From the IMG/VR virus record IMGVR_UViG_3300029186_000001: a stretch of 64,000 nt of DNA. The stretch is one strand, 5' to 3'. Positions 1-64,000 of this stretch are shown one piece after another (positions within the stretch are counted from its first letter, which is position 1; every line of letters starts with the position of its first letter). The position numbers and the translations under genes were made by a program. The notes under the pieces were generated by a model. That model did not search any database, was not told the origin of the DNA, and saw only the letters and a list, made by a program, of their open reading frames with translations. This DNA comes from a virus (Duplodnaviria > Heunggongvirae > Uroviricota > Caudoviricetes).

Positions 1-110
1 TATAGGTAGGGATTAAGACTAAAACGTTGGTTTAGGGGAAGGCTCGGCGCTGCCCGTTGGTGTACCTGTTCCATGGCCCTCAGCCACACCACCAACGGGG
101 TGGCTGAAAT
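1..110. repeat. Left arm of inverted repeat (identical to reverse complement of 2437-2546; similarity decays out to ~230 bp)
   Basis: Direct comparison of window 1-110 with reverse complement of 2437-2546. Confidence 0.85.
15..40 (+). promoter_or_regulatory. Putative Cin crossover site (cix/mix-like), aagactaaaacg-tt-ggtttaggggaa
   Basis: 26-bp site with AAAAC(G)-NN-GGTTT core resembling hix/gix/cix; identical to inverted copy at 2507-2532. Confidence 0.55.
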
Positions 111-493
111 GTAACGGAGCAGCATTTTCTTCTGAAAAGTACCCAAATCTGGCAAAGGCTTACCCTACTAATAAATTGCCGGATTTACGCGGTGAATTTA
201 TTCGTGGCTGGGATGACGGACGTGGTGTGGATGCCGGGCGACAATTATTATCTTCACAGGGGGATGCAATAAGAAATATTGAGGGGTTCGCAGATGGCGG
301 GATTGGCATGTCTTTTGATGCAATCAGAGGGGCTTTTTATGATGCAGGAACACGATCTGCGAGAATGCCGAATAACACAACTGATATAGGCAAAACCGAT
401 GACCTTGGATTCGACGCCTCTCGTGTCGTGCCAACAGCTAATGAAAACCGTCCTCGTAATATTGCCTTTAATTATATCGTAAGGGCGGCATAA
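23..493 (+). CDS. Tail-fibre variable C-terminal cassette 1 (S-variable-like, no start codon of its own; frame open from 23)
   Basis: Frame encodes GEGSALPVGVPVPWP...KLPDLRGEFIRGWDDGRG...RPRNIAFNYIVRAA; conserved N- and C-terminal blocks shared with the other cassettes. Confidence 0.6.
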   Translation, partial: NVGLGEGSALPVGVPVPWPSATPPTGWLKCNGAAFSSEKYPNLAKAYPTNKLPDLRGEFIRGWDDGRGVDAGRQLLSSQGDAIRNIEGFADGGIGMSFDAIRGAFYDAGTRSARMPNNTTDIGKTDDLGFDASRVVPTANENRPRNIAFNYIVRAA

Positions 494-512
494 AAACGTT
501 GGTTTGGGGGAA
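487..512 (+). promoter_or_regulatory. Putative internal crossover site between cassettes 1 and 2
   Basis: ggcataaaaacg-tt-ggtttgggggaa, same core as site 15-40, at cassette junction. Confidence 0.5.
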
Positions 513-932
513 GGCTCTGCACTGCCTGTTGGTGTGCCCGTTCCGTGGCCCTTAGAAACACCACCAACGGGCTGGCTAAAATGTAACGGAGCAGCATTTT
601 CTTCTGAAATGTATCCCAAACTGGCAAAAGCCTACCCCACCAATAAATTACCGGATTTACGCGGTGAATTTATCCGTGGCTGGGATGATGGGCGCGGGAT
701 TGATGCGGGACGTACCCTGCTTTCAGGGCAGGATGGTACAAGTTTTTCTCATTACGGAGGTAATTTCGACATTGGGTCTGGTCATTCAATCAATAACTAT
801 GACCAAATTGTTTCTAACCAACCAGGATTTTCCCGTTTTTCATTTGCAGGGCCTTCACGAGGTGATGGGGTTAATTATGTAACCATTCGTCCTCGTAACA
901 TTGCGTTTAATTATATCGTAAGGGCGGCATGA
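504..932 (+). CDS. Tail-fibre variable C-terminal cassette 2
   Basis: 142-aa ORF with same conserved ends and a divergent middle. Confidence 0.6.
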   Translation: MGEGSALPVGVPVPWPLETPPTGWLKCNGAAFSSEMYPKLAKAYPTNKLPDLRGEFIRGWDDGRGIDAGRTLLSGQDGTSFSHYGGNFDIGSGHSINNYDQIVSNQPGFSRFSFAGPSRGDGVNYVTIRPRNIAFNYIVRAA

Positions 933-951
933 AAACGTTGGTTTGGGAGAA
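926..951 (+). promoter_or_regulatory. Putative internal crossover site between cassettes 2 and 3
   Basis: ggcatgaaaacg-tt-ggtttgggagaa, same core, at cassette junction. Confidence 0.5.
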
Positions 952-1440
952 GGCTCTGCATTACCTGTTGGTGTCCCTGTTCCGTGGCCTTCAGCCACTC
1001 CGCCAACAGGCTGGCTGAAATGCAACGGTGCGGCTTTTTCTGCTGAAGAATACCCGGAACTGGCAAAGGCTTACCCGACAAATAAATTGCCTGATTTACG
1101 TGGTGAGTTCATTCGTGGCTGGGATGACGGGCGCGGGATTGATCCAGGTCGCTCTATTTTAAGCGAGCAAGGATATGCAACGGAGGATCATGCTCACGGA
1201 TTACCGTCAAAATCAACCGTAGCAACTGACAGCTCAATTAATTTCTACTTTGACGAGGCATGGGCTACTAGTGGTAATACGGGAGTTATCAGATGGGGGA
1301 ACACAAGCGATGCAGGATTGCCAGCCCCTAATTATGGAACTTTTAAAACATATAAACAGTCCGTAGCTAATTTAGGTACTGCTGGCTTAGAAACCCGCCC
1401 TCGTAATATTGCATTTAATTATATTGTGAGGGCGGATTAA
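943..1440 (+). CDS. Tail-fibre variable C-terminal cassette 3
   Basis: 165-aa ORF with same conserved ends and a divergent middle. Confidence 0.6.
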   Translation: MGEGSALPVGVPVPWPSATPPTGWLKCNGAAFSAEEYPELAKAYPTNKLPDLRGEFIRGWDDGRGIDPGRSILSEQGYATEDHAHGLPSKSTVATDSSINFYFDEAWATSGNTGVIRWGNTSDAGLPAPNYGTFKTYKQSVANLGTAGLETRPRNIAFNYIVRAD

Positions 1441-1445
1441 TTATA

Positions 1446-2057
1446 TCAACTGGCTGTAGAAAGTTGTTTTTCAGGCCAGTTGAGATCTGGTGCCGTGGTT
1501 AAATCCATCGCGTTCAGCTCGTCTATATAATCTAGCACGGAGTTAAGCTGCGTGGTTTCTGCCTGCGTCAACTTCCGTCCAGCCCGTAATTTCAACTGAA
1601 TCAGACTAATGGAATCCATCGCAGTATCAATCAATGACTGACGTTTTGTTTCTGCTGCCTCTACAGCTGCACTATGTTGAGCCTCAGTATCAACCACCCA
1701 TTTCTCTCCATCCCATTTGTCGTATGGTGTTAGCGGGGCGATAGTGGTTGTATTTTCCGGATAGTCACCCAACACCGTGATTTCTTCGGGATTCCCAGTG
1801 TCAATGCTATAGACAGTTTCGCCACGATGATCTGGCACATACTCCCATGAACTTAAATCCTCTGAACGGAGAATCGCATAACCTGCTTTATGTGAGCCTG
1901 GAGCATCCAAACAAGAATGTGCCGGAATACCAACGCCAACAGCAAGATATTCAGTTGATGCAGAAATATATTCCCGATTACCACCATCATAGTTATAAAC
2001 GATAATGTTTCCTGCCTGTATGGCTATAAGTTCGCTATTTAATATCGCATTATCCAT
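1446..2057 (-). CDS. U: Tail-fibre assembly chaperone (U-like, Tfa family)
   Basis: 203-aa ORF whose start overlaps the stop of minus-strand cassette 4 (ATAATGG); position and size match phage U/Tfa genes. Confidence 0.7.
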   Translation of the reverse strand: MDNAILNSELIAIQAGNIIVYNYDGGNREYISASTEYLAVGVGIPAHSCLDAPGSHKAGYAILRSEDLSSWEYVPDHRGETVYSIDTGNPEEITVLGDYPENTTTIAPLTPYDKWDGEKWVVDTEAQHSAAVEAAETKRQSLIDTAMDSISLIQLKLRAGRKLTQAETTQLNSVLDYIDELNAMDLTTAPDLNWPEKQLSTAS

Positions 2058-2524
2058 TATGCTGCTCTCACAATATAATTGAAGGCAATGTTACGTGGGC
2101 GGGTTTCATTCCCCCCAGATAACTCCGTTCTGTATTGACTGGTAAATTTACCATTAATCGCTCCTTCTTGGACGGCGTTATCTGTCGACAACAGACTATC
2201 CCCCCCTCTGTCATTTGGCACCAATACCGTGTTATCCCACGCGTCCCATGACCGAATATTATGATAATGACTTCCTGTTAACCACCCCTGTATGCTTAAG
2301 ATGACCCTTCCCGCATCCACACCTCGCCCATCATCCCAACCACGGATAAACTCACCGCGTAAATCAGGTAATTTTAACGTTGGGTAAACCTTTGCCAGAT
2401 TTGGGTACTTTTCAGAAGAAAATGCTGCACCATTGCATTTCAGCCACCCCGTTGGTGGTGTGGCTGAGGGCCATGGAACAGGTACACCAACGGGCAGCGC
2501 CGAGCCTTCCCCTAAACCAACGTT
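2057..2524 (-). CDS. Tail-fibre variable C-terminal cassette 4 (Sv-like), translationally coupled to U
   Basis: Minus-strand frame encodes the same GEGSALPVGVPVPWP...RGEFIRGWDDGRG...RPRNIAFNYIVRAA architecture. Confidence 0.6.
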   Translation of the reverse strand, partial: NVGLGEGSALPVGVPVPWPSATPPTGWLKCNGAAFSSEKYPNLAKVYPTLKLPDLRGEFIRGWDDGRGVDAGRVILSIQGWLTGSHYHNIRSWDAWDNTVLVPNDRGGDSLLSTDNAVQEGAINGKFTSQYRTELSGGNETRPRNIAFNYIVRAA

Positions 2525-2546
2525 TTAGTCTTAATCCCTACCTATA
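2437..2546. repeat. Right arm of inverted repeat flanking the invertible region
   Basis: Reverse complement matches window 1-110. Confidence 0.85.
2507..2532 (-). promoter_or_regulatory. Putative Cin crossover site, inverted orientation, cin-proximal
   Basis: Reverse complement identical to site 15-40; lies 55 bp upstream of cin start. Confidence 0.55.
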
Positions 2547-2586
2547 CCAACGATGTATTTTTAACTAAACAAAGAGGTTGTTTTTC

Positions 2587-3159
2587 ATGCAAATTGGCTA
2601 CATTCGTGTGTCAACAAATGACCAAAACACAGATTTACAAAGAAATGCACTGAACTGCGCAGGATGTGAACTGATTTTTGAAGATAAAATAAGCGGAACA
2701 AAGTCAGCCAGACCAGGCTTGAAAAAGCTGCTCAGAACGTTATCAGAAGGAGATACGCTGGTTGTCTGGAAGCTGGATAGGCTTGGCAGAAGTATGAAAC
2801 ACCTTATCACGCTTATAGAGGAGTTGCGGGAAAAAGGTGTTAATTTCCGTAGTCTGACAGACAGTATTGACACATCAACACCCATGGGGCGTTTCTTTTT
2901 TCACGTCATGGGGGCTTTAGCAGAAATGGAACGTGAATTAATTGTTGAGAGAACACTGGCCGGACTGGCAGCTGCACGCGAACAGGGACGCATTGGCGGA
3001 CGTCGCCCGAAGTTGACAAAAGAACAACATGAGCAAATAGCGAGGTTGATCGAAAATGGCTACAGCAGGAAACAGTTGGCAATTATTTACGATATCGGTG
3101 TATCGACGATTTATCGTTATCATCCTGTAGAGAAGCGCCAAACTCAATCTGAGCTGTAA
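2587..3159 (+). CDS. cin: Serine DNA invertase Cin (Hin/Gin/Cin family)
   Basis: MQIGYIRVSTNDQNTDLQ N-terminus with catalytic Ser context, C-terminal HTH; AAGAGG RBS 10 bp upstream of ATG at 2587. Confidence 0.9.
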   Translation: MQIGYIRVSTNDQNTDLQRNALNCAGCELIFEDKISGTKSARPGLKKLLRTLSEGDTLVVWKLDRLGRSMKHLITLIEELREKGVNFRSLTDSIDTSTPMGRFFFHVMGALAEMERELIVERTLAGLAAAREQGRIGGRRPKLTKEQHEQIARLIENGYSRKQLAIIYDIGVSTIYRYHPVEKRQTQSEL

Positions 3160-3249
3160 TTCTAATGCCGCGTCGGTGTAATTTATCTTGATAGAATAGG
3201 TACATTTATCGCGCGGCACATCAATTCGATGTATCTAGCGCCTGCTGAC

Positions 3250-3281
3250 CGCTAATGAAAACTGTCCTCGAAATGTTGTCC
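3250..3281 (+). repeat. Vestige of a tail-fibre cassette 3-prime end downstream of cin
   Basis: gctaatgaaaactgtcctcgaaatgttgtccc matches the cassette-1 end gctaatgaaaaccgtcctcgtaatattgcc at about 26 of 30 positions. Confidence 0.5.
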
Positions 3282-3594
3282 CTAGCCCGAGACTAGGGTA
3301 TCACCTCTGGAAAGCATACGCAGAACCTTTTTTAACCCAGGGTGCCCAGCCTTTTTGCTGCTCGCCTTATTCGCAAAAATTAGCTCACATCCTGCGCTTT
3401 CAAGTGCTTTTCACTGCATAGCTGTGTTTTGTTCATTTGTCTATATGCGTACATAGCCTATTAGCATATTTTCTGCCCACTATCGTTATTTATTGCAAGC
3501 TACAGGTTTTAATTAACAAAACCAGTGTGTGTGGAAATCACAAAGTGCATACCGTTCTCAGATGTTGTTCAACTTACTGTTGTATAGGTAAAAA

Positions 3595-3858
3595 ATGACA
3601 TTTTATGTACATATCGTGATGTTATCCCTTCTTGGTGGGGTGTATTCGTATTTGAGTGGGCTATGTGAAAACCGTTACGAGTCTTCATGCAAGAAATTGC
3701 TGGCCGAATGTATTTCCGCCGTACTTGCTGGCTTTATTGGCATGTATCTCGCGGAATATAAGGATATGAATGAAAGCCTTCAGAGCTGCATGGTTCTTAT
3801 TTTCAGCGCCAATAGCAGGCTTATTATTGAAGGTTCCAAAAGTCGGTTGAATAGGTAA
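3595..3858 (+). CDS. Hypothetical small hydrophobic protein
   Basis: 87-aa ORF upstream of the holin gene; hydrophobic N-terminal half. Confidence 0.35.
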   Translation: MTFYVHIVMLSLLGGVYSYLSGLCENRYESSCKKLLAECISAVLAGFIGMYLAEYKDMNESLQSCMVLIFSANSRLIIEGSKSRLNR

Positions 3859-3932
3859 GTCTCTTATGCAACATAACCGGTTGAGAAGTTACTTTGCATA
3901 CCATTACCTCCTGACAACGTAGGAGGGAACTT

Positions 3933-4262
3933 GTGCTTGACACACAGGAATTAGCTCCAGTTGCTATTGCGCTCCTGCTTTCAGTAATTGGTGGGATAGG
4001 CACGTTCCTGATGGATGTCCGAGACGGTCGCCAGTCTGGCAATTTGTTGGGATTGGTTACGGAGATCTTTGTTGCAGTGACAGCTGGCGCGGTGGCGTAC
4101 CTATTGGGGCAACACGAGGGCTGGGAGTTATCCATTACGTACTTAATGGTAACGATAGCCAGCAATAACGGTCATGAGGTGATTTCAGGGATGAAACGAG
4201 TGAATATCGATAGCATTCTGAATGTTCTTACAAGTTTGGTGAAAAAGGGAGGCGGGAAATGA
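3933..4262 (+). CDS. lydA: Holin LydA-like
   Basis: 109-aa ORF with transmembrane segments; GTG start preceded by AGGAGGGA RBS; first gene of darA operon by position. Confidence 0.65.
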   Translation: MLDTQELAPVAIALLLSVIGGIGTFLMDVRDGRQSGNLLGLVTEIFVAVTAGAVAYLLGQHEGWELSITYLMVTIASNNGHEVISGMKRVNIDSILNVLTSLVKKGGGK

Positions 4263-4702
4263 TTGGCTGGGGTGTATGCGTTCTTGCGTTAGCCTTAGCC
4301 GATCGCTATTTGCTAAAACGCAAGGACATCACGCATTTAGAACTTGGTGATGTGGAAATTAAACCGGGTTTCATCCGGGTGCCGTTCAAATACCGGTCTA
4401 AATTCCCGTTTTTGCGCGGCGCAACGGTCAGATATTGGATCCGCGATGTTCAGAAGCCGACGACAGTGATTGAAGGCGAACAACGTTGTTTGACGTCGGC
4501 TGAACAGGGCGAAAACAGTGAATGGTTGTACATACCCACTGAATATATGGGTAAAGGAGAGCGACTGTGGCATTTCAACGTCATGGTTACGCATGGCGAC
4601 TCGTTCATTAACCCGTTGTATCGGATTTTCCCTGTTACTCAGCAAATCCGCAGAAGTTACGTAATAAATCTCGCACAGGATGTGTCAGATGACGAAAAAT
4701 AA
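4259..4702 (+). CDS. lydB: Antiholin LydB-like
   Basis: 147-aa ORF translationally coupled to lydA; position as in P1. Confidence 0.55.
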   Translation: MIGWGVCVLALALADRYLLKRKDITHLELGDVEIKPGFIRVPFKYRSKFPFLRGATVRYWIRDVQKPTTVIEGEQRCLTSAEQGENSEWLYIPTEYMGKGERLWHFNVMVTHGDSFINPLYRIFPVTQQIRRSYVINLAQDVSDDEK

Positions 4703-5291
4703 GTATGCAACGGTCGATTTTGACCAGGTTAATGAAAAGGGGCTGAAATCCCTTATCGCGGCGATCAATAAAACCGGTGTTACGGTAATTGAGGTTGACT
4801 CCAGCAACCGCGCAACAACGAAAGATGGCGTTAAAGTTAAAACCGCAAAGCTGGTTCTTAACGACGGACAAATTCTTGCCATACAGGTAAACGATACTGG
4901 CGATATATCGTCTGTGAGGCTGAATGGAAAAGCTATTCCTAACGCTCAATCGCCGGATATCAAGACGCTTGGTACCGTCATGGGGCAAGCGGCCCGCAAA
5001 AACTCCGCAAAATTCCAGAAATCACTGATCGCCAAAGCGAAACGTGTTGCCAATCCGGTAGACAAGAAACCGGCAGTAAAATCCAACTTTCAGCGCCTGC
5101 AAGAGGCAAAACAGCGGAATGCTCAGGTGGTTGCCGCTTATAAATCAGCGCAGAACTCGGTGTCTTTCAATCAACAGCAGATCACTGATTTGCGGGCGAA
5201 GCTGGATAAGGAGACAGGCCGACTCAATAACGAAAAGGCCCGAAATGGCGAACTCAAACGCCGTCTTAAGCAACTGAAAGCAGGAAATTAA
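4680..5291 (+). CDS. hdf: Hdf (homolog of DarA fragment), head morphogenesis/antirestriction operon
   Basis: 203-aa ORF; shares the NSAKFQ(K/R) block with the downstream DarA ORF. Confidence 0.65.
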   Translation: MCQMTKNKYATVDFDQVNEKGLKSLIAAINKTGVTVIEVDSSNRATTKDGVKVKTAKLVLNDGQILAIQVNDTGDISSVRLNGKAIPNAQSPDIKTLGTVMGQAARKNSAKFQKSLIAKAKRVANPVDKKPAVKSNFQRLQEAKQRNAQVVAAYKSAQNSVSFNQQQITDLRAKLDKETGRLNNEKARNGELKRRLKQLKAGN

Positions 5292-5292
5292 C

Positions 5293-7212
5293 ATGGAACA
5301 GTTCAATATCAATAAAGGGGTGACGATCAAGCCTGGGCTTGACGTGCTTCCCCCGCCAGTGACTGATGATGAATATCGCGCATTAATGGCCGGTGAGGAC
5401 CGCTATCTGATGACGGAATCCAACACCCTGGAGGAAATCGAGGCTACGTTCTTCTATGACACGCCGATCCACTGGTGTGCTACGGATTTACTGGAGGCGA
5501 TTAGTTCTACTCGTTTGCAGTTACACCGGACCATGCAGGCATTTGTCCGGGCATTGAACCAGAAGCTGAATGGTACCGGAATCTCTGCGGGGAGTGATAA
5601 AACGGGGGATGTGGCCCAGAGCGGCGCGCGCGCGATCGGCGGCGCTGAAATTGGCCGGGCACGTAACGTTAACGGGCTGCCGGTCTTGCCAGCCATTATT
5701 CCGCTCAGTGATGGTCAGACTATCAGCATTCTGTTTCATAGCCCGACAGCGGAAAACCGGATCACCAATAGCGATACGCTGGTTGCTTTCCAGTTCTTAC
5801 TGAATAAAAAAGACGTTACTCACACCGTTGCTCCGATGAGTGGACGTGATATGACGCTGGCGCAGGTCACCATGAAACTTGCCAACCTTGCAGAGAAAAA
5901 CTCGGCAAAATTCCAGCGTGCGCAGAAGAAGAAAAAAGCCCTTGTTGATGAAATAACCCAACTACAGGCTGACAGTGACCAGAAAGAGGATGCCATGAGC
6001 GACCTCGCGGATCAGGTGGCAGCGGTAGAAGGGCAGAAGGCAGATCTGGAGCAGAAAATTAACGCTGTTGCATCGGAAGCGGATTCTCTTTATGAAGAGA
6101 ATGAGCGTTTGCAGACGGAGATTGATCAGCTCAATCGCACTGGTGGGCGCGATACCATTGCTCCAGCGGGGATGACTGGTGGGCACTCTCGCGCGCTGAC
6201 GGATCGCCTTGCCAGTATCAAAAATCGTATGCATATGGACGGGGAAGTGACGCTCAGTAATGGTGCATCAATGAAGCAATTCATTGGGGGCGGCGAAGGG
6301 TATATCCAGTTAACCGATCCGGATGGCAGCGTATACATGATCAAGGCTAAATCCATACAGGGTGTGGACATGGCAGATGCGATCGGCAAGCTGTTTAAAG
6401 CCTATAAAGCGGGTAATGTATCGGAATACCTGGTCCAACCAGAAGAACATAAACCGGAAAACGTCGAACCTGAACCAGCGGAGGATGCCGGTAGCTCTTC
6501 GCCTGAACCAGAAGTCTCTGTAGGTGCATATCGATATGCCCTGCAAATGCGTCCGGCGGCCCCTGGCGCAATACCTGAAGGTAACAAAGCAATTCTGCCG
6601 CGCCCTGATGAAGGTGACCCGTATTATGAATATGCACGCTACGGCATTGCTACTTACGATACCCCGCTTTCTGATCAGCAAATGAGTGAGTACGACCTGA
6701 AGTTATTGCCTCGCGAGGATTCTTTCGACTTCCTGGCGAAGACACTTACTAATGGTCCGTTTGGCAAATATGCACAAAAAGCTCTGGAGCTGGCCACCAG
6801 CTCACCAGACGAGTTCCGCGTAATGCTGAAAACTCAGTTTCAAAAAACTTTCCCCAATATTGCGTTTCCTGGGGGCGCTGGCACCGAGAAAATGGTGCAG
6901 AGCATGATCAATGCATTGCAGGCCGAAGTCGGTGAGATTCCTCAGCCAGAACCGGCCCCGGCACAGCCTGATGAAACGGTTAGCGAAGCAGATGCAGAGG
7001 CTAATAAAGCCATTGAATATCTCAATAACGTGATGGATATACAAAGCACTGACATGGCGGAGATCCGTAACGCCCGGGGCAATGTCCGGGAAGCGATTGC
7101 AGCCCTTCAGGCTGCCGGACGTTTTGAGGAAAACGAAGAGCTGGTTAACGGCGCAGCTCGCCACCTGGCTGATCTGTTGGTAGCAATCCAGAAAGCGGGG
7201 GTAGCGGCATGA
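5293..7212 (+). CDS. darA: DarA antirestriction/internal head protein
   Basis: 639-aa ORF; size and operon position match P1 DarA; coiled-coil middle region. Confidence 0.7.
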   Translation: MEQFNINKGVTIKPGLDVLPPPVTDDEYRALMAGEDRYLMTESNTLEEIEATFFYDTPIHWCATDLLEAISSTRLQLHRTMQAFVRALNQKLNGTGISAGSDKTGDVAQSGARAIGGAEIGRARNVNGLPVLPAIIPLSDGQTISILFHSPTAENRITNSDTLVAFQFLLNKKDVTHTVAPMSGRDMTLAQVTMKLANLAEKNSAKFQRAQKKKKALVDEITQLQADSDQKEDAMSDLADQVAAVEGQKADLEQKINAVASEADSLYEENERLQTEIDQLNRTGGRDTIAPAGMTGGHSRALTDRLASIKNRMHMDGEVTLSNGASMKQFIGGGEGYIQLTDPDGSVYMIKAKSIQGVDMADAIGKLFKAYKAGNVSEYLVQPEEHKPENVEPEPAEDAGSSSPEPEVSVGAYRYALQMRPAAPGAIPEGNKAILPRPDEGDPYYEYARYGIATYDTPLSDQQMSEYDLKLLPREDSFDFLAKTLTNGPFGKYAQKALELATSSPDEFRVMLKTQFQKTFPNIAFPGGAGTEKMVQSMINALQAEVGEIPQPEPAPAQPDETVSEADAEANKAIEYLNNVMDIQSTDMAEIRNARGNVREAIAALQAAGRFEENEELVNGAARHLADLLVAIQKAGVAA

Positions 7213-7574
7213 CACTATCAGCTATTGAGTTAATGGATCTCAGCGATAAGTTGGATGCTCTGATGTCCAAAGCGGCTACCGCGAGTGGCATGGAGTTGCT
7301 GGATATCAGCGATGAAATTGACCAGATCATGCAACAGATGGGGTACGGCGCGTCCGGCGGTGGTAGTGGCGAGGAAAAACAACCTTCGGAACATGATGGT
7401 GTGCCAAAACTGGTTGCTGATTTCCTGGCTGATAAATTCGTCGATCAGAGCACCGATGCATTTATCGGTACCTTGCAGGATTTGAGTCAATATGTTGGCA
7501 CATACATCGACCTGGACCAGGTTAAACAGCACACTGCGGCATGGATAGCCGCCAACATTAAAGAGGCAGCATAA
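7209..7574 (+). CDS. ddrA: DdrA
   Basis: 121-aa acidic ORF overlapping darA stop (ATGA); position and size as P1 ddrA. Confidence 0.6.
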   Translation: MTLSAIELMDLSDKLDALMSKAATASGMELLDISDEIDQIMQQMGYGASGGGSGEEKQPSEHDGVPKLVADFLADKFVDQSTDAFIGTLQDLSQYVGTYIDLDQVKQHTAAWIAANIKEAA

Positions 7575-7586
7575 GGCGTAACAGGG

Positions 7587-10574
7587 ATGAGCTTAAGCGA
7601 TCAGGTGGTAATGGCCACCAGCATAGAAACGCTGATCGAGCTGCTAAAGAACCTGCCCGATTATGGGCGGGTTTCGTATGTGGTGACAGCGAAGGGAGAC
7701 GAGGTAAAAACAGCGTTTGATATCGTCGATGCCTCAGCTCTTTTGGTATCCAATACTCTGGATGGGAAAATTAATCCTGACTATCCCCAGGAACTTCAGC
7801 CGCGCGACCGGACCCGCGCATCCAGCCTTCTTCAGGTTAACCAGATATCCAAAGATTTGCGGCCAGCTCAGCTTACTGATTCCGGTTTATCCAGCCATGG
7901 TGCGCCAATAATTGGTGAGGACAATGCCGTTGAGTCAGGTAATGGGCGGACCATGGGGATCATTAAAGCCTATCAGGACGGTAATGCGGATCGGTATCGG
8001 GAGTACCTGATTGAACATGCGACCGAATTCGGCATACGGCCTGAAAAGGTTGAATCAATGACGGCTCCGGTACTGGTGCGCCGCCGGTTAACGAAGGTTG
8101 ACCGTGTTCAGTTTGCCAAGGACTCAAATATTTCTGATCTCCAGGAAATGGCAGCCAGTGAAAAGGCTTTTGTTGATGCCGACAGCATAACTCCGGCGAT
8201 GATGGCGCTGTTTAACCCATCAGAAAGCGGAGATCTGCTTAGCCGCAGTAATGACGCGTTTATTCGCGGATTCATGACGCAAGTTGGTGCCACACAGGCT
8301 GCTGGCCTTGTAACGGAAGATGGGCGACCAACACGGCAACTTGTTGACCGTATACAAAACGCGATCTTTGCCAAGGCATATAAGGATGCGCGCCTGGTAA
8401 GAATGGTTGCAGAAGAACCTGATCCGGATATGCGTAATGTTCTGACGGCGCTTAATGCGGCAGCCAATGATTTTGTCCAGATGCAGGCTTTATCAGGAGA
8501 AGCGCACAAGCAGGCTGTGACAACTATTGTTGATGGTATTGAGACAGCGGATAGTCTCGATAAAAAGGCGCTGGCGGCATTGAAAGATGCGGTAGACCTG
8601 GTAAGGCAATCGAAGGAGTCAGGCCAACATATTACCGATGTTATTGCTCAGGGGGATATGTTCAGCGAAACAGCCCCGGAAGTGAAAGCTCTCGCGTTGT
8701 TCATCGTCGCGAATAACCGTAGCGCGAAGCGTATGGCCACCGCCTTTAAATTGATGGCTCAACGTATCAATGATGAGTTACAGCACCAGGGCCAGGCGCT
8801 GGGGGATATGTTTGGCGGTGGTGATGTGTCGTTACAGGATATCCTTCGCCAGGTGTCTCAGGAACTGGAAAACGAAGGCATGCAAGGGATATCCGGCGGT
8901 CTTTTCGAGTCCGTTTCCGGCGGTAGTTACAACGGTGTTGCTCCATATACCAGCTTGCTATTACATCGGGCATCCGGCATCAAAGACATTATTCATCTGA
9001 TCAGGCTGCTTTCCCGTACAGATCCCCAGGATGAACAGCTTGTACAAGTGCTTGCGCATTTTGTTCGAATGCCTGTTGCCGACGTGAATAAATGGTGCCG
9101 ATTATTCGGTATCAGCAATTCGTTACTTCGCGGATTGTTAAATCACGCATCCTCCCTTGGGCGCGACGGCTTTGATGAGATAGCGCAGGCGATAAAAAAC
9201 GGAGATATGCCACCAGCTATTGACTGGTTTTCCATTCGCCCAACCAGGGTGAAAGCATTCCTTAGCGCGGCGCATTCGGCATCACCATTGGCAGAAATGA
9301 TTCAGAGGTTGTCGCTCATATTCACAGACCATACCGCGTTGGGTGATCTGACTCTGGACGAGATGAAAGAAGCCTCCATTCAGTGGGCCGATCAACAAAA
9401 TGAGGTTAACTCAGACTTCTTGCCAGCATTCAGGAAGGCCGTTAGTAAAGCGGATGATGCCCGTGGAATTCTGAAGGCATTTAAGGCATTGCAAAGTCGG
9501 GTTAATAAACATGTCGGTGATATCGATGGGGTAACGGCGGAAGGCAGGGATATCCTTAAAGAGCACGGCATAACGCCAGAGTTTATTGATGAGATCAGGA
9601 CGGATATGCAGCGTGAGGTCGTATCGTCCCTGCAAATCGTAGCCAGAGCGTTGGCGGATGCTAATCCGAAGAGTGCGGCCATTGTTAACCGGGTTATTGG
9701 TGATATTGAAGCATCGGAGGGCATGGGGGCGCTGAAACTCTTCCTTTCGCGAGCGTTTAATCCTAACGGCAATATTCTCCCTGGCATTATTGGTGAGGCT
9801 AAAAAGTATGTCAGTGAAGAAGAACTTGAGCAGCTTGACCAACTACTTAAGCGATTCTCATATAACCCGCAGATACGCTGGCAAATGAATCAGCGAAGTA
9901 TGGGTTCGGTCCACGAGAAAGTGTTATCTGCCATGAACAGTGCGATCGCAAACTCATCCGTATCTGAAGAAAAAGCTCTTGAGTGGGCCGACTCTTTTAT
10001 CACAGAAGAAGTGGAAGAAGCCCGCGCTGGACAGAATGGTGGGATAGACCTGCGCAAGGAACTTGCTGATATTTATCGCCTGACCGGCGGGAAAATATCG
10101 ACCTTATCAAAGGTAGTTCACCACCAGGGAAGGGCATATGCAAATCTTAATGGTGTTGTTGCTGTCAATTTGAACGATGAAAATGCAAGTGCACTGTGGC
10201 ACGAGCTGGGTCATCATCTTGAGTACAGTAACCCTGGTTTGTTAGAGAAAGCCCGGTCATTCCTGAAGGCCAATGTTGAAGGGGATAAGCCATCTTTCGT
10301 CAATATCGGTGGGCGTGGCAAGCCTGAATGGTGCTTCAGATCTCGATTGAGTAATATTTATATGGCGAAGGTATACCCGCCAGCCTCAGTAAGTAACACC
10401 GGGAAAATTCGGCAGAAATCACCGACTATTTCCAAAACGTCAGCAACGGAAGTATTCTCTATGGCTCTTCAGTTGTATCATGACAAAGAGGCCGCTGCCG
10501 CATCACTGATGAATGGTGACGGATTGCTGGAACTGTTATTAGGTGTGGCAAAGGAGCTAAATAATGCAGATTAA
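7587..10574 (+). CDS. ddrB: DdrB, large head-associated protein with HExxH motif
   Basis: 995-aa ORF; position and size as P1 ddrB; WHELGHHLEY motif encoded at 10197-10226. Confidence 0.65.
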   Translation: MSLSDQVVMATSIETLIELLKNLPDYGRVSYVVTAKGDEVKTAFDIVDASALLVSNTLDGKINPDYPQELQPRDRTRASSLLQVNQISKDLRPAQLTDSGLSSHGAPIIGEDNAVESGNGRTMGIIKAYQDGNADRYREYLIEHATEFGIRPEKVESMTAPVLVRRRLTKVDRVQFAKDSNISDLQEMAASEKAFVDADSITPAMMALFNPSESGDLLSRSNDAFIRGFMTQVGATQAAGLVTEDGRPTRQLVDRIQNAIFAKAYKDARLVRMVAEEPDPDMRNVLTALNAAANDFVQMQALSGEAHKQAVTTIVDGIETADSLDKKALAALKDAVDLVRQSKESGQHITDVIAQGDMFSETAPEVKALALFIVANNRSAKRMATAFKLMAQRINDELQHQGQALGDMFGGGDVSLQDILRQVSQELENEGMQGISGGLFESVSGGSYNGVAPYTSLLLHRASGIKDIIHLIRLLSRTDPQDEQLVQVLAHFVRMPVADVNKWCRLFGISNSLLRGLLNHASSLGRDGFDEIAQAIKNGDMPPAIDWFSIRPTRVKAFLSAAHSASPLAEMIQRLSLIFTDHTALGDLTLDEMKEASIQWADQQNEVNSDFLPAFRKAVSKADDARGILKAFKALQSRVNKHVGDIDGVTAEGRDILKEHGITPEFIDEIRTDMQREVVSSLQIVARALADANPKSAAIVNRVIGDIEASEGMGALKLFLSRAFNPNGNILPGIIGEAKKYVSEEELEQLDQLLKRFSYNPQIRWQMNQRSMGSVHEKVLSAMNSAIANSSVSEEKALEWADSFITEEVEEARAGQNGGIDLRKELADIYRLTGGKISTLSKVVHHQGRAYANLNGVVAVNLNDENASALWHELGHHLEYSNPGLLEKARSFLKANVEGDKPSFVNIGGRGKPEWCFRSRLSNIYMAKVYPPASVSNTGKIRQKSPTISKTSATEVFSMALQLYHDKEAAAASLMNGDGLLELLLGVAKELNNAD

Positions 10575-10872
10575 AATCGCAGCGCCATTAGGTGGAGATG
10601 CCATTATCGAATTTGATGATAATGAAGAAGTTTCCGGGCGTTTAAGCATTATCTCCGGTGACATTACCGAGGACATGATCGCTGAAGCCATAGCTGGGGC
10701 AAATCCCAATAGCTATATGGGATTCGTTAACACCCTTGATGCTCCCGCAAGTGATGTTCTCCGAACGCTGCATCTTTACGCTGGCTGGTTTGTTGATTGG
10801 CCAGCAGTAGATGGTGGCGATGAGGACGACGACGATGATTTTGGTGATCATGTAGACCAGATCGTATATTGA
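10564..10872 (+). CDS. Small acidic protein, last gene of darA operon
   Basis: 102-aa ORF with DGGDEDDDDDFGD tail; followed by terminator. Confidence 0.5.
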   Translation: MQIKIAAPLGGDAIIEFDDNEEVSGRLSIISGDITEDMIAEAIAGANPNSYMGFVNTLDAPASDVLRTLHLYAGWFVDWPAVDGGDEDDDDDFGDHVDQIVY

Positions 10873-10874
10873 AG

Positions 10875-10900
10875 AAATCCCGCCAATCGGCGGGATTTTT
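10875..10900. terminator. Rho-independent terminator (bidirectional hairpin)
   Basis: aaatcccgcc-aatc-ggcgggattttt between convergent genes. Confidence 0.7.
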
Positions 10901-10903
10901 ACC

Positions 10904-11998
10904 TCACGAGAAGCTTTTTTCTGATGTCAGCCAACAGTGCTCGTGCAAATCTCTTGGTGGTTTTTCGACAAATGCCTCTTCAGCCACATCCTGCCAGGGG
11001 ATTTGTTTAGCCCATTCAGTTATAGCGTTATGGTTTGCCGAGAATAACGGTATTGTATAGGCCTTCAGCCAGTCTAATGTGCTGGAGTTGTGTTTTTGAG
11101 CGTGATGTTTCGCATGGTGTTTGGCGATCACGATCGTAGGCACTACCCATTTACTACCGTCAGTCATTGTGAAGTGCATATTACGGGGAACAGATGACTT
11201 TTCCATCAACTCCCGAATCCCGGGGAATTTCCCCAAGATCAATCGGCGATATTCATCGCTATTGCGCCCACCAAACTCTTTGGCTTTGAATTCAAGATAT
11301 GCTTCAGAAACGAGAGGTGAATCCTCTGTGTTTAGAGTTATCGCCGTGAAAAAACCAGCAGGATTGTTTTTACTATGGGCCAACCGGTGATGCGAATCAT
11401 AAAAGTACCCTTTCTCGCGTTCCGATGGTTTCGACAGCAACAGCAGGCGCGAGTCATAATTGGTTAAATTGCCAGTTATCACTGCATGAGCGCGATCGCT
11501 GATTTCCGCCGAGTTAATAACGATGAAAAGATCGTGCGGTCCAGTAAAACCAGCCAGAGACTCTTCGTTATTCAGACAATAGGTTATATAGACGCATCCC
11601 CATGTTTCACTGATATGCACCAACCCTTTGTCAGGGTGTATTCTGAAATAATTGCCAAGAAAAGGGTGTTTTTGGGTAACTCGCTCCCAATAACGGAACA
11701 TATAGTCAATTATTGTTTTTCGACTATCGTTAATCGCAGGAGAAACAACCACTGTACGGGAACACGAATACAGTATTGTTTGCAGGATGCTAATCACTGC
11801 CACAATAGAGGTTTCCCCAATACCATGTGGTGTGGTGGCAGTGACTTTGGCTCCGGTGTTCTTTATCGCGTTAATAATTTTTGCTTGATGAGGTGTTAAC
11901 TCAATATCAAGCAACTCTTTTGCTGCCAGTTCCCAATTGTCTTTATACCGTTCTATCAGTGCTAACCAGGCAGATTCATTCTGTATACGATTAATCAC
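10904..11998 (-). CDS. Terminase large subunit (PacB) paralog, ATPase-like domain with degenerate Walker motifs
   Basis: 364-aa ORF; shares LLLLS.P...[11 protein letters not shown]...F.TAI.LN.E.SPLV block with the 494-aa PacB ORF at 31237-32721. Confidence 0.6.
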   Translation of the reverse strand: MINRIQNESAWLALIERYKDNWELAAKELLDIELTPHQAKIINAIKNTGAKVTATTPHGIGETSIVAVISILQTILYSCSRTVVVSPAINDSRKTIIDYMFRYWERVTQKHPFLGNYFRIHPDKGLVHISETWGCVYITYCLNNEESLAGFTGPHDLFIVINSAEISDRAHAVITGNLTNYDSRLLLLSKPSEREKGYFYDSHHRLAHSKNNPAGFFTAITLNTEDSPLVSEAYLEFKAKEFGGRNSDEYRRLILGKFPGIRELMEKSSVPRNMHFTMTDGSKWVVPTIVIAKHHAKHHAQKHNSSTLDWLKAYTIPLFSANHNAITEWAKQIPWQDVAEEAFVEKPPRDLHEHCWLTSEKSFS

Positions 11999-12893
11999 TT
12001 TCCACCTCTTCCGTGGTGTTTTCTTGCAGTTCTGTTAATGCAGCACGACATAGGTTCCGGGCATTGGCTATAGCCACACTTTTGACTTCATCCGTCATCG
12101 TGCAGGTAATGTACTGATCGAGTTCTTCAGCGCGGATGATGCTTTTGCCAATCAGAAACTGTATTTGCCAGAGCAGATCGGCATCCATAATCAGAATTTC
12201 TGCCGGGCCTTCAGGGCCAGCCGGGAAGGAAACATAAGACTGTTTGCCCAGGCCGACAACTCGACAACTTGCTTCAAGAATTGCGCGCTTGAGGTCTGAC
12301 TTTATAACGGAAACAGGTTGATTTTCACCAGTGATTACGCCGTTGACATGGAAAGGCATGTAGCTTGAAATACGCTCCACTTTCCACACGCCAGCAAGCG
12401 ATCCTTCATGCAGCACAATGGGGGTAACCGCGAGTTTCATCTCACCATATAGCTGCTGGCAGATAGCTGGATTGCTGAATACATCTAAAGGCTCACATTC
12501 AAACAGCGGCGCAATCTGCATGAGGTCCATCATGGTCATCCCTGGAGTACGAGCAGTAATGAATCTGCGCATACCAGTATCCATTGCGCTCCAGATTGCT
12601 ACACCATGCTTTTTGCTCACTTCTTCAGTAAAGCCAAGGTGGCACATGATGGTTTTTTCGATAGCCAGATCGGAGATAGAAACCTTTTCGCCAGGTACAC
12701 CATCATTATTGATGGTCACTTCGACACTCTGGCCATTACGCAGGCGGTATTGAATTGTTTTAGTATTTTGTGCTGCCATAGTCTTTTCTCTGCTTAAAAA
12801 CTGATGTATTGCGCCTTCAGGTGGGTCAGGAATGTTTTCCCACCAGCGAAAGCAATATCTCGGGGTGTTCTGTTCGTTAAAAACGCGTTCCAT
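11991..12893 (-). CDS. Hypothetical protein (start uncertain; alternative ATG at 12779)
   Basis: 302-aa maximal ORF; overlaps upstream small ORF, so the shorter start is plausible. Confidence 0.45.
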   Translation of the reverse strand: MERVFNEQNTPRYCFRWWENIPDPPEGAIHQFLSREKTMAAQNTKTIQYRLRNGQSVEVTINNDGVPGEKVSISDLAIEKTIMCHLGFTEEVSKKHGVAIWSAMDTGMRRFITARTPGMTMMDLMQIAPLFECEPLDVFSNPAICQQLYGEMKLAVTPIVLHEGSLAGVWKVERISSYMPFHVNGVITGENQPVSVIKSDLKRAILEASCRVVGLGKQSYVSFPAGPEGPAEILIMDADLLWQIQFLIGKSIIRAEELDQYITCTMTDEVKSVAIANARNLCRAALTELQENTTEEVESD

Positions 12894-12976
12894 TGCCAAC
12901 TTTGGCGTTTTTTAGCGAGTTCGTGCTTTTGTTGGCGTTTGGACCACCGCTTTTCTTTCAGTCGTTTTTTACTCAT
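12794..12976 (-). CDS. Hypothetical small basic protein downstream of ssb
   Basis: 60-aa Lys/Arg-rich ORF starting 6 bp after ssb stop. Confidence 0.25.
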   Translation of the reverse strand: MSKKRLKEKRWSKRQQKHELAKKRQSWQWNAFLTNRTPRDIAFAGGKTFLTHLKAQYISF

Positions 12977-12981
12977 AAACT

Positions 12982-13470
12982 CTAAAACGGAATATCGTCT
13001 TCAAAGTCCATTGGAGGTTCGTTATTGGCGCTGCTCTGAGGTTTGCCACCACCGCTGTATTGCTGGTGGTTTTGAGGTTGGTTTGACTGCCCCCAGCCAT
13101 TTGAGGACTGTGAATCGTCGCGGCGAGCGCCGATCATTTGCATGGTGCCGCCCTGGCTGACGATAATTTCCGTCGTGTAACGTTCTACACCGGCGTCATC
13201 TGTCCACTTACGGGTTTTAAGTTTCCCTTCGATGTAGACCTGAGAACCTTTTCGTAAATACTCACTCGCAATTTCAGCAAGTTTTCCGAACAAAACGACT
13301 TTATGCCATTCTGTTTGCTCTTTCTGTTGGCCCGTTTGCTTGTCGCGCCATGATTCATTCGTTGCGATGCTGAGTCTTCCGACCGCGCCGCCATTTGGTA
13401 TATACCTGATCTCCGGGTCTTGCCCCAGGGTACCAATCAGGATGACTTTGTTTACACCGCGTTGTGCCAC
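12982..13470 (-). CDS. ssb: Single-stranded DNA-binding protein
   Basis: 162-aa ORF with OB-fold N-terminus, Gly/Gln-rich linker and acidic tail DFEDDIPF. Confidence 0.95.
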
Positions 13471-13489
13471 TTATCTTACCTAATAAAAT

Positions 13490-13506
13490 AAATTAATTAG
13501 AGCAAT
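13490..13506 (-). promoter_or_regulatory. C1 repressor operator-like 17-mer upstream of ssb
   Basis: aaattaattagagcaat, 16/17 to the recalled P1 operator AAATTTATTAGAGCAAT. Confidence 0.6.
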
Positions 13507-13638
13507 AATGTATATCTTTGAAACGTAGCTAACAAGTGATTTGCATTATCCTGTGTCTTCTAAAGGGATCGAGTCAGTCGGTATTGGCTGTGAATGGGTG
13601 TTTGTCCTGGAGCGTAAAAATTCGCTTATGAGGTCTTT

Positions 13639-14196
13639 ATGAAGGGAAAAACAGCCGCAGGAGGCGGTGCAATTTGCGCTATCGCGGTGATGATTACCAT
13701 CGTGATGGGTAATGGCAATGTGCGAACCAACCAGGCGGGGCTTGAGCTTATCGGAAACGCTGAAGGTTGCCGACGTGACCCATACATGTGCCCGGCGGGT
13801 GTATGGACTGACGGGATTGGTAATACACACGGGGTAACGCCGGGCGTGCGAAAAACCGACCAGCAAATCGCCGCTGATTGGGAAAAGAATATCCTGATCG
13901 CTGAACGCTGTATTAACCAGCACTTCCGGGGCAAAGACATGCCCGATAATGCCTTTAGCGCAATGACAAGCGCGGCATTCAATATGGGATGCAATAGTTT
14001 ACGGACCTACTACAGCAAAGCGCGAGGCATGCGAGTAGAAACGTCCATCCACAAGTGGGCGCAGAAAGGAGAATGGGTGAATATGTGTAACCATCTCCCT
14101 GATTTCGTGAACAGTAACGGCGTGCCCCTGCGAGGTTTAAAGATTCGCCGTGAAAAAGAACGCCAGCTTTGCCTGACGGGACTGGTCAATGAATAA
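13639..14196 (+). CDS. lyz: SAR endolysin (lysozyme)
   Basis: 185-aa ORF with N-terminal signal-anchor-release segment GGGAICAIAVMITIVMG followed by a lysozyme-like domain. Confidence 0.85.
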   Translation: MKGKTAAGGGAICAIAVMITIVMGNGNVRTNQAGLELIGNAEGCRRDPYMCPAGVWTDGIGNTHGVTPGVRKTDQQIAADWEKNILIAERCINQHFRGKDMPDNAFSAMTSAAFNMGCNSLRTYYSKARGMRVETSIHKWAQKGEWVNMCNHLPDFVNSNGVPLRGLKIRREKERQLCLTGLVNE

Positions 14197-14443
14197 ACTC
14201 CGGCAGCTCCGCCGACTTTCGACAATGAAGTTATCGCTGGCGGCGATAGTTTTCGACTCGATTTTCATGGCGGTATATGTGCTCAATGAGACGTGGCCAC
14301 TGGAACCGCTATTATATGCCGGGCTTCGGCTGTGCCTGACATTTTTGAGCATGGCTGCAAGATTGATGCAGCAGAAAGAAACCGCTTCAGATTGCCCACG
14401 TCGCGCGGTGCGAAAATATATGGCACGCAGACGAAGGCGATAA
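14189..14443 (+). CDS. Hypothetical membrane protein coupled to lyz
   Basis: 84-aa ORF overlapping lyz stop; hydrophobic core; Arg-rich C-terminus. Confidence 0.4.
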   Translation: MNKLRQLRRLSTMKLSLAAIVFDSIFMAVYVLNETWPLEPLLYAGLRLCLTFLSMAARLMQQKETASDCPRRAVRKYMARRRRR

Positions 14444-14454
14444 TAGTTAACGAG

Positions 14455-14482
14455 AACCCCGGCAGCCGCCGGGGTTATTTTT
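14455..14482 (+). terminator. Rho-independent terminator
   Basis: ccccggc-agcc-gccgggg stem followed by ttattttt. Confidence 0.75.
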
Positions 14483-14487
14483 GATGG

Positions 14488-17218
<2,731 letters not shown>

Positions 17219-17285
17219 TTAATTAGAATAATTCGCATCGTGTTTGAACGGAAATTTAACACTAGTCACTTGTTAAGGATTACCA

Positions 17286-20200
17286 ATGAACAAGCTATCT
17301 ATGGGGGTATTTCGCTGTTCAAGTGTCAGCGAAATATTGAAATACATTAGGGCAATAACATCTCACCGAGCGCCGATTAAATACGGCGTGGAAAAGGTGG
17401 AAGGCAAAAGCTATGACCGACTGCGCCGTGAGGCGAATCAGAAGGCGATAGATTTGCTTAATTCGCTGGTGGACGGCGCGACACTGACAGATGAACAGCG
17501 CCAGATCCTGGCTGGGTACACCGGTGAAGGCGGCATTGGCGGGTCCGTCTCCGAATATTACACACCAAAGCCGATCGCTGAAGGTGTCTGGGAGATCATG
17601 AAGCTCTACGGCGCGGACGTAGGTAACACTCTGGAACCATCGGCGGGCACCGGCGTTTTTAATGAGACAAAACCGGTTGGTACGGTGATGACCGCGACTG
17701 AGATCAGCAGTGTTTCCGGTCGTATAAACCAGCTGTTACATCCGGAAGACAGCGTACAGATTTCCCCGTTCGAACAACTGGCTGTAAGCACGCCTAACGA
17801 TTCATTTGACCATGTTGTGGGTAACGTTCCGTTCGGTGGTCGTGATAACACACGCAACATCGATAAGCCTTACGCAGAAGAAACGGACATGGGTTCTTAC
17901 TTCATGCTCCGCATGCTGGACAAGATAAAGCCAGGCGGATTCATGTGCGTGATTGTGCCGCCGTCCATTGTTTCAGGTTCAAACATGAAGCGGTTACGCC
18001 TGCGCCTATCACGGAAAGCTGAATTTCTTGGTGCCCACCGCTTGCCTACCGGTACTTTTGACGCAAACGGGACCAGTACGGTCGTTGACGTGGTGCTGAT
18101 GCGCAAACATCCGGCGGAGATGGCTGAGAAAATCCCCCTGGTGGATGAAGGCACTCTTGAATCGGCAAATGTGCTTTGGCCAACGTTTATTTCTGGCAAG
18201 TGGTTTGAAAAGGACGGCCGCCGGTTTGTTCATGGCACTCAGGAGAAGGGATTCCAGGGGCGTATTGAGGTTCGTGCCGACGGGCAGATTGATAACCAGG
18301 CTCTTAAAGCGAAGCTGATTCATCGTTTCGAAAGTCGTATCGACTGGTCTTTGCTCGATATGGCTGAACCGTCACCGACCGCAGATGTTGTTGATGAAGG
18401 GGAAATGCGCCTGATTAATGGCGTATGGCAAAAATATGCTGGTGGTCGCTGGATTGAAGCTGATGCCGGGAAGGAGCTGAAGATTGAGGTTGCCAGTTAT
18501 GGCGCGGATAGCTGGGAGGCTCTTCAGCGTAACCTGACTACAACAGAAGGCCGTCTCGGTATGACATTTACCCAGATGGCAAATGTCCGCGATAAGTACA
18601 CCACATCAATCAGCGACGATATGGTGCAGCTGGTGGACTGGATTAACAGCCAGCCTGAAAAATACCGTGAACGCTTGTATCGTGGGGCGATGATTGGCCG
18701 GATGTTAATTGAATATCAGGACATGAAGGCCGCCGGGCATAGTGCTGAACAAATCGAACAGCAGCGCCTTTCTCTGGTATCCCGTTTGCAGGCAGAGATT
18801 GACCGTTTTGGTAACCCCGGTCGCGGTCCGATAGCGAAATTATCGGGGAGCGGTGCGCGCGCCTGGTTTGCTTTCCGTGGTGCAATTAAGCTGGATGGCA
18901 CTATTTCTGACGAGCTGACAGGAAAACTGGTTACGCATGATTCCAGCGCCAGTTATGACTCCACCAGCTATCAGGACACCCTGCGTTATCTCTACAGTGA
19001 TCTCACTCGCGATCCAATCCAGCTCGATGATTTCCGCCTTGCGTTTACCGGCGAACTGCCAGCCAGTGATGACGAGTTGCTTAATTTATTGGCCAGCACC
19101 CCTGGCATTGCGGTTTCACCGTATGGCGGGATTGTTCCGTTCGCCCGCGCCACCAGCGGCGACATTAACGAGATAGTGGCTCCAAAGCAGGAATTCCTCG
19201 CCACGCTCCCCGACGGTCCAGTAAAGAACAACGTCCTTAATCAGCTGGCAGCGATCGAAGAGAAGCGCATCAAGACGCCAGCAGAGAATATCCGGTTTAA
19301 GCTCAATAGCCGTTGGTTCGACCGTTCCGTGATTCTGGAATTTTTGCAGGAAAACGGCTATCCGGATCTGCGCTATGTGCAGTCAGTGCAGCTGGAAGGC
19401 GACGAAATGGTTTCTGACACCTATCACGGTGGTGATGGTCTGTTCGTCGGGCACCGATACGGTGTCGTCCAGCGCAAGGATAAAGAAACAGGCGAGATCC
19501 GCTACGAGTGGGACCGTAAATCAGGTGAAAACGCGACCGGGTTCCCGGCACAGCTGGAAAAGTATCTCAATGGTGCGCGTATCGGTGGCAAAGATAGCGC
19601 GACGGCGAACGGCTACCGCGAGCAGATGGCACTGCTTGAGGACCAGTTCAATAAGTGGATCAAGACGCACGATCGCTACGATGAGCTGGTTGCCAAATAC
19701 AACGATGTGTTCAATAGCAATATCCCGTATGAACACTCTGGCGATCCGCTTGGGTTGAAGGGATTAAGCGGTAAGCGCCAGCCATTTGATTACCAGAATA
19801 GCGAGGTGCGCCGACTGTCCGAAGATGGGCGCGGCATCCTGGGCTTCGGCACCGGGCTGGGTAAAACCACGACCGCGCTGGCGCTTGAGGCGTTCAACTA
19901 TGAGAACGGTCGCTCCACCCGTACTGCGTATGTAGTGCCTAAATCAGTGCTGGAAAACTGGTATTACGAAGCAAAAGAATTCCTGAGTGAAGAGGCATTC
20001 AGTAACTACCTGTTCGTCGGTCTTGATGTGCTGATGGATGGCGATCAGATTCGCCAGGTGCCGGTGCTCGATGAGAACGGTAAACCTGTTCTTGGTACTG
20101 ATGGCACTCCAGTTATGCGCGATGCTCTTAAGCTGGCAGATGAAGCCACTATCACGGCGCGGATGAACGCGATCCCGCACTCAAATTACCGTGCAGTCGT

Positions 20201-23200
20201 GTTTACCAAAGAACAATACGCCCGCATTCCGCTACGTGATGACACCGTAGATGAGCATGCACAGGATATGCTTTATGACTTCGTTGCCGCCGGGCGCGTA
20301 GCCAGCGCAATGGACTCCGACTCCCACCGCAAAGAGGCCGCGCGTCGCCGGGTATTGTCGGAGTATTCAGATACCGGCACCGAAAAAGCAGAGAAGTATC
20401 CGTACTTTGAGGATATGGGCTTCGATAGTGTGATCGCTGACGAAGGTCACAACTACCGCAATAGCTATAAAAATGGTCGCGAAGCGTCACAACTGGCCTA
20501 TCTGCCCACCAGCGCGGTGGCGCAATCGGCGCGGGATATGGCAATTAAAAACGCGTACCTGATGAAAAAGAATGGTGGGCGCGGACCGGTTCTCCTGACT
20601 GCAACGCCAGTCGTTAACACCCCGATCGATGCATACAACATGCTTTCTCATGTTCTGCCGAAGGAATACTGGCAGAAGATGGGGATCTACAGTCCTGATG
20701 ACTTCGTAAAATTCTTCGGCAAGACCAGGCTGGAAACGGTACAGAAAATCAGCGGTGAAGTTGAAGAAAAAATGGCGCTGGTGGGCTTTGAAAACCTTGA
20801 TGCGCTGCGCGGCATATTCCATCGCTGGACAACGCTTAAAACGGCGGAAGACGTTAAGGATACCGTGGAGATCCCGGAACTGGACGAACACCAGCAGGAT
20901 GCACCACTTACGGAAGAACAACTGGCGGCGTATGAAGAATTGCGTCAGCAGGCGGAAGCGGCAGCCAAAGCCAACAATGGCGTAACGACCTCGGTCAATG
21001 AAGACGGCGTGATTGAGCACGAGAAAGCCCGTCCGATCTTCTCAATAATCAGGGATATGGACCGCGTATGTACTGACATGGACCTGTACTATCGCAGGAT
21101 CACCTATCGTTTCCTGCCGGAGTACGCCGATGCGGTGCAGCAGCTGGCGGACAGTTTGCCTAAACAAGCCACCAGCGAAGACGACGACAGTGATGATTCG
21201 ATCACGCAGCAATCGCAATACTCCCTGATAGATAAGGGCGAGTTTATTCAGTTGCAGGTACCGGAAGCATTTGAGCAGGAAGTGAATAAGCGCCTGGCCA
21301 AGTTTGGCATTGACGAACAGACCGTAACTCACCCCGTTACGCCCAAATACGCGAAGCTGATTGCCACGCTGAAGGAGTTTTTCCCGGAAGGTAAGCAAAT
21401 CATCTTCACCGATGAAAAAACGCAACACCAGAAGCTCAAGCGCATTATCTGCAATGCTCTTAACCTTGAACCTTCAAAGGTGGGGATCCTGAATGCTCAG
21501 ACGGTTGCCGAGGCAGGTAAAACCGGTAAGAAACTGAAAGCGGTTAAACCACCGAAAGAGCTACCGGATGAACCAACAGATGCACAGATAGCGAAATACA
21601 ACGAGCAAATGGCTCTGTATGACGCCTATATCGCGCAGCAAAATGAAATGTCGCTGGGTGGGCTGGAAAAGATTGCTGCCGACTTCCAGGAGGGCCGGAC
21701 TCCGATCATCATCTGCAACAAAAAGGCAGAGGTGGGTATCAACCTGCATCGAGGAACGACTGACATCCATCATCTGACGTTGCCATGGACACCAGCCAGT
21801 ATCGCACAGCGTAACGGTCGCGGTGCCCGAGTTGGTTCCAACCGTGCAAGCGTTCGCGTTCACTACTACTGCGGCAAGGGTTCTTTCGATGAATACCGAC
21901 TGAAGACGCTGAAGCGTAAAGCAGGCTGGATCTCCGATATCCTCCGCTCAGATAAGTCTGAAATGGAGAACGCCGACGCCAACGATATGATCGAAATGCA
22001 GATGTATACCGCTAAGGATGATGGCGAACGTCTGGCAATGATGCAGGTTCAAATGGATAAGGCGAAAGCCGCGCAACGCGCTCGCCAGAAAGAACAGGCT
22101 ACTATCGACCTTCAGAACTACATCAAGGCGCAGCACGCAGCTGGCGAGGATGTGGAGGTACTTACCGCTGAATTAGAGCGAAGCAAAGCGGAACTTGAAA
22201 AGACCACCGCCGAGGTAGCTAAATTCAAACAGGCGGCAATGGCCAAGGCAGCGGATAACGCAGACTGGAAGGCCCGCTGGGGGAGTGTCCATCACACAGA
22301 CCGTATGTTGTTAGCACAGTATCGCGCGTCGTTGAAAAGCGCCATTCAGCGCAAGGCTAATATCTCTCAAGCCATCTCCCGCTATGAGAAATTATTGAAC
22401 CGTACTCAGAAGGCCGCGACGGATATCAAACGCCTGCGCCCGCTGGTGGAGGATGCAATAAATAAAGGCATTCTGGATGTAGATCCTGACCTGGTTAACC
22501 ATGCGAGTGAGTTCCTTGTTATCGGCGATCGCTCATGGCGTGTAGGCCAATACTACGATTGTGCCGGTGATATCGTTCGCATTAAGTCGCTGGACTTCGA
22601 CAGCCAGCGCGCAGACGTGGAGATCATCTTTACCTTCAAAGGCACCAAATCGGGTAACTGGGATGTGAAGACGCTGGATAAACAGGTGGATGTAACTCCC
22701 GATGAAGATGCTGTTATGCAGAAAATCAGTGGTGGCGTCTCCATCGCCGGGATTAACGACATCATTTCCTGTGACGATTTCTACCGTTTCCAGCAGCGCG
22801 GCATGATCAAAATCACTGACTCATACGGCGTTCAGACTACAGAGTCAGGCTATAGCATTGATTTTGTTGGCACCTATACGGACCCACTGAAGCATGCGGT
22901 TTACCCGGATCGCCGTGACGGCGCGCTGAAGTCGTCAATTGCAAAATGGGTGCTTGGTATGATGTCGGAAGGGAATAACCGCCAGATCCGTTCGGCAGAA
23001 ACATTCCTGGTTGAATTGTTTGGCTCCAATTATGGCGATGTAATCGCGTCATACGGAGATACGCTATCCCCTGAAGCAATTCAGGAGAAAATAGCGGATG
23101 CGATCGCCAGAATGCCGGAAAAAACAAGCCAGGGGTCTACTCGTAACGGGGATTCTGAACTTGAAGTCACCAATGCCATTTTCGGTACCAATGAGTTCCG

Positions 23201-24053
23201 GGCGTCAGATTATGAGATCACCACAGCACAGTTTGGCACCATTGGCATTTACAGCAATAAAGACGAGATCAAGCAGGCAATGGACGCAGCAAGTGCGCGC
23301 ATTGCAGCAGAACGGAAAGCCAATCTGAATCATGCAGTCGCCGCGCTGACTCAATCGTGGGTAACAGCAATCAGGGAGGCCGCCACCACAGGAAAAATCA
23401 CACCGGCAATTGCGGATGTCGTAAACGACGGCTCTAAATTTATGGATGCCTATCAAATGGATGCGGTGAAGTTGCCATCAGCCTATGGTCAACTCAGCTA
23501 TCGCATGACCTACAACCTGGTATCAATGTTTTCCGACCTTGCCATCCTTGGGCTGGTGGATCTTAACGAGGTTACGCCGGAATTGCTCAGCATGCGCAAG
23601 AATCATGTGGAGATATTGCAGAGAGTTAACACGGTTCTTGCCGGACGCACCGATGAAGAGAAACAGGCCGACGCTGATCGGATAAACCTGGCCCTTGGCA
23701 ACATCACGGAGGAAGAAATTGCCGCCAGAAACGAGAAACAAGAAGAGTTATCATCAATACAGGGTGATGCCACCAGCATAGCTCAGTCTCTTGGTCTGAA
23801 TTATCGCGTATCCACCGCCGACCTGAAGATGATGTACGCACCAAAATTCGCCGCTGGCGAGGTATTTGGGCTTCAGGAAGCCTCAGGCATGAAAGGCGTT
23901 CTTTTCCGTGCGAAAGACGCAATCAAGGCGAAATTCGGCGCTCGCTGGCTGCCAGCGAAGGCGAAGAACAGCGATTTCCCGGGTAACTGGTGGATTATCG
24001 AGACAAAACACAACGTGGCGGACGTTCTGGCCGTCATCCAACAATACGCATAA
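17286..24053 (+). CDS. darB: DarB antirestriction protein (N6-adenine methyltransferase-like domain fused to DExH helicase)
   Basis: 2255-aa ORF; VGNVPFGG methyltransferase-like motif near N-terminus and VIADEGHNYRN DExH motif mid-protein. Confidence 0.85.
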   Translation: MNKLSMGVFRCSSVSEILKYIRAITSHRAPIKYGVEKVEGKSYDRLRREANQKAIDLLNSLVDGATLTDEQRQILAGYTGEGGIGGSVSEYYTPKPIAEGVWEIMKLYGADVGNTLEPSAGTGVFNETKPVGTVMTATEISSVSGRINQLLHPEDSVQISPFEQLAVSTPNDSFDHVVGNVPFGGRDNTRNIDKPYAEETDMGSYFMLRMLDKIKPGGFMCVIVPPSIVSGSNMKRLRLRLSRKAEFLGAHRLPTGTFDANGTSTVVDVVLMRKHPAEMAEKIPLVDEGTLESANVLWPTFISGKWFEKDGRRFVHGTQEKGFQGRIEVRADGQIDNQALKAKLIHRFESRIDWSLLDMAEPSPTADVVDEGEMRLINGVWQKYAGGRWIEADAGKELKIEVASYGADSWEALQRNLTTTEGRLGMTFTQMANVRDKYTTSISDDMVQLVDWINSQPEKYRERLYRGAMIGRMLIEYQDMKAAGHSAEQIEQQRLSLVSRLQAEIDRFGNPGRGPIAKLSGSGARAWFAFRGAIKLDGTISDELTGKLVTHDSSASYDSTSYQDTLRYLYSDLTRDPIQLDDFRLAFTGELPASDDELLNLLASTPGIAVSPYGGIVPFARATSGDINEIVAPKQEFLATLPDGPVKNNVLNQLAAIEEKRIKTPAENIRFKLNSRWFDRSVILEFLQENGYPDLRYVQSVQLEGDEMVSDTYHGGDGLFVGHRYGVVQRKDKETGEIRYEWDRKSGENATGFPAQLEKYLNGARIGGKDSATANGYREQMALLEDQFNKWIKTHDRYDELVAKYNDVFNSNIPYEHSGDPLGLKGLSGKRQPFDYQNSEVRRLSEDGRGILGFGTGLGKTTTALALEAFNYENGRSTRTAYVVPKSVLENWYYEAKEFLSEEAFSNYLFVGLDVLMDGDQIRQVPVLDENGKPVLGTDGTPVMRDALKLADEATITARMNAIPHSNYRAVVFTKEQYARIPLRDDTVDEHAQDMLYDFVAAGRVASAMDSDSHRKEAARRRVLSEYSDTGTEKAEKYPYFEDMGFDSVIADEGHNYRNSYKNGREASQLAYLPTSAVAQSARDMAIKNAYLMKKNGGRGPVLLTATPVVNTPIDAYNMLSHVLPKEYWQKMGIYSPDDFVKFFGKTRLETVQKISGEVEEKMALVGFENLDALRGIFHRWTTLKTAEDVKDTVEIPELDEHQQDAPLTEEQLAAYEELRQQAEAAAKANNGVTTSVNEDGVIEHEKARPIFSIIRDMDRVCTDMDLYYRRITYRFLPEYADAVQQLADSLPKQATSEDDDSDDSITQQSQYSLIDKGEFIQLQVPEAFEQEVNKRLAKFGIDEQTVTHPVTPKYAKLIATLKEFFPEGKQIIFTDEKTQHQKLKRIICNALNLEPSKVGILNAQTVAEAGKTGKKLKAVKPPKELPDEPTDAQIAKYNEQMALYDAYIAQQNEMSLGGLEKIAADFQEGRTPIIICNKKAEVGINLHRGTTDIHHLTLPWTPASIAQRNGRGARVGSNRASVRVHYYCGKGSFDEYRLKTLKRKAGWISDILRSDKSEMENADANDMIEMQMYTAKDDGERLAMMQVQMDKAKAAQRARQKEQATIDLQNYIKAQHAAGEDVEVLTAELERSKAELEKTTAEVAKFKQAAMAKAADNADWKARWGSVHHTDRMLLAQYRASLKSAIQRKANISQAISRYEKLLNRTQKAATDIKRLRPLVEDAINKGILDVDPDLVNHASEFLVIGDRSWRVGQYYDCAGDIVRIKSLDFDSQRADVEIIFTFKGTKSGNWDVKTLDKQVDVTPDEDAVMQKISGGVSIAGINDIISCDDFYRFQQRGMIKITDSYGVQTTESGYSIDFVGTYTDPLKHAVYPDRRDGALKSSIAKWVLGMMSEGNNRQIRSAETFLVELFGSNYGDVIASYGDTLSPEAIQEKIADAIARMPEKTSQGSTRNGDSELEVTNAIFGTNEFRASDYEITTAQFGTIGIYSNKDEIKQAMDAASARIAAERKANLNHAVAALTQSWVTAIREAATTGKITPAIADVVNDGSKFMDAYQMDAVKLPSAYGQLSYRMTYNLVSMFSDLAILGLVDLNEVTPELLSMRKNHVEILQRVNTVLAGRTDEEKQADADRINLALGNITEEEIAARNEKQEELSSIQGDATSIAQSLGLNYRVSTADLKMMYAPKFAAGEVFGLQEASGMKGVLFRAKDAIKAKFGARWLPAKAKNSDFPGNWWIIETKHNVADVLAVIQQYA

Positions 24054-24086
24054 CAGGAGCGCCCGGTTCGCCGGGCGTCGCATAAT

Positions 24087-24527
24087 ATGGCCACACTATC
24101 TGATACAATAAAACCGAATAAAACATATCTTGAGGCGGTACTGCGTACGGCATTGTTAGGAAAGACAGAAGACGAATACGTTGATTTCTTCCTGTCAGGG
24201 CTACGCGGGCGATTACTGAAAAATCCCCGCCTGTACCGCAGCTATGGCCCATACTGGCCGGAAATTAAAAAATTATTACTGGAGCGCGGTTATGGTAATT
24301 TCGGTCGTCTCGTTGACCGTGACGTTCGCAAAATTTACCGTTATGACCGCCCGGCGCTGACACTCATAGCCGCGACGCTCTACAGCCAGGAGCGTTTTGA
24401 TAATGGTCAGATATACTCAGCCTGGCATTTACTGCCAGTGCCTGAAGAGGTTGACGACCAGGACTATGAGTTTGAGTCTTACGATTTGGAAGTTGAAGCC
24501 TTAGCACAGGCTGGAGAGAAAACTTGA
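24087..24527 (+). CDS. ulx: Ulx-like protein
   Basis: 146-aa ORF immediately downstream of darB, as in P1. Confidence 0.55.
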   Translation: MATLSDTIKPNKTYLEAVLRTALLGKTEDEYVDFFLSGLRGRLLKNPRLYRSYGPYWPEIKKLLLERGYGNFGRLVDRDVRKIYRYDRPALTLIAATLYSQERFDNGQIYSAWHLLPVPEEVDDQDYEFESYDLEVEALAQAGEKT

Positions 24528-24772
24528 AAAAGCGATACTACACAGTAAAGCATGGGACGCTACGAGCATTACAAGAGTTTGCTGACAAGCATAACGTTGA
24601 GGTGCGCAGGGAAGGGGGAAGTAAAGCTCTGCGCATGTACCGTCCGGACGGAAAATGGCGGACGGTCGTCGATTTCAAAACTAACAGCGTTCCCCAGGGC
24701 GTCCGCGATCGGGCATTCGAGGAATGGGAGCAGATCATCATAGATAACGCATTGCTCCTGAATGCTGATTAA
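24524..24772 (+). CDS. Hypothetical small protein (Lxc position)
   Basis: 82-aa ORF overlapping ulx stop; positional correspondence to P1 lxc only. Confidence 0.45.
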   Translation: MKKRYYTVKHGTLRALQEFADKHNVEVRREGGSKALRMYRPDGKWRTVVDFKTNSVPQGVRDRAFEEWEQIIIDNALLLNAD

Positions 24773-24777
24773 GAACT

Positions 24778-24804
24778 CTCCGGCCTAGGGAGATTAGGCC
24801 GGAG
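24778..24804. terminator. GC-rich hairpin between convergent genes
   Basis: ctccggcct-agggagatt-aggccggag; no clear U-tract. Confidence 0.4.
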
Positions 24805-24813
24805 ATAAATATA

Positions 24814-26118
24814 CTATATAAACTTAGATATAATATCGTGAATCTGTTGTAGCGGGATTTCTTCCATCTTACTCTTAATAAGAGAGCGGTTAGATGCTGT
24901 CAGTGAAGGCCATTTTGTTTTCCAGGCTAGATATGCTCGCCATGAGTAGCCTGTTTCGTAAGGTTTATTCATATAAGTCATTGAGTGTTCAACCGCATGT
25001 ATGTATTTTTTCTCAAAGTTGGTTCCTTTTACTTCAAATAAACTACCGAAATAAATAAGCCATTTTGCCAGGTGTTCATACTGCTCCCATGCGCCAGACT
25101 CTTTAGTAAGATCTATTTTTTTATCTATTATATCACAAAAAACATTTAATACCTTTTCATCATTCCAGCTATATCCAGATGATGAAATGGAGGAAATGAT
25201 ATGATAAAAAGAATCCTCTAACTTCAAGAACTCTATTTTATACTCTCTTCCGTTTTTTATTACCGATTTGATTGAGTGCCTCAATTTGTCTTTTATTTTT
25301 TTTGCTTCTGGAATTTTCTTGTTAAGTTTTCTAAAGAAATCAGACACCTCTGTTTTATCTATAACCCTAATCCCAAAGCAGGAAAAATAGTAATCTTTAA
25401 TAGGTTGCAATAGTTTCCCTCGGGAAATAAGGAAAATATTGGAGGACATTACGTTGTCCCGTGAAAATACCTTATATTCATTTATAATCGCCTTGAGGTT
25501 CGCGTCACTTAGAGAATAGCCAAGAATAACAATAGTGTTTTCATGTAGAACTGTGCTTAGTTTATTTGAAAAGTAAGAATTACCATTTATAAATCTGAAA
25601 TAATCCTCGCTAGTAACAACCATATCTGATGGGGAGTCTATAGAGCCGTGAACATGGTAGACTTTAACCTCACAATTATATTTTGGAATTGGCAGGCCGG
25701 GGGTGATTGTACACGTTCGATTCTCTCCAGCCAGTTTTTCTGCTAACTTGTCATAATTTGTCGTAATTACTTTAAATGTGTTTTCTTTGAAAAAGTCTTG
25801 AATATATTCAATTGATGGATCAAGTTCGATTGAGGCTATGATTTTCTCAATCTCCTGGTAAATATTTTTCCCCGAAAGTATAAATTTTAGTGCAATAACC
25901 TGAGCAGCCTCTTCAAGGCTAAGGTCTTTTGCTTTTCCATCAGGAAATAATTCCTCTTTGAGTGAGTCACCATCCTTCAATAAACCGCACAGTTGCTCCA
26001 ATAAAGATTGCCAACTTGGGGCTTTATCATCAGAAACAGCCTTTGAAAATCCAGTGCCTGTAAGAAAGCACAGCCTATGTGTAGCTGCTGCATAGGCAAT
26101 TTCTATATACTCGCTCAT
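24814..26118 (-). CDS. SIR2-like (sirtuin/NADase-type) domain protein with uncharacterised C-terminal helical domain; candidate antiphage effector
   Basis: 434-aa ORF; motifs FLTGTGFS, TTNYD, VYHVHGS and LGYSLSD in the N-terminal ~270 aa; GGAG RBS; markedly AT-rich relative to flanks. Confidence 0.8.
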   Translation of the reverse strand: MSEYIEIAYAAATHRLCFLTGTGFSKAVSDDKAPSWQSLLEQLCGLLKDGDSLKEELFPDGKAKDLSLEEAAQVIALKFILSGKNIYQEIEKIIASIELDPSIEYIQDFFKENTFKVITTNYDKLAEKLAGENRTCTITPGLPIPKYNCEVKVYHVHGSIDSPSDMVVTSEDYFRFINGNSYFSNKLSTVLHENTIVILGYSLSDANLKAIINEYKVFSRDNVMSSNIFLISRGKLLQPIKDYYFSCFGIRVIDKTEVSDFFRKLNKKIPEAKKIKDKLRHSIKSVIKNGREYKIEFLKLEDSFYHIISSISSSGYSWNDEKVLNVFCDIIDKKIDLTKESGAWEQYEHLAKWLIYFGSLFEVKGTNFEKKYIHAVEHSMTYMNKPYETGYSWRAYLAWKTKWPSLTASNRSLIKSKMEEIPLQQIHDIISKFI

Positions 26119-26174
26119 TACTTACTCCATTTACTTATAGTTCTACGGAGAAGTATACCCTAATGCATTGACGT

Positions 26175-26815
26175 TTATAGATAATTTCCTTTTCCTGTTA
26201 ATACTCCCTTAGGCACCTGTTTTTGTGCCAGCGTTTGGGTTCCGCGAATTATGTTAATCAGAGGGCTTAGTAACGATGGTTCCTGGCGTGCCTCAACTTC
26301 TCCAGCCATTGCCCTGATGTAGTCTGCGCTGGCAACGTTGTTGTATTCCGTCGCAAAGCAACAGAGTAACGTCAGAACATGCTCTGTCGTTATTTCGCTC
26401 CAGTTGATGTTGAAAAATTCATCGCCTTTTTTATCGTGTTCGGAATCGAAGATGCTTTGGTGGAGGATGTATTTGCCGGATTCCTTGCGCGGTAACTTGA
26501 TTGCTTTCTGGCGTTCCAGCTCCTTATAAATCTGCATGGCCTCAATTAGTACCGGCCTGCCGTTCATGAAGGGATCGCGCAACCTTACACGCTGGCCAAC
26601 TCGACCAGTAATAAAGCTGTTTTCCTCTTCCACCAGCACGATAAAACCCTTTTCCTCTTTTTCTCGCAATTCGCGCAGCAGCTGGAGTTCCATATCGCGG
26701 CGGCGTTCAGGGTAGCTGGTCCGCTCAGCCATTATCAGCTCGTTGTTGATCCATGCAGCAGTCATTGACGCCGGTTTACCGACGCTCATCGAAACAACGC
26801 ATATTTTCTTATCCA
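26175..26815 (-). CDS. Hypothetical protein, co-oriented upstream of the SIR2-like gene (mat position in P1)
   Basis: 213-aa ORF from ATG at 26815; GC content like the phage backbone. Confidence 0.5.
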
Positions 26816-27004
26816 TAGCGCCCCTACAAAAAAGAAAAGCCACCAGCGGCGGCTTAGCAATACAACTGAAGGTAGCGCCCGGTACTCAGACTGTGCCGTC
26901 CATGGAATATTTGAAAAGGGATCCATCCGTACCGGGCATGTGATGATTCTGACTGAAGTCACTTGTCAGTTGTCAATTATTTCAGATTAAAAATAATATA
27001 TTTA

Positions 27005-27565
27005 TTAGTGCATGATGTTTGCCATCTCATAGGCGTCAGCCAGCAACTCCATCTCTGACTTGTTCAGCAAGGTGAATTCTTTCTTGCCTCCAACCACACC
27101 ATCGGCATGAACAGGGACCAGCCAGGGGTATTTTTCTCTTACTTCAGCCGGTGCTGCATGCTGGTGGTGCCATCTACAAAGTGGCAACTGCTTTTTGTGA
27201 CAACCCGGCGCGGTACGACCGGAGATATGGTGCAGAGACACCTCTTCAGATATTACTCCATGCATATAGCAGGCAATGCAGGGGAGAGCGCCAAGAGCAT
27301 TGGCTATGCGCCGTTCCTCCGCCGTCGGTGTTCGTCCCTTCAAGCCACGAGATTTTATTTTTACCGCACTTTTCCGCGTTTTGCTGGCTGGTGGGCGCTC
27401 TTTCTGTTTAGCGATACGGCGGTCGATAGAATCCCGCATTTTCTGATATTGCGATTCTCGCCAGGCGGGGTCAGCCAACTTTTCCCGTTGCCGAGCGATC
27501 GCTCGTTCTCTGGCTGCCTTCTGCCACTCGCGGCGCTGTTCAAGTTTTTGTTCGATTGTTTTCAT
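27005..27565 (-). CDS. ref: Ref recombination-enhancement HNH endonuclease
   Basis: 186-aa ORF; Cys/His-rich HNH-type region CIACYMHG...HHISG...CRWHHQH; position next to cre. Confidence 0.75.
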   Translation of the reverse strand: MKTIEQKLEQRREWQKAARERAIARQREKLADPAWRESQYQKMRDSIDRRIAKQKERPPASKTRKSAVKIKSRGLKGRTPTAEERRIANALGALPCIACYMHGVISEEVSLHHISGRTAPGCHKKQLPLCRWHHQHAAPAEVREKYPWLVPVHADGVVGGKKEFTLLNKSEMELLADAYEMANIMH

Positions 27566-27570
27566 ATGGC

Positions 27571-27597
27571 AAAAAAAAAGGCGGCCTAATGGCCGCC
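27571..27597 (-). terminator. Rho-independent terminator on minus strand ending 6 bp before ref ATG
   Basis: ggcggcc-taat-ggccgcc followed (minus strand) by a 9-T run. Confidence 0.65.
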
Positions 27598-27664
27598 AAT
27601 GATGTCAAGGAGTTAAGTAATGGCAACGTCTTCGTAGTTGACAAAAACTGCGGCTTAATTATAG

Positions 27665-27681
27665 CAATCAATTAGAGCAAT
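27665..27681 (-). promoter_or_regulatory. C1 operator-like 17-mer upstream of ref
   Basis: caatcaattagagcaat. Confidence 0.5.
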
Positions 27682-27812
27682 GGTAGATATTTTGTTAATC
27701 GCGAATCACATTTTTTCACTTCAGTACCTGTGTGCTATACTCCTTCTTGATTGATTGGATGCGGAATACAAACCCGCTCTTTTGTGCAGCCTGGCTCCTT
27801 GCCAGGCTTTTT

Positions 27813-28124
27813 TTATTTCATCATGGAAGCTGTTAACGCTTTGGATCTTGCTGAACTGATTGAAAGGGCATTGTTTACCTTACCCAGGAGTTCGCCAAAT
27901 TCCACCATCACTCTAGTAAGCCCGCGCCGCGCTTCCTCCTCCGTTGCATTCATCACAAAATGTTCAGCACTCCGCATGCTTTTAACGGGGAACGCAACAG
28001 ATATCGAGTCGATATCAGGCATCCTATCGCTCAACTTTACGGTGACAATGACAGATGGTGACTGAATTTGAGAGCTTACAGACAGCACCACATATTTTCC
28101 GTCTATTTTGAAATCCTTCCGCAT
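27813..28124 (-). CDS. Hypothetical protein downstream of cre (Cra position)
   Basis: 103-aa ORF between cre and ref. Confidence 0.4.
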   Translation of the reverse strand: MRKDFKIDGKYVVLSVSSQIQSPSVIVTVKLSDRMPDIDSISVAFPVKSMRSAEHFVMNATEEEARRGLTRVMVEFGELLGKVNNALSISSARSKALTASMMK

Positions 28125-28140
28125 GTGTCACCATAAATAT

Positions 28141-28157
28141 CAAATAATTAGAGCAAT
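28141..28157 (-). promoter_or_regulatory. C1 operator-like 17-mer
   Basis: caaataattagagcaat. Confidence 0.5.
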
Positions 28158-28174
28158 CTGGCGCAAATGAACGG

Positions 28175-29206
28175 CTAATCGCCATCTTCCAGCAGGCGCA
28201 CCATTGCCCCCGTTTCACTATCCAGGTTACGAATGTAGTTCATGACAATATTTACGTTGGTCCAGCCACCAGCTTGCATGATCTCCGGTATTGAAACTCC
28301 GGCGCGGGCCATATCTCGCGCGGCTCCGACACGGGCACTGTGTCCAGACCAGGCCAGGTACCTCTGGCCAGAGTCATCCTTAGCCCCGTAAATCAATCGG
28401 TGAGTTGCTTCAAAAATCCCTTCCAGGGCGCGAGTTGATAGCTGGCTGGTGGCAGATGGCGCGGCAACACCATTTTTTCTGACACGGCAAAACAAGTAGT
28501 TATTCGGATCATCAGCCACACCAGAGACAGAAATCCATCGCTCAACCAGTTTAGTTACCCCCAGACTAAGTGCCTTCTCTACACCAGCGGTGCTAACCAG
28601 CGTTTTCGTTCTGCCAATATGGATTAACATTCTCCCACCGTCAGTACGTGAGATATCTTTAACTCTGATCCTAGAAATTTCGGCTATACGTAACAGGGTG
28701 TTATAAGCAATCCCCAGAAATGCCAGATTACGTATATCCTGGCAGCGATCGCTATTTTCCATGAGTGAACGAACCTGGTCGAAATCAGTGCGTTCGAACG
28801 CCAGCGCCTGTTTTGCACGCTCACCGGCATCAACGTTTTCTTTTCGGATCCGTCGCATGACCAGTGAAACAGCATTGCTGTCACTTGGTCGTGGCAGCCC
28901 GGACCGACGATGAAGCATATTTAGCTGGCCCAAATGTTGCTGGATAGTTTTCACTGCCAGACCGCGCGCCTGAAGATATAGAAGATAATCGCGAACATCT
29001 TCAGGTTCTGCGGGAAACCATTTCCGGTTATTCAACTTGCACCATGCCGCCCACGATCGGCAAACGGACAGAAGCATTTTCCAGGTATGCTCAGAAAACG
29101 CCTGGCGATCCCTGAACATGTCCATCAGGTTCTTGCGAACCTCATCACTCGTTGCATCGACCGGTAATGCAGGCAAATTTTGGTGTACGGTCAGTAAATT
29201 GGACAT
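28175..29206 (-). CDS. cre: Cre site-specific tyrosine recombinase
   Basis: 343-aa ORF MSNLLTVHQNLPALPVDATSDEVRKNLMDMFRDRQAFSEHTWKMLLSVCRSWAAWCKLNN..., recognised as P1 Cre. Confidence 0.98.
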   Translation of the reverse strand: MSNLLTVHQNLPALPVDATSDEVRKNLMDMFRDRQAFSEHTWKMLLSVCRSWAAWCKLNNRKWFPAEPEDVRDYLLYLQARGLAVKTIQQHLGQLNMLHRRSGLPRPSDSNAVSLVMRRIRKENVDAGERAKQALAFERTDFDQVRSLMENSDRCQDIRNLAFLGIAYNTLLRIAEISRIRVKDISRTDGGRMLIHIGRTKTLVSTAGVEKALSLGVTKLVERWISVSGVADDPNNYLFCRVRKNGVAAPSATSQLSTRALEGIFEATHRLIYGAKDDSGQRYLAWSGHSARVGAARDMARAGVSIPEIMQAGGWTNVNIVMNYIRNLDSETGAMVRLLEDGD

Positions 29207-29624
29207 TTAACACTCAGATAATGGTTTTAAGTAAAGTGTACAGGATCGGCTCTGCCTTTACCTGTTTATGGTTCTCGTCATAGAAACGCCAGCGACCGCG
29301 CGTGCGTTCTATTTTCTCTTCACCGCGCGATAATGACAGTTGACAACTATCACGATCAAACCCTTTTGCCCGCCAGTAACCACGGTTTTTCTCAAGCTCA
29401 ATATGAGTGGACACTTTAGCAGCTGAATATCCCATTTTTCACCTCTGATTGATTGGTGGTGCTAAGTGCGCTACGCGAAATCTGGAGCACTAACACTGCC
29501 AACATTTCACAGATTTTACGTAGCGCAACCTTGATCAAATGATCAAGTGATCACTATTTGACCTGATAAGGTATTGAACTGTATGGATTTACAGGTAAAT
29601 TGATCATGTTCAATAACCCTTAAG

Positions 29625-29658
29625 ATAACTTCGTATAATGTATGCTATACGAAGTTAT
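29625..29658. promoter_or_regulatory. loxP: loxP recombination site
   Basis: ataacttcgtata-atgtatgc-tatacgaagttat, canonical 13-8-13 loxP. Confidence 0.98.
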
Positions 29659-29701
29659 TAGGTCTGAAGAGGAGTTTACGTCCAGCTGCGCATAAAAATC
29701 A

Positions 29702-29718
29702 AGAATTATTAGAGCAAT
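29702..29718 (-). promoter_or_regulatory. C1 operator-like 17-mer
   Basis: agaattattagagcaat. Confidence 0.55.
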
Positions 29719-29784
29719 AAATTTTGAGAGAATAATCCCACTCCACCAGCCAAAAACTGGATTGTTTTTCATAGTTGTTTGACA

Positions 29785-29801
29785 ATTGCTCTAATAAATT
29801 A
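29785..29801 (+). promoter_or_regulatory. C1 operator-like 17-mer
   Basis: attgctctaataaatta. Confidence 0.6.
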
Positions 29802-30039
29802 TAGTTTTGCCGCCGTTTCGTAATACGACTTTGGATTCACTATTTAATGTGTCTTCAGCGTTGTAGAGCGGCTCAGAAGGAAATGAGCAAACAGGGAAAC
29901 CTTATACAACGGCATTACAGCTATGCATTGCTCATCTTACACACAGCGCAATGTTGTTAGATTACCCCAGCATGGATCATGGGTGAAACAGTAGGTCAGA
30001 GCTTCAGGCTCTGTGTTGTCAATACAGTGAGGCATAATT

Positions 30040-30249
30040 ATGGCTTTCATTCCACCAACCATCGACGACGTTAGACATTGCTCTAACGCTTTATCTGTAG
30101 ACCCCGCCGAAACCGACGCTGCCCGCGCCATTGCTGAACACTACTCAAAGATATCCAATCAGGAGTACCGCATCACCCAAGACGACCTGGATGATCTCAC
30201 TGACACAATCGAATATCTCATGGCCACTAACCAGCCAGACTCACAATAA
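30040..30249 (+). CDS. coi: Coi (C1 inactivator)-like protein
   Basis: 69-aa ORF directly upstream of c1. Confidence 0.6.
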   Translation: MAFIPPTIDDVRHCSNALSVDPAETDAARAIAEHYSKISNQEYRITQDDLDDLTDTIEYLMATNQPDSQ

Positions 30250-30265
30250 ATGCACTAATAAATCT
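30249..30265 (+). promoter_or_regulatory. C1 operator-like 17-mer upstream of c1
   Basis: aatgcactaataaatct. Confidence 0.45.
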
Positions 30266-30359
30266 ATTATTTTCGTTGGATCCTTCTATAATGGTGGCCA
30301 ACAACTCCCAGTGTAATCCGCTGTGAGTTGTTGGCCATGTCAATTCTGGAGGAGGATCA

Positions 30360-31211
30360 ATGATAAATTATGTCTACGGCGAACAACTGTACCAGGAGTT
30401 CGTCAGCTTCAGGGATCTCTTTCTAAAAAAAGCTGTTGCACGCGCCCAACACGTTGATGCCGCCAGCGACGGTCGTCCTGTTCGCCCGGTTGTCGTTCTG
30501 CCGTTCAAAGAAACGGACAGCATTCAGGCTGAAATTGATAAATGGACTTTAATGGCGCGGGAACTGGAACAGTACCCAGACCTCAATATCCCAAAGACTA
30601 TTTTATATCCAGTGCCTAACATCCTTCGCGGTGTGCGTAAGGTTACTACTTATCAGACAGAAGCTGTGAACAGCGTCAACATGACCGCTGGCCGCATTAT
30701 TCATCTGATTGATAAGGACATTCGCATCCAGAAAAGCGCGGGGATCAATGAGCACAGTGCGAAATACATAGAGAACCTGGAAGCAACAAAAGAGCTAATG
30801 AAGCAGTACCCGGAGGATGAAAAATTCCGTATGCGTGTACACGGCTTTAGCGAAACAATGCTGCGCGTCCATTACATTTCCAGTAGCCCTAACTACAATG
30901 ATGGTAAATCAGTTAGTTACCATGTGCCGCTGTGTGGTGTGTTTATCTGCGATGAAACTCTCCGTGATGGAATCATCATCAACGGTGAATTCGAGAAAGC
31001 AAAATTTAGCCTTTATGACTCTATAGAACCGATCATCTGCGACCGCTGGCCGCAGGCAAAAATATATCGCCTGGCAGATATTGAAAATGTAAAAAAACAA
31101 ATTGCCATCACTCGCGAAGAGAAAAAGGTCAAATCAGCCGCATCAGTTACGCGCAGCCGTAAAACTAAGAAGGGGCAGCCAGTAAACAGCAACCCCGAAA
31201 GCGCGCAATAG
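30360..31211 (+). CDS. c1: C1 repressor of lytic functions
   Basis: 283-aa ORF beginning MINYVYGEQLYQEF; position between coi and pacB. Confidence 0.85.
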   Translation: MINYVYGEQLYQEFVSFRDLFLKKAVARAQHVDAASDGRPVRPVVVLPFKETDSIQAEIDKWTLMARELEQYPDLNIPKTILYPVPNILRGVRKVTTYQTEAVNSVNMTAGRIIHLIDKDIRIQKSAGINEHSAKYIENLEATKELMKQYPEDEKFRMRVHGFSETMLRVHYISSSPNYNDGKSVSYHVPLCGVFICDETLRDGIIINGEFEKAKFSLYDSIEPIICDRWPQAKIYRLADIENVKKQIAITREEKKVKSAASVTRSRKTKKGQPVNSNPESAQ

Positions 31212-31236
31212 TTTTCCATCCGGCATGGTCAAATTG

Positions 31237-32721
31237 TTATTCATTAAGCCATGCCAGAGCTTCATCAACCTGCGCTTCGTCTTCGACGCTAAGCACTTCA
31301 TCTTGGGGAACATAGTTCGCCAACATAGCGAAACAATATGTATCCCAATGGTCCGGTGAGTGCAGGTTGAGTTTTTTCTTCATATCTTCCTTTGACATCA
31401 CCTTCCATTGACCTGCGGAATTTATCCCTACCGGTATCTTTGATGCTTCCTCTATAGTCGCAGCCCCCTTATCAAGCCTCATACGCCCTGATTTTACAGC
31501 TTCTGCCGCCTGAATATTCGCGAAAGCGCGCATATCGAAATAAAGGCTTTTATCTTCACGGCTGTGCATCTTTTTACCCCAGCGGATACGCTGGACGGTA
31601 ATGCCATAGCGTTCGTACATTAGATCAGCCGTCGATTTCCCCAAGCCATCGCCATCAATAGCTATGGTTATGTTCGGGAACCGTTCTGGGTTACATTCTG
31701 CGAAAATCTTGGCGGCTAACTGCGTTTCTGTAACGTCTGTGTATTCCAGCATACGATAGTTGATTACACGGCGTTTATTTCGCTGGCCGGACACCATCAT
31801 GATATTAATAACGGACTTATCTCGTCCTGTGCCACCAGCAACGTCAACACATGCAACCCAGCCCCATCCTTTGGCAATCTTGACCTTTCGCCGCGTCGCC
31901 CGCTCAACCTCATCACGACCAAGAAGAAAGCCATCTTGAGATTTGGGAAATTCACCACGTACTTTGATCATGTACATGGGGTTATCACGACCGCCATACT
32001 CCGCAAGTTTTGCTCGTATAAATTTTGCATCTACAAGCGGAGATTCTTCACTATTCAGTATTATCGCAGTAAACAATCCATCAGGATTTCCCGGGCGAAT
32101 AGCTAGTCTGTGGTGTGAATCGTAGAAATAGCCTGAAGGTCGCGTAGGCTGGGAAAGAAGCAGAATACGGTTATCCTTACCGGTCAGCGCACCTGTTATC
32201 ACACTGAATGCTTTATCACTCACACCCGACGCTTCGTCGATGATATACAAGAGATGATCGGCGTGTTCACCAGCCAACGCCTCCTCATTTCCGGGGCGAC
32301 AGGACTTTATCAATATTGTCCAAACACCCTTGCCAGTCACCTCAAAAAAAGACGTTTCTGTAAGAATGAAATACTTCGACAACCACGGGAATCTGCTAAC
32401 AGCAGTAGCCCAATTGCTCTTTATGTATTTGAAAATACCATCAAGGACTTGCTGTCTTTTGTTAGCGACCAGAATGACGCGAGCGCCAGGGAAAAACATG
32501 ATGAAGAGTATTGCAATGATACTCGTCATATCCGATTTACCAGTACCATGGCCGGAGGTCACACTTGTCCAACTGCCGTCCTGCTGCGTGGACTCAATGA
32601 TCTCATCCTGCTGCCAGGTTGGTGTCTTCCCAAACAACACATCAGCGGCCGCAATCCAGTCATAACGATATAGCGCCACCAGCTCGCGCCAACGTGGGTC
32701 CGTTACGCAACTTCTGGCCAT
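31237..32721 (-). CDS. pacB: Terminase large subunit PacB
   Basis: 494-aa ORF with Walker A GHGTGKS and Walker [10 protein letters not shown]; immediately downstream of pacA. Confidence 0.85.
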
Positions 32722-33914
32722 TAATCATCATCCCCGTACAGTTTGCGGGTAACTTCTTCGTCTTCCTCCTCGTCTTCGTCCAGATCCTGTTCAAGCCATG
32801 CTTCGTTTGATATGCCTTCCGCATCGACATCACCATAACCACCTGTATCGACGATATCGGCAATTTCTTCTCTACGATGCTCAATCCACAATGCCGCATC
32901 AGCGCGGCGGCTGGCGGCCCGTTCTCGCGCGATTTTATCCAGATCTTCAAGTGATGGAGCGCCAGATGCTGTTTGGTTTTCCTCATCATCGGTATTGGTC
33001 TTAGGAGCACGCAGATCGGCTTTGATTTGCTCCAGCATCAGGGGCGGCACTTTTCCTCCATGCGCCTCGATGAATTCAGCCGCTTCCAGCACTGACCAGT
33101 TATTTTCACGCTTTCGTTCGTATGCCAGCTTAACAATGCCAGCTTGCCCCATAGATAAAGCGTGCTTTTCCGCCTCCCGGCTTTCTTTTCGATAGTTATT
33201 CCGGATGCTGTAAATGGTGTTGATCAGGCTGCTTATCTGCGCGGAACAGCTGTTTAGCATGCTCGCGATACGGTATTCAGGCGGAGTACCTTCATCATCG
33301 TCTTTTTGCTGATCGCGCATTTCCTGCACTAGGCGAATACACGTATCCCTGGCGTTCTCCAGCATAAGGAGATGCGAAAGAGACTTTTCCAGAAGAGTGG
33401 TTTCCAGAACATCGGCCCCGGACCGACGCAACATAGCGCGCGCGGCCTTCCGCGCTTCAACGTTATCTATCAGGTAATCGCCAGCTTCGAATTCAAAGCG
33501 TTCACCATCATCATCCAGGGTGTCGCGTTCCAGGCGATCACGCAAGGTCCGGTGGGCGCGGGTGATCACGTCATGATCATCTGAACGATCATTTATGCGC
33601 TTATTTTGGCGCTTCGCATTCTCGACTGCGGCACTGACAACGGCATTAACTCTTTGTTTTTCCGCTATTTCAGCCGAAATGTGATCACCTGCATGTTGAT
33701 CATTAGAGTGATCAATGATCATGCTTTTTAGTGGCTTCCTGACTGGCTTATTTGGCTTGCGGCTGTCCGTAGTCCTGGTGTCTTCTTTGAAGGCACGGAG
33801 ATAACGACGTGCGGTATTAGGGTTAAGATTAAACTCGGCGGCATACTGTGCGATGGTGTAACCACCATCTCGCGCCAGGCGAGCAAAATTCTTCTTGTGA
33901 TCGTCCCAGGTCAC
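32721..33914 (-). CDS. pacA: Terminase small subunit PacA (contains pac site)
   Basis: 397-aa ORF with N-terminal HTH; contains the hexamer cluster. Confidence 0.85.
33563..33722. promoter_or_regulatory. pac: pac packaging site: 3 + 4 (T/C)GATCA hexamers flanking the cleavage region
   Basis: Hexamers at 33563, 33574, 33586 and 33682, 33697, 33709, 33716, each containing a Dam GATC. Confidence 0.8.
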
Positions 33915-33999
33915 TTATGCTTCCTTTCGTAAAAACTCTTTTTGACGCGAGGGTAACGAAAGTCACATGTCAAAAGGCCCGGAACGGGCAAGCAATCAA

Positions 34000-34452
34000 T
34001 CAGATACGTGCGGATGTGGCATTACCGTAATGACGGTGCTGACGGGCCACCTTATTGAAAAGTTGACGCGCCATTACCCAAGGCTGGTGCTCCCGGCGTT
34101 CCTTTTCGTCCTGCGTCATATAGAGTTCGTTCTGGAGTTTTTCATCAAACCGGCGCGGAGCGCGGCTACGGCGAAAGAATTCAGGATTCAGAGAGTGGAT
34201 CTGAAATCTACGTGGGCGTGTACTGTCATCTATCAAAACAGACGAATACTTAGACACAGCGATAGCCTTTAAGCGCAGATAAACATCGCGCTTATCGACA
34301 TCCAGATGCGGGTATTCCTTTTCAAGAATTGCTGCGAGTTCTTTCGCTGATAGAAGAGATTTAGTGCGGATCATGTAATCCGCAATCTCGTACGATGTTA
34401 TTCGTGAGTGATTTATTTCCATGAAGTGGCGTCCCTGCCAGTTAAGTAACAT
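34000..34452 (-). CDS. lpa: Late promoter activator Lpa-like
   Basis: 150-aa ORF upstream of pacA with a C1 operator-like site upstream. Confidence 0.6.
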   Translation of the reverse strand: MLLNWQGRHFMEINHSRITSYEIADYMIRTKSLLSAKELAAILEKEYPHLDVDKRDVYLRLKAIAVSKYSSVLIDDSTRPRRFQIHSLNPEFFRRSRAPRRFDEKLQNELYMTQDEKERREHQPWVMARQLFNKVARQHRHYGNATSARI

Positions 34453-34522
34453 CCTGTCACCTACTGATTAGCCCATGTCAACTAATCAACGTGGAATATA
34501 ATACCCTCGATTAAAGAAATAG

Positions 34523-34539
34523 CAATACATTAGAGCAAT
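34523..34539 (-). promoter_or_regulatory. C1 operator-like 17-mer upstream of lpa
   Basis: caatacattagagcaat. Confidence 0.55.
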
Positions 34540-34540
34540 T

Positions 34541-35584
34541 TTATCTAACACTCGACGAATGACTTGTGATAACGCCCACTCCAAGCGCGTAATCAAAGAA
34601 CAATCGTTGATGCATCGCCAACCTACCGTGCGTCTTCTCCCAATTATCGCGGTCACGCTCAATATCACGCTGGCATGACTGGCACAGAGGAATTGCGTAA
34701 ATGTCATGCGCGCATAATCGACTATGACGAACGATATAAGGCGTAATGTGAGCGCCAGCTCCCGCAGCTCCACACCCACAGCATGGACGGGAAGCAACAA
34801 AGTCCATGTACTCAGGTAATTTTAGCGATTGCAGTTTTGGTATTTTGAAATGCGCCATGCCAGGGTCGGAGTCAACATCCACAGGGCATACTTTTGCACG
34901 CATCGGCGCGGCGCGTTCTTCCATCATCTGAACATATGCTGTAGCGCGATCGTCATACGGGCGAATATCCGCCTCTTTCAGAGGTCCGCTATCCTGCGGA
35001 GTAGCCTTCATCTTATTTATTGATATGCGGCAGACTTCTTCCGGCATCAGGTGCATCATGTTGCGCATGAAAGCCCACCAGCACAGCTCCTGAATACTTA
35101 AATCATGGCTATTTGAAAGGCCCATTTCCTGACGGGCGACATCCAGTATCCAGTTAACGCGATTATTGTGCAGCGTTTCTTTCAGCTCATTAAAACCACG
35201 CATCCGGTAATGGTTATCGTGATGCCAGCACAACAACACCGCGCTATTGTCTCGTTCAGCGTGGACAATATGGTTGTCACACCAACTACGATCTGCGGCC
35301 TGGCATTGACCCTCTTTCCTACGCAACCACGCCACCAGCGCGTCAATTCCACCAATACGGCGAAACAGTTCATCGCTGTTAAAAAACGGCTGCAACGCCT
35401 CATTTGTTGCCATGGTTTGCTCGGTAACAACGAGGCCGTCTTCCATGTGCTCGATTAACTCACGCGGCACCGGCTCCATAATAAATTTACGGCCAGCCTC
35501 CACCAGCTTTCTGACCTCCTGATCCACTTTGAACGTGGCGAGGCCAAGCTCTTTCTGTACAAAGGGAGTAATTACGGCTTTCAC
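34541..35584 (-). CDS. Hypothetical protein with Cys-rich C-terminal region
   Basis: 347-aa ORF. Confidence 0.5.
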
Positions 35585-35611
35585 ATCACACCTTTAATCA
35601 CTGATTGGGCT

Positions 35612-35812
35612 TTATCTGCTGCCCGGCATTCTCTGTTTAAGCACAACCATTTCCTGACGGCATAACACAGCAATAGCGGTCCTGACTCCAATTTGCTTAC
35701 CAACCAGGTATTGCTTTACCTCGCGGCGACTCACGCCATCAAGAAGCATCTTTAACGCTTCACGGGACAACTTGTTGTATTTACGTGCCATTAATCTACT
35801 CCGCAGAACCAT
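35612..35812 (-). CDS. Hypothetical small protein
   Basis: 66-aa ORF downstream of doc. Confidence 0.35.
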
Positions 35813-36176
35813 ACAATCTACGTAACGTGTCGGCGACAGAAGATACAGATATCTCGCCAGTCGCAGCCCCTACAGTAAGGTCTGCCAGTTCAGGTGAATC
35901 AAATACCTGCACCCCGTTACGGCGTAGAAATAGCAGCGCACTGTTTAGCGCGGTACGCTTATTGGCATCATTGAATATATGCCCTCTCGCTGTAGCCACC
36001 AGGTAGGTGGCGGAGACTTCGAAAAGGTCGGTGATCTCTTCGTAGGCAACTCTGGCCTGAACTCTCCCGATAATGGCCTCTGCCCTACCCGGATCTGACA
36101 TTCCCGGCAGGCCGCCGTAGCGGTTTATATTCGCATCATGAAGCGCAATAAGTTCTTCAGGTGATATATGCCTCAT
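35796..36176 (-). CDS. doc: Doc toxin (Fic-family kinase)
   Basis: 126-aa [42 protein letters not shown]..., recognised as P1 Doc. Confidence 0.95.
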
Positions 36177-36397
36177 TATCGGTTAACCAGTTCCTTGTTG
36201 GTGGAGTCCAGGGTGTCAAACAGGGATGCAAATTCAGCATCCAGCGCCGCTTTTTTGTAGGCTTCGAAAGTAGCCTTGCTGACAATTACTGCTGGCTCAC
36301 GGCCTCTGCGGGTGATTTCAACCTCTTCCCCGGCTTCAACATTGTTGAGCACTTCAGAAAGGTTGCCACGCGCGGTACGGAAGTTAATGGATTGCAT
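36176..36397 (-). CDS. phd: Phd antitoxin
   Basis: 73-aa [76 protein letters not shown]. Confidence 0.95.
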
Positions 36398-36469
36398 AAA
36401 CACCTCGTGTACTCGTTATGTGTACACAATTATAAACTTCACAGGCATAAAGCACCAGCACTTTGCAGC

Positions 36470-36859
36470 TTAAATAACCGGACAATCATCAAATTCCCCA
36501 CTTCGGGCATCATTGATGACATGAGTGATCACACCAAAAACAGCATTACTGCCCGTGTATCCATCGTCATCTACTGGTAACGCCTCTTTCTTCCCGGTGC
36601 TTAAGTCCTCCAGGTGCTGGCGCGGATACTTCCTGTATCTCTTTATGCGATATTCACCCTCCATAGCGCACACAAGCAGAGAACCATCAACCGGAGTAAG
36701 CGAGGAATCAACCACCAGCAAAGCACCCTGCAATATTCCCTCACGGTGATGGCTATCAGCTGCCCGCATGAAGTAGGTCGCTGAAGGATGTCTAATTATC
36801 TGCTGATCAAGAGAAATTCGGCTTTCAACATAATCCGCCGCAGGAGAAGGGAAGCCCAT
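36470..36859 (-). CDS. humD: UmuD-like S24 peptidase HumD
   Basis: 129-aa ORF with UmuD'/LexA C-terminal-domain-like sequence; LexA box upstream. Confidence 0.8.
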   Translation of the reverse strand: MGFPSPAADYVESRISLDQQIIRHPSATYFMRAADSHHREGILQGALLVVDSSLTPVDGSLLVCAMEGEYRIKRYRKYPRQHLEDLSTGKKEALPVDDDGYTGSNAVFGVITHVINDARSGEFDDCPVI

Positions 36860-36877
36860 AGCGTTTTACCTCAATGA

Positions 36878-36897
36878 TACTGTTTATTCATACAGTA
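36878..36897. promoter_or_regulatory. LexA (SOS) box
   Basis: tactgtttattcatacagta, CTGT-N8-ACAG, 19 bp upstream of humD start. Confidence 0.8.
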
Positions 36898-36982
36898 TAC
36901 ATTGAAAAGGCATAGTTTGTGAAAGCGGGGTTTGTAGGCGCGCCACGCTGGGGGCTAATCACATTTCTCCCCCATCTTGCCG

Positions 36983-37234
36983 TTATTTTTTTGGTGCATC
37001 CTCGTTCTGATACACCGGATCGCTCCCTTTTGGCAACTGGAGGCTTAACTGCCGGTAGTGCCGTAGCCGTTCCATGAAATAGGCGCGCAGGTTTTCCGGT
37101 TGCTCACGGGCCACCTGCTCTGCAATCACAGGTATATTCAGCCGTTCTTTGTAAGCAACGCCGCTGGCGGCAAGGTCTACGTTCACCTTGTCTCGCTCTT
37201 CCTGGCTTTTAGCTGCTATATTTCGATCTGACAC
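36983..37234 (-). CDS. hot: Hot, homolog of DNA polymerase III theta subunit
   Basis: 83-aa ORF; [43 protein letters not shown] resembles E. coli HolE. Confidence 0.8.
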
Positions 37235-37266
37235 AAGAAACCTCCAGGAGTTAGTGGATCAGGCAC

Positions 37267-37617
37267 ATGCACAATAACGTTCTCAATGTTAGCCGTTCAA
37301 TTCAGACAATCAGAGACTGCACCAGTGTGGTGGCATCAATCCCATTGCGAAACAGCATAGACGAACTGCAAATTCGTGTATTGAATCCGAATCAGGCTAA
37401 TAAGCAATTGCGCTTTATTTTGACGCTGAAAAGTGAAACAGAGGGGATAAAGCACAGCGTAAAAGTGTTTTCTGAGGCCATTCTGCTTAATGGGAAGCTC
37501 CGGCATCTGGTAAGGCCAGAACGTCAATATCCTGACGTCCTGGCGCGTGAAAAAGACCTTCTTTCTGAAGTTCAGGATAGGGTGATCGATTTCGTCAAAT
37601 GCTATCCCCTGCATTGA
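37267..37617 (+). CDS. Hypothetical protein
   Basis: 116-aa plus-strand ORF in an otherwise minus-strand block. Confidence 0.3.
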   Translation: MHNNVLNVSRSIQTIRDCTSVVASIPLRNSIDELQIRVLNPNQANKQLRFILTLKSETEGIKHSVKVFSEAILLNGKLRHLVRPERQYPDVLAREKDLLSEVQDRVIDFVKCYPLH

Positions 37618-38459
37618 GGGCAGGTGTTCCCTTCCGCAAAGTAGGGAAAATTGCTATCAAGTTCATCACACCATCTGCGATGGTCGTAGCACCAAAAAGC
37701 CTCCCACGGTAAACCAAAAGACTTCATCCACTGGGACACTCGATCTGGTATATCTGCTGGTGGCAGTTCTTCTGGCAATAATTTGCCTGATAATTCCCTT
37801 TCCGCCCGCGACAGCATTTTTTTGAGGCTCGCGTTCTCTTTTTCAGCCACCAGCGGCAATAAAGCCCTGGCCATCTTATGAACCAATAGTGCATCAATAA
37901 TGCCAAGCGTATGCCCCGGCTTAATGTTTAATGCCGCCTCAAGGTGACACCTTTCCAAGTCACTTTTCTCGGCTTGTTTATGATGATCTGGTGTAATAAC
38001 GTCGCCCAAAACACGGCTAATTCTTTCTCGTAATTGCTGGGTGCCAGCACACTTGATCGCTGTATCGTGGAGACGGTTAACCAGTTCGCGATAAACATGC
38101 GGCTTAATGCGGATACGTTCACCGGTGACGCCCTTTCCTGGCGCTGGCACCGAACTATCCGGAATATCCGGATAGTTGCCAGCCTCGTAAGCTACCCACA
38201 GCCAGTGCATGAATGTTTCAGTGGACACACAACCACAGTCCACATCGATTTTTCCGCGTTGCTGTCCCAGCCAATGCTCAAAATTCAATCTACACGTATT
38301 ACTTTCATGTTGCTCTTTTTGTCTCAAGGCCAGCATCTGCTGGGCTATTTCCAATACTTCATCTGCCGTATATCCAGCACCGTGACCATACATTTCGATA
38401 CGGGAAATAATCTCTGATATGCGCTCTTCAGTGATTCTGGTCATTTCTTTTTGCGCCAT
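37602..38459 (-). CDS. Hypothetical protein
   Basis: 285-aa ORF. Confidence 0.5.
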   Translation of the reverse strand: MAQKEMTRITEERISEIISRIEMYGHGAGYTADEVLEIAQQMLALRQKEQHESNTCRLNFEHWLGQQRGKIDVDCGCVSTETFMHWLWVAYEAGNYPDIPDSSVPAPGKGVTGERIRIKPHVYRELVNRLHDTAIKCAGTQQLRERISRVLGDVITPDHHKQAEKSDLERCHLEAALNIKPGHTLGIIDALLVHKMARALLPLVAEKENASLKKMLSRAERELSGKLLPEELPPADIPDRVSQWMKSFGLPWEAFWCYDHRRWCDELDSNFPYFAEGNTCPQCRG

Positions 38460-38815
38460 TTCTTTTCACATTCCTTAGTCCATTCTTCAATGTTCATTTT
38501 GGCAATATCAGTCATTCCATCACCTAAGAAATACTTTTTCCGGTATGTCTTGCACTTAAACCACACTACAACAGCCACCAGCCAGAAAATAAAAGGCCAT
38601 ACAGCAATACCAACGACAGCCGCGATAAAGCCCAATAGCCATAAATGAAGCTCTCCAACTTCTGTTTCCGGCAATATTCTTAAAGAATTAAACAGCAGGA
38701 TGAACGAATGGTCGTATGCATTGGCAGTACAAGACATGCAATCCATATAATTAAAGTCATAGCCTGCGGCTGCCGCCCATAATGGGCGGTCAAGAAAATG
38801 TTTTAGTGTCATCAT
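38441..38815 (-). CDS. Hypothetical membrane protein
   Basis: 124-aa ORF with two hydrophobic segments. Confidence 0.45.
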   Translation of the reverse strand: MMTLKHFLDRPLWAAAAGYDFNYMDCMSCTANAYDHSFILLFNSLRILPETEVGELHLWLLGFIAAVVGIAVWPFIFWLVAVVVWFKCKTYRKKYFLGDGMTDIAKMNIEEWTKECEKKWRKKK

Positions 38816-38821
38816 ATAAAT

Positions 38822-39211
38822 TTAAGGTTCAGACCAGTTATCTTCAATAGCAATGCTTAATCTTTGTAGCCATTCTGCTAATTTCAGCATTGCTTCTCTT
38901 TCGCTTAAACCACGAGGAAAATCATCAAGCGAAATTGTTGGCTTGAATCCCCCGCAATTATCCATTTCAACTGTCAGATTTTGTTCCAGCACGGTATTTC
39001 TTACGCGGCTATTGTGCCGGAGCAAATATACTGAGCGTGATTTATTGGTTTTGTGGTCTAGCTTATATTCGGTAAGTATCATCTGGCTTTTGCCATGATT
39101 ATTACCTCTCCACATACTTACCTCACTTAATAAAACAACTCCATGCGTAGTTGATGATTTTTTCCCACGTAATATAAATCTGCACTCCGGCAGTAAAACC
39201 AAAGCCAACAA
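38822..39211 (-). CDS. Hypothetical protein
   Basis: 129-aa ORF. Confidence 0.45.
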   Translation of the reverse strand: MLALVLLPECRFILRGKKSSTTHGVVLLSEVSMWRGNNHGKSQMILTEYKLDHKTNKSRSVYLLRHNSRVRNTVLEQNLTVEMDNCGGFKPTISLDDFPRGLSEREAMLKLAEWLQRLSIAIEDNWSEP

Positions 39212-39293
39212 TTGCTGAAAAAATCAAAACATTTACTTTTGACATTATAAATTTTCTCTCGGTGTCGTAGGTGATAGCACCATAATTGATAAT

Positions 39294-39527
39294 TTAGTGA
39301 GTTAGCAGTTCCATTTTTTTGATGATTTCCGCATGAGCATCATCGTTATCAACACTTAGCTCGTTTAATGCTTCTCGCACTACATCAACTTCTTCAGGCT
39401 GAAAGAAGTCGTCGCGGTAATCACCAAATAGAACCGAAACCAGCCTGCCACCAGCAACATCAAGATTGGCGCTAACAGGTGGCTCTTTGCCATCCTCAAA
39501 TTCGACTACAAAAGTTAATTTTCCCAT
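39294..39527 (-). CDS. Hypothetical protein
   Basis: 77-aa ORF. Confidence 0.4.
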   Translation of the reverse strand: MGKLTFVVEFEDGKEPPVSANLDVAGGRLVSVLFGDYRDDFFQPEEVDVVREALNELSVDNDDAHAEIIKKMELLTH

Positions 39528-39603
39528 CGTTACCCCCAGAAGATAAAAATAGCGGCAATCGCCATAGCTACGCCTACAATCGCAAATGCTTCAGGCCAGC
39601 TTA

Positions 39604-39864
39604 TTACCTCACCTCCAGTCTCCATACCGCCTGACCAATCCGGCTGGCATGGGTATCTTTGGATACTGTTCCATCTTTAGCCATCTCCATAAGAATTTTG
39701 CGCAAATCTGCCGAACGCCATTCTTCATCAGGAAATTCCTTCTCCATTGCCAACCGCAGATTCCAGGTTGCCATCCTGAATGGATATTTCCCGCCGAGAG
39801 CTTTATCTTGCAGGGCAGCCCGGGAACGCATCACCTGCAAAACCTTCTCTTTTACATCCATCAT
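39604..39864 (-). CDS. Hypothetical protein
   Basis: 86-aa ORF. Confidence 0.4.
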   Translation of the reverse strand: MMDVKEKVLQVMRSRAALQDKALGGKYPFRMATWNLRLAMEKEFPDEEWRSADLRKILMEMAKDGTVSKDTHASRIGQAVWRLEVR

Positions 39865-41099
39865 TTCGCCTCCTGCGGCGGTTCTGGTAGAGGCATCCAG
39901 TGAGTTACATGTGCCCCGTAATGATTCCAGAACGACGCAACTGGCGCACTGTCTCCATCAGGGACAACCCAGTAATCGTGATGAACTTTATTATTAAGCC
40001 CATCAAACACCAGATACTCTTTACAACTTCCGGGAATGTTCTCAGGCATTCGCTCACTACAGCTTATCCAACCATCCGGAATTACCGGATAGTTGCCAGC
40101 CAGTCTACGCAAAACAGCCTTAACAGCCTCAATACGGTCATCATCGCAATTTTCCAGCGTATCTATGCGGTCGAGCATGATGATGGCGTTATCAATATCA
40201 GGATTGCCAGTCCACTCATTATCGCGATTGGATTCGGCAGCCTGGTTGCCAGATGCTGGCTGATTGTCGGCTTGGCTATAGCTAACAGCACGGCAGGCAT
40301 CCTCTACGCCTTTAACTGCATCTGCACAGTAGTTATAGCGATTGCATTCCACTAACTTCTGCTTGAGATTTTCAATTGCTTGCGCGACATCAGCCTGTAT
40401 TTCTGGAACTGGCGGAACGGCTGTCTGCTGCTCTCGAACGTCATTAGCCGCTATCGGTTCTGCTGCCAACTGACTGGCATATTTGTTAATGGTAACGATA
40501 AGCTCTTGCTCAGCCTCATCCAGACAATCACCGATACCTCGCCTGTCACCGTCAAAATCATCGAAATCGGCACGAATCCTGGCAACCTTCAGGATTGCGG
40601 ACAACACCTCACTAGGAATTGCCGGATAGTTGGTTGACGTTTCCGCGATTTCCCGAAAATTATTGGTTGACGAATTCTTGTTTTCCCGAAAGTTTCCGGA
40701 CTGAAGCATGGCGGCGCGGCAGGCGTTCCATATTTCGGCAGCAATATCGCGCTCGCTATCGGTTAATTTGTACGTTGAAACATAGCCAGAGAGCATTTCT
40801 ACGTTTTCCGGAGTTGCTTCTTCAGGCACTACCGGTGCTGGAGGGGCGGCGTAAATGCCCTCTATCACTAAATGTTTGCGCTCAAAATCATCTGGCTCTC
40901 GATGATATACGTAACTCCAATCACCAAGGTTATCATTGCGCCTGCAACGGAAACCTATCGGCTCTGCTTCCAGCGATGCCAGAGCAATTCGTGCCAGTTC
41001 TTCCGCTTCTTCTGCTGGCAGTACAACGTTGCTACCAGGTCCGTATGTTTCGCGCCACTGCCTGATTGTCAGCAGTCGCTCTTTGGTAATAGTGGTCAT
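39861..41099 (-). CDS. Hypothetical protein
   Basis: 412-aa ORF. Confidence 0.55.
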   Translation of the reverse strand: MTTITKERLLTIRQWRETYGPGSNVVLPAEEAEELARIALASLEAEPIGFRCRRNDNLGDWSYVYHREPDDFERKHLVIEGIYAAPPAPVVPEEATPENVEMLSGYVSTYKLTDSERDIAAEIWNACRAAMLQSGNFRENKNSSTNNFREIAETSTNYPAIPSEVLSAILKVARIRADFDDFDGDRRGIGDCLDEAEQELIVTINKYASQLAAEPIAANDVREQQTAVPPVPEIQADVAQAIENLKQKLVECNRYNYCADAVKGVEDACRAVSYSQADNQPASGNQAAESNRDNEWTGNPDIDNAIIMLDRIDTLENCDDDRIEAVKAVLRRLAGNYPVIPDGWISCSERMPENIPGSCKEYLVFDGLNNKVHHDYWVVPDGDSAPVASFWNHYGAHVTHWMPLPEPPQEAK

Positions 41100-41109
41100 G
41101 TGTTAGTCC

Positions 41110-50618: not shown

Positions 50619-51836
50619 ATGCCAACTGAATATGCTCGCGACAACCTTGGTCGCTATCAGACTGATGGATTAAGTGCAAAAGACTTTAACAAGGTCTTCG
50701 ATCTTATCCGTAAACAGCAGCGTCAGAATCGGCGAAACGCGCGACGTACACTCACCCCAAGGATTATGGGGATGCGTAACCGCGAACTTGAGGCATTCCT
50801 CAGCCTTGGGAAAAAGAAAGATGGCACCTACTTTACGCCCGAAGATATACGCAGTTTCAACACCTCAAGGCAGGCTCATAAAACCAAATTCAAGAGCACG
50901 GTACCCGGCATTACCTATGCTCAGCTGGTGGCGCAGTCCACCAGCATTGATATAAAACGCGCTAACAACAAGGTTTCTGATGGCACAGGGATCAAAGCCG
51001 CGACATTCCTCGGGCTAAAACACAACCTTGCATTGATATCTGTTAATGCCTCGGATGAGTCGGTCCACCAGCATCACCGTGTCAGAATTCGATTTGAGGA
51101 ATGGGATAAAGCCGTTGAGGAAATTGCTGAAGACGGTGCGAAAAAAGCCCGAATCGCTGCCGATCTCTGCAAGGGCCGGGTATCTTTCGACTGTGATTGT
51201 GGACGCCATCAATACTGGTATCGTTATATGGCCACGGCTGGTAACTATGCTGTCGCGCCGCCAAAAGAGTATGCATTCCCCAAAATCCGCAACCCTGATC
51301 TGACTGGTGTGGCTTGCAAACATGTTTTGCACGCTATGACGCGTTTTCAGTCTCCCACATGGCACAAGGCCATCATTATTGCCCTGGAAAAAGCAGCTGA
51401 ACAGGTAGCCTTCGGCGATGACAAGCGGAAGACAACAACCTATTTCAAAGGCGAACTGGCTAAATCGCTCGCGCGCAACCGGACAACAACGACGGATCAG
51501 GCTAAAGCGGCGCGTGAGTATGAGTTATATCTGAAATCTCAGGATGCATTAGGCAAAAAACTACGCGCCAAAGATAGCGCCACGGACAACGTTCGCCGGT
51601 TGTTAAAAAAAGCTCGCACCACGGCAAACAGGAAGAATGCCGAACTAAAAGCCTCGCGGGTGAGGGAAGCCCAGGCTCGCGCTGAAGCCGACGCTCTCAA
51701 AAAAGCCCTGCAAACGCAGGCGAACAACCTCATAAAGTTTTTCATGAGTCAGGGAATGGACAAGGCCGCTGCCACCGCGCAGGCGCGAAGCATTCTTGAG
51801 ACACAAATTAACGAAGCCCGTAAACGGAAAGGATAA
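50619..51836 (+). CDS. Hypothetical protein with Cys/His cluster
   Basis: 405-aa ORF; CDCGRHQYWYRYMATAGNYAVAPP...CKHVLHAM. Confidence 0.5.
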   Translation: MPTEYARDNLGRYQTDGLSAKDFNKVFDLIRKQQRQNRRNARRTLTPRIMGMRNRELEAFLSLGKKKDGTYFTPEDIRSFNTSRQAHKTKFKSTVPGITYAQLVAQSTSIDIKRANNKVSDGTGIKAATFLGLKHNLALISVNASDESVHQHHRVRIRFEEWDKAVEEIAEDGAKKARIAADLCKGRVSFDCDCGRHQYWYRYMATAGNYAVAPPKEYAFPKIRNPDLTGVACKHVLHAMTRFQSPTWHKAIIIALEKAAEQVAFGDDKRKTTTYFKGELAKSLARNRTTTTDQAKAAREYELYLKSQDALGKKLRAKDSATDNVRRLLKKARTTANRKNAELKASRVREAQARAEADALKKALQTQANNLIKFFMSQGMDKAAATAQARSILETQINEARKRKG

Positions 51837-54983
<3,147 letters not shown>

Positions 54984-55008
54984 GAAAAGCCCGGCGTTCG
55001 GGCTTTTC
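54984..55008. terminator. Bidirectional rho-independent terminator
   Basis: gaaaagcccg-gcgtt-cgggcttttc between convergent genes. Confidence 0.75.
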
Positions 55009-55029
55009 TGTTATGACGGGTTCAATTTT

Positions 55030-56028
55030 TTATCCGTTACCGCGCGACGGTTTCTGCGTGATAAACGTCTCAAGCATCTTTTCCGCAATTGCCGACCAGG
55101 TGTGACACTGGACCTTTTCAGCATTTTTCACGCGATCAACGCGAGCAATAACCTCATCCCAATCAATCCGCGACTTGATAACCATATGGTTCACCAACTC
55201 CAGGCGATCCGGCGGAAGGCAATCGGGCGGAGTTAATATCAACGCTCCACACATTGCCGCCTCAAGAACAGTTAATCCAAGGCTTTCGGGATGCGTAACG
55301 ATAAAAATGTCACTCTTACGCAATTCAGCTGCAAATTCGGTTGCTGGTACCGGAGTCCGTCTGTATGGGGTTACCGAAATATTCCCCGGCTCAATGGTAA
55401 CCAATCCGTCATCGGTCAGCGTTTTGGCCTCATACGGAACGGTCAGGCGCTGAAGGTTCATAAGGATACTTAAGGAGTGATCAAACCCACTAACATCAAA
55501 TGCCGCGTGGTCTACAAAAATACGCAGAACATCGTCTGTTTTGGTTTCCAGATGGAACAGCTCCTGATTCGCTGCCCATCCAACATGTTTGTTAAAACGA
55601 TTATGACGCTCTAACCTGCCGGGATTATCCAGGTACCGCCAGGTATCATCGCGGACAGTAAAAGTAATATCGACTGGTGCCGAATCCAGCATAGAACCGT
55701 CATATACCTGGGCTACCCATCCAGAGAATCGGCGACACAGTTGCATGCCTATTTCCCTGGGTACCGTAGTAAAATACCTCAATCCTGGTGCCAAAATGGC
55801 CTTCGCAGAACATGCGGTCGCAGCAGTCAACACAGCTTCAACATAATCCTCCGGGCTTTCGACGCCAGGGGAATATGGACGATGGTATTGCAATGTTACC
55901 CCTGCCTCACTAAAGGCGCAGGCCAGGTTATAAGCCCACATTTCCGTATATGTTTTCACATCACTGATGGCTGCAAATTTTCGCCCAATGATCAGGATGT
56001 TCATCGGCTTTTCCTCATTCCATTGCAT
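55030..56028 (-). CDS. Glycosyltransferase-like protein downstream of ban
   Basis: 332-aa ORF; FIVTHPESLGLTVLEAAMCGALIL resembles GT-B C-terminal motif. Confidence 0.45.
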   Translation of the reverse strand: MQWNEEKPMNILIIGRKFAAISDVKTYTEMWAYNLACAFSEAGVTLQYHRPYSPGVESPEDYVEAVLTAATACSAKAILAPGLRYFTTVPREIGMQLCRRFSGWVAQVYDGSMLDSAPVDITFTVRDDTWRYLDNPGRLERHNRFNKHVGWAANQELFHLETKTDDVLRIFVDHAAFDVSGFDHSLSILMNLQRLTVPYEAKTLTDDGLVTIEPGNISVTPYRRTPVPATEFAAELRKSDIFIVTHPESLGLTVLEAAMCGALILTPPDCLPPDRLELVNHMVIKSRIDWDEVIARVDRVKNAEKVQCHTWSAIAEKMLETFITQKPSRGNG

Positions 56029-57398
56029 TAATAATCCTCTTGCCAGTCAGCACCGGCATAGTTATCAAACCGTGAGTATTGGCCGTTAAAAGCCAATCTC
56101 ACCGTGCCAATTGGGCCATTTCGTTGCTTTCCGATAATTACCTCGGCAATGCCCTTCATTTCGCTATCCGGGTGATAAACTTCGTCGCGATACAGAAACA
56201 TAATCAGGTCTGCGTCCTGCTCAATTGCTCCTGATTCACGTAAATCTGAATTTACCGGTCGTTTGTCCGCACGCTGTTCAAGCGATCGATTAAGTTGTGA
56301 CAATGCCACCACCGGTACTTGTAATTCCTTCGCCAACGCCTTCAGTGAGCGAGAAATCTCGGCAATTTCCAGCGTTCGGTTATCTTGCAGCTCGGGGACG
56401 CGCATAAGTTGCAGGTAGTCGATCATAATCATGCTCAAACCACCATTTTCTTTATAAACACGACGAGCGCGGGAACGTAGCTCTGTCGGCGTCAGGGCGC
56501 TTGAGTCATCAATAAAAATATTCTGCTTGTCCAACAGAATACCCATTGCGCCAGAAACCCGCGCCCAATCCTCGTCGTTAAGTTGCCCTGTCCGAATACG
56601 AGTCTGATCAACGCGTGCAAGAGAAGCCAGTGAGCGCATCATCAGCTGGTGGCTCGGCATCTCAAGGCTAAAAACCAATACGGGCTTATCGTTACGAACT
56701 GCGGCATTTTCGACGAGATTCATCGCAAACGTGGTCTTCCCCATAGATGGGCGGGCGGCGACAATGATGAGATCGGACGGCTGAAGCCCTGCCGTCTTCT
56801 TATTGAGATCGGTAAATCCCGTATCAAGCCCCGTTACACCATCATGTGGTCGCTGAAACAACTCTTCTATGCGAGATACCGTTGCATCGAGAATGCTGGC
56901 GATATCTTTTGGACCACTACCGCTCTTTTGTCGTTTTTCAGCTATTTCAAAAACGCGGCGCTCGGCCATATCCAGCAATTCATTGCTGCCCCTGCCATCC
57001 TGCGCATATCCAGCTTCGGCTATTTCATTTGCGACGGAAATCATTTCACGAACAACCGCGCGTTCACGAACGATATCCGCATAAGCACAAATATTTGCCG
57101 CGCTGGGCGTGTTCTTTGACATCTCCGCAAGGTACGCAAAACCACCGGCGCGTTCTAATTTACCGTTCTGTTCAAGTGCTTCAGCAAGTGTTATCAAATC
57201 AATCGGTTTGCCATGACTTAATAACCTCTCCATCTCACTGAAAATTTCACGATGAGCACTGGTATAAAAATCATCAGCAACTATACGATCTGCAACTTCA
57301 TCCCAGCGGCAGTTATCAAGCATTAAGCCACCAAGTACAGCTTGTTCTGCACTAAGGGAATTTGGCATGGATTCAAGAGGGGATGCAGACATTAGCAC
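56028..57398 (-). CDS. ban: Replicative DNA helicase Ban (DnaB family)
   Basis: 456-aa ORF; N-terminal AEQAVLGGLMLDN and RecA-like core with GKTTFA Walker A. Confidence 0.9.
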   Translation of the reverse strand: MLMSASPLESMPNSLSAEQAVLGGLMLDNCRWDEVADRIVADDFYTSAHREIFSEMERLLSHGKPIDLITLAEALEQNGKLERAGGFAYLAEMSKNTPSAANICAYADIVRERAVVREMISVANEIAEAGYAQDGRGSNELLDMAERRVFEIAEKRQKSGSGPKDIASILDATVSRIEELFQRPHDGVTGLDTGFTDLNKKTAGLQPSDLIIVAARPSMGKTTFAMNLVENAAVRNDKPVLVFSLEMPSHQLMMRSLASLARVDQTRIRTGQLNDEDWARVSGAMGILLDKQNIFIDDSSALTPTELRSRARRVYKENGGLSMIMIDYLQLMRVPELQDNRTLEIAEISRSLKALAKELQVPVVALSQLNRSLEQRADKRPVNSDLRESGAIEQDADLIMFLYRDEVYHPDSEMKGIAEVIIGKQRNGPIGTVRLAFNGQYSRFDNYAGADWQEDY

Positions 57399-57678
57399 TC
57401 CACCCAGGCGTGCTGAATGTCAGATATAATCGGCATACTCAAATCACTCCTAACGATATGAGTCATCACCAGAAAATCAGGATTAATGCGCCGGACTCTT
57501 CCCGGCTGTCACACCGAATCGCCAGGATGGTGAATCCCTTTACCCGAGAAACAACAAACGGTGGCTTGCACATTCCGGCTACCTGGTTCGTTGCCTGAGC
57601 TAGGGGCAAGGTTCCCCCCTTTTAACGTCACCAGACCGCTAACGACGCATGTGCCAGACGCCGTGTTACAACCAAATA

Positions 57679-57754
57679 TGGTGGCCCCTACCGGACTTGA
57701 ACCGGTGACCGTGCGATTATGAGTCGCCAGCTCTAACCACTGAGCTAAAGGGCC
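57679..57754 (-). tRNA. tRNA with CAU anticodon (Met/Ile2-like, resembles ileX)
   Basis: Manual fold: 7-bp acceptor, GCTCAGTGGTTAGAGC D-arm, CTCATAA anticodon loop, GGTTCAAGTCC T-arm, CCA end. Confidence 0.8.
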
Positions 57755-57781
57755 GGATTACTGCCAATTTTGCTTACGCTT

Positions 57782-58609
57782 TTATTTCACCGGAACAAAC
57801 GGAACAGCGGTATTACTGGTCATATACTGCGGTAATGTACCGTTCCATTTGTTGATCGCTTCCAACTCCATAACACCGGGGTTCTGGCGCAGAGCTTCAC
57901 CACGTAAACGAATGGCATCAGCTTCGGCCTGGGCTTTTGTGCGAATAGCATCAGCCTGTCCGGCAGCTTCCGCGCGCAGCATGTTGGCCTCTGCTTCACG
58001 TTGTTTGACCTCTTGCTCGCGTTGCAGGGTTTTTTGGTTTGCCGTGACTTTGGCGTTAATACTGTCAATAACTGTTGGCGGGTATTCTGGCTTACCTACA
58101 TAAGAGAGGCTCATCACCTGAATGCCGATTGGCGTCATTTCTTCCTGAATGTCTTTAAGGGCTGCATCAAGCAATTCAGATTTGCCACCGTCGATAAATT
58201 TGTCGGTGGTCATTTTGCTGGCTAACCGGTTCAGAGCATCTGCAACCTTCTGGCGTAGATCGGTATCAGTAATATCATCTACACCTTTGCGATAGGTCTG
58301 AAATACCGTTGTGACTTTTGCTGGATCAACCTTGTAGGCTACGCCGATGTGGTAACCAATGGTTGTTCCGTCGCTCATCTGGAAGCTGAACGGCTCATCG
58401 TATGTCTTCATTTGCTTAAAGGTCGGGAAGATATAAACTTCAGTATTCAAGCCTGTCCAGTAGCGACCAACGCCAACTACTTCACCGATACCTTTATCAT
58501 CCCCCAGCTTATTTACTTTGATCCCTACGTTACCTGGCTCTACCCGATCGCATCCGGTCAGACATAAAGAACCCAAAATAATCGCTGCACTAATCAACGT
58601 TTTTTTCAT
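57782..58609 (-). CDS. plp: Lipoprotein with coiled-coil/Band-7-like region
   Basis: 275-aa ORF; lipobox LSLCLTGC in signal peptide. Confidence 0.6.
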   Translation of the reverse strand: MKKTLISAAIILGSLCLTGCDRVEPGNVGIKVNKLGDDKGIGEVVGVGRYWTGLNTEVYIFPTFKQMKTYDEPFSFQMSDGTTIGYHIGVAYKVDPAKVTTVFQTYRKGVDDITDTDLRQKVADALNRLASKMTTDKFIDGGKSELLDAALKDIQEEMTPIGIQVMSLSYVGKPEYPPTVIDSINAKVTANQKTLQREQEVKQREAEANMLRAEAAGQADAIRTKAQAEADAIRLRGEALRQNPGVMELEAINKWNGTLPQYMTSNTAVPFVPVK

Positions 58610-58826
58610 TAATTAATTTCCTGGTTTTTTCACGAAAAAAGACTACTGCGAAAGCCGGGTAAATGAGCGCGAGAAGGACTCCCAACAATACAAGTATTGT
58701 GCTGTTAGATGAGATCATATTTGGCAAAAGCCAAACATACAGAACCAGTGACACAATCAAACAGAGGACGGCATAAATATATAACCGCACCCATAGCGTT
58801 CGACATTTGTTCGGATTGTTCTGCAT
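58590..58826 (-). CDS. Small membrane protein
   Basis: 78-aa ORF with two hydrophobic segments overlapping plp start. Confidence 0.4.
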   Translation of the reverse strand: MQNNPNKCRTLWVRLYIYAVLCLIVSLVLYVWLLPNMISSNSTILVLLGVLLALIYPAFAVVFFREKTRKLINEKNVD

Positions 58827-59754
58827 CCTCTCACTCCATTATTTAACGAATAAAAAAGCTGCGGTGCCGGGTGCCTCCCGGTGTCCTTTGGCTGGTTATC
58901 CACCGTGGACGGGGAAACAAGGAGAAATGAATGGACTGATATAACCATTTCCCCGCGTGCGCTTAGCCGCATTCACCGCAACGGAAAGAGCATTCTTGGT
59001 GGACCTGTAGATTGGGATATGAACCCGTTACAGGAGAATGCTCTTACCTGTTACGTGCTCCGTTTCGTGGAGCTAACGGCGGGTGATCGGGCCGCACCAG
59101 GCTGGACTTATTTCAGCGTTATGCTCATGCCAGAGAATCAAACTGTGATGGTCGGTGCTGAACTCCGACACAGGGTTGTAGCAAGCCCCGCAAAGCGCGC
59201 ACTACTGTAGTTGCGGCACATCAGCCTGTGCATTCACCACAATGTTGATAACACTGGTTGTCACGCTGCAACGCAACATTTATTCGTAGATTGGGATATG
59301 ACCCCGTTACGCCAGTGTTCTCAACGTTGTAGTGCCGGTTACGGTTCCGGCCAGGCCTCTTCCTCAACGGGGTGTTCTCCATACGGACTACCGTTTATTG
59401 GTCGTTCCTGCGGTTTATGTTGTGAAGCCAGATGCTTATCTTCTGGTTGCTTCAAAGAGCTGCACTTCATCACAACGGTAAGAGCACTCGATGCATTTAA
59501 GCCAAGCCCCATAAGGGAGAATGCCCTTACCTGTTGTGTTGTGATGACCGGTGCTGATCTCCGGCTTGCGGTTATTTCAGACTCTCACGGGCGTTTAATT
59601 GCCCCGCCGAACAGCTCTTTTCCGCAATAGCTGCAATGTCTTTCGCGCATCAGCCTGCGCATTCATCACAACGGTAAGGGTACTTTGTAGGGATTCGAAC
59701 CCTCTGCCAAGCTCGGCGATCTCCGACGTCGCAAAATACCCTTACCTGTTGTGC

Positions 59755-59830
59755 TGGTGCCGATTAACGGACTCGAACCGCTGACATCCTGCTTACAAGG
59801 CAGGCGCTCTACCAACTGAGCTAAACCGGC
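59755..59830 (-). tRNA. tRNA-Thr (UGU)
   Basis: Manual fold: GCCGGTT acceptor, CTTGTAA anticodon loop, GGTTCGAGTCC T-arm, CCA end. Confidence 0.8.
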
Positions 59831-59832
59831 AT

Positions 59833-59908
59833 TGGCGATGGTGGATGGATTTGAACCATCGACCCGTTGATTAACAGTCAACCGCTCTAACCGCTGAGCT
59901 ACACCATC
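59833..59908 (-). tRNA. tRNA-Asn (GUU)
   Basis: Manual fold: GATGGTG acceptor, CTGTTAA anticodon loop, GGTTCAAATCC T-arm, CCA end. Confidence 0.8.
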
Positions 59909-60562
59909 ACTTGCCGGGTACGTCTCCGGCGAGGGCTTCCACCTCCGTATGCTTTTCGGCGCACCGCGCCCTGGCTGCAATTCGGTAACAGGGGATGCAT
60001 AACCCTGGCTTCCAGCGTGATTAGCGCCTTCAGCATGACGGGATATACCCGTAAATTCGTGGAACTGTACCCAAAGTGCTGTTAAGCACCGCTGTTACGC
60101 TGAAAAGAAGACGCAACAGGAAAGGACGCTGACCAACAGATGGCCCCTTCTCGTTCATCTGGTTAATCACACCAGCGCCCTTACCTGTTGTGCCTCCCCG
60201 TTCCCTAATACACAGACGGGGACACTCTGCGGTCGATTTTTTGACGGGGGACGACTCATACCCCGTGGCGTCTGGCTTCTTAGGCCGCTACCATCATCAG
60301 ATCATCGTTTGCATTTACTTTAATGGTCAGTTTCTAAACCGCCGCAAAGTCGCTAACCATGACGAAAACCCTGAAAAAAACGCCCACCCGAAGATGGGCA
60401 AACTGGAAGCTCGTAACGCACTTCGGCGTTGCCACTTAGGCGCATGGTCAACCTGGCAACTCGGTGGTTTGTCTGGGAGGACTAGGCCCAGCCATGCTTA
60501 CCGCCGCGCCTGTCGCGGCTAACAGCTAAATCGCTCTATAAATCACGATTCATTGAGGCGAT

Positions 60563-60590
60563 ATTACACTAATAAATTTATTAGAGCAAT
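60563..60590. promoter_or_regulatory. Overlapping pair of C1 operator-like 17-mers (bipartite palindromic)
   Basis: attacactaataaattt overlapping aaatttattagagcaat. Confidence 0.55.
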
Positions 60591-62845
60591 ACAGCCAAAA
60601 CGTCATGAGCTACACCTCGAGTGTCCCCCTTACAAGACACAGAACGTCTGGCAAAAAGAGGTTCCACTCTGAAGCCACTGTCATGATAAAGCTCTCTGAT
60701 GTTTGGCGCGCCACTGTTAGTAATGAGAACCTTTGCACCTCGACGATGAGCATCCGTCAACAGAGACACCAGGCGTTTTTGCTCTTCAAACTTAAAGTCA
60801 TGACCGGAATAGTTCGTGAATCCCTCTGTATTTGGAAGCGGTTCATACGGCGGATCGCAAAAGATGACATCTCCTTCTCCGGCAGCTTCAATCACCGCTG
60901 CAAAATCACCGCATACAAACTCAGACCGCCCTTCCGCACCGAGGAAGGCTTCCATCTCCTGTAATGGGAAATACGGAGTTTTATACTTCCCGTAACCGAC
61001 ATTGAACTCACCGGCCTGGTTGTAACGCGTCAATCCGTTAAAACAATGTCGGTTCAGGAACAAAAACGCCGCTGCGCGATGTAAATCATCATAGACTTGT
61101 TTGTTAAACGCATTCCGTACTGCCAGGTATCCTTCCTGTGTGTTGTAGTCCTGGAAGAAACGATGCGCCAGTGTGATAAGTGAATGCGCCTCGCGTTGCA
61201 GAGTCTTGTAAAAGTTAATCAGGTCAGCATTCACATCATTTAGCAGATTTTCCTGGTATCCGGCATTCGTGAAGACAGCTCCGCCACCGACAAAAGGTTC
61301 GATCAGGCGCTTCCCTTCTGGCAAATAGCGAAAGATTTGTTCCAGAACACCAAATTTTCCACCAGCCCATTTGAATATGGACCGTTCGAATTCTGCCGCT
61401 GGTTTAACTTTTCGCTCTTTTGTTTCACTTCCTTCTTTCTGCCGACATACGGCCTTAGTAATCCGATCGCCAATCCAGCGCATTACTGGTATTGCCATAC
61501 TATTGCCGATCGCTTTGTAACGCGGTCCGTCAGCTGCAAGCATCGCGGCCTCTTCTTCGCTTAAATCTGGATAGTGATTGCGAAGATATGCCAGTTCATC
61601 TGAATTAACTTTTTTACGCTTTTCCGTCGGGATCAACGTATGCCCATCAGGAAAACCTTGCAGCCTTTCACATTCGACAGGGGTAAGACGGCGGACAGCT
61701 ACTTCTGCGTTTCTTACTTCATAGCAAACAGCTGTTGGATTTTTAGCCATTAGAGATGGTGAAGTATTCTTAGTTGCAGCATGTTGTGTACCGCTCATAC
61801 GCTCAGGAAAAGCCAATGTAACAAGATGCTCATGGCTTTCTTGCTCACGTGCCCGCAATGTACCATGCCCTTCTGACCAAAAACCTGCTCCTGTGCTGCT
61901 AAAAACGGCAAGGTCAGTGGCATCTTTAAAATCTCTTGCCTTTACTGTCGATGCGGTTTCATCGTCAATATATTCCCCAAATGCTGCCATCCTGAAAGCG
62001 TTTACGGCTTTCGTCGATTTCATACCGGGTGGCATGTCAGCGTGTAGGCATGGATTTAGGCTTTCGCCACTGATTGCAGCGCCATTTGCAATAATGGCGG
62101 AAGCGATTTCCTTCTTTTTTCGGCTCGGCGCAATATTCCGACGCACGCCTTCGAACTCAAAAAGTACCGTTGCGGGATCGAGGTCTGTTCGAGCACTTGC
62201 GACAACAAACACGCGTCGGCGTCGTTGTGCCACTCCGAAGTATTGGGCATCAAGGATTCTCCAGGCCACCTTTCGCTGCGGTCCATAAATACAACCACAC
62301 TGCGGCCACTTTGGAGCATGGCAACCGGTTTTGCCATCCCACCGCCAGAACGCGTTACTTTTTCCTGATTCAGGTCGATCACCTGGTTCAAATGGCGCAT
62401 CTTCTCCAGCCAATCCGGCAAGGAAACATCCGAAGGCGTTATCTGCCGATGACAGGACTCCTGGGACATTTTCCCAGACGATAACTGTCGGTTTGAGGAA
62501 GGACTCAGACCGTTTGTCGTCAATTGCATTTGCAAGCTCCACATACTTCAAAGTTAGCGCGCCGCGTTCATCATCAAGCCCACCACGTAAGCCCGCGATA
62601 CTGAATGCCTGACAAGGCGTACCCCCGACGAGCACATCAGGGGATTCGATTTCCCCAGCCAGGACTTTTTTGGCAAGTTTTGTCATGTCGCCAAGGTTGG
62701 CGACATGGGGCCAGCGGTGCGCAAGAACGGCAGATGGAAAAGGCTCGATTTCAGCAAACCACGCCGGACGCATACCCAACGGTTCCCAGGCAATACTCGC
62801 GGCTTCAATTCCACTGCAAACAGATCCATAGCACAGCTCTTTCAC
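60581..62845 (-). CDS. dmt: Bifunctional DNA methyltransferase Dmt (N6-adenine plus C5-cytosine domains)
   Basis: 754-aa ORF; N-terminal [16 protein letters not shown] (C5-MTase motif I-like) and C-terminal DPPY-type region FCDPPYEP. Confidence 0.8.
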
Positions 62846-63750
62846 TGCTTAGCCTCTCCACCAAGGGCATTTACCAGAGCATCAACCAGGCACGAAATTT
62901 CACTGGTCAACAGGAAGAAATCTGCGTCCAGTCGCTGCGCAACATCTTCACTATCAATATCAGAGTTCTGCTCAAGCAATTCATCCGCAAATTTGACGCT
63001 GGTAAGGCTGAAGTTATGGTCCAGTGTAAATTTAATGCGGTTCTGCCAGTCGAGTGCCAACTTAGTAACGAGCTTGCCAGCTTCCAGGTGTGTGGAAATT
63101 TCATCGCTTCCCAAATCCTGCTTTTTCACTCGGGCAATACCGCCATCCTCAAGCACTGCCTTAAGTTCTGCCGCATCCCCCATTTGAAATCCCTGTGGAG
63201 CACTACCATCACGTACCCAGTCGGTCAGCGTTAATTCAATGGGATTTTCAACACTCAGGGGAACAACAGGAAGAGAACCCAGAGACTTACGCATAAGCGC
63301 GAGCATATCCTCTGCCTGCCGCGCGCTGGCATTGATATAGATACGTTTAGTTGAACCGTCGTAGATCGCCTGGATAACAGAAAACTTTGAAAAAGCCCGT
63401 GGCAGAAGAGAATGCAGAACTTCGTCTTTCAGGGAGTCCTTCTCTGTTTTCTTCAGTTTACGCGCTTGTTCTTGCTCAAGTTTTTCAATTTTTTCTTGAA
63501 TAGCTCGCTGGATAACCGGCGGGGGAAGAATTTTTGTTTCGCGCTTTGCTTCAACAAGGATAAAACCATTTCCATGCATAGCGATAACTTCGGAATTATC
63601 ACCAAATGGAGATACAAAACCGAACTTGGCCATATCCTGACTACCGCATGGCGTGAAAAGGATCATTTTCTTTTTATCTTCTAAGTCGGTCAGATCCGCC
63701 TCACGAGAAAGTTTATAAATAGTAATGTTTTTCCAGTGCTTAAACATGTT
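62842..63750 (-). CDS. hrdC: RdgC-like recombination-associated protein HrdC
   Basis: 303 aa from ATG at 63750; [16 protein letters not shown]...[13 protein letters not shown]...[23 protein letters not shown] aligns closely with E. coli RdgC. Confidence 0.85.
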
Positions 63751-64000
63751 GTAACCCTTGAATATCAACCACAGAAAGCTCGTCTTTGTAGAAAAAGGCC
63801 AGGTTGTGGCACCCCCTCGTTTGAGCGTATGAGCTGGGACCAATTTCGTTCTTCCAGACAAATGGCTTCAAATCCGTACGGCGAAGCATAAAAACGCGAT
63901 TTGTTCCGCTCTGATTCCCAATGAGGCAAAAGCCTTCTTTCACCTTGATAGCCTGCAAGTTGTCGAGTTCACCGCTGGTTACACGGCTATCGAACTCCTT
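63740..64000 (-). CDS. Hypothetical protein, 3-prime end only (runs off window)
   Basis: Minus-strand frame ending at 63740, just upstream of hrdC start. Confidence 0.3.

What the first reader, a model, noticed from the sequence alone, without database searches (positions are those of the whole stretch)
58880..60200. Family of long hairpin repeats around the tRNA cluster
The motif (c)ccttacctgttgtg recurs at about 59038, 59522, 59738 and 60174, and its partner tcatcacaacggtaag at about 59465 and 59660, forming 14-16-bp stems. The copy at 59660-59754 encloses a T-arm-like GGTTCGAATCC hairpin on the minus strand and lies immediately upstream of tRNA-Thr. A second motif, tagattgggatatga(a/c)cccgttac, occurs at about 59010 and 59285. 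The Cys-rich ORFs called across this region look like translation artefacts, and no convincing tci-type genes are present.
Basis: seen in the sequence. Interest (0 to 1): 0.4.

Follow-up and report, generated by a model that had tools for sequence, protein, structure and literature searches.

The report
Swappable RNA hairpin cassettes in phages
The repeats are real RNA hairpins with a conserved stem and an exchangeable inner part, lying with tRNAs, tRNA-shaped small RNAs and a piece resembling the bacterial ribosome-rescue RNA in an untranslated stretch of a P1-like phage; the same unannotated building blocks recur in hundreds of unrelated enterobacterial phages.

Summary
Observation confirmed and extended. 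The window is a P1-like phage. Bases 58860-60560 are the untranslated leader of the C1-repressed ban operon, read on the minus strand. It holds five long hairpins ("A"), not three or four. Four share a near-invariant base (bulged A, GGUAAG/CUU(U/A)CC), co-varying outer and upper stems, and a 30-50 nt inner "cargo". They alternate with tRNA-shaped cloverleaf elements ("B", the STnc100/PasD sRNA family) and two real tRNAs. The array begins with a module that encodes an SsrA-like tag (ANDDLMMVAA*) followed by a co-varying pseudoknot. G-U pairs and folding energies place the structure on the tRNA strand. The plus-strand ORFs (P1 "upl"/"plp") are very probably artefacts. The same modules occur, unannotated, in P22-like, lambdoid, T1-like, N4-like, Vi1-like and Felix-O1-like phages. 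Cargo is swapped between identical arms in P1 versus P7. Best reading: hairpin-framed small-RNA cassettes excised from a polycistronic tRNA-type precursor, the stem serving as a processing and stability handle. This mechanism is inferred, not shown. No tRNA-like acceptor domain was found for the tag module, so its use is unexplained. Not in Rfam (bar STnc100); I found no description in the searchable literature.

The parts
60561..60596 (-). C1 operator / Pban region, the start of the ban-operon leader; it overlaps the 3' end of dmt
   Evidence: ATTGCTCTAATAAATTT palindrome (I2). The homologous P1 and P7 records annotate the bivalent C1 operator and Pban here, and the P7 note says it controls the tRNAs.
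60364..60465 (-). Segment that the P1 record labels 'dicF-like region'; it ends in a terminator-like hairpin (60381-60403)
   Evidence: Coordinate mapping to NC_005856; terminator scan; no Rfam DicF match at E<=10.
60195..60372 (-). tmRNA-like mRNA module: GUUUUCG..., resume codon GCA at 60312-60310, tag ANDDLMMVAA plus stop (60312-60280), pseudoknot (about 60267-60231)
   Evidence: The 10-codon frame is kept in 127 of 127 loci, and the last codon GCN uses all 4 synonymous codons. The pseudoknot co-varies as CCGA/UCGG, CCAG/CUGG, CCAA/UUGG and GUCG/CGAC. Sub-threshold Rfam tmRNA hits fall here. It aligns collinearly with E. coli ssrA positions 53-125.
60105..60200 (-). Hairpin A5; its cargo holds the conserved GGUGUGAUUAA loop that ends the tag module in other phages
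   Evidence: -48.5 kcal/mol, z -5.9; arms at 60113-60191; alignment.
59833..59908 (-). tRNA-Asn(GTT)
   Evidence: ARAGORN and Rfam, 74.5 bits.
59755..59830 (-). tRNA-Thr(TGT)
   Evidence: ARAGORN and Rfam, 72.9 bits.
59662..59754 (-). Hairpin A4; cargo is a D-like hairpin plus a T-arm-like AGGGUUCGAAUCCCU abutting the 3' arm; it starts 1 nt after the CCA of tRNA-Thr
   Evidence: -43.0 kcal/mol, z -4.5; 12/12 and 6/6 arm pairs with a bulged A; not called a tRNA by ARAGORN or RF00005; gap statistics.
59538..59672 (-). B element: a tRNA-shaped cloverleaf (9-bp closing stem, 5' hairpin GCGCAGGCUGAUGCGC, variable arm, 3' hairpin GCCGGAGAUCAGCACCGGU)
   Evidence: Fold. 96-98.5% identical in lambdoid phages and prophages. 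Loop-loop covariation. Absent from P1 itself.
59466..59538 (-). Hairpin A3; cargo is CUCCCUUAUGGGGCUUGGCUUAAAUGCAUCGAG
   Evidence: -34.5 kcal/mol, z -4.4. The same cargo sits in P7, Ro157, a Klebsiella lambdoid phage and Felix-O1-like phages.
59419..59476 (-). Short stem GUUGUGAUGAAG...CUUCACAAC (reduced B-like element)
   Evidence: Read from the sequence (D5). Not analysed further.
59235..59334 (-). Hairpin A2, with divergent arms; cargo carries the second motif GGGGUCAUAUCCCAAUCUAC
   Evidence: I1: 23-nt arms, 87% complementary; -45.0 kcal/mol, z -4.9.
59142..59243 (-). B element, second copy
   Evidence: Pattern plus closing-stem test; repeats D3 and D7.
58972..59055 (-). Hairpin A1; cargo carries GGGUUCAUAUCCCAAUCUAC
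   Evidence: -37.1 kcal/mol, z -4.5; arms CGUAAC-A-GGUAAGAGCAUU / AAUGCUCUUUCC-GUUGCG.
58851..58980 (-). STnc100-like B-type element ending in a U-tract; the last RNA module before the first ORF
   Evidence: Rfam RF02076 at 37.8 bits (gathering score 47), E 1.1e-5; fold -52.2 kcal/mol, z -3.5. The homologous element in phage K751 passes the gathering score at 48.8 bits.

Best explanation
SHOWN. The repeats are RNA hairpins on the minus strand. They lie inside a roughly 1.7-kb untranslated, C1-repressed leader that forms a polycistronic array of structured RNAs. In order, the array holds a tag-encoding tmRNA-like module, A5, tRNA-Asn, tRNA-Thr, A4, B, A3, B', A2, B, A1 and an STnc100-like element. 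Then come the first ORFs, trnI and ban. Each A element is a cassette. Its 'handle' has a variable, co-varying 6-bp outer stem, a bulged A, a nearly invariant GGUAAG/CUU(U/A)CC base, and a co-varying upper stem. The handle closes an exchangeable cargo of 30-100 nt. INFERRED. The host tRNA-maturation enzymes (RNase P, RNase E, RNase Z/BN) cut at the true tRNAs and the tRNA-shaped B elements. A double-strand-specific nuclease such as RNase III possibly cuts in the 18-22-bp handles. Together they dissect the precursor into discrete small RNAs. The handle fixes local folding, defines ends (it starts 0-2 nt after a tRNA's CCA) and protects the released RNA. The cargo, like the variable arm of B, is the part that acts, for example as a displayed pairing or decoy sequence. 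The dense structure also keeps a long untranslated leader free of Rho loading, so that ban is still expressed. The repeated arms serve as recombination points that shuffle cassettes between phages.
For: Strand and structure. All five hairpins are more stable on the minus strand, with z-scores of -4.4 to -5.9. Across 122 hairpins (71 distinct stems) from many phages there are 122 G-U pairs against 25 A-C pairs. On 39 distinct stems, 94.6% of cells pair against 82.4% when shuffled. Eleven of 18 pairs change on both sides. The covariation score is 0.402 against 0.153, reached by 0 of 500 shuffles, and slid registers give at most 0.12. Array context. Hairpins are followed by B elements (42 of 124) or by the tag module (19). 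They are preceded by the tag module (36) or by a tRNA-type T-arm (17). The gap after tRNA-Thr or tRNA-Ser CCA is 0-2 nt in 49 of 50 cases. In Moogle the hairpin ends 3 nt before tRNA-Arg. B folds as a cloverleaf with compensating loop-loop changes. It belongs to the expressed STnc100/PasD sRNA family (bioRxiv 10.64898/2026.05.13.724894; PMC12370729). Cassette behaviour. At the same site and with the same arms, P1 carries the T-arm cargo while P7 and Ro157 carry the A3 cargo; the window carries both plus a lambdoid B element. One cargo family is 88-98% identical in P22-like, lambdoid, T1-like and N4-size phages and matches no coding gene. Transcription context. The array lies in the C1-controlled ban operon, in the HK620 pR'-to-tQ late leader, just downstream of pL in mEp460, and behind its own promoter in swi2 and Moogle. 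Precedents from my own knowledge: RNase III stems punctuate T7 early RNA, rRNA operons and the T4 tRNA cluster, and P1 C4 RNA is released from a tRNA-like precursor by RNase P.
Against: No transcript ends, cleavage sites or RNA species were examined, so processing is pure inference. A plain RNase III stalk would not need a near-invariant GGUAAG/CUU(U/A)CC base with a U-U mismatch and a bulged A. That feature points to an unidentified sequence-specific partner. High cargo identity between distant phages could reflect recent transfer rather than function. My hairpin finder required at least 11 of 12 and 5 of 6 pairs, which inflates the percentage paired, though not the number of pair types. Many loci are P1-like and therefore not independent.
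Confidence: 0.5

Rival explanations
1. The hairpins and cloverleaves are working parts of a phage trans-translation RNA. The tag module (ANDDLMMVAA) is the coding piece of a split or permuted tmRNA. The shared A arms, some with T-arm cargo like A4, dock it to a tRNA-like acceptor or to SmpB.
For: The tag frame is kept in 127 of 127 loci, with synonymous variation at the last Ala codon and both UAA and UAG stops. The stop sits in a hairpin and a co-varying pseudoknot follows. ARAGORN calls a permuted tmRNA with exactly this tag in Moogle, as reported in PMC4319497. The phage GGUUUUCG...GCGAC matches GGUUUCGACGGGGCG of the permuted-tmRNA consensus, and the hairpin just before it sits where the permuted acceptor hairpin would lie. 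A4-type cargo has the D-like plus T-arm layout of a tmRNA tRNA-like domain.
Against: No G3-U70 acceptor with a CCA end lies next to the module in P1-like, lambdoid, P22-like or T1-like arrays. T-arm cargo occurs in only 11 of 124 hairpins. Rfam tmRNA models stay below their gathering scores (24-39 bits against 47). A arms contain no CCA. The 5' tRNA domain ARAGORN uses in Moogle is part of a real tRNA-Lys.
Confidence: 0.15
2. The hairpins are decayed tRNA or tmRNA pseudogenes left by duplication in a tRNA cluster, with no present function of their own.
For: T-arm-like GGUUCGAAUCC or GGGUUCAUAUCCC occurs in A4, A1 and A2. Relatives carry extra tRNA-Tyr or tRNA-Ser at neighbouring positions.
Against: Most cargos have no tRNA feature. 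The 18-22-bp stem with an invariant base is not a tRNA feature. Compensatory changes show ongoing selection on the stem. The element is kept in at least six unrelated phage groups.
Confidence: 0.1
3. They act at the DNA level, as palindromic recombination or cassette-exchange sites (attC-, REP- or MITE-like) or protein-binding sites, and their transcription is incidental.
For: Module gain, loss and swapping happen exactly at the arms. The repeats lie 196-261 bp apart in direct orientation.
Against: G-U pairs outnumber A-C pairs 122 to 25, which is a strand-specific RNA signature. All copies share the orientation of the tRNAs and lie within one transcription unit, with none elsewhere in 64 kb. 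The outer arm GUUGUG does not fit the attC core GTTRRRY. No integron integrase or transposase gene was seen in the annotated flanks of the P1, P7, HK620 and Moogle arrays; this was not tested systematically.
Confidence: 0.1
4. The region encodes the proteins Upl and Plp on the plus strand, as annotated in P1, and the repeats are codon-level repeats.
For: Open frames of 109 and 139 aa exist. They are annotated in P1 and RCS47.
Against: No Pfam match. Identity to P1 Plp stops after residue 93, where the module content changes. P7 has a different start. P1 plp runs antisense into trnT. PGAP annotates no CDS in any listed P1-like plasmid. Conserved RNA structure lies on the other strand.
Confidence: 0.03

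Closest known systems
STnc100 (Rfam RF02076) and PasD prophage sRNAs
   Same: The B elements and the terminal element (58851-58980) share the fold: a long-range closing stem, a 5' hairpin, a variable middle and a 3' hairpin. All lie in phage leader regions near Q, pL or tRNAs. STnc100 and PasD are expressed, and PasD was found bound to Hfq (bioRxiv 10.64898/2026.05.13.724894; PMC12370729).
   Different: The window copy scores below the gathering threshold. The A hairpins themselves are not part of that family. The alternating A/B array and the loop-loop pairing are not mentioned in the parts of those papers that I read.
tmRNA (SsrA), especially permuted two-piece tmRNA
   Same: A resume codon GCA after ..AUAAAU, a 10-residue AND...AA-type tag, the stop codon in a hairpin, a downstream pseudoknot, and a GGUUUCGAC-like motif upstream.
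   Different: No alanine-type tRNA-like domain was found in the window. The module is embedded in an array with hairpin cassettes. It is not recognised by ARAGORN or by Rfam at threshold.
RNase III processing stems of T7 early RNA, rRNA operons and the T4 tRNA cluster (own knowledge)
   Same: Repeated stems of about 20 bp with a bulge or mismatch, placed between functional RNAs of one phage transcript and adjacent to tRNAs.
   Different: These stems enclose long, conserved, exchangeable inserts and have a sequence-invariant base. Cleavage has not been tested.
tRNA-like punctuation of small RNAs: P1 C4 RNA released by RNase P, and MHV68 tRNA-miRNA (TMER) units (own knowledge)
   Same: tRNA-shaped elements directly joined to hairpin RNAs in a viral non-coding transcript. 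tRNA enzymes would define the ends of the hairpin RNA.
   Different: This is a bacterial, multi-unit array. The B cloverleaf replaces the D/T loop contact with Watson-Crick loop pairing. No processing data exist.
Integron attC sites and REP/ERIC palindromes
   Same: Imperfect palindromes with a bulged base flank variable inserts, and cassette-like exchange occurs between genomes.
   Different: There is a strand-specific G-U bias, a single orientation, confinement to one transcript, no recombinase and no attC core sequence.
YrlA / bacterial Y RNA tRNA-like domain
   Same: A long terminal stem combined with T-arm and D-arm mimicry (A4; Moogle L133 1799-1870).
   Different: No Rfam YrlA match to any hairpin. 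E. coli lacks Rsr (own knowledge). In A4 the long stem stacks on the T-arm like an acceptor stem, not like the anticodon stem.

Membership tests
tRNA | Cloverleaf with a 7-bp acceptor stem, D arm, anticodon arm and T arm, detected by ARAGORN or RF00005 | tested here: not met
   Only the three known tRNAs are found. No hit on any hairpin at E<=10.
STnc100 (RF02076) | Score at or above the Rfam gathering threshold (47 bits) | tested here: not met
   58860-58980 scores 37.8 bits, E 1.1e-5, covering model positions 31-147 only. The homologous K751 element scores 48.8 bits over the full model. A hairpins are not matched at all.
tmRNA | Tag reading frame that starts at a resume codon and ends in hydrophobic-Ala-Ala plus a stop | tested here: met
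   ANDDLMMVAA* at 60312-60280. Ten codons in 127 of 127 loci, while other frames vary in length. Synonymous GCN at the last codon.
tmRNA | Pseudoknots flanking the tag | tested here: inconclusive
   The downstream pseudoknot is supported by four co-varying variants. The upstream PK1 equivalent was not resolved.
tmRNA | tRNA-like domain with a G3-U70 acceptor stem, a T arm and a CCA end | tested here: not met
   None in the window or in most arrays. Only Felix-O1-like phages have a T-arm plus GCCA piece, without G3-U70.
tmRNA | Rfam tmRNA-clan model at or above its gathering score | tested here: not met
   24.1 bits (tmRNA_permuted, gathering score 47) and 14.1 bits (beta_tmRNA, gathering score 84) in the window. 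The best score anywhere is 39 bits.
RNase III substrate | Near-continuous double-stranded stem of about two helical turns | tested here: met
   18 conserved pairs plus extensions, giving 18-22 bp in all five hairpins.
RNase III substrate | Cleavage by RNase III in vitro or in vivo | not testable with these tools
   This needs rnc mutants or purified enzyme.
Integron attC | R''/R' core sites (RYYYAAC / GTTRRRY) and an associated IntI integrase | tested here: not met
   The outer arms CACAAC/GUUGUG vary and co-vary. No integrase gene is near the arrays.
YrlA (RF02553) | Match to the covariance model, with the Rsr partner encoded nearby | tested here: not met
   The only weak YrlA hit (25.6 bits, gathering score 69) spans the two true tRNAs.
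Protein-coding gene (upl / plp) | A conserved frame, start and end across relatives, with a family match | tested here: not met

The most novel reading that the evidence does not exclude
P1 and hundreds of other enterobacterial phages carry a so-far undescribed trans-translation device. It would consist of a tag template without a conventional tRNA-like domain, working with a separate or unconventional tRNA-like partner. The conserved hairpin handles and cloverleaves would be its assembly and processing framework. With it the phage could rescue or re-tag stalled ribosomes during infection.
Probability: 0.15. Interest if true: 0.9.

Novelty: new variant of a known kind. Interest (0 to 1): 0.62.

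Why it matters
P1 is a textbook phage, yet about 1.7 kb of its ban-operon leader is annotated only as two doubtful ORFs and a "dicF-like" stretch. This work turns that stretch into a defined set of RNA modules shared by temperate and virulent enterobacterial phages. At least 333 GenBank phage records carry the tag module. Parts of the 58860-59760 stretch match in 1367 of 5426 complete E. coli genomes; about 350 hold most of it, and most chromosomal matches are to the B element alone. It links the orphan sRNAs STnc100 and PasD to a larger grammar of hairpin cassettes, tRNA-shaped scaffolds and tRNAs. It also exposes a conserved SsrA-tag template with no known means of delivery. Each point is directly testable with Northern blots, end mapping in RNase mutants, and mass spectrometry for the tag. 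The arrays sit beside phage tRNA genes, which are currently discussed as counter-defence cargo, so the hairpin cargos are candidates for the same arms race.

Tried and rejected
- **Rfam at E<=10 over 56000-62000.** The hairpins get nothing beyond chance-level miRNA hits. There is no DicF or YrlA match.
- **ARAGORN tmRNA mode on the window and 134 loci.** Only two calls came back: Moogle (true tag, permuted) and swi2 (a spurious tag that borrows the tRNA-Met 3' half).
- **Search for a tRNA-like domain near the tag module.** A scan of -1500 to +2500 around it in 127 loci found no recurrent T-arm with a CCA end. The exceptions are lineage-specific pieces in Ackermannviridae, one 44-kb viral contig type and Felix-O1-like phages.
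- **B as an aminoacylatable domain.** Rejected: all of its acceptor pairs are Watson-Crick and its tail is AAC, not CCA.
- **Cargo as captured gene fragments.** One cargo looked like the start of an HTH protein. BLAST found only other hairpin copies and no gene, so this was rejected.
- **RNAalifold on the tag module.** It gave almost no consensus structure, so the helices were read by eye from the alignment.
- **RNAduplex of the tag module against E. coli ssrA.** One run timed out and the next gave a meaningless full-length pairing. Abandoned.
- **Literature.** Nothing was found for "tmRNA-like", "dicF-like", or P1 combined with small RNA. The P1 genome paper (PMC523184) is not held.
- **First attempt at a hairpin finder.** It was too permissive and was discarded.
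Full report
**What the window is.** Bases 58800-60300 are 99.8% identical to Escherichia phage vB_EcoM-813R1 and 99.5% to RCS47. They match P1 itself at 98.7% identity over 85% of their length. The gene order on the minus strand is as follows:
- dmt (60581-62845)
- the C1 operator and Pban
- a 1.7-kb stretch without credible ORFs
- a 78-aa membrane ORF (58590-58826)
- a 275-aa SPFH/Band-7 lipoprotein (57782-58609)
- tRNA-Met(CAT), which is P1 trnI (57679-57754)
- ban (56028-57398)

The P1 and P7 records place the C1-controlled ban promoter just upstream, and the P7 note states that it controls the tRNAs. The finding therefore lies in an early, repressor-controlled leader transcribed on the minus strand.

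**Checking the observation.** The 15-mer matches 5 times against 1.09 expected. The 17-mer partner matches 3 times against 0.13 expected. The anatomy needed correction. There are five hairpins, which I call A1 to A5:
- A1: 58972-59055
- A2: 59235-59334 (divergent arms)
- A3: 59466-59538
- A4: 59662-59754
- A5: 60105-60200

The stems are 18-22 bp long. Each hairpin is 4.4 to 14.9 kcal/mol more stable as minus-strand RNA than as plus-strand RNA, with z-scores of -4.4 to -5.9 against dinucleotide shuffles.

**What lies between the hairpins.** Three kinds of element fill the gaps.
- *tRNA-shaped "B" elements.* The 137-nt spacer 59538-59672 is 96-98.5% identical to a segment of lambdoid phages and prophages. 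In mEp460 that segment lies just downstream of pL. It folds as a four-way cloverleaf: a 9-bp closing stem, a 5' hairpin, a long variable arm, and a 3' hairpin that abuts the closing stem. The two hairpin loops are complementary (GCUGAU/AUCAGC), and two variants change both loops together (ACUGAU/AUCAGU and GUCGA/UCGAC). A second copy lies at 59142-59243.
- *An STnc100-like end piece.* The last module (58851-58980) matches Rfam STnc100 below threshold (37.8 bits, E 1e-5). Its homologue in Klebsiella phage K751 passes the threshold (48.8 bits). STnc100 and its relative PasD are expressed prophage sRNAs of unknown function (bioRxiv 10.64898/2026.05.13.724894; PMC12370729).
- *A shared edge.* The 3' outer arm of each A hairpin (GUUGUG) overlaps the 5' strand of the closing stem of the following B element.

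**The module at the head of the array.** A module at 60195-60372 (minus strand) lies directly downstream of the stretch that the P1 record calls the "dicF-like region".
- It reads ...AAAGUAAAU GCA AAC GAU GAU CUG AUG AUG GUA GCG GCC UAA, which translates to ANDDLMMVAA*. The E. coli SsrA tag is ANDENYALAA (own knowledge).
- A pattern scan of viral contigs gave 127 instances, and every one keeps exactly ten codons in this frame. The 15 peptide variants include ANDDVVLMAA, ANEEMYLAVA and ANDEQFLAVA.
- The other frames vary in length. The final Ala codon uses all four GCN synonyms, and both UAA and UAG stops occur.
- In most variants the stop lies in the loop of a hairpin whose stem includes the last tag codons.
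- The next hairpin's loop pairs with a downstream segment in four co-varying versions.
- The module aligns collinearly with E. coli ssrA positions 53-125. It draws sub-threshold hits from Rfam tmRNA models.
- In the Felix-O1-like phage Moogle, ARAGORN calls a permuted tmRNA with exactly this tag. That phage's genome announcement reports the call (PMC4319497).
- A 2014 survey of tmRNA genes found none in enterobacterial phages (PMC4131195).
- I found no alanine-type tRNA-like domain (G3-U70 with a CCA end) beside the module in P1-like, lambdoid, P22-like or T1-like arrays. How the tag could reach a ribosome remains open.

**Distribution.** Pieces of the array occur in several collections:
- 153 GenBank phage records match the A/B query, and 333 match the tag-module query.
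- The groups covered are P1-like, lambdoid, P22-like (HK620), T1-like (about 47 kb), N4-size (about 70 kb), Ackermannviridae and Felix-O1-like phages. The regions are almost always unannotated.
- In HK620 the unit A, tag module, A, B fills the late leader between pR'/qut and the tQ terminator.
- In swi2 and Moogle the array has its own promoter and ends in a tRNA.
- K751 has about 3 kb with no annotated gene that is made up largely of such modules.
- Parts of 58860-59760 match in 1367 of 5426 complete E. coli genomes. Across the listed P1-like plasmids, PGAP annotates only tRNA genes there.

**Evidence that the A hairpin is a selected RNA structure.** I extracted 122 hairpins with 71 distinct stems from all loci fetched.
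- The outer six pairs take many forms, such as CACAAC/GUUGUG, ACUAUC/GAUAGU and GAAAUC/AGUUUU.
- The upper stem shows compensatory changes, such as GAGCAUU/AGUGCUC, GGGUAUU/AGUACCC and GCUGCUU/AGGCAGC.
- The base GGUAAG/CUU(U/A)CC and a bulged A are nearly invariant.
- G-U pairs outnumber A-C pairs 122 to 25.
- On 39 distinct stems the pair-counting tool finds 11 of 18 pairs with changes on both sides. The covariation score is 0.402 against 0.153 in shuffles (0 of 500 reach it), and no slid register exceeds 0.12.
- Ascertainment caveat: the finder required near-complete pairing, and many loci are related.

**Cassette behaviour.** Cargo length ranges from 15 to about 200 nt, with a median of 50. 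Only 11 of 124 cargos carry a T-loop-like hairpin. At the same position just after tRNA-Thr, and with the same arms, P1 has the T-arm cargo and P7 and Ro157 have the A3 cargo. The window has both, separated by the lambdoid B element. A different cargo is 88-98% identical in HK620, HK633, T1-like phages, Klebsiella phages and a 72-kb Salmonella phage, and it matches no gene. Where a hairpin follows a tRNA, it starts 0-2 nt after the CCA in 49 of 50 cases. These are mostly P1-likes, so they are not independent. In Moogle the hairpin ends 3 nt before tRNA-Arg.

**The plus-strand ORFs.** The 109-aa and 139-aa ORFs correspond to P1 upl and plp. Several results argue against them being genes:
- They have no Pfam match.
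- Similarity to P1 Plp ends where the module content changes.
- P7 has a different start.
- P1 plp runs antisense into trnT.
- PGAP does not call them.

They are very probably artefacts of a GC-rich structured region. The tci genes of P1 lie between the array and trnI. In the window they are replaced by the 78-aa ORF and the SPFH lipoprotein.

**Mechanism.** The following is shown: a minus-strand, repressor-controlled, ORF-free array of co-varying hairpin cassettes, cloverleaf elements, two tRNAs and a tag module. The following is inferred. Host tRNA-maturation enzymes, and probably a double-strand-specific nuclease, cut the precursor at the tRNAs, at the B elements and in the hairpin handles. 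The handle gives autonomous folding, end definition and protection. The cargo, and the variable arm of B, is the active part. Dense structure also shields the long leader from Rho. Three precedents, all from my own knowledge, support this picture: RNase III stems in T7 early RNA, rRNA operons and the T4 tRNA cluster; P1 C4 RNA released by RNase P from a tRNA-like precursor; and the tRNA-hairpin units of MHV68. The invariant base of the handle is not explained by a generic stalk and suggests an unidentified host factor.

I put about 0.85 on "selected RNA cassettes in a polycistronic non-coding array" and about 0.5 on the processing and scaffold mechanism as stated. The rivals are parts of a phage trans-translation RNA (0.15), decayed tRNA or tmRNA copies (0.1), DNA-level recombination sites (0.1), and protein coding (0.03).

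**Novelty.** STnc100/PasD and the ARAGORN "ssrA" call in Felix-O1-like phages are known fragments of this picture. I found four things in neither Rfam 15 nor the searchable literature: the A hairpin family, the A/B/tRNA array grammar, the cargo exchange, and the presence of the tag module in P1, HK620 and many other phages. The P1 genome paper could not be read, so earlier remarks on this region may exist.

Noticed in passing
window 60195-60372 (-); P1 NC_005856 record about 68887-69070: A tmRNA-like tag module (ANDDLMMVAA*, stop in a hairpin, co-varying pseudoknot). It is unannotated in P1 and lies just downstream of the record's 'dicF-like region'. It is conserved in 127 of 127 scanned loci and in 333 GenBank phage records. 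No tRNA-like acceptor domain was found.
   Followed up: yes
window 60364-60465 (-), hairpin 60381-60403: P1's 'dicF-like region' ends in a strong terminator-like hairpin (GCCCAUCUUCGGGUGGGC followed by U7) right after Pban and just before the tag module. It could be a separate small RNA or an attenuator of the ban operon. Rfam DicF does not match it.
   Followed up: partly
window 57782-58826 (-): The tciA-tciB-tciC genes of P1 are replaced here by a 78-aa membrane ORF and a 275-aa SPFH/Band-7 lipoprotein (Pfam PF01145, E 1e-30). Phage Ro157c2YLVW has the same arrangement.
   Followed up: partly
window 59335-59470 (-): This stretch is 100% identical in the window, P1 and P7 and has two differences in Ro157, yet has no assigned RNA structure. 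A 57-aa minus-strand ORF (59339-59512) starts inside the A3 cargo and has no Shine-Dalgarno sequence.
   Followed up: no
window 59538-59672 and 59142-59243 (-); 23 distinct copies in other loci: The two hairpin loops of the cloverleaf B element are complementary (GCUGAU/AUCAGC) and change together in variants. This suggests a Watson-Crick 'elbow' that mimics the tRNA D-loop/T-loop contact.
   Followed up: partly
L008 (Klebsiella phage K751) 1000-4000: About 3 kb has no annotated gene. It holds a tRNA-like element without an anticodon arm (1640-1705), the tag module, A and B elements, a 131-nt tRNA-like RNA with an encoded CCA end (2556-2686) and a full STnc100 match (3497-3711).
   Followed up: partly
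L133 (Citrobacter phage Moogle) 1799-1870; L009 1310-1370: A circularly permuted tRNA-like element: a T arm, an acceptor-like stem closed by a short loop (ACCCUUC-GCCAAACA-GAAGGGU in Moogle; ACACG-UUACGG-CGUGU in ESh22), then a D arm. This is the piece that makes ARAGORN call a permuted tmRNA.
   Followed up: partly
L010 (phage swi2) 1911-2285: GGGCACA, just after the GUGUGAUUAAUAA hairpin, can pair with the 3' acceptor strand of the downstream tRNA-Met (CGUGUCC-A-CCA). That pairing would create a G3-U70 pair. ARAGORN uses it for a tmRNA call with a wrong tag. It may be coincidence.
   Followed up: no
L003, L004, L005, L007 (P1-like relatives): The tRNA content of the same array varies among relatives: tRNA-Tyr is inserted between Asn and Thr in Ro157 and CMS-2020a, and tRNA-Ser(TGA) is present in D6, P7 and CMS-2020a. 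tRNAs therefore behave as cassettes alongside the hairpins.
   Followed up: partly
L132 (HK620) 1596-2267: The 650-nt pR'-to-tQ late leader of HK620, unannotated since 2001, consists of hairpin A, the tag module (ANEEMYLAVA*), hairpin A and a B element. The region is comparable to where the Stx-phage sRNAs lie.
   Followed up: partly
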